DNA of 64,000 nt from Halarcobacter sp. (GCA_048571215.1 CP182352.1:704001-768000); one strand, 5' to 3'. Positions 1 through 64,000 are shown, counted from the first letter of the stretch. The notes: a model not told the origin generated them from the letters alone. Numbers and translations: made by a program.

Positions 1-639
1 AAATTTAAAAATACAACTCTTGTCATTAGTATAAGTGCAAACCAAATGAATGATAACGCAAAAGAATATGGATTTTTTACAGAGAGTATGATTTCGAAAT
101 TAAGTTATTTTGAACAAGTCAATATTTTTCAATCTAATCCTGAGGTATTATTAAGATATTACTTTAATAATATAAAGTATCACATTTTAAATAAAATAAA
201 TTTATTAAATGTAAAAAAAGATTATCAACAGACTTTTGGATTTAATGGGATCGAAAATGAATTAGATTTAAAACAACTTAATATAAAAAGATTAATGAAA
301 AATCCATGGTATTTAAATTATGTGGATGGTGGAATTAAATATAAGTTAATTAATGATTCACTTAAAGATATAAAAAATAAAGTTAAAAAATTATATGTTT
401 ATACTGCACCTTTTAGTCCTACATATCTAAAAATAGTACAAAATACTAAATTGCTTGATTATGAGTTGTCATTTAAAAATAGGATAAGTGAAATTTGTAA
501 AAATAATGGTATTAAGTTTAAAAATTATCTTCATATAAAGGAATTAACAGACCAATATTTTTATGATATGTCACATTTAAACAAAAAAGGTTCTCTTATA
601 TTTACAAAAATTATACTAAATGATTTTAGTATTAAATAA
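1..639 (+). CDS. SGNH-hydrolase-like / polysaccharide O-acylation accessory protein (5' partial)
   Basis: Frame is open from base 1; C-terminal FYDxSHLNxxG motif typical of SGNH/DltD-like proteins; next to glycosyltransferases. Confidence 0.5.
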   Translation, partial: KFKNTTLVISISANQMNDNAKEYGFFTESMISKLSYFEQVNIFQSNPEVLLRYYFNNIKYHILNKINLLNVKKDYQQTFGFNGIENELDLKQLNIKRLMKNPWYLNYVDGGIKYKLINDSLKDIKNKVKKLYVYTAPFSPTYLKIVQNTKLLDYELSFKNRISEICKNNGIKFKNYLHIKELTDQYFYDMSHLNKKGSLIFTKIILNDFSIK

Positions 640-728
640 TTATAAAAAGCTAAATATAATTTATTAAGTATAAAGTAGTCTATAGATATAATATATATAG
701 TATTAAGAAGTCAAGGTATGGAGATAAT

Positions 729-1517
729 ATGAAAAAAAAAATTAATGTAATTTGTATAAAATGGGGAAGTTTATATACTGCAGATTATGTGAATAAATTA
801 TGTAATATGGTAAAAAGAAATACTTCATATGATATTGACTTTTATTGTTTTACTGAAGATAGTAATGAATTTATTGAAGATATAATAGTAAAACCTTTAC
901 CTATTTTAAATACTATAGAAGGGTATAGACATATTTTTTCTTACAGAAAAGAAGCTGCTCTTTGTGATGATAACCTTGGTGGATTAAATGGTCAAAGAGT
1001 ATTTTTTTTAGATTTAGATATGGTTGCTATTTCAAATTTAGATGAACTTTTTGATTATCCAGAGAGTGATAATTTTTATATTATTAATGATTGGCATACA
1101 ACTGGAAATAGTGTAGGACAAGCAAGTTGTTATTCTTGGGTTGTTGGTACTTTGGGATCTATAAAAAAAGATTATGAACTTGATCCTAAATCTGTATTGG
1201 ATAAATTTGGTAGTGCTGCACAAGAGTATTTATCATTTAAGATTATTGAAAAGTTTGGCAAATTAAATTTTTGGCCTGAAACTTGGTTTTGTTCTTTTAA
1301 ATTTCATTGTATGCCTAAGTTTGTTTTATTTAGATACTTTTTTGAACCAAAAATACCAACAAATATGAAAGGTTTGAAGTTTATAGCATTTCATGGGACA
1401 CCAAATCCTGATGAGGCTATTGAGGGAAAATGGAACCAAAAAGATGGCAAGAAAAAATGGAAAAAAATATATAAAGTATGTAAACCAACAACTTGGATTA
1501 AAAAATATTGGTATTAA
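729..1517 (+). CDS. Glycosyltransferase (GT-A fold)
   Basis: N-terminal CIKWG..Y...YVN motif, DLD (DxD) motif, FHGxPNP near C-terminus. Confidence 0.75.
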   Translation: MKKKINVICIKWGSLYTADYVNKLCNMVKRNTSYDIDFYCFTEDSNEFIEDIIVKPLPILNTIEGYRHIFSYRKEAALCDDNLGGLNGQRVFFLDLDMVAISNLDELFDYPESDNFYIINDWHTTGNSVGQASCYSWVVGTLGSIKKDYELDPKSVLDKFGSAAQEYLSFKIIEKFGKLNFWPETWFCSFKFHCMPKFVLFRYFFEPKIPTNMKGLKFIAFHGTPNPDEAIEGKWNQKDGKKKWKKIYKVCKPTTWIKKYWY

Positions 1518-1533
1518 ATAAGGATTAATTATA

Positions 1534-2445
1534 ATGGGTAATATTGAAAAATTATCTTCTTCATTAAACTGCACGGTTGGTATAGGAATACTTAGTTGGA
1601 AATCTCACAAAACATTAGAAAAAAGTTTACAAAGTTATGAGAAAATTGGATTAAAAGATTTTTTTGATGAAGTTAAAATTATATTTCAAGAGATTTCAGA
1701 TGAAGATAAAAAACTTGCAAATAAATATGGTTATGACTATGTTGGAATTGAAAAAAATGTTGGAATTCAAGGTGGACATAAATTAATTTATCAAAATCTT
1801 AATACTGATTATATTTTAGTTTTAGAAAATGATAATCCTGCTGTTGAACCAAGACAGATAGTATATGATAGGTTAAAACAAGCTTTACAATTATTAGAAA
1901 AAAATACTATTGATATGATGAGATTGCGGCATAGATGGAATTTTGGTGAGGGATTTGGCATTAAAAAGTATTTGACTTTTTTTAAAGTTCAGAGTATACA
2001 TGAAAAATATAGATGTAGAGATATAGAAAATAGTATTAGTAGTGATATTTTAAAATATATAAAAAGAATTTTTCGTCCAGATAAGGCACAAAGGTTGGCA
2101 GGTTATTCTTTATATTGTGAGAAATATCCAGAAAAGGTTTTTCCAAAATATATAAATAAAATTGATGATGAACTATATGCTGTTAGTTCAAATATTATGA
2201 CTTGGACAAATCAAAGTGTATTATTAAAAAGAGATTTATATGGAAAATTATTAAAATTTGCAGACGACAACCCTTCAACGAGAGATGCAAATGGTTTTCA
2301 AGATTTAGAGAAACCTTTAAATTGCAGATGGTGGAGAGATAAAAATTATCAAATTGGAGTTGCGGAGGGAATATTCTCCCATAATAGATTTGATGATAGT
2401 TGGAGAGAAAAACATCCAGCATTTAATAAAGATATAAGTAATTAA
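1534..2445 (+). CDS. Putative GT-A-like glycosyltransferase
   Basis: GIGILSW N-terminal strand, NVGI..G and YILVLEND (ExD) motifs; in glycan cluster. Confidence 0.5.
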   Translation: MGNIEKLSSSLNCTVGIGILSWKSHKTLEKSLQSYEKIGLKDFFDEVKIIFQEISDEDKKLANKYGYDYVGIEKNVGIQGGHKLIYQNLNTDYILVLENDNPAVEPRQIVYDRLKQALQLLEKNTIDMMRLRHRWNFGEGFGIKKYLTFFKVQSIHEKYRCRDIENSISSDILKYIKRIFRPDKAQRLAGYSLYCEKYPEKVFPKYINKIDDELYAVSSNIMTWTNQSVLLKRDLYGKLLKFADDNPSTRDANGFQDLEKPLNCRWWRDKNYQIGVAEGIFSHNRFDDSWREKHPAFNKDISN

Positions 2446-2469
2446 ACTTAATAAAAGAATAGATAAAAA

Positions 2470-3333
2470 ATGAATACAATCTCATACAAAACAAAAAATA
2501 TTCTAATAGATGAAATATTAAAACAAAATCTAGTAAAGCAGTTGGAGAAAAAATCTTTTTTTTCTAAACTTTTTTCATCTAAAGAGTTTGCAGATATCTA
2601 TTTTCATAGTGGAGCTTTGGATAATGATTCTATTGAAAATATCAAAAATGTAAAGTTGATTATATGTAATTCTAAGGCTTCTAAAAAAGAGATTATTGAT
2701 AAGACACAAGTTGATGCTTCTATTGTAAAAGTTATTTACCCTTCTGTTGATATCTCTTATGAGAAACCAAAAAAAATCAAGAGTAGATTTTGTCTTAGAC
2801 ATGATTTAGATGATAAAAAGAAGATTGTATTTTTTACTGCAAAGAGTTTTAAGAGTTCTGGTATAAAAGATTTTTTTGATTTGATGATATCTTTAAGTTC
2901 TAATGATTTTTATATGATAATTGCAGGGGATAAAACTCAAATTACTAGTTTGAAGTTTCAAACTTCAAAGTATAACTTTGGAGATACTCTTTTATTACTT
3001 GAGGATTATGAAAATATTGATGAGATATTTTTAGCTAGTGACATTTTTATACTTCCAACTTACAATAAAAATTTTGCTTCAAATATCTTAAAAGCTATGT
3101 ACTGCAAGTGTGCTGTGTTTACAACTGTAAATAATGCAGCAAGTGAACTTATAGATGTATTTTCATGTATGGAGTCTCCAGATGACAGAAGTATGCAGTT
3201 TAAAGTTGATGCCTTGCTACAAAATAAAGATGATTTAAAACTTATAAAAAAACAAAATAGAAAAGTAGCAAAAGCTTATACTATAGAAAAAAATCTAGAG
3301 AGGTTTAATAAGATTTTAAATCAACTTAGCTAA
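2470..3333 (+). CDS. Glycosyltransferase family 4 (GT-B), short N-terminal domain
   Basis: VIYPSVD, IIAGD, FLASDIFILPT, LKAMYC motifs. Confidence 0.75.
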   Translation: MNTISYKTKNILIDEILKQNLVKQLEKKSFFSKLFSSKEFADIYFHSGALDNDSIENIKNVKLIICNSKASKKEIIDKTQVDASIVKVIYPSVDISYEKPKKIKSRFCLRHDLDDKKKIVFFTAKSFKSSGIKDFFDLMISLSSNDFYMIIAGDKTQITSLKFQTSKYNFGDTLLLLEDYENIDEIFLASDIFILPTYNKNFASNILKAMYCKCAVFTTVNNAASELIDVFSCMESPDDRSMQFKVDALLQNKDDLKLIKKQNRKVAKAYTIEKNLERFNKILNQLS

Positions 3334-4130
3334 TCTTCTCTTAGATGTAAAAAAGAGGCAAATTTTGGTTTCCCTTTTTTTGTAAAACCATAATATTTAA
3401 AGGTAACTATAGAGCCAATTTTAGGTGGGTTTTCTCTTTGGTTTTTACTAAATCCTATCCCTAGATTAAACTTAATACCATTTTTTAGTTTTACAACTAA
3501 GCTTTTAAGTACCTTTGTTTTTTTTGAGATATTTATAGCTACAACTTCACCCTCCATATCTTGGAACTTTTTTACTTTTAAAATATTTGCACTTCTACCA
3601 CTTTCATAAGAGGGTAGAGGGTTTTTTATAATTACACCCTCTCCACCTTTTGAGATTATATCTTTTAAAAATTTATCTAAATGGTTTTTATTTTTTATTT
3701 TTATTTGTTTTATAATTACTACTTTAGGATTTTTATTTTTTTCAAACCATTGTTTTATTTTTTGTAGTCTTTGTTTAAAATTTCCTTTTGCATGGGGCAC
3801 TTCAAATATATTGTAGCTTATATTTTCCCACTTTTTACTTGGTGTTTTATCCATAACTATACTCTGTATATTTTCAAAATCAGATCTTTTACTCCACAAT
3901 TCTCCATCTAGTTCAAATTTTGGGAAGTTTTTTATAAACCATTTTGGTGGATAAATTTTCTTACCTTTTCTTGTAAGTAATTCTTTGCCATTCCAGTAAG
4001 CTCTTATCCCATCAAGTTTCTCACTCATAAGCCACTCTTGGATATTTTCATCTCCTTTATAAACCATAGGTTTTTGAATCTCTTGGGCAAAAGCAAATAT
4101 TGATAAAAAAAGTAGTACAATTATTTTCAT
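3330..4130 (-). CDS. Minimal ATP-dependent DNA ligase with signal peptide (Lig E type)
   Basis: Motif I SEKLDGIR, LDGELW, GGEGVIIK, LKVK; N-terminal MKIIVLLFLSIFAFA signal peptide. Confidence 0.9.
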   Translation of the reverse strand: MKIIVLLFLSIFAFAQEIQKPMVYKGDENIQEWLMSEKLDGIRAYWNGKELLTRKGKKIYPPKWFIKNFPKFELDGELWSKRSDFENIQSIVMDKTPSKKWENISYNIFEVPHAKGNFKQRLQKIKQWFEKNKNPKVVIIKQIKIKNKNHLDKFLKDIISKGGEGVIIKNPLPSYESGRSANILKVKKFQDMEGEVVAINISKKTKVLKSLVVKLKNGIKFNLGIGFSKNQRENPPKIGSIVTFKYYGFTKKGKPKFASFLHLRED

Positions 4131-4274
4131 AAAAAAGCCTTTATAATATAATCATAAATATTATAAAAAATAAACTTAGAATAAAATAAGCTCTATTGGC
4201 TAGATTTAAATTTGTCTTAAGAAAAACAAGATATAATACGCGAATATTTTTCACTAAAAAACTAAGGAAAGAAA

Positions 4275-4463
4275 ATGTCAAGAAGATGTGCAATCTCAGG
4301 AAAAGGACCTATGTCTGGAAACAACGTAAGTCATGCGAACAATAAAACAAAAAGAAGATTTTTACCAAACTTAAGAACTGTTAGAGTTACTTTAGAAGAT
4401 GGTTCAAGTCAAAAAATTAAAATTTCTGCTAAAGAGTTAAGAACTCTTAAGAAAAACTCATAA
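4275..4463 (+). CDS. rpmB: 50S ribosomal protein L28
   Basis: [33 protein letters not shown]. Confidence 0.97.
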
Positions 4464-4487
4464 GAGAGCACTTAGAAAAGTGCTTTC

Positions 4488-5612
4488 ATGAGCGTCTTTA
4501 GAAAAGTAAAGAAAGCTCTAGGCTGGGAGATACGTTCAGCTAAACCAGAATACGACTTAAACCCTTTAATTTATTCTCAATTAAAACCTTTTAGATTACC
4601 ATTAGTTCTAGTTCAAGTTGTAATGATCGTAGGAACAATGGGTTATATCTTAATCGATGATTTTCCTATATTAGATGCAATTTACCAAACAGGTATTACA
4701 TTTACAACTGTTGGATTTGGAGAGATAGCTCCTATTTCACCAGCAGGAAGATTTTTTACAATCACACTTATTATCTTTGGGTTCGCTCTTTTTACCCTTT
4801 CAACAGCTGTATTGATTGATGCTGTTATCAAAGGTAATTTGTTTGAACTTTATAAGGAGCGAAATATGCTTTATAAAATTGCAAGGCTTAGACGACACTT
4901 TGTTATCTTTTATCACAATGAATACACCGCACAACTTGCTAAACAGTTTAATGAAAATCATGTGCCTTTTGTTGTTGTTGATCCAAGTGAGGATATAGAA
5001 CAAATAGCAAAAGAGTGTAATTATCCTTATTATGTAAAAGAAGAACCATATAAAGAGACAGCTTTTTTAAAGTCTCATTTGAGTTCTGCAAAGGGGGCTA
5101 TATCACTTTCAAAAAATATTTCAAACAATATTACCCTTATAGCTTCTGTTAGATTGTATGAAAAAGAGCTTGGGAGAAACCCATTTTTGATCATCTCAAA
5201 TGCAGAAACATATAATGAAAAAATAAGATTGATGAAACTTGGAGCTGATAAAGTTGTTGCAACTCCATCACTTATGGCAAAAAGAGTTACTGCTATGGCT
5301 ATTAGACCAGAGATGGAAAATGTACTTGAAGAGTTTTTATATAAAGCCGATACTCCTATTGATATGGAGGAGACTTTAGTTTCAGAAAGCTCTTGGGTAG
5401 TTAATAAAGAGATAAAAGATTTAAGATTAAGAGATAGAATAAAAGTATCTGTTATAGGTATAACTGAGAAAAAAGGTAGATTTATACAGATGCCAAAGGG
5501 TTCAACTGTTATTAGTGCAGACTGTAAACTACTTTTAGTTGGAAGTCAAAGAAATATAGCAAAAGCAAAAAGAATAATTGCTTTAAGAAATAAACCACAG
5601 GATTTAGATTAA
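4488..5612 (+). CDS. Potassium channel with TrkA-N/TrkA-C (RCK) domains
   Basis: TTVGFGE selectivity filter, two TM helices, RCK-like C-terminus (GADKVV). Confidence 0.9.
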   Translation: MSVFRKVKKALGWEIRSAKPEYDLNPLIYSQLKPFRLPLVLVQVVMIVGTMGYILIDDFPILDAIYQTGITFTTVGFGEIAPISPAGRFFTITLIIFGFALFTLSTAVLIDAVIKGNLFELYKERNMLYKIARLRRHFVIFYHNEYTAQLAKQFNENHVPFVVVDPSEDIEQIAKECNYPYYVKEEPYKETAFLKSHLSSAKGAISLSKNISNNITLIASVRLYEKELGRNPFLIISNAETYNEKIRLMKLGADKVVATPSLMAKRVTAMAIRPEMENVLEEFLYKADTPIDMEETLVSESSWVVNKEIKDLRLRDRIKVSVIGITEKKGRFIQMPKGSTVISADCKLLLVGSQRNIAKAKRIIALRNKPQDLD

Positions 5613-6802
5613 TGTTTACAATTTTACCGATAAAAGGTTATTTAGACCAAATTGATGGATTTTTTTGTGATGGTATTCATGCGGGTTTAAAACCAAATGG
5701 AAACAATGATTTAGGATTTATTTATAGTGATACTCTATGTGAAGTTGAAGCAGTTTTTACTTTAAATAAGTTTCAAGCGGCTCCTTTAAGACATTATCAA
5801 AAAACTTTTGAAAATAGATCTGCTGAGAAAACAAATTTTGTATTGATAAACTCAAAAAATGCAAATGCCCTAACAGGTCAAAGAGGGATTGATGATATAG
5901 ATGAGATTTTTTCTAAATTGAATTTTGATTTAATAAATCCAATTATGAGTAGTACAGGAGTTATTGGAAATCCTCTACCAAAAGAGAAGATAATTGCTGG
6001 GGCAAATAGTTTTAATCTTTCTTCAAAAAATGCTGAAGCTTTAAGTCGTGCAATTATGACAACTGATGCTTATGCTAAAACAGCTATGTATGAAGTAAAA
6101 CTTGAAGATGGAAGTTCATTTAAAATAGGTTCAGTTGCAAAAGGTGCAGGGATGATAAATCCAAACTTAGCAACAATGCTTTGTTTTATCTGTACAGATG
6201 CTGCAATTCCTAAAGAGGATATGAAAGAGTTATTGGAAATAAATTCAAAAACTACATTTAATGCAATCTCAGTAGATGGAGATACCTCTACAAATGATAC
6301 TGTTTTACTTTTGGCAAACAATAAATCAAACTCTTATGATAAAGAGGCTTTCAAAGAGGCTCTAAGACTTGTGATGCATGATATGGCAATGTTAATGGTT
6401 GCTGATGGTGAGGGTGCAAAAAAAGCAGTTGCTTTTGAAGTTGTTGGTGCGGCAAGTGATGAAGAAGCTGAAATTGCAGCAAAAGCCTTATCAAACTCTT
6501 TATTAGTAAAAACAGCACTATTTGGAGAAGACCCAAACTTTGGAAGAATTGCTTCAACTATAGGAGCTAGTAGAGTAACTTGTGATGAGGAAAAGCTTCT
6601 AATATCTTATAATGATGTAGTTGTATTTGATAAGGGTGAAATATTTTTTGATAAAGCTCAAGAAGAAAAAGCAGGAGAAGTACTTAAAAACGATAAATAC
6701 AAGGTTATTTGTGATCTTGGAGTAGGTGAGGGTAGCTTCACTGCATATGGATGTGACTTAGGTTATAAATATATCGAAATAAACGCAGATTATAGAACTT
6801 AA
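5612..6802 (+). CDS. argJ: Bifunctional glutamate N-acetyltransferase/amino-acid acetyltransferase
   Basis: STGVIG, IMTTD, KGAGMINPNLATML, DGDTSTND, C-terminal INADYRT. Confidence 0.97.
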   Translation: MFTILPIKGYLDQIDGFFCDGIHAGLKPNGNNDLGFIYSDTLCEVEAVFTLNKFQAAPLRHYQKTFENRSAEKTNFVLINSKNANALTGQRGIDDIDEIFSKLNFDLINPIMSSTGVIGNPLPKEKIIAGANSFNLSSKNAEALSRAIMTTDAYAKTAMYEVKLEDGSSFKIGSVAKGAGMINPNLATMLCFICTDAAIPKEDMKELLEINSKTTFNAISVDGDTSTNDTVLLLANNKSNSYDKEAFKEALRLVMHDMAMLMVADGEGAKKAVAFEVVGAASDEEAEIAAKALSNSLLVKTALFGEDPNFGRIASTIGASRVTCDEEKLLISYNDVVVFDKGEIFFDKAQEEKAGEVLKNDKYKVICDLGVGEGSFTAYGCDLGYKYIEINADYRT

Positions 6803-6870
6803 AAATATTTACACCATATTAAGTCTGGAATTGATATAATTTAATTGAAATTCAAAAAAGGATGGATGTC

Positions 6871-7092
6871 ATGTTTCATGAATATAGAGATATTATAACT
6901 CAGTTAAAGCAAAGTGATGGTCATTTTCAAAAAATCTTTGATAGACACAATGTTTTAGATGAAGAGATCGAGCAAATGAAAAAAGAACTTGCGGATCAGT
7001 TTGAAATAGAAAAAAAGAAAAAAGAGAAGTTAAAACTTAAAGATGAAGTTTATGATGTAATTATGAAGTATAAAAAAGAGAACAGTCTTTAA
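6871..7092 (+). CDS. YdcH/DUF465 family protein
   Basis: MFHEYRDIITQLK...HF..IFDRHN.LD...KKEKLKLKDE pattern. Confidence 0.85.
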   Translation: MFHEYRDIITQLKQSDGHFQKIFDRHNVLDEEIEQMKKELADQFEIEKKKKEKLKLKDEVYDVIMKYKKENSL

Positions 7093-7110
7093 GAAAAATT
7101 AAAAATAATA

Positions 7111-7153
7111 AAAGGGGATGGAAGCAAATTTTGCTTTCATCCCCTTTTTTTTT
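7111..7153 (+). terminator. Rho-independent terminator
   Basis: AAAGGGGATGGAAGCAA / TTGCTTTCATCCCCTTT hairpin followed by a T-run. Confidence 0.85.
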
Positions 7154-7222
7154 GTTCATTATACCGAGGATTAAGCCTTTATTAGATAATATATCTAAAT
7201 TTTATAATAAAGGTATTTATTA

Positions 7223-9775
7223 ATGGAAAACCTCTTTGAAAATCAAGACATAATTGACATTAATATCGAAGATAGTATTAAGGGTTCATATTTAGATTAC
7301 TCTATGAGTGTTATCATTGGTAGAGCATTACCAGATGCAAAAGATGGTTTAAAACCAGTTCATAGAAGAATTTTATATGCTATGCATGATTTAAATATGA
7401 GTGCAAGGGCTCCTTACAAAAAATCTGCAAGGATTGTAGGGGATGTAATAGGTAAGTATCACCCACATGGAGATACCTCAGTTTATGATGCACTTGTAAG
7501 AATGGCACAAGACTTTTCTATGAGAGCACCTCTAATTGATGGTCAAGGGAACTTCGGTTCTATCGATGGTGACAACGCTGCTGCTATGAGATATACAGAA
7601 TCAAGGTTTACAAAAATTTCTGAAGATATACTAAAAGATATTGATAAAGATACAGTTAATTTTGTACCAAACTATGATGATACATTAAGGGAACCAGATG
7701 TTTTACCAACTAGAGTTCCAACACTATTATTAAATGGTAGTGAAGGTATCGCTGTTGGTATGGCAACTAAGATTCCTCCTCATAATTTAGGAGAGCTTTT
7801 AGATGCAGTATTGCATGTAATAGAAAATCCAGAAGCAACTGCTGATGAATTGATGCAGTTTATTCAAGGGCCAGATTTCCCAACAGGTGGTACTATTTTT
7901 GGTAGACGTGGTATTATTGATGCTTATAATACAGGACGTGGTAGAGTTAGAATCAGAGCTAAACACCATATTGAAACTAAGGGTAAAAAAGAGATTATTG
8001 TACTTGATGAGTTACCATATCAAGTAAATAAATCAAGACTTATTGAGCAAATAGCAAATCTAGCTAAAGATAAGCAAATAGAAGGTATCTCAGAAGTTAG
8101 AGATGAATCAGATAGAGATGGGATTAGAGTTGTAATTGAGCTTAAAAAAGATGCTATGAGTGAGATTGTTATGAACAATCTTTACAAATCAACTCCTATG
8201 GAAACCACTTTTGGGATTATCCTTTTAGCTGTATATAACAAAGAACCAAAAGTATTTAATCTACCAGAGCTTTTAAATGTGTTTTTATCTCATAGAAAAA
8301 CAGTTATTATTAGAAGAACTATTTTTGATTTGGAAAAAGCAAAAGCTAGAGCACATATTTTAGAGGGTCTTAAAATTGCTTTAGATAACATCGATGAAGT
8401 TGTTAAGATTATTAGAGCTTCAGCAAATGATGCAGAGGCAAAAGATAGTCTTCAAAATAGATTTGGATTAAGTCCAATTCAATCACAAGCTATTTTAGAT
8501 ATGAGACTTGGAAGACTTACAGGTCTACAAAGAGATAAATTAGAAGCAGAATATCAAGAGTTATTATTGCTTATTGCAGAGCTTGAAGCTATTTTAAAAT
8601 CTGAAGAGAAACTAAATGAGATTATCACTGAAGAGATAATGGATATTAGAGAAAAATATTCAGATAAAAGAAGAACTGAAATTGAAGACTCATATGATGA
8701 GATTGATATTGAAGATTTAATTCCAAATGAGCCAATGGTTGTTACCATCACTCATAATGGATATGTAAAAAGAGTACCAATTAAATCATATGAAAAACAA
8801 AGAAGAGGTGGTAAAGGTAAAGTAGCCGTTACTACTCACGATGATGACTTTATTGAAAGATTCTTTGTGACAAATACTCATGATACCTTGATGTTTGTAA
8901 CAAATATGGGTCAATTATACTGGTTGAAAGTATATAGAATTCCAGAAGGAAGTAGAACAGCGAAAGGTAAAGCTGTTGTAAATCTTATCAACTTAAGATC
9001 AGATGAGAAGATTATGGAAATAATCCCAACTTCAGACTTCGATGAATCTAAATCTTTAGCTTTCTTTACTAGAAATGGTATTGTAAAAAGAACATCTTTA
9101 TCTGAATTTAGTAATATAAGAAGTAATGGTGTTAGAGCTATTGTATTAGATGATGCAGATGAGATTGTAACAGCTAAGATTACAACTGTAGAATCTCAAT
9201 TCTTGATGATTTTCACAAGTCTAGGTCAATGTATTAGATTTGATATTGAAAAAACAAGAGAGCAAGGAAGAAGTACAAGAGGTGTTAGAGGTATTAAGTT
9301 CAAAAAAGATACTGATTTTGTAGTTGATGCAAATGTAGTAAATAGTGAAGAGCAAGAGTTATTAACAGTATCTGAAAAAGGTATTGGAAAAAGAACAACA
9401 GTTGATGAGTATAGACTTACAAATAGAGCTGGTTCTGGTGTTATCTCTATGAAACTTAGTGCAAAAACAGGAAATGTAGTTGGTGCTGTACTTGTAGATG
9501 AAGCACAAGACTTGATGATCTTAACTTCAATTGGTAAAATGATTAGAGTTGATATGCAAACAATTAGAAAAGCTGGAAGAAATACTTCTGGTGTTATTAT
9601 TGTAAATGTTGACAAAAAAGATAAAGTAGTTTCAATAGCAAAATGTCCTAAAGAGGATGATGATGAATTAGATATTGAAAATGCAGATACTATGGATGGA
9701 ATAGATTTAAATGATTTTAATCTATTAGATACTCCAAATTCAGAAGAAAATAGTGATGATAAAGGAAAAGAGTAA
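7223..9775 (+). CDS. gyrA: DNA gyrase subunit A
   Basis: [15 protein letters not shown] active site, GyrA box QRRGGKG. Confidence 0.98.
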
Positions 9776-10812
9776 TGAGAAAATTTAATGTAGCAGTAGT
9801 AGGAGCTACTGGTGCCGTTGGTGAAGAGTTATTTAGAGTTTTAAAAGATTATAACTTCCCAATAAACAAATTAGTACCTCTAGCTAGTGCTAGAAGTGCA
9901 GGAGAAAAAATAGAGTTTAATAACAAAGAGTATACAGTTTTAGAACTTACTGAAACAGTTTTTGAAGAAAATGAAGTAGAGATTGCTTTTTTTAGTGCAG
10001 GTGGTTCAGTTTCTGAAAAATTTGCAAAATATGCTGTTGAAGCGGGTGCTGTTGTTATAGATAATACAAGTCATTTTAGAATGGATCCAACAGTACCTTT
10101 AGTAGTACCAGAAGTAAATCCAGAAGATATTGCAAACTGGAAAGAATCAGGGATTATTGCAAACCCTAACTGTTCTACTATTCAAATGGTTTTATCACTT
10201 AAACCACTTGATGATTTATATGGTATAAAAAGAGTAGATGTATCTACTTATCAAGCTGTTTCAGGTGCTGGAAAAACTGGTATGGAAGAGTTAGTAAAAC
10301 AGATGCAAGCATTTTTTGCATTTAAATTAGATGATGCAGAAAAAAGTGCATTTGCACACCAAATTGCTCTAAATGTTATCCCTCAAATTGATGTGGCACA
10401 AGATAATGGTTTCACAAAAGAAGAGATGAAAATGGTAAATGAGACTCAAAAAATCTTACATAGACAAATCCAAGTAGCAGCAACCTGTGTTAGAGTTCCT
10501 GTTTTAAGATCTCACTCTGAGTCAATAACTGTAACTTTTAATGATGGGGTTGATGTGGATGTGGTAGAGGTTAGAAAAGCATTAGAACAATTTGAAAATG
10601 TAGAAGTTATAGATGACTTACAAAACAATGCTTACCCAATGCCAATTATCTCAACTGATACTGATATCACTTATTGTGGTAGAATCAGAAAAGATGTTTA
10701 TTCACCAAATGTAGTACATTATTTTAATGTTGCTGACCAAGTTAGAGTAGGGGCTGCTACAAATGCAGTAAGAATTGGTCTTAAATGGATAGAGATGGAG
10801 AACGATTTATAG
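9775..10812 (+). CDS. asd: Aspartate-semialdehyde dehydrogenase
   Basis: GATGAVG, NPNCST, YQAVSGAG, CVRVPV. Confidence 0.97.
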   Translation: MRKFNVAVVGATGAVGEELFRVLKDYNFPINKLVPLASARSAGEKIEFNNKEYTVLELTETVFEENEVEIAFFSAGGSVSEKFAKYAVEAGAVVIDNTSHFRMDPTVPLVVPEVNPEDIANWKESGIIANPNCSTIQMVLSLKPLDDLYGIKRVDVSTYQAVSGAGKTGMEELVKQMQAFFAFKLDDAEKSAFAHQIALNVIPQIDVAQDNGFTKEEMKMVNETQKILHRQIQVAATCVRVPVLRSHSESITVTFNDGVDVDVVEVRKALEQFENVEVIDDLQNNAYPMPIISTDTDITYCGRIRKDVYSPNVVHYFNVADQVRVGAATNAVRIGLKWIEMENDL

Positions 10813-10813
10813 A

Positions 10814-11326
10814 ATGATAGAAAAGTTTTTTGAAGGTGCAATGTGGCAGACAAGATTTTTGGTAATCTTGGCTGTCATTTTTGGTCTTATAGGAGCTTTA
10901 GTTTTATTTGTTGTTGCAAGTATGGATATCTATGGTGTTGCAAAATATGCTTTTGATACTATAGTTACAAGTGCCCATCCAGAACATTTCCATGAAGATA
11001 TTGTTGCAGGGATTATAGGAGCTGTTGATTTATATCTAATTGCAGTTGTTATGTTAATATTCTCTTTTGGTATATATGAGCTTTTTATCTCTCCTATTGA
11101 TCACAATAATAATGCAAAAGAGGATCAAAAAATTCTATCAATCACTTCACTTGACCAACTAAAAGATAAAATCGCAAAAGTAATTATAATGGTATTAATT
11201 GTAAACTTCTTTCAAAGAGTTTTACATACACAATACAATGGTGCATTGGAGATGTTATACTTTGCACTTGCAGTAACTGCATTGTCAGTTGGACTTTTCT
11301 TTTTGGGAAAAGTTGGAAAACATTAA
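10814..11326 (+). CDS. YqhA/UPF0114 family membrane protein
   Basis: Four TM helices, VDLYLIA..M..FS.GIYELFIS and LK.KIAKVI motifs. Confidence 0.85.
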   Translation: MIEKFFEGAMWQTRFLVILAVIFGLIGALVLFVVASMDIYGVAKYAFDTIVTSAHPEHFHEDIVAGIIGAVDLYLIAVVMLIFSFGIYELFISPIDHNNNAKEDQKILSITSLDQLKDKIAKVIIMVLIVNFFQRVLHTQYNGALEMLYFALAVTALSVGLFFLGKVGKH

Positions 11327-11344
11327 TATAAAAGGTAAAAACTG

Positions 11345-12376
11345 ATGTCAAAAATATTTGTAGATGCTTGTTTAAGAAAACCAACACCATATACACCTGT
11401 ATGGATGATGAGACAAGCGGGAAGATACTTACCAGAATACATGGAAGTAAGAGCAAAGGCTGGAAATTTTTTAAATCTTTGTCATAACCCAGAAATGGCT
11501 TGTGAAGTAACAATCCAACCACTTGATATAGTTGGAGTTGATGCAGCTATTTTGTTTAGTGATATTTTAGTTGTTCCAAATGAGATGGGGATGCACCTTG
11601 ATTTTATCAAAGGCGAGGGACCAAAATTTGAAAAACCTATCAAAGTTGAAGCAGATTTAGATGCACTTATTGGTGGAGAAGAAGCGGCTAGTAAACTAAC
11701 ATATGTATATGATACTATCAAACTTTTAAAACAAAAACTTCCTGAAGATAAAGCACTTATTGGTTTTACAGGAGCACCTTGGACACTAGCAACTTATATG
11801 ATAGAGGGGCAAGGAACAAAAACGTACAATATTTGTAAGAAGATGATGTATTCAAATCCAGAGTTTTTACACAAAATCTTAAGAAAAGTTACAGATGTGG
11901 TAAAACTATATATGGAAAAACAAATTGAATCAGGTATTGATGTAGTTCAAATCTTTGATTCATGGGCAGCTGCTATAGAACCTGCAATGTATGATGAGTT
12001 TTCATGGAGCTATATGGTAGAAATAGCAGAATATCTAAAAGAGAAATATCCACATATCCCAGTAATTATGTTCCCAAAAGGTGTTCCAGCATTTTTAGAC
12101 AAGGTTTATGGAAATTTTGATGTATTTGGAGTAGATTGGGGAACACCAATGGCACTTGCTAAAGAGAAGCTTGGGGATAAGTATGTACTTCAAGGAAATA
12201 TGGAACCATGCAGATTATACTCAAAAGAAAAAACTACAAAATGTGTAGAAGCACTTCATAATATCATGCAGGGAGAAGGACATATTTTTAACTTAGGACA
12301 TGGAATACTTCCAGATGTACCAGTAGAAAATGCTATTCACTTTGTAAGTGAATGTCAAAGGGTAAGTAAGAAATAA
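11345..12376 (+). CDS. hemE: Uroporphyrinogen decarboxylase
   Basis: [28 protein letters not shown]. Confidence 0.97.
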
Positions 12377-12378
12377 TA

Positions 12379-13296
12379 ATGTCTTACTCAAACTCTATAA
12401 TCTTTGGACCAGTACCTTCAAGGAGATTTGGAATCTCTTTGGGGATTGATTTATCACCTTCACAAAAACAATGCAATTTTGATTGTCTATACTGTGAGCT
12501 AGAACGTGCTAAAACAGTAAATACTATGACTACATACCCAAGTGTAGTTGAGGTTGTACAAGCTGTAAAAGACTCTTTTAGTAAACATCCTAAAATAGAT
12601 GTGATAACAATAACAGCAAATGGTGAACCAACTTTATATCCTTATTTAGCCCAACTTGTAGAGCAATTAAATAAAATAAAACAAAGTAGCAAAACACTTA
12701 TACTCTCAAATGGTAGTACAATCTATGATGAAGATATTTATGAAGCTTTATTAGATATAGATATTGTAAAACTATCATTAGATTGTGTTAGTGCAAAATG
12801 TTTTAAAAAACTTGATAGAATTCACAGTGGTATTGATATTAAAAAGATTGTTGAAGGGATGATAAAGTTTAGTAAGCAAACTAAAAATGAGTTTGTTTTA
12901 GAGATACTTTTTGTAAAAGATTTAAATGATAAAGATGAAGAGATAGAAGCTTTATATGAGGCTGTCAAAAAGATAAATCCCCATAGAGTTGATATAGGGA
13001 CAATAGATAGACCACCAGCTTATGAAGTAAAACCTGTAAGTTTTAAACTACTTGAAAAAGTAGCAAATACCTTTGAGGGTATAAATGTAAATATAGCATA
13101 TAAAAATAGACCAAAACAAACAAATAGTTTCACTATAGAAGAGATAAAATCACTACTAAAAAGAAGACCATTAACAAATGAAGATATAGAAAATATGTTT
13201 GATGAAAGTAGTAAAAAAATACTAGATAATATGGTGAAAAATAAGGAAATATCCCTTGTAGATAGCGGTGGTTTAAATTTTTATAAAATTTACTAA
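12379..13296 (+). CDS. Radical SAM protein
   Basis: FGPVPSRRFGISLGI, CxxxCxxC (CNFDCLYC), GEPTL. Confidence 0.9.
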   Translation: MSYSNSIIFGPVPSRRFGISLGIDLSPSQKQCNFDCLYCELERAKTVNTMTTYPSVVEVVQAVKDSFSKHPKIDVITITANGEPTLYPYLAQLVEQLNKIKQSSKTLILSNGSTIYDEDIYEALLDIDIVKLSLDCVSAKCFKKLDRIHSGIDIKKIVEGMIKFSKQTKNEFVLEILFVKDLNDKDEEIEALYEAVKKINPHRVDIGTIDRPPAYEVKPVSFKLLEKVANTFEGINVNIAYKNRPKQTNSFTIEEIKSLLKRRPLTNEDIENMFDESSKKILDNMVKNKEISLVDSGGLNFYKIY

Positions 13297-13312
13297 TTTT
13301 AGTCAATATTTC

Positions 13313-13341
13313 TTGACAAAAAACCTTTTTTTCAATATAAT
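13313..13341 (+). promoter_or_regulatory. Consensus sigma70 promoter of the tRNA-Asn pair
   Basis: TTGACA (13313-13318), 17 bp spacer, TATAAT (13336-13341). Confidence 0.9.
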
Positions 13342-13369
13342 TCCATCCCATTTAAAAAGGAAGACAGAT

Positions 13370-13444
13370 TCCGGCATAGCTCAGTGGTAGAGTAGATGAC
13401 TGTTAATCATTTGGTCCCTGGTTCGAATCCAGGTGCCGGAGCCA
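13370..13444 (+). tRNA. tRNA-Asn (GTT)
   Basis: 75 nt cloverleaf, anticodon arm GATGA-CTGTTAA-TCATT, GTTCGAATC T-loop, encoded CCA. Confidence 0.97.
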
Positions 13445-13482
13445 TCCAAACCCTTTTTAAATAACTTATTTTTTATACAAAT

Positions 13483-13557
13483 TCCGGCATAGCTCAGTGG
13501 TAGAGTAGATGACTGTTAATCATTTGGTCCCTGGTTCGAATCCAGGTGCCGGAGCCA
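13483..13557 (+). tRNA. tRNA-Asn (GTT), second identical copy
   Basis: Identical to 13370-13444. Confidence 0.97.
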
Positions 13558-13779
13558 CTTTTTATTTTCGTATGAAAATAAATCAAATCACTAAACATAC
13601 TTTTTAAAGATTCCTGCTTTAAATCAAAAAAACATCATAGTCATTAACAGACGTTAACTCCCATAATATTTTTTCAATTTTCATTGAACTATTCTTTGTG
13701 CTTGCACTCTCTTTGAGAAAAATTATATTCATTGATTTGATTTGAATATAATTAAGTATCCTGTCTGCAGAATTTTGTC
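13514..13779 (+). repeat. att-like repeat copy 1 (tRNA-Asn 3' half plus downstream ~230 bp)
   Basis: Near-identical to 14976-15211 and 20489-20755. Confidence 0.9.
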
Positions 13780-13902
13780 CCCAGAATTTTATTTCTCGAA
13801 TTGATGTACTTTAATAGAATTAAAATGATTTTAGGTATTTTATGAATTGAATCAAAATATGTTATAATCAAAAAAAGCTTTTCAAGGACTAGAGATTCAA
13901 CC

Positions 13903-13968
13903 TCAGGGGTGTAGTTTTCAGGGGTGTAGTTTGAAGAAATCAGGGGTGTAGTTTTGGGTGTAGTTTTC
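13903..13968 (+). repeat. Four direct repeats of (CAG)GGGTGTAGTTT
   Basis: Copies at about 13904, 13919, 13941 and 13956; fifth copy at 15287-15299. Confidence 0.85.
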
Positions 13969-14161
13969 TTACAAGACCTGCAACAGCAGCATGCCAACAA
14001 AATGCTGGTGATGATTGACCTGCAACATTTAATTGTTGTCCATTATTATCATAAACTATACCACCTGATTCCCAAGCTTGACAAGTATTGTTACCTATAG
14101 CAAATAAATTGCCACTTAATACTAAAAATACTGCCACTACACTAAGTAATAATTTTTTCAT
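13940..14161 (-). CDS. Small secreted protein with two Cys; C-terminus runs into the repeat array (possibly truncated)
   Basis: AAGG RBS, MKKLLLSVVAVFLVLSGNLFA signal peptide; terminal KLHPKLHP is encoded by the repeats. Confidence 0.55.
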   Translation of the reverse strand: MKKLLLSVVAVFLVLSGNLFAIGNNTCQAWESGGIVYDNNGQQLNVAGQSSPAFCWHAAVAGLVRKLHPKLHP

Positions 14162-14247
14162 ATTGTACCTTTTTTTGAATTGAGATATTTTTATCTTCAC
14201 TTAACTTAAATAATATTAAAATATATTAAAATATAATAGGAATAGAT

Positions 14248-14982
14248 ATGAAAATAAATAATATAAATTATACTTACAATAAAAGTATTGATTCTAATAG
14301 CCAAACTACAACTCAAAATGTATCTTTTGCTGAAGAAATGAATAAAGTTACTGATTCAAAAGTTATAGAAACAAAAGGAAAAATTTTAACCTTCTTAGAA
14401 AAAATAAATGCTTTTGAAGGATTTACTAAAGAAGAAGAAATAAAATTTAAAACTATATTAAAAGATGATAAGGTGACTCAAAAAGAGTTTGAGTCAATAC
14501 CTTATGAGATGTTAGATAAATTTAAAACCTTAGTATTACCTACTAATAATTCAAACTTTGGAGAGTTTCAATATGTTGAAATGACTAATAAATCAAAACT
14601 AATGCTATCAACAACTGCTTTATCAGGAGATAAACTCTTTAATCAATCTGTATATGAAACTTATGGAAATATGTCAGAAGATGATATTGTCAATATGTCT
14701 TTAGAATTAAGTATTAATCTTAACCAAGCTTACAATCAAGATGACTTAAAAGTTTTCTATATAGGGATATTAGAAAAGACAAATAATATTTCACCTGATA
14801 TGATGAAACAAATGACTTTAGATTTTCAAAAAGTTTTACTAGATATGCTTAATATGTCTAATGATTATATAGAAACAGTGAAAGACCCTCAAGTATTAAA
14901 ACAACTATATAGTACAAAAAACTTTTATTCATCAATTTTAGATAATTATAATGAATTAAGAAGTGAGTCTAGCTATGTTTAA
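14248..14982 (+). CDS. Hypothetical protein with N/S/T/Q-rich N-terminus
   Basis: 244 aa ORF with RBS; stop abuts att copy 2; degenerate paralogue at 20123-20494. Confidence 0.75.
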   Translation: MKINNINYTYNKSIDSNSQTTTQNVSFAEEMNKVTDSKVIETKGKILTFLEKINAFEGFTKEEEIKFKTILKDDKVTQKEFESIPYEMLDKFKTLVLPTNNSNFGEFQYVEMTNKSKLMLSTTALSGDKLFNQSVYETYGNMSEDDIVNMSLELSINLNQAYNQDDLKVFYIGILEKTNNISPDMMKQMTLDFQKVLLDMLNMSNDYIETVKDPQVLKQLYSTKNFYSSILDNYNELRSESSYV

Positions 14983-15211
14983 TTATTTGATCCTTGGTTA
15001 GAATCCAGGTGTCGGAGCCACTTTTTATTTTCGTCTGAAAATAAATCAAATCACTAAACATACTTTTTAAAGATTCCTGCTTTAAATCAAAAAAACATCA
15101 TAGTCATTAACAGACGTTAACTCTTATAATATTTTTTCAATTTTCATTGAACTATTCAAAAATTATATTCATTGATTTGAATATAATTAAGTATCTTGTT
15201 CCCAGAATTTT
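14976..15211 (+). repeat. att-like repeat copy 2 (degenerate tRNA-Asn 3' half plus downstream region with internal deletion)
   Basis: TTAATTATTTGATCCTTGGTTAGAATCCAGGTGTCGGAGCCA followed by the same downstream sequence as copy 1. Confidence 0.9.
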
Positions 15212-15397
15212 AGAATTTTAAAAAATTGAATTAATTCTAGGGATTAACAAATTAGTTTGAAATAAGTAAAAATGGAGATTCAATCACAGGGGTGTAGTTA
15301 TGGTTCAACCTCTTTTTTGTCTTCTTGAAAAAAGAAAAATAAGCCCCAGATAATGACTATTGAGGCTAATATTATCAATTTCATATAAAACTCTTTT

Positions 15398-16069
15398 TTA
15401 AGCATATGGTTGGTAAGAATTTTCTTTATCACTATAGTTTTTAGTATATAAATCTAAAATATCCTCATAAAACTTTGCATAGTCTTTTGCTTGTTGTCCA
15501 ACAACACTTTGTTTTGAATGGTGTGTTTGTGCCATTGATAGTAAAAAATCTTTGAATTCACTTGATGATAAGTTTTGTGTTGAATTAGCTGTATTATCAT
15601 TGTAATTAAAGATAAGTTCACCATTATTATCTATTCCTAACATACTATAATTTGGATTTAGTTCTTTCCCAGCTTTAAATCTTTTTAGGTTTTGATTTAA
15701 ATCAGATTGATAATTTATAGCATCACCTAGAGACATATTTGAAAGTTTGTTAAACATATTATTTTGCATATCTTTATTTTCAAATTGTGAGGCAGCAAAT
15801 AAAGATATCCCCATTAAAAAAGCTTTTTCATCCCCAAATTTATCTTTTAATTTTTCTTTAAGTTCATTTCTTTCTTCTAAAGACATATTTTTAAAAGCTT
15901 GTACATCTAATAGATCAACTTCTTTATTTTCTTCAATTTCATTTCTATTTGATTCTACCTCTTGCATAGCACTTAAAAAATCACCTGATGTTGACTCTGT
16001 TTTAGAAGTAGAATTACCACTTTGAGTTTGATAGCTTGTATAACTTTGTTGTGTTGCTGTTACATTCAT
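15398..16069 (-). CDS. Hypothetical protein, N-terminus shared with 16113-16721
   Basis: MNVTATQQSYTSYQTQS N-terminus; AAGGA RBS. Confidence 0.8.
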   Translation of the reverse strand: MNVTATQQSYTSYQTQSGNSTSKTESTSGDFLSAMQEVESNRNEIEENKEVDLLDVQAFKNMSLEERNELKEKLKDKFGDEKAFLMGISLFAASQFENKDMQNNMFNKLSNMSLGDAINYQSDLNQNLKRFKAGKELNPNYSMLGIDNNGELIFNYNDNTANSTQNLSSSEFKDFLLSMAQTHHSKQSVVGQQAKDYAKFYEDILDLYTKNYSDKENSYQPYA

Positions 16070-16112
16070 AATTTATCCTTTAAATATAAAAGATGGAATA
16101 TTTCATCTTTTA

Positions 16113-16721
16113 TCAATTTGCATTTTGATTATTTCCCATTGTTTTATATTGGTTTTCTTGTTCTTTTGATTGGTAGTCTTTGAAGAAGTTTTGAGCATCT
16201 GTTAATAGTTCTAGCATATAAGAGATATCTCCTCCAAATTTTTTTGCTCCTTCTTCTATATCCTTAATTTCATTCCCAAAGTACTTCATAATACTTCCAA
16301 TTGATGAAAACTCTTTTGAAGGGTCTTTTTTATGATATTCAGCTACAACATTACCATTTTCATCTTCCATTAATTTACCTCCAAAAGAATTCAAAAATTT
16401 TCCACTCAAAAGCATATAATCTCTTACTGATAAATCGGCTAAATAGTATAAAAATTCATTTTTTGCATTTTGATCTTTTTCAAATATTGAATCTTCAAAC
16501 CATTTATTATCTCCATCTTGAAAAGCATTATATCTTTCTAATCCAAGTTGATATTCTTCATCATACTCTTCTTCTTTTAATTTTGCTGTATTCTCTGTTT
16601 TATAAGATCCAGTATTTTCTAAAATATCTAAAAATTTTTCTTTAGATTCAGTATTAGTAGTAGGATTACTACTTTGAGTTTGATAGTTTGTATAGTTTTG
16701 TTGAGTCTCTGCTACATTCAT
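16113..16721 (-). CDS. Hypothetical protein, N-terminus shared with 15398-16069
   Basis: MNVAETQQNYTNYQTQS N-terminus; AAGGA RBS. Confidence 0.8.
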   Translation of the reverse strand: MNVAETQQNYTNYQTQSSNPTTNTESKEKFLDILENTGSYKTENTAKLKEEEYDEEYQLGLERYNAFQDGDNKWFEDSIFEKDQNAKNEFLYYLADLSVRDYMLLSGKFLNSFGGKLMEDENGNVVAEYHKKDPSKEFSSIGSIMKYFGNEIKDIEEGAKKFGGDISYMLELLTDAQNFFKDYQSKEQENQYKTMGNNQNAN

Positions 16722-16770
16722 ATTTTATCCTTTAGAAATAAAAGATATAAGTATTCCGTCTTTTATCTAT

Positions 16771-16881
16771 TTATTGTACATCTAATTCAACTACATAATC
16801 AGCATAGTGTTTTACTATAATATTCCCAGAACCTACATCTTCATTGTATTCAAACCAATATCTTTTTCCATAAATATAAAA
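16771..16881 (-). pseudogene. 3' remnant of an unidentified gene
   Basis: Open frame FYIYGKRYWFEYNEDVGSGNIIVKHYADYVVELDVQ* without a start codon, followed by a hairpin like the one between the two paralogues. Confidence 0.4.
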
Positions 16882-16977
16882 TATATATTTATATATTATA
16901 TTAACTATATTTTATTATTAATAAATTATAGTTAATCTACGTCACTTTTACGTCACAATTTATATATAATTTTATAA

Positions 16978-17603
16978 TTATATTTTTTTCTTTAAATTTT
17001 CAATTATCCTACTATATTTCCAACCCAATCAATCAACAGTTCAAGATTCTCTAAATTGATTTTTTTAATCAGCTGGATTAGTAACTGAAATTCAATTGGC
17101 AATAGCTTCAACACTTAAAGGCTCATCTATATTTAAAGATATAAGTTTATTTATAAACTTAACTAGATTTGTTTTAGTTAGAGTATTAAATCAAGTGTCA
17201 TTGTCTAAATTTAAATGAATAATTTTTAAATCTATATTTTGTACATTTAAATTTAAACCTTGTATTTGAAATGAATTATTTTGAAGATTACTATAAGCTT
17301 ATCTGTAATACTTTTAGGGATTAAATCAAATCAGTTAGCTATCATAAATTTTAATATTTCAATTTGTTTTTCTTTGGCTTCTTCTTTTCTAGTTACCAGA
17401 TTTTAATTTCAAATTTATACTCTTTAACTATACCTTTCTGTACTTTTTTAACTCTTTTTTGAATATTAGAAAACTTCTCTTTGATAGTTTGAATTTTTTC
17501 TTTTAGTTCACTAGAAGAGTTATAGTTTCAAAGAGCAAAAATATCAGCTTGAGTAATTAAATCCTTTGATTCTATTTGCATGCTTTCGTATACTTTATTT
17601 ATA
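16978..17603 (-). pseudogene. Gene relic (~205 codons) with six in-frame TGA, one TAA and two frameshifts; probable TGA=Gly (code 25) origin
   Basis: Manual translation gives protein-like text (MQIESKDLITQADIFAL*NY...FMIAN*FDLIPKSITDKLI...EPLSVEAIAN*ISVTNPAD...RES*TVD*LGWKYSRIIENLKKKI). Confidence 0.65.
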
Positions 17604-17675
17604 TCTCATAATGAAATGATTAAAAAGTTTGATTAATTAAAGAGCTAAAAAAAGTTTAATAAAAGATATGTTTAA
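17601..17675 (+). repeat. ~75 bp direct repeat copy 1
   Basis: ATATCTCATAATGAAATGATTAAAAAGTTTGATTAATTAAAGAG...GATATGTTTAA, matches 18910-18983. Confidence 0.85.
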
Positions 17676-18015
17676 TGTTTTTTATTTTGTTATGAAATAA
17701 AAATCTAAAGGTAGAATGGGATGTTAGTCTCACAGTATAGCTCTGATAGGAATGAAATTAAATCTTGATTTGATTGGAATGGATAATAGGAAATGGCTTT
17801 ATAAAATAATATTATACATTTTTAATTTTAGATTATAAATAATTGATAATGATATAAATAATAAATAAAAAATCACTTTTTTAATACTATTATTTATTAG
17901 TTAGTATTATTCTTCATAGAGTTGACTTTAATAGGAGTAGTGGATGGTGATAAAACTACAATTGTTAATTATAATTATATTGTAGGGTGTAATATTGAAA
18001 AATTAAGGAGAGAAA

Positions 18016-18729
18016 ATGTTAGTTAACAAAAAAATAGTACTTCAAGGATTTATAGTTGTCTTTGTAGTTATTTTTCAAGGGTGTGCTTATAGTGGTAATC
18101 AAATTGTTGAGGATTCTGTTGGCGCGAATAGAGATAGTGTGCTTGGTAAATATGAAAGTGGAGTTGGAACGCTTGCTGTTACTTCAGATAGAAGAATGGT
18201 TGTCGTAAATATGAAAAATTCAGAGTTTTGTGCTGAACCTGAACCTTTAACTGCAAGTAGCTTTACCTCAAAATTAGAGGCTTTATTAGATGCAACAGTT
18301 AAAGATGATGTTGATGCAAAAGTTGAGTTTATGAGAGAGTATAACACTGTAATTTCTCAATTATTCAAATCGTCACAAGGTTTACGTTTCGCACAGATAC
18401 TACAATATAATTTATGTCAAGCGGCAAGAAATAAGGATATAGATGATAAAACTAGTTTTGAAGATATTTTTAAATATATTTCAAGATTATCAAAAGATAT
18501 TATTATTGCAGAAAATAACGTTGAAAAGGTTAATCAGACAATAACAATCTCAAAACAAAAGGAATTATCAAGTAAGTTGGAAAAAGAAATAAAGACTAAA
18601 GATGAGTCAATAAAGACTTTAAAAGAATCTAATAAAACTCTTCAAACCGAAGTTAAAAATTTAAAGGAAGAAAAAATGGTTCATGAAAAAGAAATTGAGT
18701 ACTTGAAAAAAATGGTTGAAAAAAAGTAG
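18016..18729 (+). CDS. Putative lipoprotein with C-terminal coiled coil
   Basis: Hydrophobic N-terminus with lipobox FQGC; FCAEPEP motif; K/E-rich tail; AAGGAG RBS. Confidence 0.7.
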   Translation: MLVNKKIVLQGFIVVFVVIFQGCAYSGNQIVEDSVGANRDSVLGKYESGVGTLAVTSDRRMVVVNMKNSEFCAEPEPLTASSFTSKLEALLDATVKDDVDAKVEFMREYNTVISQLFKSSQGLRFAQILQYNLCQAARNKDIDDKTSFEDIFKYISRLSKDIIIAENNVEKVNQTITISKQKELSSKLEKEIKTKDESIKTLKESNKTLQTEVKNLKEEKMVHEKEIEYLKKMVEKK

Positions 18730-18909
18730 GTTTATAAAAAAAGTATAAAAGGATACTTGTCTTCTTTTCAAACTTTAAGAAGATAAAAAATTAAACTCTA
18801 TATTTTCTAGCTCTATAATTTAGTTCATCGAGCTTTTAATAAATGAAATAGAGATATTTTTGTTCAAAAGAAAATGTAATTGTAAAATTCAATTTAGTAT
18901 CAATAAATA

Positions 18910-18983
18910 ATATCTCATAATGAAATGACTAAAAAGTTTGATTAATTAAAGAGGTAGGAAAAGTTTAATAAAGATATGCTTAA
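18910..18983 (+). repeat. ~75 bp direct repeat copy 2
   Basis: Matches 17601-17675 with a few substitutions. Confidence 0.85.
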
Positions 18984-19049
18984 AATTTATATCTTTATAA
19001 CATTATTTTTGTGTGCAAGAGAAATGCAACTTGTAAAAAGGAAAAGAAA

Positions 19050-20090
19050 ATGCCATTTTATAATAAAATAGATAAAAAGACTAAAGAGGGGAAAAGAACA
19101 GTTGAGGGTTTATTTAGGTTAAAAAAACAGTTAAAAGAAGAGGTTCCTATGCGAAATTTAAATGATAATATTCTTCTAGGAACTTGGAATATAAGAGAAT
19201 TTGATTCACCTGCATATGGAGAAAGAAAAGAAGAATCTATAATGTATATAGCTGAAATAATATCACATTTTGATATTGTAGCTATTCAAGAAGTTAGAGC
19301 AAATCTAAAAGCACTAAAAAAACTAAAATATAGACTAGGTTCAAATTGGGATTATATAGTTTCTGATGTTACAAGTGGGAAAAAAGGGAATAAAGAAAGA
19401 ATGGCTTTCCTTTTTGATACTAGAAAAATTACTTTTGGTGGACTTGCTGGGGAATTAGTACTCTCTCCTATCAGAGATAAAGAAGTATCTCAAATAGCAA
19501 GAACACCTTTTATGTGTGGATTTAATGCAGGATGGATTAACTTTGTCCTTTCAACGGTACATATTATATATGGAGAAAATAATAAAAATAATCTTGAAAG
19601 AATTAAAGAAATAGAAGAGATTGCAGTAGTTATTAAAAATAAAGCAGAAGATGAAAACTCATGGAGTAAAAACTTTGTTTTATTAGGAGACTTTAATATA
19701 TACAGTCCTAAAGACAAAACAATGGAAGCTTTACAAAAGAATAAATTTATAGTTCCAGATGATTTAAAAAAGCTTCCTAGTAATGCAATAAAAAATAAAC
19801 ATTATGATCAAATTGCATTCCCATTAAATAGTGATTTAAAAAGAACTAATAATTCAGGCGTTTTTGATTTTTTTAAAAGTGTTTATCGTATAGAAGATGA
19901 AATAGAATATATTAAAGAGATGGGAGATAATTATTATAAAACTTCAAAGGGGGAAATTAGAACTTCTAAAAGCAAAAAGAGTTATTATAAAACATATTGG
20001 CGTACTCACCAAATGTCAGACCATTTATTAATGTGGATAGAATTAGAAATTAATCAATCACATAAATACTTATTAAGAGAAAAGGTTTAA
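19050..20090 (+). CDS. Endonuclease/exonuclease/phosphatase (EEP, DNase I-like) family protein
   Basis: TWNIREF, AIQEV, LGDFN, YDQI, MSDH catalytic motifs; ATG at 19050 has RBS. Confidence 0.9.
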   Translation: MPFYNKIDKKTKEGKRTVEGLFRLKKQLKEEVPMRNLNDNILLGTWNIREFDSPAYGERKEESIMYIAEIISHFDIVAIQEVRANLKALKKLKYRLGSNWDYIVSDVTSGKKGNKERMAFLFDTRKITFGGLAGELVLSPIRDKEVSQIARTPFMCGFNAGWINFVLSTVHIIYGENNKNNLERIKEIEEIAVVIKNKAEDENSWSKNFVLLGDFNIYSPKDKTMEALQKNKFIVPDDLKKLPSNAIKNKHYDQIAFPLNSDLKRTNNSGVFDFFKSVYRIEDEIEYIKEMGDNYYKTSKGEIRTSKSKKSYYKTYWRTHQMSDHLLMWIELEINQSHKYLLREKV

Positions 20091-20122
20091 ATATTAAGAG
20101 TATAAATGGTAAGTGTAATCTG

Positions 20123-20494
20123 TCAACAATTAGTTTATCAGAGAATCAATTTTTTAATCAATTTGTATATAAAACTTATGAAAAAATGACAGAAGATGAT
20201 ATTATTAATATATCTTTAGAATTAAATATAAATTTTACACAAGCTTATAATCAAGATGATTTAGAAGTTTTTTATATAAAAGGAATATTAAAAAAGACTA
20301 ATAAAATCTCACCTGATGTAATGGAACAAATGACTTTAGATTTAAAGTTTTACTTGATATAATTAATAAGTCTAGTAATTATATGAAACAGTAAAAGACC
20401 CTTAAGTATTAAAATAACTTCACAATACAAAAAACTTTTATACATCAGTTTTAGATAATTATAATGAATTAAAAAGTGAGTCTAGCTATGTTTA
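20123..20494 (+). pseudogene. Frameshifted copy of the 3' half of 14248-14982
   Basis: Colinear nucleotide similarity to ~14608-14982, both ending ...GAGTCTAGCTATGTTTAA; indels and stops. Confidence 0.85.
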
Positions 20495-20755
20495 ATTATT
20501 TGGTCCCTAGTTCGAATCTAGATGCTGGAGCCATTTTTTATTTTCGTATGAAAATAAATCAAATCACTAAACATACTTTTTAAAGATTCCTGCTTTAAAT
20601 TAAAAAAACATCATAGTCATTAACAGATGTTAACTCTTATAATATTTTTTCAATTTTCATTGAACTATTCTTTGTGCTTGCACTCTCTTTGAGAAAAATT
20701 ATATTCATTGATTTGATTTTAATATAATTAAGTATCTTGTTCCCAGAATTTTGTC
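20489..20755 (+). repeat. att-like repeat copy 3
   Basis: TTAATTATTTGGTCCCTAGTTCGAATCTAGATGCTGGAGCCA plus the same downstream ~230 bp. Confidence 0.9.
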
Positions 20756-20816
20756 AAAACTTTCAAAAGAAGCACAAGCTTTTTGGAATATAAAATAAGT
20801 ATTATTTAGTTTATTT

Positions 20817-21047
20817 TTATACTGCTTTATCCATGTCAAGTAATACCTCTGTATGTATTTGAATATTTTTCTTATTTTCATAAAGTATCACAATATATCC
20901 ATTGTCAGTTTTTATATGATTTCTGTAATATGTTTTAATAGAGGAATATTTTTCAACAAGAAGTACTTTGCACTTATTTTTAAGTTTTTGTGCTAGATTT
21001 AGATCTTTTTTTGATGCATTTATGATGGTGATATCGTAATGTGTCAC
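20817..21047 (-). CDS. Small hypothetical protein
   Basis: ATGA overlap with upstream VanZ gene (translational coupling). Confidence 0.55.
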   Translation of the reverse strand: MTHYDITIINASKKDLNLAQKLKNKCKVLLVEKYSSIKTYYRNHIKTDNGYIVILYENKKNIQIHTEVLLDMDKAV

Positions 21048-21421
21048 TTTTTTCTCCTTAACATTGAAAATAAAACTATTCCTATAAAATTAGCCAATAA
21101 ATCTCCTGAATCAAAAGTGCGAGAACTAATAAAGTATTGAGTAAACTCTTCTATTGTGGAAAAACTTACTATTAGAAGTGAGCCTAATAAAATATGCCAT
21201 GAACTAATTTTACGATAATTCAAACCATAATTTAATAAAAATGCCATCATTCCATAGAGTAGGGCATGAGCTATTTTATCACCATAAGGAACATCTCCAA
21301 TAACCTTAAAAGCAAAGTTATAGTCTGCTGTATCTGCTAGAAAGATGATATAACTTATAAAGATAAAAAATATTAATGGAAATAATAATCTATATTGTAA
21401 ACTTATCATATTTTTCACCAT
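21044..21421 (-). CDS. VanZ family membrane protein
   Basis: DKIAHALLYG, EEFTQYF..SRTFD..DLLAN..G. Confidence 0.9.
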   Translation of the reverse strand: MVKNMISLQYRLLFPLIFFIFISYIIFLADTADYNFAFKVIGDVPYGDKIAHALLYGMMAFLLNYGLNYRKISSWHILLGSLLIVSFSTIEEFTQYFISSRTFDSGDLLANFIGIVLFSMLRRKK

Positions 21422-22851
21422 ATTCTTTTATTACCATATACTTTTTCTATAGAACAATATCCAAAATGATAAGATGCAAAATTATTACAATTACGTCTTT
21501 TGTAGAATGAGGAGTAGAATTTTCCTTTATATTCTTGGGTAAGTTTTATATTTGACTGTTTTAATATAGGTAGTGCATCTATTGATAAATTATATAAGGC
21601 ATATCTATCTAATTTTTGAGGTGTATTTTTGAATTTTTCAATATTATGTTTAGCTACTATTGCATCAATATTTAATGAAATAATTACCGAAAACGAGATA
21701 ATAGCAATAAATGTTACAATATTTAGAAGTTTTGCAAAAGGGTATTTCTTTATAAGAAAAACAATACCTAAAAATAATACAGATATTAAAAAGTAATCAA
21801 ACCATTCCACATAATAACGCAATACTGTAGCACCTTTTATTGATTGATAAAGGTACATTTTTTTTAAAGATACGATACCCATAATGATACTTTGAACAAG
21901 AAGCCCCACAAGAAAAAACAAGACCAATTTCTCATTTTTAAAACGTCGCATTATAAATAAAAAGATAAGAACTACAAGTCCCATAACCAACATAAGTTGA
22001 AAAAAACCTTCTCTAGCAAAACTTGCTATATTTATCCCCTGTGGTACGTTTTGTGAATCAATTAAAAATGGTATCTGCATAAGAATAAAACTGATAAATA
22101 CAAGGTTGATTAATCCTAAAAATATTCCTACTATAAGTAAGTCAAGAGCTTGGGTTTGTGTTTGTTTGATTCTGTCTTTTTCATTTGAAAACCCATATAT
22201 AAATAGCCATAAAAAAAGTATAAAATATAAAGGTACACTCACTAAGTAGTGTATGGAAAAATTAAGATGAAAATCAAAAAGCTTACGGATAAAGTAACTA
22301 TAATTACTATCTGCATCAAAAAGCAAGGCTAAAAATATACCAACAAAGGGTAAGGAGATAGATAAAGCTAAGGCGATACGAGTATATAGTTTTGCATCTG
22401 GTTTTTTTGTGAAAATCCTAGTAAAAAAATCTTTTATATGTCTTACAAAATTAAAAGATAAAAAGAAGTGAGGAATAAAAGTTTGATATACAGAGTGAAC
22501 TTTTTGCATAGCTGTAATATATAATACAAAAAGTAAGATATAAAATATTATAGGTACAAAATACTGAACCATAGTGTTGTTATAATAAAACATATCCACT
22601 ATCATAATAAATAAAAATGGTAGAAACCACTTAGTGTAAGGATTGATAAGTTTTTGTGTTAATGTAGCGTATAAAAGTGGTAAAGTAAGTAAAATGTAAA
22701 ATACTATATGCCAACCACCTATTAAAAATCTTATTTTATAAAAATTTTCTATAAATGATAGAAAAATACTTAAAACAACTAGAGATATTCCAAATGTTTT
22801 ATTTGTAAGCATTGGGTTTAGTATTTGTTCTTTTCTTATAATTAATTGCAT
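21415..22851 (-). CDS. DUF4153/DUF4173 family polytopic membrane protein
   Basis: LFDAD, FAREGFFQL, GATVLRYY, LNID..VA..NI and LSIDALP motifs; many TM segments. Confidence 0.75.
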   Translation of the reverse strand: MQLIIRKEQILNPMLTNKTFGISLVVLSIFLSFIENFYKIRFLIGGWHIVFYILLTLPLLYATLTQKLINPYTKWFLPFLFIMIVDMFYYNNTMVQYFVPIIFYILLFVLYITAMQKVHSVYQTFIPHFFLSFNFVRHIKDFFTRIFTKKPDAKLYTRIALALSISLPFVGIFLALLFDADSNYSYFIRKLFDFHLNFSIHYLVSVPLYFILFLWLFIYGFSNEKDRIKQTQTQALDLLIVGIFLGLINLVFISFILMQIPFLIDSQNVPQGINIASFAREGFFQLMLVMGLVVLIFLFIMRRFKNEKLVLFFLVGLLVQSIIMGIVSLKKMYLYQSIKGATVLRYYVEWFDYFLISVLFLGIVFLIKKYPFAKLLNIVTFIAIISFSVIISLNIDAIVAKHNIEKFKNTPQKLDRYALYNLSIDALPILKQSNIKLTQEYKGKFYSSFYKRRNCNNFASYHFGYCSIEKVYGNKRIW

Positions 22852-22855
22852 TTTA

Positions 22856-24151
22856 CTATTCTCCTTTTGTATATTCAAACATAAGCTTTTTTACTTTTTT
22901 TGTTTCTATTTTTGCACCCATTTTTTCAAAAAGTGCATAATAACCAATCAAGGTACGATCTAAAAAAATATAATCCTCATTGACTTGATGCACCGAATTA
23001 AATTGCTTTTTTTGTACTTCAAAAATAAGCTCAAACCCTTTTTTTGAAAAGTTGTTATGTACTCCAAAATCATAACTTTTATTTTGCAATGGCTCGATGT
23101 ATAATCTATCAAGTGGTTTAATCACTTCTTGATAAAAGTGAAGCATTTTTTCTAAAGTACCTTCTTCTATCATCCCTAGTTCATGGTAGTGTTGAACTAG
23201 TATTTCATCTTCAACTTCATTAAACAAATCAATATGCAAAGCCGTGTAGCTAGATAAAAATTTTTCATCTATTTTTTTTATACATCCAAAATCAATTAAA
23301 CCTAATTTGCCATCAGATAAAAATAGAAAATTGCCAGGATTTGGATCTGCGTGTATCATTTTTAGTTTATAAAGAGATTCAAAGTAGTTATCAAAGATAA
23401 GTTGTGCATAGTAGTCTTTTTCTTGTTGACTTGGTTTTGTTGCTAAATAATCTTGAAAACTTAATCCTTCTAGAAAAGATGTAGTTATCACTTTAGATGT
23501 AGTAAGATTAGGTAAGACATCAGGAACAATAATATTTTTATTAGTTAAGTTTTTTTTGAAAAAATCATAGTTTTGTGCTTCTAAAAGATAATCTACCTCT
23601 TCAAAAAGTCGCTCTTGTATCTCTGAGATAATATGATCAATGTTTTGTCCTTTAGCAAATCGTTTAAGGGCAAAGTGTACTAAAGTCATATCTGTATATA
23701 TACTTTGTTTGATTCCAGGATATTGTACTTTAACAGCAAGTTTTTGATTTTTACTTTGAGCTTGATGTACTTGCCCTAAACTTGCAGCTGCAAAGGCATT
23801 CATATTAAAATTATCAAAAAGTTCTTGAGGATAGTTACCTAGTTCGGTTTTGATGATTTTACGCACCAAAGCTTTGTTTATTGATGGAATGGAGTTAAAT
23901 GATTCACTTATCTTTTCTAGATACTCTGGAGGAAGAAATGGCATACCCAATGCTATATGTTGTGCAATTTTCACTGATACTCCTTTAAGTTCCCCTAAGG
24001 CACTAAAAATAATATCAGCTACCTCTTCATGTGTTTGTGATTTGTCTTTATTGCTAAGATAGTGTTTACCTTTTACTACACCTATTTTAACTATAGCTTT
24101 ACCTACTACATTTGCACGAGATAATTTGGTCTGAGGAAGTGCTTTATCCAT
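22856..24151 (-). CDS. ABC1/AarF/UbiB family atypical kinase
   Basis: AAASLGQVHQA, AVKVQYPG, EVDY..EA, HADPNPGNF, LIDFGC. Confidence 0.92.
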   Translation of the reverse strand: MDKALPQTKLSRANVVGKAIVKIGVVKGKHYLSNKDKSQTHEEVADIIFSALGELKGVSVKIAQHIALGMPFLPPEYLEKISESFNSIPSINKALVRKIIKTELGNYPQELFDNFNMNAFAAASLGQVHQAQSKNQKLAVKVQYPGIKQSIYTDMTLVHFALKRFAKGQNIDHIISEIQERLFEEVDYLLEAQNYDFFKKNLTNKNIIVPDVLPNLTTSKVITTSFLEGLSFQDYLATKPSQQEKDYYAQLIFDNYFESLYKLKMIHADPNPGNFLFLSDGKLGLIDFGCIKKIDEKFLSSYTALHIDLFNEVEDEILVQHYHELGMIEEGTLEKMLHFYQEVIKPLDRLYIEPLQNKSYDFGVHNNFSKKGFELIFEVQKKQFNSVHQVNEDYIFLDRTLIGYYALFEKMGAKIETKKVKKLMFEYTKGE

Positions 24152-24881
24152 GAAGTACATCACCTAATTTTCGCTTTATTTTATCAAAAGTATTTTTTTT
24201 ATTTGCAAATTTTTCTAAACTTGAAAGCATATGTGTTTTAAAGAAAAACATTCCAAGGTCTGATGCTTTGTTTAAAATATTTGAATGAAGAACAGATTCC
24301 ATAAGTCCCAAAGAGTGATCAATAAACTGAGTAGTATTTTCGAACATCTCTGATTCATCTTTAACCCAATAAGCAACTACCATAATATAATAGTCCCAAA
24401 ATAAAGTAGGTAAGTGCTCTTTAAATGGAGGTACCATTATCTCTTGAGCTTCTATAGCTATATCTAACATCTCTTCTACAGTTAGTATAAAAATCTCATT
24501 TGTTTCATAAAGTTTATTGATTTTTAGTCCTGAGGAGTGAAATACCAAATCAGCTATTTGTATTATAAACTCTCTATCTTCTAAGTAAAGCTCTAACTCA
24601 GTTTCTACTAGTGTTTGTAACTGTTCTCGTAAAGAGTAGGTATGAAAATCCTCTATATCTTGTAAAATAGCAATAGTCTCTTTGTGTTTTTGTTCAATAT
24701 AGGCATAGAGAAGTTTCTCTTTTGATGGAAAGTAGTTATATATAGTTGGATTACTAACTCCAGCACTTTTAGCCATCTCTCTAAGTGAAGCATTTTCAAA
24801 CCCTTTTTCTATAATAAGTTCTACGGCTGATTTAAGTATTTTAATCTTTGTTTTTTCTTTAGCTGATTGTGATATTTTCAT
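24144..24881 (-). CDS. TetR family transcriptional regulator
   Basis: N-terminal HTH GFENASLREMAKSAGVSNPTIYNYFPSKE; YWVKDES..FE.T C-domain. Confidence 0.92.
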   Translation of the reverse strand: MKISQSAKEKTKIKILKSAVELIIEKGFENASLREMAKSAGVSNPTIYNYFPSKEKLLYAYIEQKHKETIAILQDIEDFHTYSLREQLQTLVETELELYLEDREFIIQIADLVFHSSGLKINKLYETNEIFILTVEEMLDIAIEAQEIMVPPFKEHLPTLFWDYYIMVVAYWVKDESEMFENTTQFIDHSLGLMESVLHSNILNKASDLGMFFFKTHMLSSLEKFANKKNTFDKIKRKLGDVLHG

Positions 24882-25098
24882 TTTAAACTCCAAATATTTA
24901 ACTAAGTATAATATAAATACTATAATTTGTCAATATTTATTATATCTTTTTAAATATTTAGTGTTTTAAGATAGTTGTCTTTTATGTTGATAATTAACTA
25001 TTTAATATAAATATAATTATTATATAAGTTTAGCTAGAATAATGAAATTTCAGGGACACGAGATACCATTAAATAAACATAAGGAAAGTATTGGAAAT

Positions 25099-25587
25099 AT
25101 GAATTTAAAATATCGAAATGCTGTAGAAGATGATTTTTTATCAATTTGTAAATTATTTGAAAACGCACAAACCTTATTTTACTCATTTCCTAATTCTAAA
25201 TATCCATTAGATTATGAACAATTAGCAAAAATTCATAAAAAAAGATTTTTTCCTACTGTATTTTTGATTGAAAATAAAATCATAGCTTACTCAAATATAT
25301 ATTTTACGGAAAATGACCAAGAGCCACATATTGGAAATGTGATTTTAGATAAAAAGTATCGCAATAAAGGTTATGGTAAAAAAATCATGATGACTATGAT
25401 TGATATTGCTATAAAAGAGTTTACTCCTAGTGAAATAAAGCTAGCAGTTTTTGAAACTAATAAAAATGTATACAAGCTGTATAAATCTCTAGGCTTTGAA
25501 CCTTATGGAGTCAAATATAGAAAAAATCATAAAGGAATAAACCAAAAATTGATATTGATGAAATTAGAATTTAGGTTTATAACTTAG
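25099..25587 (+). CDS. GNAT family N-acetyltransferase
   Basis: YRNKGYGK acetyl-CoA motif, N...KLYKSLGF. Confidence 0.88.
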   Translation: MNLKYRNAVEDDFLSICKLFENAQTLFYSFPNSKYPLDYEQLAKIHKKRFFPTVFLIENKIIAYSNIYFTENDQEPHIGNVILDKKYRNKGYGKKIMMTMIDIAIKEFTPSEIKLAVFETNKNVYKLYKSLGFEPYGVKYRKNHKGINQKLILMKLEFRFIT

Positions 25588-25631
25588 TTTAAATTTCTCT
25601 AAGTCAAAATAAATACCTTTAGTTTTCAAAA

Positions 25632-25708
25632 ATAATTCTTCTAATGTAGATTAAAATCGGCTGATAAGAAAATAAAGAGACAAAATTAATAAGATGAAGT
25701 TTTTTATA
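25632..25708 (+). repeat. Direct repeat: degenerate copy of DUF4242 gene -10/leader/first codons
   Basis: 44/46 identity over the first 46 bp with 30836-30881; similarity continues to AAGATGAAGTTTTTTATA. Confidence 0.85.
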
Positions 25709-25722
25709 TTGTTTTTTGTTTA

Positions 25723-26559
25723 TCAATATTTTGAAAACTGTCTAAGGTTACACAAACCTTGATATTGCGGAAATTCACTATTTATATTTAAAAAGTTTTC
25801 AGGGGTTGCTTGGGTTAAGCTTTTGAATTCCCTTATAAAATGGGAGTGATTAGAGAAGTTTTGTTTTTTTGCTAGTTCTTTAAATTTTGTATCATGTTCT
25901 CTGAATTTTATATAATCTAAAATAGAATAAAATCTTCCTATTCTACTCAAAAATTTTGGAGTTAATCCTGTGGTTTTTTTTAGGTTTCTTTCTATTTGTC
26001 TTATTGATAAGTTTTGAGATTTGAAAAAGGCATCTAAATCTCCATCTTTATATAGTTTATTTATAGTACATAGAGTTTCATTTTTATTAAAATTGGATTT
26101 ATGAAATAGATCTATCAAAAAGTTATTTAGTTCGTTGTAAACTTTTGTTTTATCATGTTTGCAGTTGTATATTCTTTCTAAAAATGATGAATCAAAATTT
26201 ATTGAAAGATCATCTAAAGTGTACATGGTATCTATTAATTCATCTACTGCAATATTGAAAAGTTTATAAAATACACTTGGATTTAGCTGGATATCAATAA
26301 AATATGCATCATCACTCACATAAGCAAAGTATGATTTCATCACAGGAGGATGAACATAGATACCCCTTTTCATTTCTCCATTTTTATAAAGACTAAAGTT
26401 TATTTCTCCATCTAGTACTATAAAAACAGTTGCACAACCATCAGGGATGATTTTTTGACAATTGATAAGATTACCATTACCATCTCCTTCTAAAAACCAA
26501 AAGACTTTTATCCAGTCTTTTAGTTTTTCGTGAGGAATTAGCATTGAAGATTTAAGCAT
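25723..26559 (-). CDS. AraC family transcriptional regulator (DUF6597-type N-terminus)
   Basis: IIPDGC N-domain; LSIRQIER...TGLTPK and SHFIREFK HTHs. Confidence 0.88.
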   Translation of the reverse strand: MLKSSMLIPHEKLKDWIKVFWFLEGDGNGNLINCQKIIPDGCATVFIVLDGEINFSLYKNGEMKRGIYVHPPVMKSYFAYVSDDAYFIDIQLNPSVFYKLFNIAVDELIDTMYTLDDLSINFDSSFLERIYNCKHDKTKVYNELNNFLIDLFHKSNFNKNETLCTINKLYKDGDLDAFFKSQNLSIRQIERNLKKTTGLTPKFLSRIGRFYSILDYIKFREHDTKFKELAKKQNFSNHSHFIREFKSLTQATPENFLNINSEFPQYQGLCNLRQFSKY

Positions 26560-26607
26560 CTAAAACCTTAATTTTTTTAATAAGCTAATTATACTATATT
26601 AAATTTT

Positions 26608-28017
26608 TTAACCTAATTCATGGGCTAAATCAGACTCAGCTTGCTCAAGCATTGCAAACTCTTCATCTGCTGTTTTAGCCACTAAATGATTTTTACTATA
26701 TAAGAAGTAATATAAAGCACCAATTATATATAAAATAATTGTATAAACAAAAGCTCTAGGATCAAAGGCATAAACACCAGTTAAAGCAACTAAAGATAAA
26801 ACAAAGGCAATACCTGAAGTTATAGTTCCCCCAGGAGTTTTGTATGGTCTTGGCATCTCTGGGTTTTTAACTCTTAATAAAATATGACTTAATGACATTA
26901 AAGCATATGAAATAGTAGCTCCTACAACAGCCATAGCTAACATTAAATCACCTTCACCACTTAAAGAAGCCAAGAAACCTAAAACACCTGGAACAATTAA
27001 AGCCCAAGTTGGAGTTTTTCTTTTACTTGTTAGTGATAAAAATTTTGGTAAATATCCAGCCCTTGATAATGCAAAAATTAATCTACTATATCCATAGATA
27101 ATAGAGAAAAATGATGCAATTAATCCAGCTAATCCTAAAACATTAACAGTTGTCGCTAAAGTTGTATTTCCAGTTGCATTTAATGCATCTACTAGTGGAA
27201 CTGCACTTTTCCCTATAACTTCAGCTCCAGTTGCACTTGGAACTAAGAATAATACCAATGCAGCAGTAAATAGTAAAAATACCATTGCAGCAATAATACC
27301 TTTTGGTACATCTTTTGCAGGGTTTTTTGCTTCTTCCGCAGCTAAAGGAACACCCTCAACAGCTAAGAATAACCACATAGCAAATGGTAATGCAGCCCAT
27401 ACACCATACCAACCTAAAGGTAACATCTCAGTAGCTCCTGCAACATCAGCAGAAGCAGCGATATCAAATAATGTACTAGAATCAAAACTACCAAAAAGAG
27501 CAACGGCAGTTGCTAAAATTGCAAATACAGCTAAACCACTAATCACCATCATTGTCTTAAGTGCTTCCCCAGCACCAATTAAATGAATAGCAATAAATGC
27601 TGCATAAAATAGTGCATAAACAATAGGACCATTAAATCCAGTTAAAGCTTCAACAGCAGAACCAATAAATATTACAATAGCAGCAGGTGCTAGTGCATAC
27701 TCAATCAATATGGCAAGACCAGTTAAAAAACCACCTGCTGGTCCCATAACTTGTCTTGCAAAACTATATCCACCACCAGCAGCCGGAATTGATGCTGACA
27801 TTTCAGCAAGCGATAATACTAAACAAAAATACATTAAAGCCATAAGCCCTGCTGCGATTGCAAATCCACCCCAACCAGCTTCTGCTATACCAAAGTTCCA
27901 TCCTGCAAAATCTCCTGAAATTACATATGAAATCCCTAAACCTGCCAATAAAATCCAACCAGCAGTACCTCTTTTTAATTGTCTTTTAGCAAGATAATCT
28001 TGATTCAAATTACTCAT
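26608..28017 (-). CDS. eat: Ethanolamine permease (APC family)
   Basis: YVISGDFAGWNFG, WLFLAVEGVPLAAEE; adjacent to eutBC. Confidence 0.92.
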   Translation of the reverse strand: MSNLNQDYLAKRQLKRGTAGWILLAGLGISYVISGDFAGWNFGIAEAGWGGFAIAAGLMALMYFCLVLSLAEMSASIPAAGGGYSFARQVMGPAGGFLTGLAILIEYALAPAAIVIFIGSAVEALTGFNGPIVYALFYAAFIAIHLIGAGEALKTMMVISGLAVFAILATAVALFGSFDSSTLFDIAASADVAGATEMLPLGWYGVWAALPFAMWLFLAVEGVPLAAEEAKNPAKDVPKGIIAAMVFLLFTAALVLFLVPSATGAEVIGKSAVPLVDALNATGNTTLATTVNVLGLAGLIASFFSIIYGYSRLIFALSRAGYLPKFLSLTSKRKTPTWALIVPGVLGFLASLSGEGDLMLAMAVVGATISYALMSLSHILLRVKNPEMPRPYKTPGGTITSGIAFVLSLVALTGVYAFDPRAFVYTIILYIIGALYYFLYSKNHLVAKTADEEFAMLEQAESDLAHELG

Positions 28018-28026
28018 TTTCTTTCC

Positions 28027-28881
28027 TTATTTTATTAAAAAATTTTCTTCATTAATTTTATTTTCTATTATTGTCTGTGTTGTTCTATCTTTTAGGTTTA
28101 CACCTGAAAGTTCTAGTCTTCTAGACTCTTTTAATAAATACATTGCCTTTTTTATTGCCTCCTCATAAGATAATCCTTCGATTCTAATATTTGAAATACA
28201 GTTTCTACTTTCATCTGTTAATCCAACTTTTGGATTGTAAGTTAAGTATAATCCCATACTATCAGGTGAACTAAGACCTGGTCTTTCACCTATTAGTACA
28301 AGTGATGTTTTAGAATTTAATATCTCTCCAACTTCATCACCAATTGCTACTCTTCCTTGTTGAACTATAGTAAGTGGTGCTAAATTCCAATCTTGGTTAT
28401 CAAAATTCAAAGCTTCAACTAACTTTTTTATAAATATTGATGCATTTTCTTTAATTGCAAGTGAAGATAAACCATCAACAAGTACAATGGACAAATCATA
28501 TTTTTCATCCTTTAAAGTATTTACTTTTTTTAATCTTTCAACAGATTTTTTATCTAATCTTCTACCTAAATCTGGTCTTTGCAAATACGTAGTTCTATTT
28601 ACTGCTTGTGAATGTAATAATATTGAAGTAAATATCTCTTGCTCTTGATTTAAAATAAGATTTGCATTTTCTAATTGTTCAATTACATACTCAACATCTA
28701 AAGGAAGATGGACAGCATCTTGTGCTTGTGCGTGGGCTAGTTGAAACTCTAAAGAATGGAAAGTTGGGATACTAACTCCTGCTCTTCCTAAGCCAATTCT
28801 AGCATCCGTATAATCTCTAAGTGCTGACCAAGGATTTTCAATAACATTTTGCTTATCATTTGCTTTTTTAATATTGTTCAT
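28027..28881 (-). CDS. eutC: Ethanolamine ammonia-lyase small subunit
   Basis: TDARIGLGRAG, YLQRPDLGRRL, IGERPGLS, RNCISNI. Confidence 0.96.
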   Translation of the reverse strand: MNNIKKANDKQNVIENPWSALRDYTDARIGLGRAGVSIPTFHSLEFQLAHAQAQDAVHLPLDVEYVIEQLENANLILNQEQEIFTSILLHSQAVNRTTYLQRPDLGRRLDKKSVERLKKVNTLKDEKYDLSIVLVDGLSSLAIKENASIFIKKLVEALNFDNQDWNLAPLTIVQQGRVAIGDEVGEILNSKTSLVLIGERPGLSSPDSMGLYLTYNPKVGLTDESRNCISNIRIEGLSYEEAIKKAMYLLKESRRLELSGVNLKDRTTQTIIENKINEENFLIK

Positions 28882-30281
28882 TAGTTAGATCCTATTGCAT
28901 TTGATAGTGATTTTAAAAATGTTTTAGGCATTTTGTCATTTAAAATGAAATTATCCATATTTTTAAAGATTTCCATTTTCTCCAACCACGCTGTAAATTC
29001 AGGTGCTGGTTTTAGATTTAAAACTTTTCTAGCATATAAAGCATCATGAAATGAGGTAGTTTGATAATTAAGCATAATATCGTCACTCCCTGGAATACCC
29101 ATTATAAAATTACACCCTGCAACGCTTAAAAGTGTTAATAGATTATCCATATCATTTTGGTCTGCATCTGCATGGTTTGTGTAGCATATGTCACATCCCA
29201 TAGGAACACCTAATAGTTTTCCACAAAAATGATCTTCTAATCCAGCTCTTGTAATCTCTTTCCCATCAAACAGATACTCAGGACCTATAAAACCTACAAC
29301 CGTATTTACTAAAAGAGGATCAAACTTTTTAGCAACTGCATAGGCTCTAGCTTCACATGTTTGTTGGTCAAGACCAAAGTTGGCATTTGCTGATAAAGAA
29401 CTTCCTTGACCTGTTTCAAAGTACATGACATTGTTTCCAACTGTTCCTCTATTTAAAGATAGTGCCGCTTCATGTGCCTCTTTTAAGATACTTAAGCTTA
29501 CTCCAAAACTTGAATTAGTAGCCTCTGTTCCACCAATAGATTGAAATACCAAATCTACAGGAGCTTTTTTCTCAATGGCCTCAATTGTATTTGTAACGTG
29601 TGTTAAAACACATGATTGGGTTGGTATTTCATATTTTTGGATTACATCATCCATAAGCTTAAGCAGTTTTATTGTTTGTTCAACATTATCTGTTGCTGGA
29701 TTTATTCCAATAACTGCATCACCATTTCCATATAATAATCCATCTAAAATACTTGCAGCAATTCCTCTTACATCATCAGTTGGATGATTTGGTTGAAGTC
29801 TAGTTGATAGTTGTTGAGGTAAACCAATTGTATTTCTAAATGAAGTTACAACTGGGCATTTTTTAGCTACTAGAATCAAATCTTGATTTCTCATAATCTT
29901 ACTAACAGCAGCTACCATTTCAGGAGTAATTCCAGCTCTAACATATTTTATTACATCAGGTGTTGTTTCATCACTTAAAAGCCAATTTCTAAAATCTCCT
30001 ATAGTGAAATGTGAGATTGGCTCAAATGCTTTTTCATCATGTTCATCGATAATAAGTCTTGTAATCTCATCATCTTCATAAGGTATTAAAGTTTCAGTCA
30101 AAAAAGTTTTTAGAGGAACTTCTGCTAATCTCATTTGGGCTATTACTCTTTCCTGTGATGATAAAGCTGAAACTCCTGCTAATATATCTCCAGAACGTTT
30201 TGGAGTTGCCTTAGCCATTAAATCTGCCAAATTTTTAAAAGTATATGTTCTATTTCCTAAGGTATATTTATAATTACTCAT
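28881..30281 (-). CDS. eutB: Ethanolamine ammonia-lyase large subunit
   Basis: RLQPNHPTDD, YFETGQGS, NTVVGFIGPEY, DICYTNH, MLNYQTTSFHD. Confidence 0.97.
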   Translation of the reverse strand: MSNYKYTLGNRTYTFKNLADLMAKATPKRSGDILAGVSALSSQERVIAQMRLAEVPLKTFLTETLIPYEDDEITRLIIDEHDEKAFEPISHFTIGDFRNWLLSDETTPDVIKYVRAGITPEMVAAVSKIMRNQDLILVAKKCPVVTSFRNTIGLPQQLSTRLQPNHPTDDVRGIAASILDGLLYGNGDAVIGINPATDNVEQTIKLLKLMDDVIQKYEIPTQSCVLTHVTNTIEAIEKKAPVDLVFQSIGGTEATNSSFGVSLSILKEAHEAALSLNRGTVGNNVMYFETGQGSSLSANANFGLDQQTCEARAYAVAKKFDPLLVNTVVGFIGPEYLFDGKEITRAGLEDHFCGKLLGVPMGCDICYTNHADADQNDMDNLLTLLSVAGCNFIMGIPGSDDIMLNYQTTSFHDALYARKVLNLKPAPEFTAWLEKMEIFKNMDNFILNDKMPKTFLKSLSNAIGSN

Positions 30282-30797
30282 ATTAATATTTACTTTATAA
30301 ATTAAAGTGTATATCCTTTTTATAAAAGAGGTTACTACATATAGATTTTAAATCAACGTAGTTTATTAAAGAAAATTTTAGTATATATTCATGGGTTATA
30401 ATAGGTGTATTTTGTGTATTTTTTATAAAATGTCTAATCTGACTATTATCATGTTAGTATTTAATTTTTTTATGGTCTTAATTTTGATTAGTAATGTTGA
30501 TAAATTGCTTTAAAATGGCTAATTTTAGGCTATTTTATTTATATATAGTATTATTATTTATTTATTAAAAAGTTTTATTTTATTTTATATTTTTTATTTA
30601 AAATGTCGTTTTTTTGTTATACTTTTGCTCATTTTTAAAAAATTGTTGCAAGGGTTTAAAATTTAATAGGAATTAATATATAAAATAGCTTAAGAATAAT
30701 TTTTTACCAGAAACAGCAATTATTAATGTGTTATTACATTAAGAAAACATCTTAAATAAAGCTATCTATACATACAATATTATTAGTCTATCCCCTT

Positions 30798-30840
30798 TGT
30801 GATTGCTATCACAGAATAAACTTATCATTTCTTCTATAAT
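30798..30840 (+). promoter_or_regulatory. Crp-type box plus -10 element (class II geometry)
   Basis: TGTGA-TTGCTA-TCACA at 30798-30813; TATAAT at 30835-30840 places the box centre near -41.5. Confidence 0.85.
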
Positions 30841-30913
30841 TCTTCTAATGTACATTAAAATCGGCTGATAAAAAAATAAAGGAAATACAATGAGTAAGAT
30901 GAAGTTTTTTATA
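30836..30913 (+). repeat. Direct repeat partner of 25632-25708 (intact DUF4242 leader)
   Basis: ATAATTCTTCTAATGTACATTAAAATCGGCTGATAA... Confidence 0.85.
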
Positions 30914-31186
30914 GATACACATGACAAAGAGAGTGGAACTTTTCCAGCGGGGATTACTCCTGAACAAATGGAAGGGTTTTATAAGAAGTATGAAGCTGCT
31001 TGTGAGGAAGAGGGTGTTGTTTCTCTTCGAATACATGTAGGTTTTAAAGATGGAAAGGCATATTGTTTTAATATGGCACCAAATGCTAAAGCAGTGGAAA
31101 ATGTTCATAAAAAAGTGGGATTACCTTTTGAGACTATTACTGAGGTTAATACAATTTCTCCAGGTGATTTAGCACTATTGAGTTAA
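30890..31186 (+). CDS. DUF4242 (SCO4226-like) protein, cytoplasmic
   Basis: F.D.H start, GKAYC...AP...AV..VH...GL....I.EV pattern. Confidence 0.75.
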   Translation: MSKMKFFIDTHDKESGTFPAGITPEQMEGFYKKYEAACEEEGVVSLRIHVGFKDGKAYCFNMAPNAKAVENVHKKVGLPFETITEVNTISPGDLALLS

Positions 31187-31202
31187 TTGTGATTTTTATA
31201 TA

Positions 31203-31229
31203 TCTGTGATGCCATTTTGGCATTACAGA
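31203..31229 (+). terminator. Hairpin after first DUF4242 gene (terminator or mRNA-stabilising stem)
   Basis: TCTGTGATGCC-ATTTT-GGCATTACAGA; near-identical copy at 31731-31757. Confidence 0.55.
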
Positions 31230-31258
31230 AGACTTGGAAAATAAAGAAGGAGATACAA

Positions 31259-31714
31259 GTGAACTATGATGATAAGTATAAAAGTGAGAATATGGATGAA
31301 AGTGATTCACAAAGACGTGATTTCATAAAAAAAGCTGGTGTAGCAGCTGCCATAATGGCATTGTCACCTACATTTAGCACAATTTCAGCCAATGATGCTA
31401 TAAAAAAGAATCTTGCAAAGGGCAAGATGAAATTATTTATAGATACACATGACAAGAATAAAGGAACTTTTCCAGCAGAAATTACACCTAAACAAATGGA
31501 AGGATTTTATAAAAAGTATGAAACTGCTTGTGAAGAAGAGGGTGTAGTATCTCTTCGAATACATGTAGGTTTCAAAGATGGAAAAGCATATTGTTTTAAT
31601 ATGGCACCAAATGCCAAAGCGGTGGAAAATGTTCATACAAAAGTAGGCTTACCTTTTGATAGCATTACAGAAGTTACTACTATAACTCCAGCTGATTTAG
31701 CACTATTGAGTTAA
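31259..31714 (+). CDS. DUF4242 paralogue with twin-arginine-type signal peptide
   Basis: GTG start after AAGGAG; SQRRDFIKK plus hydrophobic stretch; C-terminal domain nearly identical to 30890-31186. Confidence 0.75.
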   Translation: MNYDDKYKSENMDESDSQRRDFIKKAGVAAAIMALSPTFSTISANDAIKKNLAKGKMKLFIDTHDKNKGTFPAEITPKQMEGFYKKYETACEEEGVVSLRIHVGFKDGKAYCFNMAPNAKAVENVHTKVGLPFDSITEVTTITPADLALLS

Positions 31715-31730
31715 GATAAAATTTTATATA

Positions 31731-31757
31731 TCTGTAATGCCTTTTTGGCATTACAGA
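31731..31757. terminator. Hairpin between convergent DUF4242 and Crp genes
   Basis: TCTGTAATGCC-TTTTT-GGCATTACAGA perfect 11 bp stem. Confidence 0.65.
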
Positions 31758-31793
31758 AGATTTAAAATCACAAAACTTTTTATCGCATAAATA

Positions 31794-32411
31794 CTAAGAT
31801 ATTGAGATAATTCCTCTACCAAGTTTTACATAACCTTGTTGTTCAAGTTTTTTAAGATTTCTACTAACTGTTTCTCTGGTTACTCCTATTATAGAAGCTA
31901 TTTTATCATGGGTTATTTTTATTGTATCAAGCCCTTGTACATATAACCAATTTAATAAGCGCTGTTCGATACTTGAAAATTTAACATCAGATAGTAGTGT
32001 TATTAGTGAGTTTAATCTTTTACCAAACATCTCCATTTTGAACTCTCTAAAAGACTCAGAATTATTTATTAACCAAAGTACAGTCTCTTTGGGCAACAAC
32101 CATCCCTCAATAGGTGTTATTGTTTCTGCTGTTGCTAGAGTTTGGTTTTGGCTTATTGTACTAAATAAATTAACTACACATTGACTACCTGGATTTACTT
32201 CATAAAGGGTCATCTCTTCTGAACCAATCTCTTTTGGTTGGATATATACTCTTACTACACCACTTTTTAAGAACAGTACATGTTGACAAGTATCTCCTAT
32301 ATAGTAAAGTATATGTTTAGAAGGCAAAATAATAGATTTTGCATCAGTTAAGATTTTTAATTTTTCTTTTTCGCTAATCTCTTTAAAACAATGATAATCT
32401 AAAAGTTCCAT
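31794..32411 (-). CDS. Crp/Fnr family transcriptional regulator
   Basis: cNMP-like N-domain (FLKSGVVRV), HTH ITHDKIASIIGVTRETVSRNL. Confidence 0.92.
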   Translation of the reverse strand: MELLDYHCFKEISEKEKLKILTDAKSIILPSKHILYYIGDTCQHVLFLKSGVVRVYIQPKEIGSEEMTLYEVNPGSQCVVNLFSTISQNQTLATAETITPIEGWLLPKETVLWLINNSESFREFKMEMFGKRLNSLITLLSDVKFSSIEQRLLNWLYVQGLDTIKITHDKIASIIGVTRETVSRNLKKLEQQGYVKLGRGIISIS

Positions 32412-32468
32412 TGATGATCCTTTTTATAATTAAGAAGTAATTTTAACAAAATAGTTCCAAAAACTCTT

Positions 32469-33080
32469 TTATTTGCTTTCACTTTGTATACTCCTAATAT
32501 ATGTTGCCAATGCTTTCATCTCTCGAATAGACAATCTATCTTTAAAATTAGGCATTGTACCAATAACTCCTTTTTTCCCATTTGATAGTACAGTTGCTAC
32601 TAAATCATCACTATAAAATTTTATATTTGGTGCAATTAGATTTATACCCTCCCCACTATCATCATGGCATGTTGCACAGGTTTTCCATCCTTTTGGTTTT
32701 TTCCCTTTTAGTCCATGCGCTACATATTTTGCAACTTTTTTTGCTTCATCTTCTTTTAATAATCCAGCAGGCATTCCAGAAGGATATATAGATTTAAAAT
32801 TATTAGAGCCATTATTTATCACATCCAAAACAGATTTTTCAGCAATTCTTTTTGTATGATTTTGTGCTTTGTTATCGTTTCCTTTTCCGTCTTTTCCATG
32901 ACAAGAGGTGCAGTGAACCATATATGTAGTCTTACCTACATTTACAAGTTGTTCAGTTTTTGTTAAAGCAGATACCTCTTTACCAAACTTATTAAAATGT
33001 ACCAATTCTACTGCCATTAGTAGTTTTGAGATTAATAGGGTAGCAAACAGCGTCACACCTGTAATTATTAAATACTTCAT
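32469..33080 (-). CDS. Dihaem c-type cytochrome (cbb3 subunit III/CcoP-like)
   Basis: CTSCH and CATCH haem motifs, SGMP/GTMP axial Met motifs, N-terminal hydrophobic anchor. Confidence 0.85.
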   Translation of the reverse strand: MKYLIITGVTLFATLLISKLLMAVELVHFNKFGKEVSALTKTEQLVNVGKTTYMVHCTSCHGKDGKGNDNKAQNHTKRIAEKSVLDVINNGSNNFKSIYPSGMPAGLLKEDEAKKVAKYVAHGLKGKKPKGWKTCATCHDDSGEGINLIAPNIKFYSDDLVATVLSNGKKGVIGTMPNFKDRLSIREMKALATYIRSIQSESK

Positions 33081-33109
33081 GTTTTTCTCCAATTTTAAAT
33101 ATATTTATG

Positions 33110-33179
33110 ATTATAAATATTTTGGAACTTTTTTTATGTGAGTCAAATCACATAAAAAAAAATGAAAATCGATTAATAT
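33110..33179. promoter_or_regulatory. Crp-type box centred between two divergent -10 elements
   Basis: TGTGA-GTCAAA-TCACA at 33137-33152; TATAAT on minus strand at 33115-33110; TAATAT on plus strand at 33174-33179. Confidence 0.8.
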
Positions 33180-33207
33180 TTTATTATCAAAACCAAAGGA
33201 TAACTCA

Positions 33208-34470
33208 ATGAAACTCTTTTTTATTGTACTAATCACACTAAATATTTTTGCAAATGACAAGTTAGAACTAATAGATTTAGCTTATAAAAGTGGCTTAGAA
33301 CCTGTTCCTAAAAACTTTGAAACTCTTTTGATAAAATTAAAAACTGATTCAAATACTTTAACAAAAGAGAAAATAGTTCTTGGGAAAAAACTCTTTTTTG
33401 AAAAAGAGTTATCCCTAAATAAAGATATATCGTGTGCTTCATGTCATAGTTTTAAAAAAGGTGGTGCAGATGGAATTAGTACAGCAATAGGGCATAAAAA
33501 AAGAGTAAATCCTTTTCATTTAAATACTCCAACAGTTTTAAATACTGCTTTTTCGAAAAACTATTTTTGGAATGGGAGAAGTAAAGCCTTAGAAGATCAA
33601 GCAAAAGGACCTTTGCAAGCACCATTTGAGATGTCCATAACTCCAAAACTAGCAGAAGAAAGAATACAAAATAATAAAGAGTATAGAAAGTTATTTAAAA
33701 AAATCTATAATGAGGATGATATTACCTTTGAAAATATTGTTAATGCTATAGCATCATATGAAAAAATCCTTATCACAAAAGGTAGATTTGATGATTTTTT
33801 ATTGGGTGATTTTAATGCTTTGAATAAAAAAGAAAAAGAGGGCTTAAAACTTTTTATTTCTAAAAGTTGTGTTGGTTGCCACAATGGTATGGGACTTGGT
33901 GGACAGGTTTTAAGAAAATTCCCCTTATCTTTTCATAAAGTTTGGAGTTTAAGTAATCCTACTGAAATAAAATACTTAGAAAAGAAATATTTGGATCAAA
34001 TGAATATATTAAAAAATATGAAATCTTTTAATAATACAAAAAGAATAGAATACTTAAATTCACAATTGTCAAAAAAAGAGATGAACTTATTAAAAGAAGG
34101 GTTTTTTAGTCAAATTAATAAAGAAAAAAGAATAGATGTTATTGCAAACCAATCCTGTACCCTTTGTCACATAAAAGATAGTTATGAAGTAAAAAGTACG
34201 ATAGAAGAAAATGTAGCTTTCCCCTTTGAAAATATAGGTGGATTCTTAGGTTCTAAAAAGCCAAAAAAATATTTTAGAGTACCCTTACTTAGAAATGTAG
34301 TTGAAACAAAACCTTATTTTCACAATGGAAGTGTAGAAAAGCTCGAAGATGCAATACGAATTATGGGTACTCATCAAAGTAGAAACGACCTATCGGATGA
34401 GCAGATTGAAAAGATAAAAGCTTTTCTAGAATCTGTAAATGGAGAAATAGTAAATTATAAAATAGAGTAG
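33208..34470 (+). CDS. Cytochrome c peroxidase/MauG family protein with three CXXCH motifs
   Basis: LGKKLFF, SCASCH, NTPTVLN, FWNGR, CVGCH, extra CTLCH, FRVPLLRNV..T.PYFHNG; signal peptide. Confidence 0.9.
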   Translation: MKLFFIVLITLNIFANDKLELIDLAYKSGLEPVPKNFETLLIKLKTDSNTLTKEKIVLGKKLFFEKELSLNKDISCASCHSFKKGGADGISTAIGHKKRVNPFHLNTPTVLNTAFSKNYFWNGRSKALEDQAKGPLQAPFEMSITPKLAEERIQNNKEYRKLFKKIYNEDDITFENIVNAIASYEKILITKGRFDDFLLGDFNALNKKEKEGLKLFISKSCVGCHNGMGLGGQVLRKFPLSFHKVWSLSNPTEIKYLEKKYLDQMNILKNMKSFNNTKRIEYLNSQLSKKEMNLLKEGFFSQINKEKRIDVIANQSCTLCHIKDSYEVKSTIEENVAFPFENIGGFLGSKKPKKYFRVPLLRNVVETKPYFHNGSVEKLEDAIRIMGTHQSRNDLSDEQIEKIKAFLESVNGEIVNYKIE

Positions 34471-34626
34471 AATCTAAACTTTGTTAACTAAAATCAAAGG
34501 GTAAGTGATAACGATAACTTGCTAGTTCACTAAAATAGGCAACAGTTTAATAATCAACTAAACAGTTGATTATATCTATCTCTTTAGAGTTTTATAGTGT
34601 TATACTTATAAAAGTTTTATTTACAT

Positions 34627-34833
34627 TTATGCTATATGTTTTTTATATTGATTTATTGATTCAAAAATTATATCCCAAATTTCAGATAGTTCTGACACAT
34701 CTTTTTGATTAAATAAATTAGAAACATCTTGTGCCATTTCATTGCTGTCAAGCTCATAACGAATCACTTTATCGTTAAACTTAACTACTATATTTTTGTT
34801 TTCTGCTGTAGCTGTATAATTACGTTCGATCAT
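34627..34833 (-). CDS. Small hypothetical protein
   Basis: 68 aa ORF with AGGA RBS. Confidence 0.55.
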   Translation of the reverse strand: MIERNYTATAENKNIVVKFNDKVIRYELDSNEMAQDVSNLFNQKDVSELSEIWDIIFESINQYKKHIA

Positions 34834-35000
34834 GTTTTATTCCTATCTATTTTTTTAAATACAAATAATTGAGAAAATAATACACTAAGAAAGTAGTCAT
34901 AAAGTAGTGAAAAGTTTCTAATATATTAAATCTCATAAAAATAAACTATATTAAATAAAATCTAGAAAAATTAAACAATATAATAGGTAATTAATTTTTT

Positions 35001-36698
35001 CTATGAAGAACATGTAATATGTGACACCCCAGCGATTCCAAAATAGTCTGATGGTTTTTTATTATAGTATTTTTCTTCTATTTCCTTTGATTGTTCATCA
35101 TATGGATTTGTCATCACTTTTTGTAACTCCTGTACTAGTTTATAGTTTCCATTTTGGGCTTCTTGGTATGCTTTTACTAGATGCAATTCTCTTAAAGTGT
35201 ATTTTGGATTGTTTAGTTTCATTTTATTTGAGAGGTTTTCTATAGACTCTTTTGAGGTTATATCTATTTTTGCTCTGTATTTTTCTAGCCAATTATTCCA
35301 TTTTGATTTTAAATTTTCATTTGCACTTATATAAAAACTTATTTCAAGTTCTTTAACATCAGTTGGTATATTTGAAAGCTCTCTAAAAAATATAGTGTAG
35401 TCGACTTTAGTTTCAATCATAAGATTAATTAGTTCATTAAATAACTCAAAATTAAAATTATTAAGACCTAGTTTATCTGCCCACATTTTTTCTATTTTTT
35501 CTTGCATAGTTTTAGAAAAGTTTTCTTCAACTCTTTCAAGTTCTTTTAATGTTTCTGGAGATGAATTAATTAAAGGTTTCAAGGCACTACAAAAGGATTT
35601 GAAGTTTTTATAGGCTGCTTGGGGTTGATTGAAAAATGAAAAGTGTACTCCTCCACCTGTCCAAGGTTGATACTCTGGGTCAAACATATCAATAAAACCA
35701 AAAGGACCATAGTCTAGTGTATATCCTCCTGCTGCACAGTTATCACTGTTGAAATTACCTTGACAATATCCAACTCTTATCCAGTTTGATACTAATGATG
35801 TAAGACGATTTTGAAACTGTTTTGCCAATTGTATTACCTTTTCTTCCAGATTTAGGTCTTGATTGATAGTATCCTTATATTCTCTATCAATTAGATGTAA
35901 AAAAAGCATTTCTAACTCTTTTAAAGCATCTGGATGCTCATTTTTTCTAGCTCTTCTTCCAAAAAGTTCAAGTTGTCCAACCCGTATAAATGAGGGTGCT
36001 ACTCTAGTAGTTATTGCCACATCTTCTTCTATCATAAGCTCTGGATCTCTTGAATAAGAATTAGGTCTAAACCAAGATCTTTGTACTTGCTCTTTTTTAG
36101 AGGTAAATAGAGTTAAAGATCTTGAAGTTGGAACTTGTAAAGAGTGCATATGCTCCTGAGCTAAAAACTCACGAATACTTGATCTTAAAACTGCACGCCC
36201 ATCAGCACCTCTACAGTATGGTGTTCTACCTGCACCTTTTAGTTGAAATTCCCACCGTTTGTCATTTATTACAGCTTCTAAAACTGAGATGGCTCTACCA
36301 TCACCATAAGCATTTTCAGTTTGAAAAGGGCACTGTGCATAATATTCTGTACCATAAATAGATAGAGCATATCCAGTTGCCCAGCCTTTATCTTTCATAG
36401 GTTTGCTAACATTTGAAATGTCCCCTGAAAACATCTTGATAAATTTATCTTCTTTTAAAAGAGCTTCACTAAAACCTAATTCTTTAAAAAAGTTTTTACT
36501 ATGGGAAATATATATTGGATCTTTTATAGGAGTAGGGCTTACACTTACGTAGTGTCCACTAAAAACCTCCCTTGGCATTTTATTATCTCCATTAAATTTT
36601 GCATCAGGGTCACTATTAAGTTTGTTTACAAAAGAATAATCAGTTAAAGAGCTAAGTTCATCAAATGTTTCTATATTTTTTTTGGAATTTTCTTTCAT
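35001..36698 (-). CDS. selO: SelO/YdiU family protein adenylyltransferase
   Basis: [43 protein letters not shown]-terminal CSS. Confidence 0.92.
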
Positions 36699-36882
36699 CT
36701 ATTTTGTCCATTTATTTTTTATTTATTAAGATTTTTAACATAACTAATTAAAAAGCATAGAAAAAATAAGATTTAGAAAATTTTATTAAGTCAAAATAAA
36801 TTTTGTAAAATAAGATTTTTAAGAAATTTTTTAAAATATATGTTAAAATCAAATTTAAGTATATATATTTCAAGGTGTTGTT

Positions 36883-37275
36883 GTGTCTATTTTTGCTTTA
36901 CAATCATTGGCCGGTGGCTTTCTAGATGAAGATTTAGAACATTTTAATAAAAATTTTGATGACTGGTGTATTCAGTTTGAGAGTTATGAAGATGCTATGG
37001 ATATAGTACAAACTCTTGAAAATCAAGAAGCTATAGATATTGTTGAGATAACACCATTAAGCTACCCAAAATATTTTTTTAACTCTTTACAAGGTACTAT
37101 TTACGCAACACGACAGATTGAAGATAAGATTGTTTGTGTTGTAGAACCATTTATGGGCTCAAGTTTTAAAATTGCAGTATGTGATCTTAAAACTAAAAAT
37201 GTAAGATTATCAAAGACTAGTTATAAAAATATTCCAAGTATTGAGAATGCCTTTGCAAATTTTGGAGATATCTAA
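36883..37275 (+). CDS. Hypothetical protein
   Basis: 130 aa ORF, GTG start with AAGGTG RBS. Confidence 0.7.
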   Translation: MSIFALQSLAGGFLDEDLEHFNKNFDDWCIQFESYEDAMDIVQTLENQEAIDIVEITPLSYPKYFFNSLQGTIYATRQIEDKIVCVVEPFMGSSFKIAVCDLKTKNVRLSKTSYKNIPSIENAFANFGDI

Positions 37276-37441
37276 AAACACAATTTAAATTTGCATCTTA
37301 GAAGTTTGCTTTTAACTTTTCTTTTCCCCTTGTATCTTACGGAAACTAAAAAGGAAATTTATTTTGTTTATTTTCCATAATTACTTTACTATAAGTTGCA
37401 ATTAATTACTATGGAGTAATTGATTTTTATAGGAAGAGTAG

Positions 37442-37960
37442 ATGCAAGAAAACCAACTAAAAGCTTTTGTAAAACAAAACTCACCATGGATATTTGAGTA
37501 TATCAACAGTGAAATATTAAAAGATATAGGTAAAATTAGTCCAAATTATTTTATAACACTTATTGATGATTTTTTTGCTAAAAGTTCAGATATAAAAATA
37601 GATGATAAAGATATCTCTGCTGATAGATTCCCATATTTTCTTTTTACTTTGGTTTTGGGTGAAGCAAAAAAGCCATATACTTTTTTTAGAAAAGAGACTA
37701 TGAGTTTAAATGAGCTTTATAAAGAGGTTTCTGTTTATTATAATTATGTTCGATTTTTTATAAAAGGTGATGATTTTTGTATTGATTTGATTCAAACAAA
37801 GATGGGAGTAACATCATTAGATGAAGAGATTATAAAGTTTTCAAAACGAATTCCTATGAAAAATACAGGTATTAAAGAGTTTATAAATAAAAGAGAAGAT
37901 GAGGTATTAAATGAAAGCTTACAAAAAATAAAACAAGAGATCAATACTATTCTTGACTAA
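37442..37960 (+). CDS. Hypothetical protein
   Basis: 172 aa ORF with AGGAAG RBS. Confidence 0.7.
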   Translation: MQENQLKAFVKQNSPWIFEYINSEILKDIGKISPNYFITLIDDFFAKSSDIKIDDKDISADRFPYFLFTLVLGEAKKPYTFFRKETMSLNELYKEVSVYYNYVRFFIKGDDFCIDLIQTKMGVTSLDEEIIKFSKRIPMKNTGIKEFINKREDEVLNESLQKIKQEINTILD

Positions 37961-37992
37961 AGTTTAAGAACAAATCTTGCATAGCAATTTTT

Positions 37993-38160
37993 ATGAGTAC
38001 CTATCCTTTATATTGCAATAATTGCAAAAAAAATTATAATGTTCGTAAAGAAGATTTAGAACTAATGAAAAAACATAACAAAGAGTTTGATGGAAAAGAG
38101 TATCTTAAAGGTTGTTTCTTTAAAGATTTAACAAATATCAAAAAATCAAAATCAAACTAA
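37993..38160 (+). CDS. Small CxxC-containing ORF (55 aa), possibly a gene remnant
   Basis: MSTYPLYCNNCKKNYNVRKEDLELMKK...KGCFFKDL; below ORF-track cutoff; weak RBS. Confidence 0.35.
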   Translation: MSTYPLYCNNCKKNYNVRKEDLELMKKHNKEFDGKEYLKGCFFKDLTNIKKSKSN

Positions 38161-38225
38161 TATATACAATATAAGTTTAAGAAGATATAATTTTCTTTGT
38201 TAAATATTATTATATGGATTAAAAA

Positions 38226-39041
38226 ATGAAATTAAAAAAATGGCTATTTTTAGCAGTAGTACTTGTTATTTTGTATTATACCTTTATTGTAAATACTTTT
38301 CTAACTTTTGCAGTTATTGCTGCTTTAATCATAGCCTTTAAACTATATAAGTTTTATGCTAATAAGAGATTAAATAAGTTAACAAGTTCAAAAGAGGCTT
38401 TTAGAGAAAGTGAGTTGGGACATTTTATTGCACTTGTTGCAAAAGTTGCAAAAGCAGATGGTAGAGTTCAAGAGTTAGAAGCCCAACTTATTAGCATGAT
38501 GTTTGATGATATCTCTAAAGTATTTGATGAAAAAGAAAAAGCTAGAGCTATTATGAAAGAGATTTTCAATGAAGAGAAACAAACTCTTGATGATACAAAG
38601 CAGATAACTCAATCTTTAAATAAACTTCTTAGTAAAAGCTTATTAAAACGAAGACAATATATAAGCTTTTTAATTCAACTTGCGTATATTGATAGTGGAA
38701 TTGGTTCTGATGAAGAGAAACTTTTACGGCAAATTATAAAAGATTTAAATATGTCACCAGAAGTTTATGATGCCATTGTTAATAGTTTTGAAAATAGAAT
38801 GAAAAATGCTCAACAAACAATGAGTGCTTCAGAAGCTTATAAAATCTTAGGTGTAAATGAAAATGATGATATGAATAGTATCAAAAAAGCTTATAGAAAG
38901 CTAATTAGAGAGTATCATCCAGATATTATAAGTTCGCAAGATAAAGATGAATCTTATATGGAAGAAGCAACTGCAAAAACACAAGAGATAAATCAAGCTT
39001 ATCAAGTTATCAAAGACCTTAGGAGTAAAAATGGATTATAA
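38226..39041 (+). CDS. DjlA-like co-chaperone (TM + TerB + DnaJ domain)
   Basis: AKVAKADGRV TerB motif; AYKILGV...YHPD J-domain. Confidence 0.88.
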   Translation: MKLKKWLFLAVVLVILYYTFIVNTFLTFAVIAALIIAFKLYKFYANKRLNKLTSSKEAFRESELGHFIALVAKVAKADGRVQELEAQLISMMFDDISKVFDEKEKARAIMKEIFNEEKQTLDDTKQITQSLNKLLSKSLLKRRQYISFLIQLAYIDSGIGSDEEKLLRQIIKDLNMSPEVYDAIVNSFENRMKNAQQTMSASEAYKILGVNENDDMNSIKKAYRKLIREYHPDIISSQDKDESYMEEATAKTQEINQAYQVIKDLRSKNGL

Positions 39042-39633
39042 AAAATTTGCCGAACTTAGTCCTTGCGATTATGCAGGACCTTTACAAAGAGAAAACTTCA
39101 TGGATGCAGGAATAAAACAGTTGTGGTTAGATATTCCAAGAATAGCAGGACCAGCTTTTACTGTTAAGATGGTTGCAGGGGATAACTTAGCACTTCATAG
39201 GGCAATCTATGAGGCACCAAAGGGTTCAATTATAGTTGCGCAAACAAACTCAATGGATTATGCAGTTTCTGGTGGAAATGTATGTGCCATAGCACAAGGG
39301 CTTGGTATTGCTGGATTTGTTATTGATGGTGTTGTTCGCGATATTGGAGAAGTTAAGCAGATGAAATTTCCTATTTTTGGTAGGGGAGTTATACCAATGC
39401 CAGGTATAAAAAAAGCAGTTTTACCTTTGAATACTCCAATCGTAGCAGGGGGTATTGATGTTAATCCTGGGGATATTATAGTTGCAGATGAAGAGGGTAT
39501 TGCTGTAATACCAAAAGATAAAGCAAATGAAATATATGAAGAAGCTAAAAAAAGAGTTGATGAAGAAGCAGCTATGGGGTTAGAAAAATGGGCTGAAAAT
39601 CATCGTAAAAAAATAGATTCATTTTATAAATAA
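39031..39633 (+). CDS. RraA/HMG aldolase family protein
   Basis: GPAFTV, GDNL, IDGVVRD, VNPGDIIVADEEG. Confidence 0.9.
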   Translation: MDYKKFAELSPCDYAGPLQRENFMDAGIKQLWLDIPRIAGPAFTVKMVAGDNLALHRAIYEAPKGSIIVAQTNSMDYAVSGGNVCAIAQGLGIAGFVIDGVVRDIGEVKQMKFPIFGRGVIPMPGIKKAVLPLNTPIVAGGIDVNPGDIIVADEEGIAVIPKDKANEIYEEAKKRVDEEAAMGLEKWAENHRKKIDSFYK

Positions 39634-39665
39634 GTATTGATATGGATGAAATCTATTTTATATAA

Positions 39666-40901
39666 TTAGTCAATTGTTACTGTCTGATTTCTTCCCATAT
39701 CTTTTGCTTTATAAAGTGCCTTATCTACAGCTCTTATAAATTGGTCTAAGCTAAGCTCTTGTTTAGGGACACCTAGTCCAATACTAACTGTTAAATTATA
39801 TTTTTGAATATCTTTAGACTCTTTGATAGATAAGTGTAGTTTTTGTGCAAGAGAAAGGGCATTGTCTATATCACTATTTGGATAAATTATTATAAACTCT
39901 TCTCCACCCCATCTACCTACTGTATCTGTTTGTCTTGTAGATTCTTTTAATATTTCTGCTAAGTATTTTAATACTTTATCTCCCTCTTGATGCCCATATT
40001 TGTCATTGATACTTTTAAAATGATCTAAATCTAACATCAATAAAGCAAAAGAGGTGCCATTTTTTTGGAAGTTATCATAGTGTACTTGCAATTCATTATC
40101 CAATTTATATCTATTATAAAGTTTTGTAAGAGAATCAGTAATAGATTTTTTTGAAACCTCTTGGTACTCTTTTTGTTTATCTCTTATAATATTTTTATAT
40201 GCAATAAGTATTGGAATAATAGCAATTAAAAATAGTAGAAAAGATAGGAGTGTTTTGATTGTATTTTGTTTCAAAATGCGGTTTACATGTGAAATGTCCA
40301 TATCAACTCCTATAACATATAGGTTTCCCTTTGCTGTTTGTATAGGAAGAACGATAGAACGGTATGTTCCCCATCTATCACTAAAAATAGGCACATAAAA
40401 TGGTTTATATATTTTATTTGGTGTAATATAATCTGTACTTAAATGTTCAAAACTATTTTTTAAAGTTTCACTTGCATCTGGATAGGGTGTAAAATACCGA
40501 ACTTCAGTGTTATTTTTTATCTCAGAAGCTAAAGCACTAGAACTAGTTAGATAGTATTTCTTATCTTTATAGCGTATTACAGTATAAAGAAATTTTGTAC
40601 CCAATTGATTGTTTAACTTTGTAAGGTTTTTGATATTTTGAAAATCTTCTTTTTCACTTATAGATGTGGCAGAGCTTACCCTATCATGAAAGTCATCTTC
40701 TAATACAAAAGGTACTGCAACAGCTGCTGAATAGAGTTGTTTATCTATTTGGGCAATTAGATGTTCTTTCTCATTGAAATAATTCCAAATTGAATAAAGA
40801 GTTAAGATAGTGGTTGTAAAGCCTACTGCGGCTGCCATTTTTATACTATCACGTTTCATGAAATAATAAAGATTAAACCTTTTTATATATTTTATAATCA
40901 T
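39666..40901 (-). CDS. Membrane-bound diguanylate cyclase
   Basis: Two TMs with periplasmic domain; TDSLTKLYNR, DLDHFKSIND, GRWGGEEF. Confidence 0.92.
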   Translation of the reverse strand: MIIKYIKRFNLYYFMKRDSIKMAAAVGFTTTILTLYSIWNYFNEKEHLIAQIDKQLYSAAVAVPFVLEDDFHDRVSSATSISEKEDFQNIKNLTKLNNQLGTKFLYTVIRYKDKKYYLTSSSALASEIKNNTEVRYFTPYPDASETLKNSFEHLSTDYITPNKIYKPFYVPIFSDRWGTYRSIVLPIQTAKGNLYVIGVDMDISHVNRILKQNTIKTLLSFLLFLIAIIPILIAYKNIIRDKQKEYQEVSKKSITDSLTKLYNRYKLDNELQVHYDNFQKNGTSFALLMLDLDHFKSINDKYGHQEGDKVLKYLAEILKESTRQTDTVGRWGGEEFIIIYPNSDIDNALSLAQKLHLSIKESKDIQKYNLTVSIGLGVPKQELSLDQFIRAVDKALYKAKDMGRNQTVTID

Positions 40902-40967
40902 ATAGTATACATTAATTATTTTGTAAACTAATTAAATTGTAAACAATATAGTTATTATTTTGTAAAA

Positions 40968-41297
40968 TTAGTCTATTGTTTGTATATCTACAAGTTCTAT
41001 TTCAGCACAATCTTTTTTTGTAAGTTTCCTTGTTTTTGCATCCTCTTCTGCAAGTGATATTAAATCTGCAAAGTCATCTTTATTTACTTCAAACTGATAT
41101 AGCTCTTTTTGAGTTTCTATTTTTATTTTTGATTCATTCTCTTTTGTCAAAATATCAATATTTCTAATTCCCTTTGCAAATTCACTTTTTATAGTTTTTG
41201 CAACCTTTTCATTTGAAAGTAGTTTTTCTAAAGTAAGCTCTAAGTTGAAGTCATTTTTACATAATAATTTATATGTTACTATCATTTTCCCATCCAC
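40968..41297 (-). CDS. Hypothetical protein
   Basis: 109 aa ORF, GTG start with AAGGA RBS. Confidence 0.7.
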   Translation of the reverse strand: MDGKMIVTYKLLCKNDFNLELTLEKLLSNEKVAKTIKSEFAKGIRNIDILTKENESKIKIETQKELYQFEVNKDDFADLISLAEEDAKTRKLTKKDCAEIELVDIQTID

Positions 41298-41412
41298 TTT
41301 TAATCCTTTTTATAAATTTTAGTACTTTGTTTTCTTATTTTTATAAATAGTATTTTATCAGTAAAAAATAGTGATATACAAAAATATTACAGATTGTAAT
41401 CAAATTATGATT

Positions 41413-42144
41413 TTAATCTATTTTATCATATTTAGCAAAATTGTTGTATTTAAGAACAGCAATTATTTTTTTAACGTATTCTTCCCCTTGTTCAGAATAA
41501 TTTGTAAGTTTTTTTGCTATCTCAATGGGATCATTAGTATAAAAGTTAGTTTTTTTAAATTCAAAATATATTTTTTTTGATGATAACATTTTATAATACT
41601 GTTTAATGGCATCTTCTATAGTTGCAAATTTTTTTAAGTAAATAGTTGTATCTTCCCTTTTTTCATATGCAGCAATTCGAGGTTCATTTTTATTAAATGA
41701 CCAAACACCAAAAACATTATTGGCTTCTTTTAAAAACCTTGAAGTTCCCCATGCACTTTCTATGGCTGCTTGTGATAAAGTTATACTTATTGGGTGGGGT
41801 TTTAAAGCTATTAAAAGATTTTCATTGGTTTTTACATTGTACTCTTTTTTAAGTTTATCAAGTTTTTCATTTGTAGGTTCTAGTTCTATTAGTTTTTTAG
41901 CTTCTAAAAAATTTTCATATAAGTTATCATATACCTTTGTAACTTTTGGAATAAAAAGTTTATCAAATCTTCTTTTTTTATCACTTACTAATATCTCTTT
42001 TTTCTTTTCTACTTTCTTAGGTTTTAACTCTTTTGTTTGTTTTATAGTACTTTTATTTATTTGGGTATAAGATAAGTATAGAGTAAAAAATAGTAATAAA
42101 ACAAGTATTAATTTTTCTTTTAATCCAATTTTTGTATTGTTCAT
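41413..42144 (-). CDS. Glucosaminidase (GH73, Bax-like) domain protein
   Basis: LSQAAIESAWGTSRF..EANNVFG, YS.....YV; N-terminal TM. Confidence 0.88.
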   Translation of the reverse strand: MNNTKIGLKEKLILVLLLFFTLYLSYTQINKSTIKQTKELKPKKVEKKKEILVSDKKRRFDKLFIPKVTKVYDNLYENFLEAKKLIELEPTNEKLDKLKKEYNVKTNENLLIALKPHPISITLSQAAIESAWGTSRFLKEANNVFGVWSFNKNEPRIAAYEKREDTTIYLKKFATIEDAIKQYYKMLSSKKIYFEFKKTNFYTNDPIEIAKKLTNYSEQGEEYVKKIIAVLKYNNFAKYDKID

Positions 42145-42199
42145 AAGTTAAAACCTTAATATCATTTTATAGATTATAAAGACTAGTTAAAGCTAGCCT

Positions 42200-44452
42200 T
42201 TATTGTAGTTTTTTTGCAACAAGCTCATTTACAATTTTAGGGTTTGCTTTTCCACCAGTGTTTTTCAAAACTTGTCCTACAAAGAAACCTAAAAGCTTAG
42301 TGTTACCAGCTTTAAATTTTTCTACATTGTCTGGGTTTTTTTCAATAATTTGATCAATAATTGGTAATATAACATCTGGATCACTTATTTGTATTAAACC
42401 TTTTTTATCAACTATTTGTTTAGGATCTTCTCCTGTTTTTACCATACTTTCAAATACTTGTTTTGCAATTTTACTTGAGATAGTTTCCTCATCAACCATT
42501 TTAACAAGCTGTGCTATTTGAGAAGCTGTAAATTTTAGTTCACTTAAGTTTTTCTCTTTTAACTCTTTTGCCACATCATTTGCTACAATATTTGCTAGTG
42601 CAATAGGGCTATTTAGTTTTGATAATGCCTCTTCATAAAATGATGAAAGAACTTCATCTCTTGCTAAGATATTTGCAAGTTCATTGTTTAATTTAAACTG
42701 AAAGGTATATTTATCAAATAGTATTTTTTGTTCTTCATTTAAAGCTTGAGCTTCACCATGTACTACTTCCTTTTTTACTTCTTGTTTAGGTGCAGTTTCA
42801 GTTGTTTTTGCTTTTTTTGCCCAAGAATCTTTAAGTCCTACGATTTTATTAAATACAGGTTTTTCATCACTATAATCTATTGGATCTGCATAAAAATACC
42901 CTTGTCTTTCAAACTGAAATCTCTCATCTACTTTATCAGTTATAACAGCTGGTTCTATAAGTGCATCTTTAATGATTGATAATGAGTTTGGATTTAAGTC
43001 TTCTAGAGCTTCTGGGGCTTCATTTTTATAAAGTCTGTCATAAAGTCTAACTTCAATTTTTTTAGCTTTTCTAGCGTCAGCCCATTGGATAGCACTTTTT
43101 ACTTTGATACCACTAGTATCCGACCCACTTTTAGAATCAGGATGATAAGTAGCTTTTATCTGTGTTATTTTGCCATTGGCATCTTTTATCACCTCTTTAC
43201 AAGTGATAATATATCCATGTCTTAATCTTACAGGTTGTTCAGGAGTTAGTCTATAGTAACCTTTTGGAGGATTTTCTTCAAAATCCTCACGCTCTATATA
43301 AAGCTCCTTTGAAAAAGGGATTTTTCTTGAACCCTCTTTGGGTACATCGTGTGGATAATATGAAGCCTCAATTTCTTCACCATCACCCTCATAGTTTTCA
43401 ATAGTAACTTTAAGTGGATCAAGTACACACATAACCCTTGGTACTTTTTGGTTTAAATCATCTCTAATACAAAATTCAAGTTGTGATACATCTACCATTG
43501 AGTTTGCCTTTGCCACACCTATTTGATCACAAAAATTTAAAATAGATTCAGGAGTATATCCTCTTCTTTTATATCCTGCAATCGTAGGCATTCTTGGGTC
43601 ATCCCAACCACTTACATAATTGCCATTTACAAGTTCCAAAAGTTTTCTTTTACTCATAACAGTATAGTTGATACCTAGACGTGCAAACTCATATTGATAA
43701 GGTCTAGGTGGTTCAAGTTCAAGTGTATCTAAAACCCAATCATAAATATCACGATTGTTTTCAAACTCTAAAGTACAAATAGAGTGTGATACACCTTCAA
43801 TATAATCAGATAAACAATGTGCAAAATCATACATTGGGTAGATACACCATTCATCATTTGTTCTAAAATGATGTGCATGTCTGATTCTATATAAAAGTGG
43901 ATCACGCATCTTCATATTTGCTGCACCCATATCGATTTTTGCTCTTAGTACATGCTCTCCCTCTTTGAATTCACCCTTTCTCATTCTTTCAAGTAAATCA
44001 AGGTTTTCTTCAACAGAACGTTTGGCATATTTACTTCTTCTTCCAGCTTCTGTTACAGTTCCTCTATATTCTCTTATCTCTTCTTCATTTAAACTATCAA
44101 CATAGGCTTTTCCCATCTTAACAAGTTTAATAGCATATTCGTATATCTTTGGGAAATAATCTGATGTGAAATATACATTTTCTCCCCAGCTAAAGCCTAG
44201 CCATTGCACAGCATCTTTTAGTGCTTCAACATATTTTGTATCTTCAGTTGTTGGATTTGTATCATCCATTCTAAGGTTACAGTGACCATTATAATCCCTT
44301 GCGATACCAAAATTTATACAGATAGATTTAGCGTGACCAATATGTGGAAAGCCATTAGGCTCAGGAGGAAATCTTGTAATAACCTCTTTATATTTGTCTT
44401 TTCTTAAGTCTTCTTCAACTTTGACACGTAAAAAATCTTTATGCTCACTCAT
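42200..44452 (-). CDS. glnS: Glutamine--tRNA ligase fused to C-terminal YqeY/GatB-like domain
   Basis: TRFPPEPNGFPHIGH, MSKRK, FQFERQGYF; C-terminal LLGFFVGQVLK.TGGKANP. Confidence 0.95.
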   Translation of the reverse strand: MSEHKDFLRVKVEEDLRKDKYKEVITRFPPEPNGFPHIGHAKSICINFGIARDYNGHCNLRMDDTNPTTEDTKYVEALKDAVQWLGFSWGENVYFTSDYFPKIYEYAIKLVKMGKAYVDSLNEEEIREYRGTVTEAGRRSKYAKRSVEENLDLLERMRKGEFKEGEHVLRAKIDMGAANMKMRDPLLYRIRHAHHFRTNDEWCIYPMYDFAHCLSDYIEGVSHSICTLEFENNRDIYDWVLDTLELEPPRPYQYEFARLGINYTVMSKRKLLELVNGNYVSGWDDPRMPTIAGYKRRGYTPESILNFCDQIGVAKANSMVDVSQLEFCIRDDLNQKVPRVMCVLDPLKVTIENYEGDGEEIEASYYPHDVPKEGSRKIPFSKELYIEREDFEENPPKGYYRLTPEQPVRLRHGYIITCKEVIKDANGKITQIKATYHPDSKSGSDTSGIKVKSAIQWADARKAKKIEVRLYDRLYKNEAPEALEDLNPNSLSIIKDALIEPAVITDKVDERFQFERQGYFYADPIDYSDEKPVFNKIVGLKDSWAKKAKTTETAPKQEVKKEVVHGEAQALNEEQKILFDKYTFQFKLNNELANILARDEVLSSFYEEALSKLNSPIALANIVANDVAKELKEKNLSELKFTASQIAQLVKMVDEETISSKIAKQVFESMVKTGEDPKQIVDKKGLIQISDPDVILPIIDQIIEKNPDNVEKFKAGNTKLLGFFVGQVLKNTGGKANPKIVNELVAKKLQ

Positions 44453-44658
44453 CTATTAAACCCTTTGTCTTTGATACTTTTTTAAGGATGTATTTTATCA
44501 AATTAGTGCTTATATTAGAGGTTTCATAAAAGCTTTCGATTGTATTATTTACAATTATAATTGTAGTTTTGGTTTTTATATTAAATTTGTTTTTATTTTT
44601 TATATTGTATAAGATAATATATTACATAATTAATATTTTAAAATATGGGATAAATTTT

Positions 44659-45462
44659 ATGAAAAAAACCACACTACTTCTTATTGTATTTTTCTTTTTC
44701 TTTTCATTCTATATTGTATATGATAATTTTATTAAAAAAGGTTTTGTTTTTAATGATAGATATGTATATGATATAAATAATTTTGATACAAGTTCTTCAG
44801 ATATTAACTTAAAAGCTGGGAAAACATTGCAATTTAGATTTCATAATTCTTATGATGATGAGATTAGTATTTGTGAGTTGCATGTTCCAAAAAATTATAC
44901 AAAAAATAATGAGATACCAATATTTGTTTGGTTTGCCCCTGGCAATGGCTCTTATAGTGTAAAAAATGTACCTGCACTTGTTGATTTTGATGAATATTTT
45001 ATTTTAGCTTTACCATATTTAGATAATCAATTACCCCGTTTAGCTATCCAAGGTGGAAATATAGATCAGTTTTGGGAATACGATAGACCTATGTTTGAGT
45101 ATGTTATAGATAATATTCCTAATCTTAGTGAAGATGTAAGAATAGCAGCTGGATTTAGTAGTGGGGCACATTTTGTTTCTTCTGCCTTAGATAGGGATTG
45201 GATAGGATTTACTGATTTTTTCACAGGATATATTATCCATGAGGGTGGAGGTGCACCTGAAATGACATACAAAGGGATAAAACCATTTCATAAGATTCTT
45301 ATAACATATGGCGATAGTTATAATAGCTATGGAAAGTTGGTTGCAGATATGATGAAACAAGTACGTAAAGATATAACAGTATATGCAGTTCCTAACACAA
45401 AGCATCAATTAAATCCTCAATCAATAGAGTATATAAGAGAATGGATAAAAGAAACATTTTAA
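44659..45462 (+). CDS. Membrane-anchored alpha/beta-hydrolase-like protein
   Basis: N-terminal TM; GFSSG nucleophile elbow; C-terminal His (TKH). Confidence 0.55.
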   Translation: MKKTTLLLIVFFFFFSFYIVYDNFIKKGFVFNDRYVYDINNFDTSSSDINLKAGKTLQFRFHNSYDDEISICELHVPKNYTKNNEIPIFVWFAPGNGSYSVKNVPALVDFDEYFILALPYLDNQLPRLAIQGGNIDQFWEYDRPMFEYVIDNIPNLSEDVRIAAGFSSGAHFVSSALDRDWIGFTDFFTGYIIHEGGGAPEMTYKGIKPFHKILITYGDSYNSYGKLVADMMKQVRKDITVYAVPNTKHQLNPQSIEYIREWIKETF

Positions 45463-45481
45463 AAAATGCTTTAAATTATAA

Positions 45482-47488
45482 CTAATATGGTATGTAAGAT
45501 AACTCTATAAAAAACTTAGCACCTATTTTTGTATTTTTTACATATAAGTTTCCTTTTAGACTCTCTTTTATAATTTTATAACTCATATAGAGACCCAATC
45601 CAGTACCTTGTGATTTGTGTTTGGTTGTAAAATATGGTTCAAATATTTTATCAATTATTTTTTCATCTATACCACCTGCATTATCTTCAAATGTTATTAA
45701 TATCTTTTTTTTATTGATTTTTTTAATATTTAAATATATTTTAGGTTCTTCTATCTCTTTTTCTTTAAATACATCTTTTGCATTAGTTATTAAATTTATT
45801 ATAACTTGAGATAGTTCACCCTCAACAATATTTACAAAAATGGGTTCTATATCATCTAAATTATGCACAAGTTTAATATGGTTGTTTGTAAGTGTAGCTT
45901 TTAATAAATCAATAGATTTATAAATATTTTCTTGAAGAAATACTTTTTTATATACTTTTTCTTGTTTTATAAAGTTTCTAAATGTCTCAATTGTTTCAGA
46001 TAAATATTGTGCACTTTTATTAATCACTTCTAACTCTTCAAATAAAAGTTTATCGGATAAAATATTCATCTCTTTTTGTAGTTTAATTCCTGTTGATGCT
46101 GTACTAATTATACTTAGTGGTTGTCTCCATTGATGGGCAATATTTCCTATCATCTCACCCATAGAAGCCATTTTTGCTTGTTCTATAAGTTTTAGTTCAT
46201 GTTTTACATTTTTTTTAACTTCCAGTTGTATTTTTTCATTTAATGTATTATTTAAATCTGATAACTCTTTTGTTGTTACTGATACTAAGTTTGATAATGC
46301 TTTAATAGTCTGGATTTTTGCATTATTTTGAGGTTGTGAATAATCATCAATTTTAACTTTTATATCGCTTCTTTCACTTAAAGAAAGGATTGTCATTGTT
46401 TCATTAAAAAGTTGATTGAAATTTTTACCATTTTTATCTTTTTTATGAAAAAACTCTCCATATGTAAAAAAACCACTAACGGAAGCTAGTTTAGTAAGTG
46501 GAAATATTTCAGTCTCAATATTTTTACCTATTAAATGTTTTCTAGCCATACAAGAATAGATAAATAGTGATTCTATTGGGGTATTAGATAGTTCATGATA
46601 TAAACTATCTAAATTTTCTAAAATAAACTCAACATTTCCATAACCTAAGTATACTTTATCACCCACTTCAAAGTTACCTGCAAAGATTAGGGAACTATCT
46701 TCATTTTTCCCAATAGCAGCTCTTGCAATCATTTGATTATTTCTTGTTAAGATTAAAGGGAATTCAATCCCTGTCGAGGGGAGTTGATCTGAGATATCTT
46801 TCCCAAGATATTTATTATATATCTCATATGTTGGTATATTATCTATTGAGTATACAATATTTTCATTTGCACTAGTAACTACCATCTCTTTACCAATCTT
46901 TTCCCAGCCAAAATTGAATGTGGTATTTGCTATTAGGTTTTCTCCATAAAGTATCGCTGCAACTGCTCCTTTTTCAATGAAACCTTTATCTGTAAAAACT
47001 AAAGTTTCATCAAATTTTGCATTGTCACCTGCTAAGCCACCAGCAATTGTTAGATGATTTATTTCATCTTGAAAAGCTCTTAAAAACGTCTCACCATTTG
47101 TGTTGAGTCCATCAGCAAATATGATTGCAACTTTTGCCTTATTATTATTTGGTATTTTTTTTATTAAGTTAATTCCCATCTTATAACTTGATGGTTCATA
47201 TTCTATTTCAACTATTTCTATAGTTGATTTTTCAAACTGTGTAAATGATAAAATAATTTCATTAGAAGATACATTTTTATCTAAAATCTCACCATCTGTT
47301 GTAGTACCTATGATTTTATAATCTGGTAGTAGTTTTTTAATATTTTGTAAAACTTTTTCTATTTTATTTTTATTGATTTTTCCAGAAAATATTTGTAGTA
47401 AGCCATTATTTGTATTAATAATATTATTTAAGTTTATAAAATCTTCTAGATTCTTATAAGTAGTATATTTTGTATTATGCGTCTTCAA
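45482..47488 (-). CDS. FIST-domain sensor histidine kinase
   Basis: GTTTDGEI, GGLAGD, YSC.AR, GFFTYGE (FIST); IAHQWRQPL, DNAGG, FEPYFTTK, GTGLGL. Confidence 0.92.
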   Translation of the reverse strand: MKTHNTKYTTYKNLEDFINLNNIINTNNGLLQIFSGKINKNKIEKVLQNIKKLLPDYKIIGTTTDGEILDKNVSSNEIILSFTQFEKSTIEIVEIEYEPSSYKMGINLIKKIPNNNKAKVAIIFADGLNTNGETFLRAFQDEINHLTIAGGLAGDNAKFDETLVFTDKGFIEKGAVAAILYGENLIANTTFNFGWEKIGKEMVVTSANENIVYSIDNIPTYEIYNKYLGKDISDQLPSTGIEFPLILTRNNQMIARAAIGKNEDSSLIFAGNFEVGDKVYLGYGNVEFILENLDSLYHELSNTPIESLFIYSCMARKHLIGKNIETEIFPLTKLASVSGFFTYGEFFHKKDKNGKNFNQLFNETMTILSLSERSDIKVKIDDYSQPQNNAKIQTIKALSNLVSVTTKELSDLNNTLNEKIQLEVKKNVKHELKLIEQAKMASMGEMIGNIAHQWRQPLSIISTASTGIKLQKEMNILSDKLLFEELEVINKSAQYLSETIETFRNFIKQEKVYKKVFLQENIYKSIDLLKATLTNNHIKLVHNLDDIEPIFVNIVEGELSQVIINLITNAKDVFKEKEIEEPKIYLNIKKINKKKILITFEDNAGGIDEKIIDKIFEPYFTTKHKSQGTGLGLYMSYKIIKESLKGNLYVKNTKIGAKFFIELSYIPY

Positions 47489-47566
47489 ATTAGCTACCTT
47501 AAAAAAATATTAAGCTATTATAACTTTTAAAGATTTAAAGTCAAGATTGAAAAGGAAATTTCTTAT

Positions 47567-48484
47567 ATGAAAAAGATTATAGTAGTTATTTTAATGATAA
47601 TAGTTAGTTTATCAGCAAATGTTTATGATTTAAAACCTGTAAAAATTACAGATAATGTAACTTGTTTTATTGGGGATTTTAATCCTCCCCTTAAAACAAA
47701 TAAAGGCTTTGTTTCAAATGTATGTTATGTTGATATAGCAGATAGTGTTGTAGTAATTGAACCAGGACCAACATATGTTTTTGCAAAAGAATTAAATAGT
47801 TATATTAAAAAAACTCTTAATAAAAAAGTAAGTTATGTAGTTGCAACAAACTTTCATGATGATAGATATACAGGAGCTTCTTATTATAAGCAAATGAATA
47901 TTCCAATAATAGCTCATAAAACTATCATAAAAGAGTTAAAAGAAAATCCAGATAAATTTACAAGAATCCAAAAAGTTACAAGTAAAGAAGAGTATTCAAA
48001 ATCCAAAATAGTTCAACCAGATATATTGATAGATGATAAGTATATTATTGAAGGGAAAACAAGAAATCTTGAAATCTTAAAGTTAAGTGCGGGTTCAAAT
48101 TCAGTTTCTGATATAGCTATTTATAGTTTAAAAGATAATTTTATTTTTGTTGGAAATATTGTATTCAATGGAAGAATGATTAAATATGCTAAATATAGCA
48201 ATATAGATAATTGGATAGAAGCATTAAGAAATTTAGAAAAAATGGATGTAAAATATGTATTAGGTGGGCATGGAAGTGAATTTGATAAAAATTCATATAA
48301 ACCAACACTTGAATATCTAAAAATATTAAGATCAAGTGTAAAAAAAGCTTATGAAAATGATGTGGAGAGGGAAGATATCAAAAACTATGTAGATGATAAA
48401 AAGTTTAGTTATTATAAGCATTATAAAACAATAGTTACGGGAAATGCTAAAACCTATTATGATCAATTAGAGTGGGCTGAGTAA
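47567..48484 (+). CDS. Secreted MBL-fold protein (SoxH-like)
   Basis: Signal peptide; NKGFVSN, degenerate metal motif TNFHDDR, GGHG. Confidence 0.75.
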   Translation: MKKIIVVILMIIVSLSANVYDLKPVKITDNVTCFIGDFNPPLKTNKGFVSNVCYVDIADSVVVIEPGPTYVFAKELNSYIKKTLNKKVSYVVATNFHDDRYTGASYYKQMNIPIIAHKTIIKELKENPDKFTRIQKVTSKEEYSKSKIVQPDILIDDKYIIEGKTRNLEILKLSAGSNSVSDIAIYSLKDNFIFVGNIVFNGRMIKYAKYSNIDNWIEALRNLEKMDVKYVLGGHGSEFDKNSYKPTLEYLKILRSSVKKAYENDVEREDIKNYVDDKKFSYYKHYKTIVTGNAKTYYDQLEWAE

Positions 48485-48581
48485 GTGTAGATAAATTTTT
48501 GATTTACTAAACATAAAGTCAACAATAAAAAACTATAATAATATCTTGATGTTATTTACAGAATTTGAATCAAGGTAAAAA

Positions 48582-49076
48582 ATGAAAGATAAAATAAAAA
48601 AATATCTTAAAGAGGGTGTGATACTTATAATATTTTTAGCAATAGCTATGAATGGTATTAGTTATTATAAATCACTTGATTTAAATAAAAATAGACTAGA
48701 TATAGATAGTTTTACCCTTCTTGATGGGAGTAAATATGTAGTCTCTAAAGATAAACCAATACTTGTTTATTTTTGGGCCTCATGGTGTCCTATTTGTAAA
48801 GTTGAAGCACCAAATATAGAAAAAATTTCAAAAGATTTTGAGGTAGTAACAATTGTTGTACAATCTGGAAGTAAAAAACAAATACAAGAGTATATAGCTG
48901 AGCATAAACTTAGCTTCAAAGTTGTAGATGATACAAATGGATTTTATTCTCAAAAATTTAATATAAAAGTTTTTCCCACAACATTTATATATGATAAAAA
49001 TAAAAAATTAAAATTTAGTGAAGTAGGGTATACTACTACTGCTGGTTTATATTCAAGGATGTTGCTAAGTAGATAG
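48582..49076 (+). CDS. TlpA/redoxin-type thiol-disulfide oxidoreductase
   Basis: FWASWCPIC, FPTT; N-terminal TM. Confidence 0.9.
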   Translation: MKDKIKKYLKEGVILIIFLAIAMNGISYYKSLDLNKNRLDIDSFTLLDGSKYVVSKDKPILVYFWASWCPICKVEAPNIEKISKDFEVVTIVVQSGSKKQIQEYIAEHKLSFKVVDDTNGFYSQKFNIKVFPTTFIYDKNKKLKFSEVGYTTTAGLYSRMLLSR

Positions 49077-49077
49077 T

Positions 49078-49347
49078 TTACATTATCTTAAATTTATCAT
49101 GATATATTTTTTCTATATTGTCAAATTGCTTAATATCTTTTACAATACTACTAGGACTTCCTTTTTTTAGTATTTGTATAAAGTCATTTAATCTATGCTC
49201 CTCACAAGTAACTACTGCTTCAACAGTACGATCCGGCAAGTTTTTTACATATCCATAAAATTTTTGAGTGTTTGCATTTTTTGCAACATTTTTTCTATAA
49301 TATACACCTTGAACTTTTCCACTTACTAAAAATCTATAACTTTTCAT
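49078..49347 (-). CDS. Acylphosphatase
   Basis: VSGKVQGVYYR, GYVKNLPD. Confidence 0.92.
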   Translation of the reverse strand: MKSYRFLVSGKVQGVYYRKNVAKNANTQKFYGYVKNLPDRTVEAVVTCEEHRLNDFIQILKKGSPSSIVKDIKQFDNIEKIYHDKFKIM

Positions 49348-49466
49348 TTTTTTCCTTTATTAGTAAATTTGTTTTTATAATATATAAACTATATATTATA
49401 ACTACTAAAAAATATCAATCTCTTTTATAATACAAAAAAAGGATAATTAATGCTATATATTATACT

Positions 49467-49500
49467 AAAAAAAGCTAGAAGAGTATCTCTTCTAACTTTT
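49467..49500 (-). terminator. Rho-independent terminator of lactate permease
   Basis: AAAAGTTAGAAGAG / CTCTTCTAGCTTTT hairpin with T-run on minus strand. Confidence 0.7.
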
Positions 49501-49504
49501 AAAT

Positions 49505-51196
49505 TTATTTCATTAGTGGGTCAGTTAAACCAATAACATACATACCTATAAGACCTAAAATACCAGCAACTAAGCAGTAGTAAATAGTAGGGATTATTGT
49601 TTTTCTTAAGGTCTCACCCTCTTGGTCAAGTAAACCAACAGTGGCAGAAGCTGCAACAACATTATGAATCGCAATCATATTTCCAGCTGCTGCTCCAACT
49701 GCTTGAAGAGCAATCATAAAAGTAGTTGAAACGGTAAGGGCATCTGCAACACCAAATTGAAATTGTGATAACATCATATTTGATACAGTATTACTTCCTG
49801 CAATAAAAGCTCCTAAAGCACCAACCATTGGAGCAAATAATGGGTAAATATCCCCCACTGAACTTGCAACAAAATTTGCCATAGCAACAGGCATAGAATC
49901 AAATCCTGAAGCATTTACTCCTGAATTAATAAGAATTCTAACTAAAGGAATAGTAAATACTAATACAAAACCTGCACCTAACATCACTTGTGAAGATTCT
50001 GTAAAGGCTTCTTTCATCTCTTTGAATTCCATTTTATGTAAGAAATAAGTTATAATCACTACAAAAACTAAAATTCCACCTGGTAGATAAAGTGGAGTAA
50101 TAGAGTATCCTAAGCCTTCACCTAAAATATCTTTAAATGGGATTACCCAAGATGTTACAAATGCTTTTGCTTCTGAACTAACTCTTGTCAATACTAAAAT
50201 AGCTGCAACTAATACATAAGGTACCCATGCTCTTGCTAAAGACATATCTACTTTAGTATTCATAGCATCTAATTTCATCTCTAATTTTGAAACCCAATGT
50301 ACAGGCCATTCTTCTTTAGGAGCAAAATCCCAAGTATCTTTTGGAATCAAAAATCCTTTTTTTGCAGCTGTTATTACAATAGGAAGTCCAATTAAAGCTC
50401 CAATAAGAGATGGAAACTCTGCACCTAAAAATACACCTGTTAAAGCATAAGGAATAGTAAATGCCAAACCACCAAAAATTGCAAATGGTAAGATTGATAA
50501 ACCTTCAGTCCACGATTTGTTTTTACCAAAAAATCTTGTCATCATTATAATCATAAATAGTGGAATTAAAGTTCCTGTAATAGCATGGATAATAGCTACT
50601 TCACTAGTAATAATTTGAAGATAAGTTTCCCAGTTTGAACCAAGTGTTTGTAAAGTAGCACTTATCCCTTCTGAATCCAAACCTTTGTTTACACCAATTA
50701 AAATAGGTGTTCCAACTGCACCAAATGATACAGGAGTTGATTGTATCATCATCCCTATCATAACAGCAGCCATGGCAGGAAATCCAATAGCAACCATAAG
50801 TGGAGCTGCAATAGCAGCAGGTGTTCCAAAACCAGATGCACCTTCAATAAATGAACCAAATAGCCAAGCTATAATTATAACTTGAACTCTTCTATCTGGA
50901 CTTACATTATTAAAACCTTCTCTAATAACTTTTATAGCCCCTGAGTGTTTAAGTGTATTTAGCAATAATATTGCACCAAAAATAATCCATAACACAGCCA
51001 CTGTGATTAATAGACCTTGAATTGTTGAAGCTAACACTCTGTTAAAAGTAACTTCCCACACATAAACCGCTACCAAACTTGTCACAACAAATACAACTGG
51101 CATAGCTTTTTTAGCTGGTAATCTTAAACCAACCAATAAAACTGCTGCAACCAAAATTGGTAAGGCAGCAAAAAAGGCTTGAGTACCTATTTCCAT
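49505..51196 (-). CDS. L-lactate permease (LctP family)
   Basis: [30 protein letters not shown] motifs; polytopic. Confidence 0.93.
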
Positions 51197-51390
51197 TTCT
51201 TCTCCTTATTTAGATTAGATAATAATAAATTGTTGAAATGATAATCGTATGATAAAAGTAGCATTACCGTAGCGTTTTTGTCATATGTTCATATTTTGTT
51301 TATATTTTTCACACAAAAAAACTATAGTAATTGTTGTCTTGACTAATTATTTAAATAGGACTACAATGTATTCAATAGGAGGTAAAGAAG

Positions 51391-52713
51391 ATGAAACGAT
51401 TCTTTTATTTGCTGTGTTTCTTATTCATACCAATATTTGCGTTTAGCGATAATATAACACATATAAAAATACAAGATGCAATATCTCCCGCAACTGCTAA
51501 ATACTTAAACAATGCCTTTAAAGAAACCAAAAAAAACAATTCAAAACTTTTATTAATCCAACTAGATACCCCAGGTGGATTAGCAAGTTCTATGAGGGAG
51601 ATGATTCAAGATATTTTAAATAGCAAAATACCAGTTGTTATGTATGTTTCTCCCAAAGGTTCTAGAGCTGCAAGTGCAGGTACTTATTTGATGTATGCTT
51701 CACATATAGCTGTTATGAGCCCTGGAAGTAATATAGGAGCAGCAACTCCTGTAAATCTTATAGAAAATCCTAAGTCACAAAAAGAGGAACAAACAGAAGA
51801 TAAGAAGAAAGAAAATTTTTCTCAAATGACAACTACCATGCAAAAAAAAGTTATAAATGATTCTATTGCATATATAAAAAGTATTGCAGAACTTAGAAAT
51901 AGAAATATACCATGGGCAATAAAAGCTGTTAAAGATGGTGAGAGTATCTCTTCTCAAGAGGCATTAAAACTTAATGTTATAGATTTTATTGCAAATGATA
52001 TGGATGAGTTACTTAAAGAAATAGATAAAAAAGAGCTTGTTATAGATGGTAAAAAAATCATAATTAATACAAAAAATGCAAATATAATATTTTTTGCTCC
52101 ATCTTGGAAAACAAAAATTTTAATGACTATAACAAATCCAAATATTGCATATATTTTCTTGATGCTTGCTTTATATGGAATCTTATTTGAGATGTTCAAT
52201 CCAGGTGCAATCTTACCAGGTTTCATTGGGTTTATATCCGCTTCACTTGCTTTGTATTCACTAAATATTTTACCCTTTAATTATGTGGGATTACTGCTTA
52301 TATTTTTTGGTGTTGTATTTATGTTGATGGAAGTATTTATTTCAGGTTTTGGGATTTTAGGAATTGCAGGAGTTTTCTCTTTAGCTACTGGTTCATTTTT
52401 ACTTTTTGATGAAAAAACTTTAGGTTTAGGAGTCTCTTATCCTTTGATAATAGCTTTTTCACTTGTAAGTTTAGCTTTGTTTGTTTATATATTAAAAACT
52501 CTTCTTAAAACAAGAGAAAAAAAATCAATATCGGGGATTGAAAATATAATTGGAAGCCAAGCATTAGTCGTGAAAGTCAAAGGTAATACTTATAAAGTTT
52601 TATCTAATGGAGAGTTATGGAATGCAACTAGTAAGGAAAAACTTAATATTGATGACAAAGTAACAATAGAAAATATAGAAGGTTTAACCCTTCAAATAAG
52701 GAGTGAGAAATGA
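51391..52713 (+). CDS. Long-form NfeD (ClpP-like serine protease, TM, OB domain)
   Basis: LDTPGG, AASAG, IGAATPV, GELWNA. Confidence 0.92.
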
Positions 52714-53453
52714 TTTCATATACATTGATTTATATAGTTGCTTTTATAGTAGCTATTTTAATCTTATCTATAAAAATTTTAAGGGAATATGAGAGAGGTA
52801 TTGTTTTTACTTTAGGGCGATTTACAGGAGTAAAAGGTCCTGGGATAATTATTCTTATCCCTGGTATTCAACAAATGGTAAGAGTAGATTTAAGAACAAT
52901 TGTTTTAGATGTACCAACGCAAGATGTTATATCCCATGATAATGTTTCAGTTCATGTAAACGCAGTAGTTTATTTTAGAGTAATAGATCCAGAAAAAGCT
53001 ATTATCCAAGTTGAAAATTTTCTTATGGCAACAAGTCAATTGGCTCAAACAACACTTAGGTCAGTTTTAGGTGGACATGAACTTGATGAGATGTTAAGTG
53101 AGAGGGAACGACTAAATATAGATATCCAAGAGATTTTAGATAAACAAACAGATATTTGGGGAATCAAAATCTCTAATGTAGAGATAAAACATATTGACTT
53201 AGATGAGAGTATGATTAGGGCTATTGCAAAACAAGCAGAAGCGGAAAGGGAAAGAAGAGCAAAAGTGATCAACTCCAAAGGTGAACTGGAAGCTAGCAAA
53301 AATTTACTTGAAGCTGCAAAAATCATAAGTGAAAATCCACAAGCTATTCAACTTAGATATTTACAAACTTTAAGTGATATATCAGGGGATAAAACAAATA
53401 CAATAGTTTTTCCATTTCCAACTGAATTGAGTAATATATTTAAAACAAAATAG
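52710..53453 (+). CDS. SPFH/stomatin (slipin) family protein
   Basis: [40 protein letters not shown]. Confidence 0.95.
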
Positions 53454-53474
53454 TTTTAGCTTGAAGATTTAGAA

Positions 53475-53499
53475 AAGGCAAGAGTATCTATCTTGCCTT
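53475..53499 (+). terminator. Probable terminator hairpin
   Basis: AAGGCAAGA-GTATCTA-TCTTGCCTT followed by T-rich tract. Confidence 0.6.
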
Positions 53500-53602
53500 G
53501 TTATTTTATAATATCTTTTATTATCCAAAAAAATCTATTTAAAATTTTTATTTTTTTTATTAATATGTTATACTATCTAATATTACAAACAGTAGGATAG
53601 TT

Positions 53603-56600
53603 ATGTCAAAAATTATTTTAAAATTTTTTATAATATCTTTTTTGTTTACATCTCTTTATTCTAAAGAAAAAGTAGTTTTACAACTTAAGTGGTTTCATCA
53701 ATTTCAATTTGCAGGTTATTATGCTGCTAAAGAGAAAGGTTTTTATGATGAACTTGGTTTGGATGTAGAGATAAAACAAAGAGATCTAAAATACAATAAT
53801 GTAGAAGAAGTAATAAAAGGTAAAGCTCAATATGGAATTGCAGATTCTATATTGATACTTTATAAATCACATGGAGAACCGGTAGTTATAGTATCTCCTA
53901 TTTTTCAACATAGTGCTAGTGCTTTAATATCTTTAAAAAGTAGCGGTATTAATTCCCCTTATGATTTAGGTGAAAAAGATGTTCTTTTTTATCCTAATGA
54001 TGTGGATGGTTTTGCAATATTAGCTATGTTTAAAAAGTTAAATTTAAAACCAAATTTGATTCGAGAAAGAGAAAAAAATGATTATTTAAAACTAATAAAC
54101 AAAGAGATTGATGCTATTCCTGTCTATTTAAGTAATGAGCCTTTTTATTTTAAAGAAAAGAACATAGATATCAATATCATCAACCCTTCTAATTATGGTT
54201 TTGACTTTTATGGTGATATTTTATTTACTAGTGAAGATGAGGTAAAAAATCATCCCCAAAGGGTTCAAAAGTTTAAAGAAGCTACTTTAAAGGGCTGGAA
54301 TTATGCTTTAGACCACCAAGAAGAGATTATTCAACTAATACATAATAAATATAATTCTTCAAAGTCACTTGAACATTTGCGTTATGAAGCAAAAGCTATT
54401 GAAAAACTTATTATGCGAGAAATAGTTCCCTTAGGAAGTGTGGATAAGGGTAGGGTTAGATATATTTCTGATTTATATAATGAATATGGTTCAAAGGTAG
54501 AATCATTTAATATAAATGATTTTATATTTGAAGAGTATATTAAAGATAAATCAAATCTAAATTTGACTCAAGAAGAAAAAAAATATTTAGAAAAACATCC
54601 TATATTAAAAGTGCAAAACTTAAGTGCCTTTCCACCTTATAACTTTTATGAAAATAATAAACCTCAAGGCTATACAATAGATTATATGAATTTAATAGCA
54701 AAAATTCTTGGAGTTAAAATAGAGTTTGTTGGACAAAAAAATTGGAAAGAGTTTATTGATATGTTAAAAAGTGGACAACTTGATTTGATACCTCATATTG
54801 CTATTAATAAAGAAAGAAGTAAGTTTATAGATTTTACTAATATTGAGCATCTATCTTATAAACCAAGTTTAGCTGTAAGAAAGGGCTCAAATCTTAAAAC
54901 TTTTAGTGATTTAAAAGATAAAACAATAGCCGTATTAAATAAATCATTTTTGCACACTATTTTAAAAAATAAATACCCTAATCAAAAACTTCTTTTAACA
55001 CCTACTACAAGAGAGGGAGCAGAAGCCGTATCAAGTGGTAAAGCTGATGCTTTTATTGGGAATCTGGCAACCACAGAATATTATATAAAACAACATTGGT
55101 TAAGTAATTTAGAAACAGTACAATTAGATAATGTAAAATATATACCAAAAGAGGCACCTTTATATATGGGAGTTTCAAAGGGGAATACTCTACTTAAATC
55201 GATATTAGAAAAAGCAAATAATGAAATCTCATATAATAAAGTAATAGATTTAAAACAAAAATGGTTAAATTTAAAACCACCAAGTAAAGTTAAGTTTACA
55301 GATGAACAATATAAATATTTAGCAAGTAAGAAAAAACTAAAAATGTGTATAGATCCAAATTGGTTGCCTTTTGAGAAGATAGAAAAAGGGAAACATATAG
55401 GGATGACTGCTGAGTATATTAAACTTTTTAGTAAAGAGTTACCTATTTCTATTGAATTGGTAAAAAGTAAAGACTGGTTGGATACTATCTCTTTGGCAGA
55501 AAACAGAACTTGTGATTTTGTAACTATTATGATGGATAGTAAAAAACGTCGTGAATATTTTAATTTTAGTAAAAATTTAATGAATATGCCTTTAGTTATT
55601 GCAACTAAAATAGATATACCTTTTATAAATGATATTTCTAATGTATTATCTAAAAAATTCACTATTACAAAAGGTTTTGTATATTTAGGTTTATTAAAAA
55701 GTAAATATCCAAATATTAAATTTATAGAAGTTAAAGATGCAAAAGAAGGATTAGAAAAAGTTGATAGGGGTGAAGTTTTTGGCTTCATAGGTGTACTTCC
55801 TGTTGTAGCTTATAATATTCAAGAAAATTTTATTTCAAACCTAAAAATAGCAGGTAAACTAGATACCACAATAGGTTTTTCTATTGCAACAAGAAATGAT
55901 GAACCATTATTAAATGAAATAATGAATAAGCTGATATCAAATATACCTATGGAAAAAAATAAAGAGATTTTAAATAAATGGTTATCAATAAAATATGAAG
56001 AGAGTTTTGATGTAAAACCTTTTCTTTATGTTATATCTATTTTTTCAATTATTATTATAATTATAATGATTAAAAACCGAGCCATTAATAGGCTTAATAA
56101 CAAACTTTCAGAATATCTCGATATTGTTGATAAAAATGTTTTAACTTCCACAACTGATAAAGAGGGGATAATAGTATCTGTTTCTCAAGAATTTTGTGAT
56201 ACAAGTGGCTATACAAAAGAGGAACTTATTGGTAAGAATCATAGAATAATAAGACATGAAGATATGCCAAAAGAGTTATTTATTCAATTATGGGACACTA
56301 TAACAAGTGGAAATACATGGAAGGGTGAAATAAAAAATAAAAAGAAAAATGGAGATTTTTATTGGGTTGATGCAAGCATTTCACCAATATTTGATGAAAA
56401 TAAAAATATTACAGGTTATACTGCAATTAGTCATGATATAAGTGATAAAAAGAAAATTGAGAGTATTTCAATAACAGATGAATTAACAACACTTTACAAT
56501 AGAAGATATTTTAATGAGATTTTTGAAAAAGAGTTAAATAGAGCAAAAAGAGAGGGTAACTATTTTGCATTGATTATTTTAGATGTAGATTTTTTCAAAC

Positions 56601-56974
56601 AATACAATGATTTTTATGGGCATCAAAAAGGTGATTTTGTTCTAAAAAGTTTGGGGAAAAGATTGATTGAGATATGTAAGCGTTCTTCTGACACACCATT
56701 TAGAATAGGGGGAGAAGAGTTTGCTATAATATTTACTCCTAAAAATGAAGAGGATGCTCTAAACTTTGCTAAATTAGTAAATAAAAAAATAGAAGAGTTA
56801 AAAATAGAACATAAATACAATAAAGCAAGTGATTATATAACTGCATCTATTGGATTATATGTAGCTTATGGAGAGAAAATAGAAACATCAGAATCTATTT
56901 ATAATCATGCTGATAGTGCTTTGTATAAAGCAAAAGAGAGTGGAAGAAATAGATTTGTTCTATATGAAAGTTGA
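53603..56974 (+). CDS. Diguanylate cyclase with NMT1/THI5-like and two SBP_bac_3 periplasmic domains, PAS and GGDEF
   Basis: LQLKWFHQFQFAGYY, FPPY, DPNWLPFE, WKGEIKN PAS, FRIGGEEF. Confidence 0.9.
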   Translation: MSKIILKFFIISFLFTSLYSKEKVVLQLKWFHQFQFAGYYAAKEKGFYDELGLDVEIKQRDLKYNNVEEVIKGKAQYGIADSILILYKSHGEPVVIVSPIFQHSASALISLKSSGINSPYDLGEKDVLFYPNDVDGFAILAMFKKLNLKPNLIREREKNDYLKLINKEIDAIPVYLSNEPFYFKEKNIDINIINPSNYGFDFYGDILFTSEDEVKNHPQRVQKFKEATLKGWNYALDHQEEIIQLIHNKYNSSKSLEHLRYEAKAIEKLIMREIVPLGSVDKGRVRYISDLYNEYGSKVESFNINDFIFEEYIKDKSNLNLTQEEKKYLEKHPILKVQNLSAFPPYNFYENNKPQGYTIDYMNLIAKILGVKIEFVGQKNWKEFIDMLKSGQLDLIPHIAINKERSKFIDFTNIEHLSYKPSLAVRKGSNLKTFSDLKDKTIAVLNKSFLHTILKNKYPNQKLLLTPTTREGAEAVSSGKADAFIGNLATTEYYIKQHWLSNLETVQLDNVKYIPKEAPLYMGVSKGNTLLKSILEKANNEISYNKVIDLKQKWLNLKPPSKVKFTDEQYKYLASKKKLKMCIDPNWLPFEKIEKGKHIGMTAEYIKLFSKELPISIELVKSKDWLDTISLAENRTCDFVTIMMDSKKRREYFNFSKNLMNMPLVIATKIDIPFINDISNVLSKKFTITKGFVYLGLLKSKYPNIKFIEVKDAKEGLEKVDRGEVFGFIGVLPVVAYNIQENFISNLKIAGKLDTTIGFSIATRNDEPLLNEIMNKLISNIPMEKNKEILNKWLSIKYEESFDVKPFLYVISIFSIIIIIIMIKNRAINRLNNKLSEYLDIVDKNVLTSTTDKEGIIVSVSQEFCDTSGYTKEELIGKNHRIIRHEDMPKELFIQLWDTITSGNTWKGEIKNKKKNGDFYWVDASISPIFDENKNITGYTAISHDISDKKKIESISITDELTTLYNRRYFNEIFEKELNRAKREGNYFALIILDVDFFKQYNDFYGHQKGDFVLKSLGKRLIEICKRSSDTPFRIGGEEFAIIFTPKNEEDALNFAKLVNKKIEELKIEHKYNKASDYITASIGLYVAYGEKIETSESIYNHADSALYKAKESGRNRFVLYES

Positions 56975-56985
56975 GTTTAGATGGA

Positions 56986-57015
56986 TTTAAAAGAGAGTTT
57001 AAACTCTCTTTTAAA
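56986..57015. terminator. Bidirectional terminator (perfect 30 bp palindrome)
   Basis: TTTAAAAGAGAGTTT-AAACTCTCTTTTAAA between convergent genes. Confidence 0.8.
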
Positions 57016-58615
57016 ATAAAGATTTAACTATCTCTTGAGCTTCACTTTGGATTGTTTTTAAGTGTTCTTCACTAATAAAACTCTCTGCATAGATTTTATA
57101 AACATCTTCTGTCCCTGATGGTCTAAGGGCACACCAACCATTTTTTGTATTTATTTTCAGTCCACCTATTTTTGCACCATTACTTGCACTTGTAAGAATA
57201 GATTCTATTTTTTCACCTGCAAGGGTATCTGCTTTTATAGCTTCTGGTGTCAAATTTTTCAATATGGCTTTTTGTTCACTATTTGCAGGGGCATCAATTC
57301 TAGCATAGATTGGACTTCCATGTTTTTCTTTTAATGTTTCGTAGTATTCACCTGCATCCATTTTAGTAACTGCTAGGATTTCAGCTGATAAAAGATTTAG
57401 GATGATTCCATCTTTATCTGTACTCCACACACCCCTATCAAATCTTAAGAAACTAGCACCAGCACTCTCTTCTCCCCCAAAGAACACTCTACCATCTATT
57501 AAAGGTTTAACAAACCATTTAAAACCTACAGGGGTTTCTATAACCTCTTTGTTATTGTCTTTTGCAACCCTATCTATCATAGAGCTACTAACTAAGGTCT
57601 TACCAATACCTAAGCCATCAAAATCTCTATTTGCACTAAGATAATCTATGGCAACACTTAGATAGTGGTTTGGATTTAAAAGACCTTTGCTTTTTGTTAC
57701 TATTCCATGTCTATCAAAGTCTGTATCATTTCCGAAAGCTATATCATATTTGTCTTTTAGTTCTATTAGTCCTGCCATTGCAAAAGGGCTTGAGCAATCC
57801 ATTCTTATCTTTCCATCTTTATCACAATGCATAAAAGAAAAAGTAAAGTCAGATGTATCATGAAACACATCAATATCAAGATTATACATTTGTTTAATTG
57901 CATGATAATATTTCATACCACTTCCACCCATAGCATCTGCACCAATTTTTATATTTGCTTTTTTTATAGCATCTATATTGATAACATTTTTTAAATCACT
58001 TACATAAGGGTTTACAAAATCATACTCTTTGATATTTGCACTCTCTAAGGCCTCTTTTAGTTCCACATATTTTACACCATTTAAATCATTTTTTAGATAC
58101 TCATTTGCTTTTTGTTCAATCCAGCTTGTAATGTCAACATCAGCTGGACCTCCATCTAAACCATTGTATTTAAAACCTCCATCACAAGGTGGATTATGTG
58201 AAGGGGTTATTACTATCCCATCACTTCCTTTGTGGTTTAAAATGGCATGGGAAATTACTGGAGTAGGTGTGTATTCAAAATCTTTTGCATAACAAACCTC
58301 AATTTTATTTGCAGCCAATACTTGTAAGGCTGTGTTGTGTGCAGGTATTGATAAAGCATGGGTATCCATACCAATAAAAAGTGTACCTGTAATATTTTTT
58401 TCATTTCTATAATCAACAACTGCTTGTGTAACTGCTAAAATATGAGCTTCATTGAAACTATTTTTTAAAGAAGTTCCCCTATGTCCTGAAGTTCCAAAAC
58501 TAATAAGCTGTTCTTTTTTATTTATATCTGGATAGTTTAAGTAGTACTTACTTACCAAACTTGGTATATTTTCTAAAATATTTTTTGGTGCTAATTTTCC
58601 TGCTAGTTCATTCAT
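57011..58615 (-). CDS. pgm: Phosphoglucomutase
   Basis: FGTSGHRG, TPSHNPP, DTDFDRH, GEESAG, RPSGTE. Confidence 0.95.
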   Translation of the reverse strand: MNELAGKLAPKNILENIPSLVSKYYLNYPDINKKEQLISFGTSGHRGTSLKNSFNEAHILAVTQAVVDYRNEKNITGTLFIGMDTHALSIPAHNTALQVLAANKIEVCYAKDFEYTPTPVISHAILNHKGSDGIVITPSHNPPCDGGFKYNGLDGGPADVDITSWIEQKANEYLKNDLNGVKYVELKEALESANIKEYDFVNPYVSDLKNVINIDAIKKANIKIGADAMGGSGMKYYHAIKQMYNLDIDVFHDTSDFTFSFMHCDKDGKIRMDCSSPFAMAGLIELKDKYDIAFGNDTDFDRHGIVTKSKGLLNPNHYLSVAIDYLSANRDFDGLGIGKTLVSSSMIDRVAKDNNKEVIETPVGFKWFVKPLIDGRVFFGGEESAGASFLRFDRGVWSTDKDGIILNLLSAEILAVTKMDAGEYYETLKEKHGSPIYARIDAPANSEQKAILKNLTPEAIKADTLAGEKIESILTSASNGAKIGGLKINTKNGWCALRPSGTEDVYKIYAESFISEEHLKTIQSEAQEIVKSLF

Positions 58616-58870
58616 ATCTAATCCCTTTTATTGATATATAAATTATAACAGTATATTTATTAATCTATTTTAGAAAGGGTTTTATTTTGGATAGGAATAA
58701 GTGTTTATTCAAATAATATTGTATATATAAATTACTGATTAAAAAACTTTATACTTACTTAATATTAGATTTTAAAATATATTTATTAAATTAAATTAAT
58801 ATTATATTTTAATAATTTATAATAGTATTTGTAAATAATTAATATATAAAAATATTATTAGGAATTTAAA

Positions 58871-59482
58871 GTGGATAATCATATTTTAAAATTACCATTT
58901 ATTTTTGATAAGAAGAAACTAATAGAAGATTTATCACAAGTAAATGAATCTTTTTTGGTTAAACATCCAAATACTAATTATCCTACACCACTTTTTTCTA
59001 AGATGTCATATATACCAAAAATTTTAGAAAATTTTAAAACAAAAATTGAAGCAGTTAGATTTATGAATCTAAAAGCTAATTCTCAAATAAAAGAGCATTG
59101 CGATAGAGAATCCTATTTAGAAAAGGGGTTTATAAGAATTCATATTCCTATAAGTACTAACGAAAAGGTAAAATTTATACTTGATAGTATAGAAGAAAAG
59201 TTAGAACTAGGATGTTGTTATTATATAAATGCAGATAAACCTCATTGCATTGAAAACCTTGGAACAACGGACAGAATTCATTTACTTATAGATTGTAAAG
59301 TAAATGGTTGGCTTAAACAATTATTTTATAATCAAGGATTTGTAGAAGAGAAATCTCTTTATAATAATCATATCAGTGATGAAAATATAGATGATGTAAT
59401 CAAAAATCTAAAACTTATGAATACTATAGTACCAGATAAATTAATCAAAGATTTTGAAAAGATGAGAGATAGACAATGTTAA
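58871..59482 (+). CDS. Aspartyl/asparaginyl beta-hydroxylase family 2OG-Fe(II) oxygenase
   Basis: IKEHCD (HxD), RIHIPI.TN, PH...N.G..DRIHL.ID. Confidence 0.85.
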   Translation: MDNHILKLPFIFDKKKLIEDLSQVNESFLVKHPNTNYPTPLFSKMSYIPKILENFKTKIEAVRFMNLKANSQIKEHCDRESYLEKGFIRIHIPISTNEKVKFILDSIEEKLELGCCYYINADKPHCIENLGTTDRIHLLIDCKVNGWLKQLFYNQGFVEEKSLYNNHISDENIDDVIKNLKLMNTIVPDKLIKDFEKMRDRQC

Positions 59483-59964
59483 AAAACTTAAATAAAAATT
59501 TATTAGTAAAGGTAGAAACAAAAGAAGATGAAAATTTTTTATTTAAATTATTTTCTTCTACAAGAGAAGATGAATTGTCATTTCATAATATTTTACCAAA
59601 AGAGAAAAAGATTTTTTTAATGCAACAATTTAATGCAAGACAAAAAGATTTTAAAATCCGTTATGAAGATGCAAATTTTTTTATTATCAAACATAAGGAA
59701 AAAGATGTTGGAAGAATAGTTTATAAAATAGCACAAAAAATACAACTCATAGATATAGCATTAATATCAAAATCTAGAAATAAAGGTTTTGGCACTTATT
59801 TAATTCAAACTTTGATGAAAAAAGCACTTGAAACAAATCTTGAACTACATCTAAGTGTCGCAACCAATAATCCAAAAGCTTTTAAGTTATATAGAAGTTT
59901 AGGTTTTAAAATTATTTCGCAGGATATGATGTATATACAAATGGCATTTAATAAAAATAGCTAA
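59476..59964 (+). CDS. GNAT family N-acetyltransferase
   Basis: LF.STRE.E, QQF.A, IDIAL, RNKGFGT, NP.A..LY..LGF. Confidence 0.9.
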   Translation: MLKNLNKNLLVKVETKEDENFLFKLFSSTREDELSFHNILPKEKKIFLMQQFNARQKDFKIRYEDANFFIIKHKEKDVGRIVYKIAQKIQLIDIALISKSRNKGFGTYLIQTLMKKALETNLELHLSVATNNPKAFKLYRSLGFKIISQDMMYIQMAFNKNS

Positions 59965-59994
59965 ATCTTCTATTTAAGGTTTAGCTATTTTTAT
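59951..59994 (+). terminator. Hairpin between GNAT and the tail-collar triplet
   Basis: ATAAAAATAGCTAAA / TTTAGCTATTTTTAT inverted repeat. Confidence 0.65.
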
Positions 59995-60037
59995 GCTCAT
60001 AGTAAATGTGTATAAAAATTTTTATTAAGGAGATGAT

Positions 60038-60562
60038 ATGGCAGATGCATATATTGGAGAGATAAGGTTATTTGCTGGTAATTATGCACCACGAGATTGG
60101 GCCTTATGCAATGGTAGTTTAGTTGCAGTAGTATATAATGAATCTTTATTTTCACTTTTAGGTACTGCATATGGTGGAGATGGAGTAAATAATTTTGCTC
60201 TTCCAGACTTTAGAGGTAGAGTTCCAATGCATTTTGGAACAGGTGTTGGCTTAACACCAAGAACAATTGGTAGAAAATTTGGTTATGAAATTGTAACTTT
60301 AAGTATTGATGAAATGCCACAACATAATCATAATCTAATGGCACAACCTGTAGATGCACATTTGAATGATCCACAAGATGCTTTTATAGCAAAAAGTTCG
60401 TCAGATTTTTATGATGATAATGCAGAAAAGAATCCCCCAGTTACATTGTCGGATGATGCTTTAATGAACAGCGGTCATAATGAAGCACATTCAAATATTC
60501 AACCATGTTTAGGCTTAAGTTTTATTATATGTTTAAGTGGTGAATATCCAAGTAGAAATTAA
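60038..60562 (+). CDS. Phage tail-collar domain protein (microcystin-dependent protein-like) 1
   Basis: YIGEIRLFAGNYAP..WALCNG, LFSLLGT.YGGDG...FALPD.RGR, H.N.QP, YPSRN. Confidence 0.92.
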   Translation: MADAYIGEIRLFAGNYAPRDWALCNGSLVAVVYNESLFSLLGTAYGGDGVNNFALPDFRGRVPMHFGTGVGLTPRTIGRKFGYEIVTLSIDEMPQHNHNLMAQPVDAHLNDPQDAFIAKSSSDFYDDNAEKNPPVTLSDDALMNSGHNEAHSNIQPCLGLSFIICLSGEYPSRN

Positions 60563-60572
60563 AGGAGATATT

Positions 60573-61103
60573 ATGGCAGACGCTTATATAGGGGAGATTA
60601 GATTACTTCCATATACTTATTCACCAAGATATTGGATGAGTTGTTCAGGTCAAACACTTCCTATTTTTGAATATTCAAAGTTATATAGTGTTATTAGTAC
60701 AACATATGGTGGTGATGGGGTAACAACTTTTGCACTTCCTAATTTATCTGGAAAATTACCAATTGGAACAGGGACAGGACCTGGTTTGAGTTCTCGTTAT
60801 CTTGGGCAAGGTGTTGGATCATCATCAGTTCAATTATCAGCTCTTCAGATACCAGAACATAACCATAAAATTGATAAAGTTTTTACCGATAGCCCTGTTC
60901 AAAATACACCAAGTAATTTAATGTATTTGGGGAAAATGAAAAAGAATAATTATTATAAAGAAGCAGTAACTACGGAGGAAGTTTATATGAGTAATAGTGC
61001 AGTTTCTAATACAGGGCAATCTGTAGCTCATGAAAATAGACAGCCTTCTTTGGCTTTGCAATATTGTATTTGCGTAGATGGTATTTATCCATCACGAAAT
61101 TAA
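60573..61103 (+). CDS. Phage tail-collar domain protein 2
   Basis: Same motifs; ATG at 60573 after AAGGAG. Confidence 0.92.
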   Translation: MADAYIGEIRLLPYTYSPRYWMSCSGQTLPIFEYSKLYSVISTTYGGDGVTTFALPNLSGKLPIGTGTGPGLSSRYLGQGVGSSSVQLSALQIPEHNHKIDKVFTDSPVQNTPSNLMYLGKMKKNNYYKEAVTTEEVYMSNSAVSNTGQSVAHENRQPSLALQYCICVDGIYPSRN

Positions 61104-61114
61104 AAGGAGATATT

Positions 61115-61648
61115 ATGGCACAACCATTTATTGGCGAAATAAGAATGATGGGATTTGATTTTAATCCCAGAGATTGGGCTTTATGTGATGGGCAAATTTT
61201 CCCAATACAAAAGAATCCAGCACTTTTTAGTTTGTTAGGAAATACCTTTGGTGGTGATGGTATAAATACTTTTGCATTGCCAGATTTAAGAGGAAGGTCA
61301 CCTTTAGGTATAGGAACTTTTGGTTCTTCTCATTATTCCCAAGCAGATCAATGTGGAGTTGAATTAGTTAAACTTTTAGAAGCTAATCTACCTTGTCATT
61401 CTCATCAAATGTTAGCTACTAATTATGATGGTGATAGTAATAAAGCTATAAATAATAGTTCAATTTTAGCAAAATCAGACTATACAGGGCTTTTATACTC
61501 AAAGGATCCAAGTAGCTTAGTTAATTTGGCTGTAGATTCAGTTAGTATGGAAGGAGGTAATCAATTTCATTACAATATGCAACCTACACAAGTAATTAAT
61601 TTTTGTATTGCTTTAGAAGGACTTTATCCAAGTAGACCTTATATTTAG
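61115..61648 (+). CDS. Phage tail-collar domain protein 3
   Basis: Same motifs; ATG at 61115 after AAGGAG. Confidence 0.92.
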   Translation: MAQPFIGEIRMMGFDFNPRDWALCDGQIFPIQKNPALFSLLGNTFGGDGINTFALPDLRGRSPLGIGTFGSSHYSQADQCGVELVKLLEANLPCHSHQMLATNYDGDSNKAINNSSILAKSDYTGLLYSKDPSSLVNLAVDSVSMEGGNQFHYNMQPTQVINFCIALEGLYPSRPYI

Positions 61649-61680
61649 AGGGAGAGTTCTCCCTCTAATGGTTTTTTTTT
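61645..61680 (+). terminator. Terminator overlapping convergent gene ends
   Basis: TTAGAGGGAG / CTCCCTCTAA stem followed by T9. Confidence 0.7.
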
Positions 61681-62424
61681 ATTTAATTCTGATGCATATT
61701 CAAAAAGTTTTAAATCATAATAGTTCTCTTGGTTTATTTGTTTTTTCATGCCATTATTTAATTTATAATGTTGTTTGATAAATTCAATTTTTTTTGTATG
61801 ATTTAATCCTTCTAAAGCATTTCCTTTATATCCAGTGACTCTTTTCTTTTCAAATGATGTAGGAAGATTCATAAGGTTAAAGAGTTTTGGTAAATCTTCA
61901 TCAAGTTTGTGGGTTAAAAGAATAAAGTCACATTTATCAAAAAGTTTTTTTGCTAACTCAAACTTTTCATTATCTGAAAAGTTAAGATTTATAGGCATTA
62001 GTTTTTTTGCATAAAAATTGCATATGAAGTTTCTATTTTTTACTTTATAAGTATTATTATACCAATCTTCAAAATTTTTTTTAATAATATTTTTACTTTT
62101 TTCAAAATTATATATTGAAACAATTTGATCTGCTGGACTTCTCATAATAGCAATATAATAAGGAGTTTTATTTATAAAATGTTTATGTATCCCATAATAT
62201 GTTTTATGACCACTAAGTACTTTAATTTTCTCTTTTTCAGAATTATCACGTTTTTCAAAATCTATACAATTGTTTTCTTTTCTATACTTTTCTCCCCAAT
62301 TTGCTAAATGTATAAATTCTTCATCCCATAGCAGATGCTTTTTGAAATGCCCATTTATTGTTGTTCCTCCAGATTTTCTTAAATGAAAGAAAATAAAAAG
62401 TTTATTGTTATTCAATGATTTCAT
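61645..62424 (-). CDS. Sulfotransferase (Sulfotransfer_2-like)
   Basis: FFHLRKSGGTT 5'-PSB motif, GH, MRSP....VS.Y, N..D..L. Confidence 0.8.
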   Translation of the reverse strand: MKSLNNNKLFIFFHLRKSGGTTINGHFKKHLLWDEEFIHLANWGEKYRKENNCIDFEKRDNSEKEKIKVLSGHKTYYGIHKHFINKTPYYIAIMRSPADQIVSIYNFEKSKNIIKKNFEDWYNNTYKVKNRNFICNFYAKKLMPINLNFSDNEKFELAKKLFDKCDFILLTHKLDEDLPKLFNLMNLPTSFEKKRVTGYKGNALEGLNHTKKIEFIKQHYKLNNGMKKQINQENYYDLKLFEYASELNKKKPLEGELSL

Positions 62425-63217
62425 ATTTAAAATAATCCATAAGAGATTTATTTTTTATAAATATTTTATTTATGATTTTTATTTGTTCTTTGCTTAGTTT
62501 ATTAATTTGTTTTTGATTCATATTTGTAAGAGTTTCGTTGTATATACCTTTTACTAGAATTTTTTGTTTTAAGTTTATATCCTTTAGTTCTGGTAAAAAG
62601 TTTTTGATTTTGTTTTCAATTAAATCAGGTGTATCACACATTTGTTCATAGGTAAAAAATATACTGTTATCTTTAAATGTTTCAAGATTGCTTTTTTGAT
62701 ATTCAAAACATTTCATTATATGTTTTGCAGCAATCTCAAAGATATCTTCATTATCTTTACAGTTTTTTAATTTTCTTCTACTGATTCCTTCAACAACAGC
62801 ATAGGGGTTTCTTACCATAAATATAAAATAAGTATTAAAAAAATTTTGTTTGAGTTGATCTACTATTAGTAAAAAAGGTGGAGTTTTAGTAGTGAAAATT
62901 GATGCTATATTTGTTTTTGAAAAAGCTTGAAAATACCAAGCTTTTTTTGTTATTTTCCATGCATAAAGAGATTTATCTAAGAGTATATCTAGACTTTCTT
63001 TACTAGAAGCCCAGATTAAAGGTTTGTTGACTGTTTGGGTTGTTGGACCTTTATATCCATATATCCATTGAGCTTCTCTTTTTAGGTTCCAAGTGTTATT
63101 ACAAGTTTGTAGAATGTTTTCAAAAAAAGTTGATCCACTATTGTTGGGACAAATCAAAAAAAGATGTTTTTCAATTAACTTTTCAAGTTCAAATTGTGCT
63201 GATAGATATTTTTTCAT
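62408..63217 (-). CDS. Sulfotransferase (Sulfotransfer_3-like)
   Basis: PNNSGST, KTP, FIFMVRNPY, YEQ.C..P. Confidence 0.8.
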   Translation of the reverse strand: MKKYLSAQFELEKLIEKHLFLICPNNSGSTFFENILQTCNNTWNLKREAQWIYGYKGPTTQTVNKPLIWASSKESLDILLDKSLYAWKITKKAWYFQAFSKTNIASIFTTKTPPFLLIVDQLKQNFFNTYFIFMVRNPYAVVEGISRRKLKNCKDNEDIFEIAAKHIMKCFEYQKSNLETFKDNSIFFTYEQMCDTPDLIENKIKNFLPELKDINLKQKILVKGIYNETLTNMNQKQINKLSKEQIKIINKIFIKNKSLMDYFKYEIIE

Positions 63218-63999
63218 ATTTTATCTTTTGTTTGTTCTTTTATACTAAGATATTGAAAAGCTTCAGTATAGTTTTCTTGCCATAATTTGAAAAATTTTAA
63301 AAGTACAATATCTTTTTGTATTTTGAAAAAATAGTTTTTAAAACTCCATGGTTTTGCACCATTAAAATGTAAAACTTTTATCTTTTTTATATTTTTAGGA
63401 ATAAAATTATTTAACTCTTTTCTTCTATTTAGTAGACAATTGTATGTTATTGGAAGAAAATTTGTATGATTTTCTAAAAGTTTGTTAAATACTATTTGAT
63501 CAGTATATGGTTCTTTTATATTTTGCCAAAATTTATAATCAAGATATTCTAATGTTTTTTTAAAATATATTTGTGAAACAAAATGCTTTGGCAAATATAT
63601 AAGTCCAGCATTAAAAGTTTTGTTTAGATTGTTTTTATCATTTTGATTAAAAACTACATCAAAAGTTGTTTTGTCCCTTGAATATCCTAAATATTGTATA
63701 TATTCAGCACATACAAGTACTTTTTCTTTTTCTTCAAAAATTTCACTTATATTGCTATTAAAAAGTATATCACTATCACAAAATAATATATTGGAGTTTG
63801 TATTTAAATTAAAAAGCTCCAAAGAGTAAAATCTATTTTTTTTATGTTTTAAATTAGGAGATTTAGAAGTTAAGATATCAACAGCTAATTTTAAATTTTT
63901 TGAAATAGAATGAAAAATTATATTTGGGAAGTTTTTAAGTATATTTTGATTTTCTATACTTAGTTGATTATGTAAAATTATGATTTTACCTTTAAACGT
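63214..63999 (-). CDS. Glycosyltransferase family 8 (5' partial)
   Basis: DSD (DxD), FNAG, DQIVFN, YN, LHFNGAKPW; frame stays open to the window end. Confidence 0.85.
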   Translation of the reverse strand, partial: TFKGKIIILHNQLSIENQNILKNFPNIIFHSISKNLKLAVDILTSKSPNLKHKKNRFYSLELFNLNTNSNILFCDSDILFNSNISEIFEEKEKVLVCAEYIQYLGYSRDKTTFDVVFNQNDKNNLNKTFNAGLIYLPKHFVSQIYFKKTLEYLDYKFWQNIKEPYTDQIVFNKLLENHTNFLPITYNCLLNRRKELNNFIPKNIKKIKVLHFNGAKPWSFKNYFFKIQKDIVLLKFFKLWQENYTEAFQYLSIKEQTKDKI

Positions 64000-64000
64000 T

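Follow-up and report, generated by a model that had tools for sequence, protein, structure and literature searches.

The minus-strand DNA at 16981-17629 of the window (the whole stretch of 64,000 nucleotides that was analysed, G000:C1:704001-768000, taken from the 3.61-Mb single-contig genome of a Halarcobacter sp. with 28.5% GC) is the decayed 3' third of a gene of ~530 codons in which TGA stands for glycine. We think that this relic is best explained, with a probability of roughly 0.6, as the remnant of a Campylobacterales mobile-element lineage in which a subset of the genes is recoded to TGA=Gly. What gives the relic its significance is the family to which it belongs, i.e. a set of TGA=Gly genes, integrases included, that is conserved in ordinary-code Campylobacterales chromosomes beside TGA-free cargo. 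As far as found, the relic is an instance of a more general, apparently undescribed phenomenon; a full-text literature search retrieved no paper on TGA=Gly genes in Campylobacterales.

The relic and its intact paralogue

The relic consists of three frame pieces and contains the following features:

16981..17629, minus strand: relic, a 5'-truncated, frameshifted copy of a TGA=Gly gene of ~530 codons (~residues 312-530), from frame reading and homology
17581-17396, 17402-~17299 and 17298-16981, minus strand: frame pieces of the relic
17029..17530, minus strand: six in-frame TGA codons (low coordinates 17528, 17331, 17191, 17092, 17041 and 17029)
~17405..17412, minus strand: first frameshift, small indels, from the alignment with the paralogue
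17289..17290, minus strand: second frameshift, a 1-bp deletion relative to the intact paralogue, from the alignment with the paralogue
17065..17067, minus strand: TAA nonsense codon, TTA (Leu) in the paralogue

Over 202 relic codons we count six TGA, one TAA, no TAG, two TGG, no GGA and three GGT, and this in-frame TGA pattern is far beyond chance. Homology to relatives reaches further upstream, to ~17629, where a seventh TGA is located (17606-17608). No Pfam family was found in the frame pieces. The preliminary description had reported ~205 protein-like codons on the minus strand, two frameshifts at ~17400 and ~17293, six TGA and one TAA, no GGA, three GGT and TGG as the Trp codon, and had regarded the stretch as a decayed, untranslatable piece. 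The codon counts are identical to ours, the frameshifts correspond to the indels and the 1-bp deletion listed above, and decay relative to the paralogue is evident from both frameshifts, the TAA codon and an in-frame 12-bp deletion near 17214-17222.

The same genome contains a second copy at G000:C1:2226607-2227019, which is 87% identical at the DNA level to window 16991-17390; upstream of ~17390 the likeness is restricted to the protein level. With TGA as sense codon, the frame of this paralogue (G000:C1:2225353-2227026) comprises 557 codons with 22 TGA, three TGG and four GGN, but neither TAA nor TAG, and the probability of a frame of this length without TAA/TAG is ~7e-22 from base composition. 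Over 132 codons relic and paralogue differ at 9, 11 and 21 first, second and third codon positions, respectively, corresponding to 16 synonymous and 22 non-synonymous codons. The last five TGA codons of the relic, i.e. all but the one at 17528, are TGA at the same codon positions in the intact paralogue, and three of them are located in invariant or near-invariant glycine columns (G411, G452, G495) of an alignment of 18 homologues (A2, see below). As these TGA sites are shared and as the paralogue has TTA where the relic has TAA, the TGA codons of the relic are older than its decay; judged from the same alignment, the TAA at 17065-17067 did arise by decay.

A scan of the genome for TAA/TAG-free frames of at least 150 codons that contain at least three TGA and are unexplained by code-11 ORFs yielded 13 frames. 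Only three are strong, and all three lie within one island at 2208-2227 kb: the intact 530-aa gene, a large serine recombinase (32 TGA, 4 GGN; PF00239, PF13408, phrog_95) and an N6/N4 DNA methyltransferase (11 TGA; PF01555, 3e-38). The recoded genes of the island are separated by TGA-free genes, namely CBASS parts, a 1401-aa PKD-repeat protein, an IS256-type transposase and tyrosine integrases. The recoded recombinase, the methyltransferase and a DnaJ-like neighbour match phage protein families; phage structural or lysis genes were not found in the islands, Pfam and PHROGs giving only integrase, methyltransferase and one phage family of unknown function, nor were conjugation or packaging genes recognised there. 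Self-BLAST detected no att-like direct repeats at the borders of the 2208-2227 kb island. The recoded serine recombinase is present in 2 of 201 sampled genomes of the order.

The 530-aa protein itself has no Pfam or PHROGs family. An AlphaFold model based on 18 code-25 translations (mean pLDDT 81.5, pTM 0.56) consists mainly of helices and includes a small sheet. A Foldseek search of the PDB with this model gave no match at E<=0.001, and VIA-align wide returned only generic helical bundles, the best of which (Z 8.8) is below the level that the tool regards as meaningful for helical proteins.

The meaning of TGA and the code of the host

In a three-way comparison of the copies from G000 and from two other genomes of the same genus (G007 and G016), TGA columns swap with GGN-glycine at at least nine positions and never with TGG. 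The larger alignment A2, made of 18 homologues translated from DNA (~9,800 codons), contains 303 TGA, 186 GGN and 26 TGG codons and no internal TAA or TAG. GGN-Gly also occurs in 43 of its 81 TGA columns, TGG in none, and glycine makes up 12.6% of the other residues in these columns as compared to a background of 2.0%. The recoded neighbours can be compared with solved structures: in the methyltransferase 4 of 11 TGA align to a Gly of CcrM or DpnA, including the G that precedes D in the SAM-binding motif, and in the serine recombinase two of four aligned TGA match a Gly of the TP901-1 integrase. In both proteins no TGA is aligned to Trp, and the conserved Trp residues are encoded by TGG. Database gene calls of the family show W and G alternating within the same columns, but W appears at TGA sites only because these genes were called with TGA=Trp. 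Thus, these codon comparisons indicate that TGA stands for glycine in this gene family, and neither for tryptophan nor for decay. The reading of TGA as glycine, proposed initially from the relic alone together with a check of the residue aligned to each TGA, is thereby upheld, the columns concerned being rich in Gly and devoid of TGG among the 18 homologues.

The host is a standard-code organism. RF2 is present (prfB, 509 bits, above the cut-off), TGA terminates 261 of 1910 host ORFs of at least 250 codons, and the host's glycine codons are mainly GGT (46%) and GGA (38.5%). ARAGORN predicts 45 tRNAs, Rfam RF00005 44 above the cut-off, and the sole UCA anticodon belongs to a typical tRNA-Sec, i.e. 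neither method finds a tRNA-Gly(UCA) in the G000 chromosome. ARAGORN at low threshold gave 1640 calls on G000, all of them noise, Rfam found no tRNA in the 2208-2227 kb island, and no tRNA(UCA) was found in any retrieved species-genome or metagenome locus of the family. A tight tRNA(UCA) pattern had no match in G000 and nine matches in 10 other element-bearing genomes, none of which is a tRNA, but the pattern is a weak test as it recovers only 19 of the 45 real tRNAs of G000. In the tRNA-Trp of the host, the top of the anticodon stem is mismatched.

The integration site and the gene family

Integrative elements and genomic islands that target tRNA genes are known as a general class. Around the relic, the window contains the following features of this kind:

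13370-13444 and 13483-13557, plus strand: two identical tRNA-Asn(GTT) genes, integration target
13516..13620, plus strand: att-like repeat, copy 1 (last 42 nt of tRNA-Asn and 63 bp downstream)
14979..15083, plus strand: att-like repeat, copy 2, left border of the relic's 5.4-kb islet
20492..20596, plus strand: att-like repeat, copy 3, right border of the relic's islet
17651..17806, minus strand: part of a non-coding block that is conserved in the element family, immediately upstream of the relic, 83% identity to G000:C1:2217794-2217950
17735-17797, plus strand: Flavo-1-like hairpin within the non-coding block fragment, 28.9 bits vs a gathering score of 42
18760..18983, minus strand: second fragment of the non-coding block, ~69% identity to block positions 213-452

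The three att-like repeats are 105 bp long and identical at 95-99 of 105 positions, copy 1 sharing 99/105 with each of the others. As such repeats are found at both sides of it, the relic lies inside a 5.4-kb islet (15084-20491), which is preceded by a first islet of 1.4 kb. Integration at a tRNA-Asn hotspot, as put forward in the preliminary description, is confirmed by these three repeats of the tRNA 3' end. The window ORFs at 13752-20090 contain no integrase domain, and the absence of an integrase from the relic's islet is consistent with a degraded islet.

Apart from the relic, the window islet contains no recoded gene, and nothing else in it is common to other loci; in a tblastx comparison of the window with the 2208-2227 kb island only the relic and the non-coding block are shared. 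In the large island, and likewise in four loci from other sources (L017, L018, L022, L027), the block, with 72-88% DNA identity, is followed by a conserved DnaJ-like gene. Within its second fragment in the window, a 75-bp direct repeat of 17601-17675 is located at 18910-18983. In a Sulfurimonas locus (L024) an intact homologue ends 190 bp from a tRNA-Asn gene, in the same convergent orientation as in the window. A minus-strand frame at 18087-18731 with six TGA was considered as a recoded gene and rejected, being the low-complexity antisense of a plus-strand ORF (18016-18729).

Among 61 relatives, the copy in G007 has 62% identity and 22 TGA; the distant copy in G016 has eight TGA in the match and 11 in frame. 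A protein collection contains 69 relatives, mostly full-length. Collections of species genomes and metagenomes were scanned with two short peptide patterns. The scan of 185,579 species genomes resulted in 15 loci, all of them Campylobacterales by label (Arcobacter, Poseidonibacter, Aliarcobacter, Sulfurimonas, Sulfuricurvum, Sulfurimonadaceae, Campylobacteraceae, Campylobacterales) except one MAG that is labelled merely as 'bacterium'; one of the 15 is a MAG labelled Helicobacter pylori. None of the 15 loci from these 185,579 genomes belongs to Gracilibacteria or Absconditabacteria, although the two peptide patterns are short and may have failed to detect distant relatives in code-25 genomes. 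The metagenome scan added 14 loci on AT-rich contigs, each with a TGA-rich gene among long TGA-free ORFs. Viral contigs contained no relatives of the family alignment, the recombinase or the DnaJ-like protein, and phage and plasmid records had no match to the 530-aa gene; a search for a vehicle with the recombinase retrieved only Firmicutes integrases with 22-26% identity.

In every locus the homologue contains 4-26 TGA codons and its neighbours are long TGA-free ORFs, with occasional TGA-rich neighbours such as tyrosine integrase, serine recombinases and HD-domain, DUF805, bPH_2 and DUF3024 proteins. A uniformly recoded context occurs in 0 of 29 loci. In 25 loci there are 139 frames of at least 200 codons, of which 75 are free of TGA, 27 contain one or two, 33 have at least three at a share of at least 0.3 of the glycine codons, and four have at least three at a lower share. 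The whole match lies in one TAA/TAG-free frame in 25 of the 29 loci and is interrupted in the other four (L023, L032, L039, L042), which together with the relic demonstrates that decay does occur. In a quick tree the family stays inside Campylobacterales; its members cluster partly by host and are to some extent mixed across families, as would be seen for a mobile element.

In 12 related loci, few of which are higher-GC points, the GC3 of the homologue correlates with that of the neighbouring TGA-free genes (r=0.80, Spearman rho=0.88), and the TGA share of the glycine codons drops as GC3 rises (r=-0.92), from 0.85 at GC3 0.11 to 0.19 at GC3 0.41. Such a trend would arise if TGA and GGA were synonyms without selective difference, subject to the local mutation bias. 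The loci being related and few, the result is suggestive of TGA and GGA drifting as neutral synonyms in the present host genomes.

Origin of the recoded genes

Genetic code 25 (UGA=Gly) is said to have been described in Gracilibacteria and Absconditabacteria by Campbell and by Rinke in 2013. Work on this code in the two groups is cited in PMC13092985. Phages with code 25, assigned to code-25 hosts, have ~90% of their genes recoded, and the recoded phages and prophages known from standard-code hosts have TAG=Gln or TGA=Trp, are large and often carry suppressor tRNAs, as outlined by Borges et al. (10.1101/2021.08.26.457843). Among the phages of code-25 CPR there are some, according to Liu et al. 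2023 (PMC10746230), that mostly avoid TGA and may serve both codes. A phage tRNA-Gly-sup(TCA) is presented as a first report, in 2026, for the patescibacterial phage RSA-ATP1, the host of which already uses UGA=Gly (PMC13059738).

The genes described here resemble code 25 in having TGA at glycine positions, in the interchange of TGA and GGN, in TGG for Trp and in using only TAA and TAG as stops in recoded genes. Code-25 bacteria are recoded throughout the genome, have lost RF2 and possess a tRNA-Gly(UCA), whereas our host keeps RF2, uses TGA stops, has few recoded genes per island and has no tRNA-Gly(UCA) that we could find. With the recoded phages as portrayed in 10.1101/2021.08.26.457843 they share a mobile element in a standard-code host, recoding of part of the genes, low GC and the idea of conditional translation; they differ in that the meaning is Gly, that the integrases are recoded and that neither structural phage genes nor a suppressor tRNA could be found here. 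Like the dual-code phages in the account of PMC10746230, they belong to elements that stand between code 11 and code 25 and have TGA-free genes readable in both, but those phages are mostly without TGA, whereas in our case a single chromosomal island of a standard-code host contains genes of both types, TGA-rich and TGA-free. The report on RSA-ATP1 (PMC13059738) documents that a natural mobile UGA-to-Gly decoder exists; none was found near the family or in the genomes studied here. As in tRNA-targeted islands, the tandem islets at tRNA-Asn are bordered by direct repeats that match the 3' end of the tRNA, but in contrast to these the islet has no integrase and carries a gene in another code.

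Several origins of such genes have to be weighed. An ordinary code-11 pseudogene with TGA arisen by decay, e.g. from TGG, or a gene with TGA=Trp as in code 4 is very improbable. TGG to TGA is a single transition, database calls do give W, and the host tRNA-Trp mismatch is of the form proposed, in PMC13092985, to read UGA; against this stand the 0 of 81 TGA columns with TGG as opposed to 43 with GGN, the lack of TAA and TAG in ~9,800 codons of 18 homologues, the conserved Gly residues of solved methyltransferase and integrase structures that align to TGA, and the paralogue, which with TGA=Trp would contain 25 Trp and 4 Gly among 557 residues. Hardly any weight can be given to an assembly chimera, in which foreign reads were joined into the chromosome, either. 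The assembly is one 3.61-Mb contig with 100% completeness and 0.83% contamination, two separate loci carry 87% identical copies, the relic is framed by att repeats of a host tRNA, and other genomes have the same arrangement on contigs of 124 kb to 1.05 Mb. Moreover, 0.97-1.00 of the sampled words of the paralogue stretch are found in independently built contigs from four DNA runs (two samples of one study, possibly the source DNA); no RNA run is listed as containing this stretch.

The preliminary description had assumed that code-25 DNA was captured from the genome of a Gracilibacteria/Absconditabacteria-type organism or from its phage, integrated at tRNA-Asn, was untranslatable and decayed, leaving a footprint of transfer from CPR to this host and a host link. 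We regard this as unlikely. It would fit with TGA=Gly being the code of those lineages and their phages, as reported in 10.1101/2021.08.26.457843, PMC10746230 and PMC13059738, with the lack of a decoder found in the host, the decay of the window copy and the match of the recoded recombinase, methyltransferase and DnaJ-like neighbour to phage families. Yet neither the 15 species-genome nor the 14 metagenome loci have a CPR label or a code-25 context, the homes found for the family being Campylobacterales or metagenome contigs with TGA-free neighbours, and only 37 of the 139 long frames have at least three TGA and 75 none, as compared to the ~90% of recoded genes given for code-25 phages in 10.1101/2021.08.26.457843. 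The tree, too, lies within Campylobacterales and is partly clustered by host. As 25 of 29 copies are intact in standard-code hosts, and as the family is conserved and its composition follows that of the recipient genomes, it is hard to explain as CPR DNA that was dead on arrival; intact copies in many standard-code relatives rather argue for a partly recoded mobile element than for a one-off exotic capture. The preliminary description had also named a finding that would speak against capture, i.e. best homologues that are code-11 genes of Arcobacteraceae or relatives: the homologues do come from Arcobacteraceae and their relatives, but they are TGA=Gly and not code-11 genes. Ultimately, the family may have an ancient origin in a code-25 lineage. 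A further alternative, which we likewise consider improbable, is a T-DNA-like element that shuttles between code-25 epibionts and Campylobacterales hosts, its TGA-rich genes working only in the code-25 partner and its TGA-free cargo in the standard-code partner. The sharp split into TGA-rich and TGA-free genes, the recoding of the integrases though no decoder was found in the host, and two findings given in PMC10746230, phages that fit both codes and code-25 phages that standard-code bacteria target with their spacers, are in line with such a shuttle; code-25 context in 0 of 29 loci, GC3 values that track the Campylobacterales host and the lack of recognised conjugation or packaging genes in the islands are not.

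According to the reading that we favour, a partly recoded Campylobacterales element, the gene family would be resident in the chromosomes of Arcobacteraceae, Sulfurimonadaceae and others, and in similar metagenome contigs, mostly in intact and conserved form. It travels with other TGA=Gly genes, i.e. those for large serine recombinase, tyrosine integrase, N6/N4 methyltransferase, HD-domain and membrane proteins, and these recoded genes are interspersed with TGA-free cargo, e.g. CBASS and the PKD-repeat protein. The relic would be what is left of one such integrative element after the gene had lost its 5' part and had acquired two frameshifts and a nonsense mutation. We infer that the family has been kept by selection while resident in Campylobacterales, which in turn implies that its TGA codons would have been read as glycine at some stage. 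The decoder would most likely have been supplied in trans, probably as a tRNA-Gly(UCA) encoded by a phage, by a plasmid or by some other element that is absent from the chromosome, rendering translation of the recoded genes conditional. The recoded integrases fit this model awkwardly, since a naive standard-code cell would be unable to integrate the element without a decoder, and they keep the shuttle alive as an alternative.

A more specific form of the trans-decoder model, to which we give slightly less than even odds, is that the element splits its code gene by gene: integrases, methyltransferase and the conserved 530-aa protein would be written in TGA=Gly, in mutational equilibrium with the AT bias of the host, and the cargo in the standard code, so that the recoded genes stay silent until a UGA-to-Gly decoder enters the cell. 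This decoder, a tRNA-Gly(UCA), may come from a phage, a plasmid or a code-25 partner cell. If such a split is real, mobility would be under a natural lock at the level of translation, or code-25 epibionts and their hosts would be connected by a channel. If the recoded genes are translated in the host at all, a mobile decoder must exist, and gene mobility would be switched or walled off by means of the genetic code. If these hosts leave them untranslated, the elements have to go through code-25 cells and would thus be a rare physical link between CPR and host. Standard annotation would render TGA=Gly genes as pseudogenes or with Trp, as the database calls of this family did.

Recoded genes of the island

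The island of the host genome, which lies outside the window and carries the intact paralogue of the relic, holds three intact genes in which TGA reads as glycine.

Recoded genes of the island
G000:C1:2208559-2210400, serine recombinase, 32 TGA
G000:C1:2216384-2217193, DNA methyltransferase, 11 TGA
G000:C1:2225353-2227026, 530-aa gene, 22 TGA

They are interspersed with TGA-free genes, i.e. those for CBASS, a PKD-repeat protein, IS256 and tyrosine integrases. The CBASS cyclase (L008 6780-8325, the island stretch G000:C1:2210780-2212325) appears to be divided between two frames that overlap, the first with a DncV-like NTase domain and the second with an AGS_C domain; as one TGA lies close to their junction, the split possibly reflects a broken gene or a frameshift.

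Islets at tRNA-Asn and the conserved block

In the window tRNA-Asn is a tandem duplicate (13370-13557), and its 3' end (13516-13620) recurs twice downstream (14979-15083 and 20492-20596), thus delimiting two islets in tandem of ~1.4 kb and ~5.4 kb, the latter containing the relic. Two fragments in the latter islet belong to a non-coding block of ~490 bp located 5' of a DnaJ-like gene (phrog_15863); the block retains 72-88% DNA identity between genera.

Copies of the conserved block
G000:C1:2217716-2218238, island copy
Window 17651-17806 and 18760-18983, fragments
L017 4731-5212, copy preceding a DnaJ-like gene
L018 6337-6810, likewise
L022 1162-1472, likewise
L027 20-334, likewise

The 5' part of the block has a predicted fold with conserved hairpins, one of which, in the island copy, resembles the Flavo-1 RNA motif (41.7 bits vs a cut-off of 42). 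As comparison of three sequences yielded only one compensatory pair, the RNA structure stays at the level of a prediction. A 75-bp direct repeat (92% identical; window 17601-17675 and 18910-18983) brackets a 1.3-kb segment with an ORF (18016-18729), which looks like a duplication or an insertion inside the block.

C-terminal-only copies of the family

Three Sulfurimonas/Arcobacter MAG contigs carry no more of the 530-aa family than its C-terminal ~200-240 codons, which begin close to the residue where the relic in the window starts.

C-terminal-only copies
L028 123-839
L029 1-606
L030 1-606

Two of the three sit at the end of their contig. The L028 frame closes 12 nt 5' of the family match, and therefore the truncation point may be recurrent, or the family may have a short form.

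Host tRNA-Trp and other TGA-containing frames

In the sole host tRNA-Trp(CCA) (G000:C1:238870-238945, outside the window), the anticodon stem is topped by a C-A mismatch, effectively leaving 4 base pairs. According to PMC13092985, this form of the tRNA is frequent among Campylobacterota, and it is proposed there that UGA is read as Trp by it. The mismatched host tRNA could allow some UGA read-through; glycine-coded TGA cannot be explained by it.

The host also has two very long TAA/TAG-free frames with numerous TGA, which probably represent alternative reading frames of genes rich in repeats.

Long TGA-containing frames
G000:C1:3570884-3576547 (-), 1887 codons, 122 TGA
G000:C1:574900-580800 (-), 1966 codons, 24 TGA; overlaps twelve 486-bp tandem repeats
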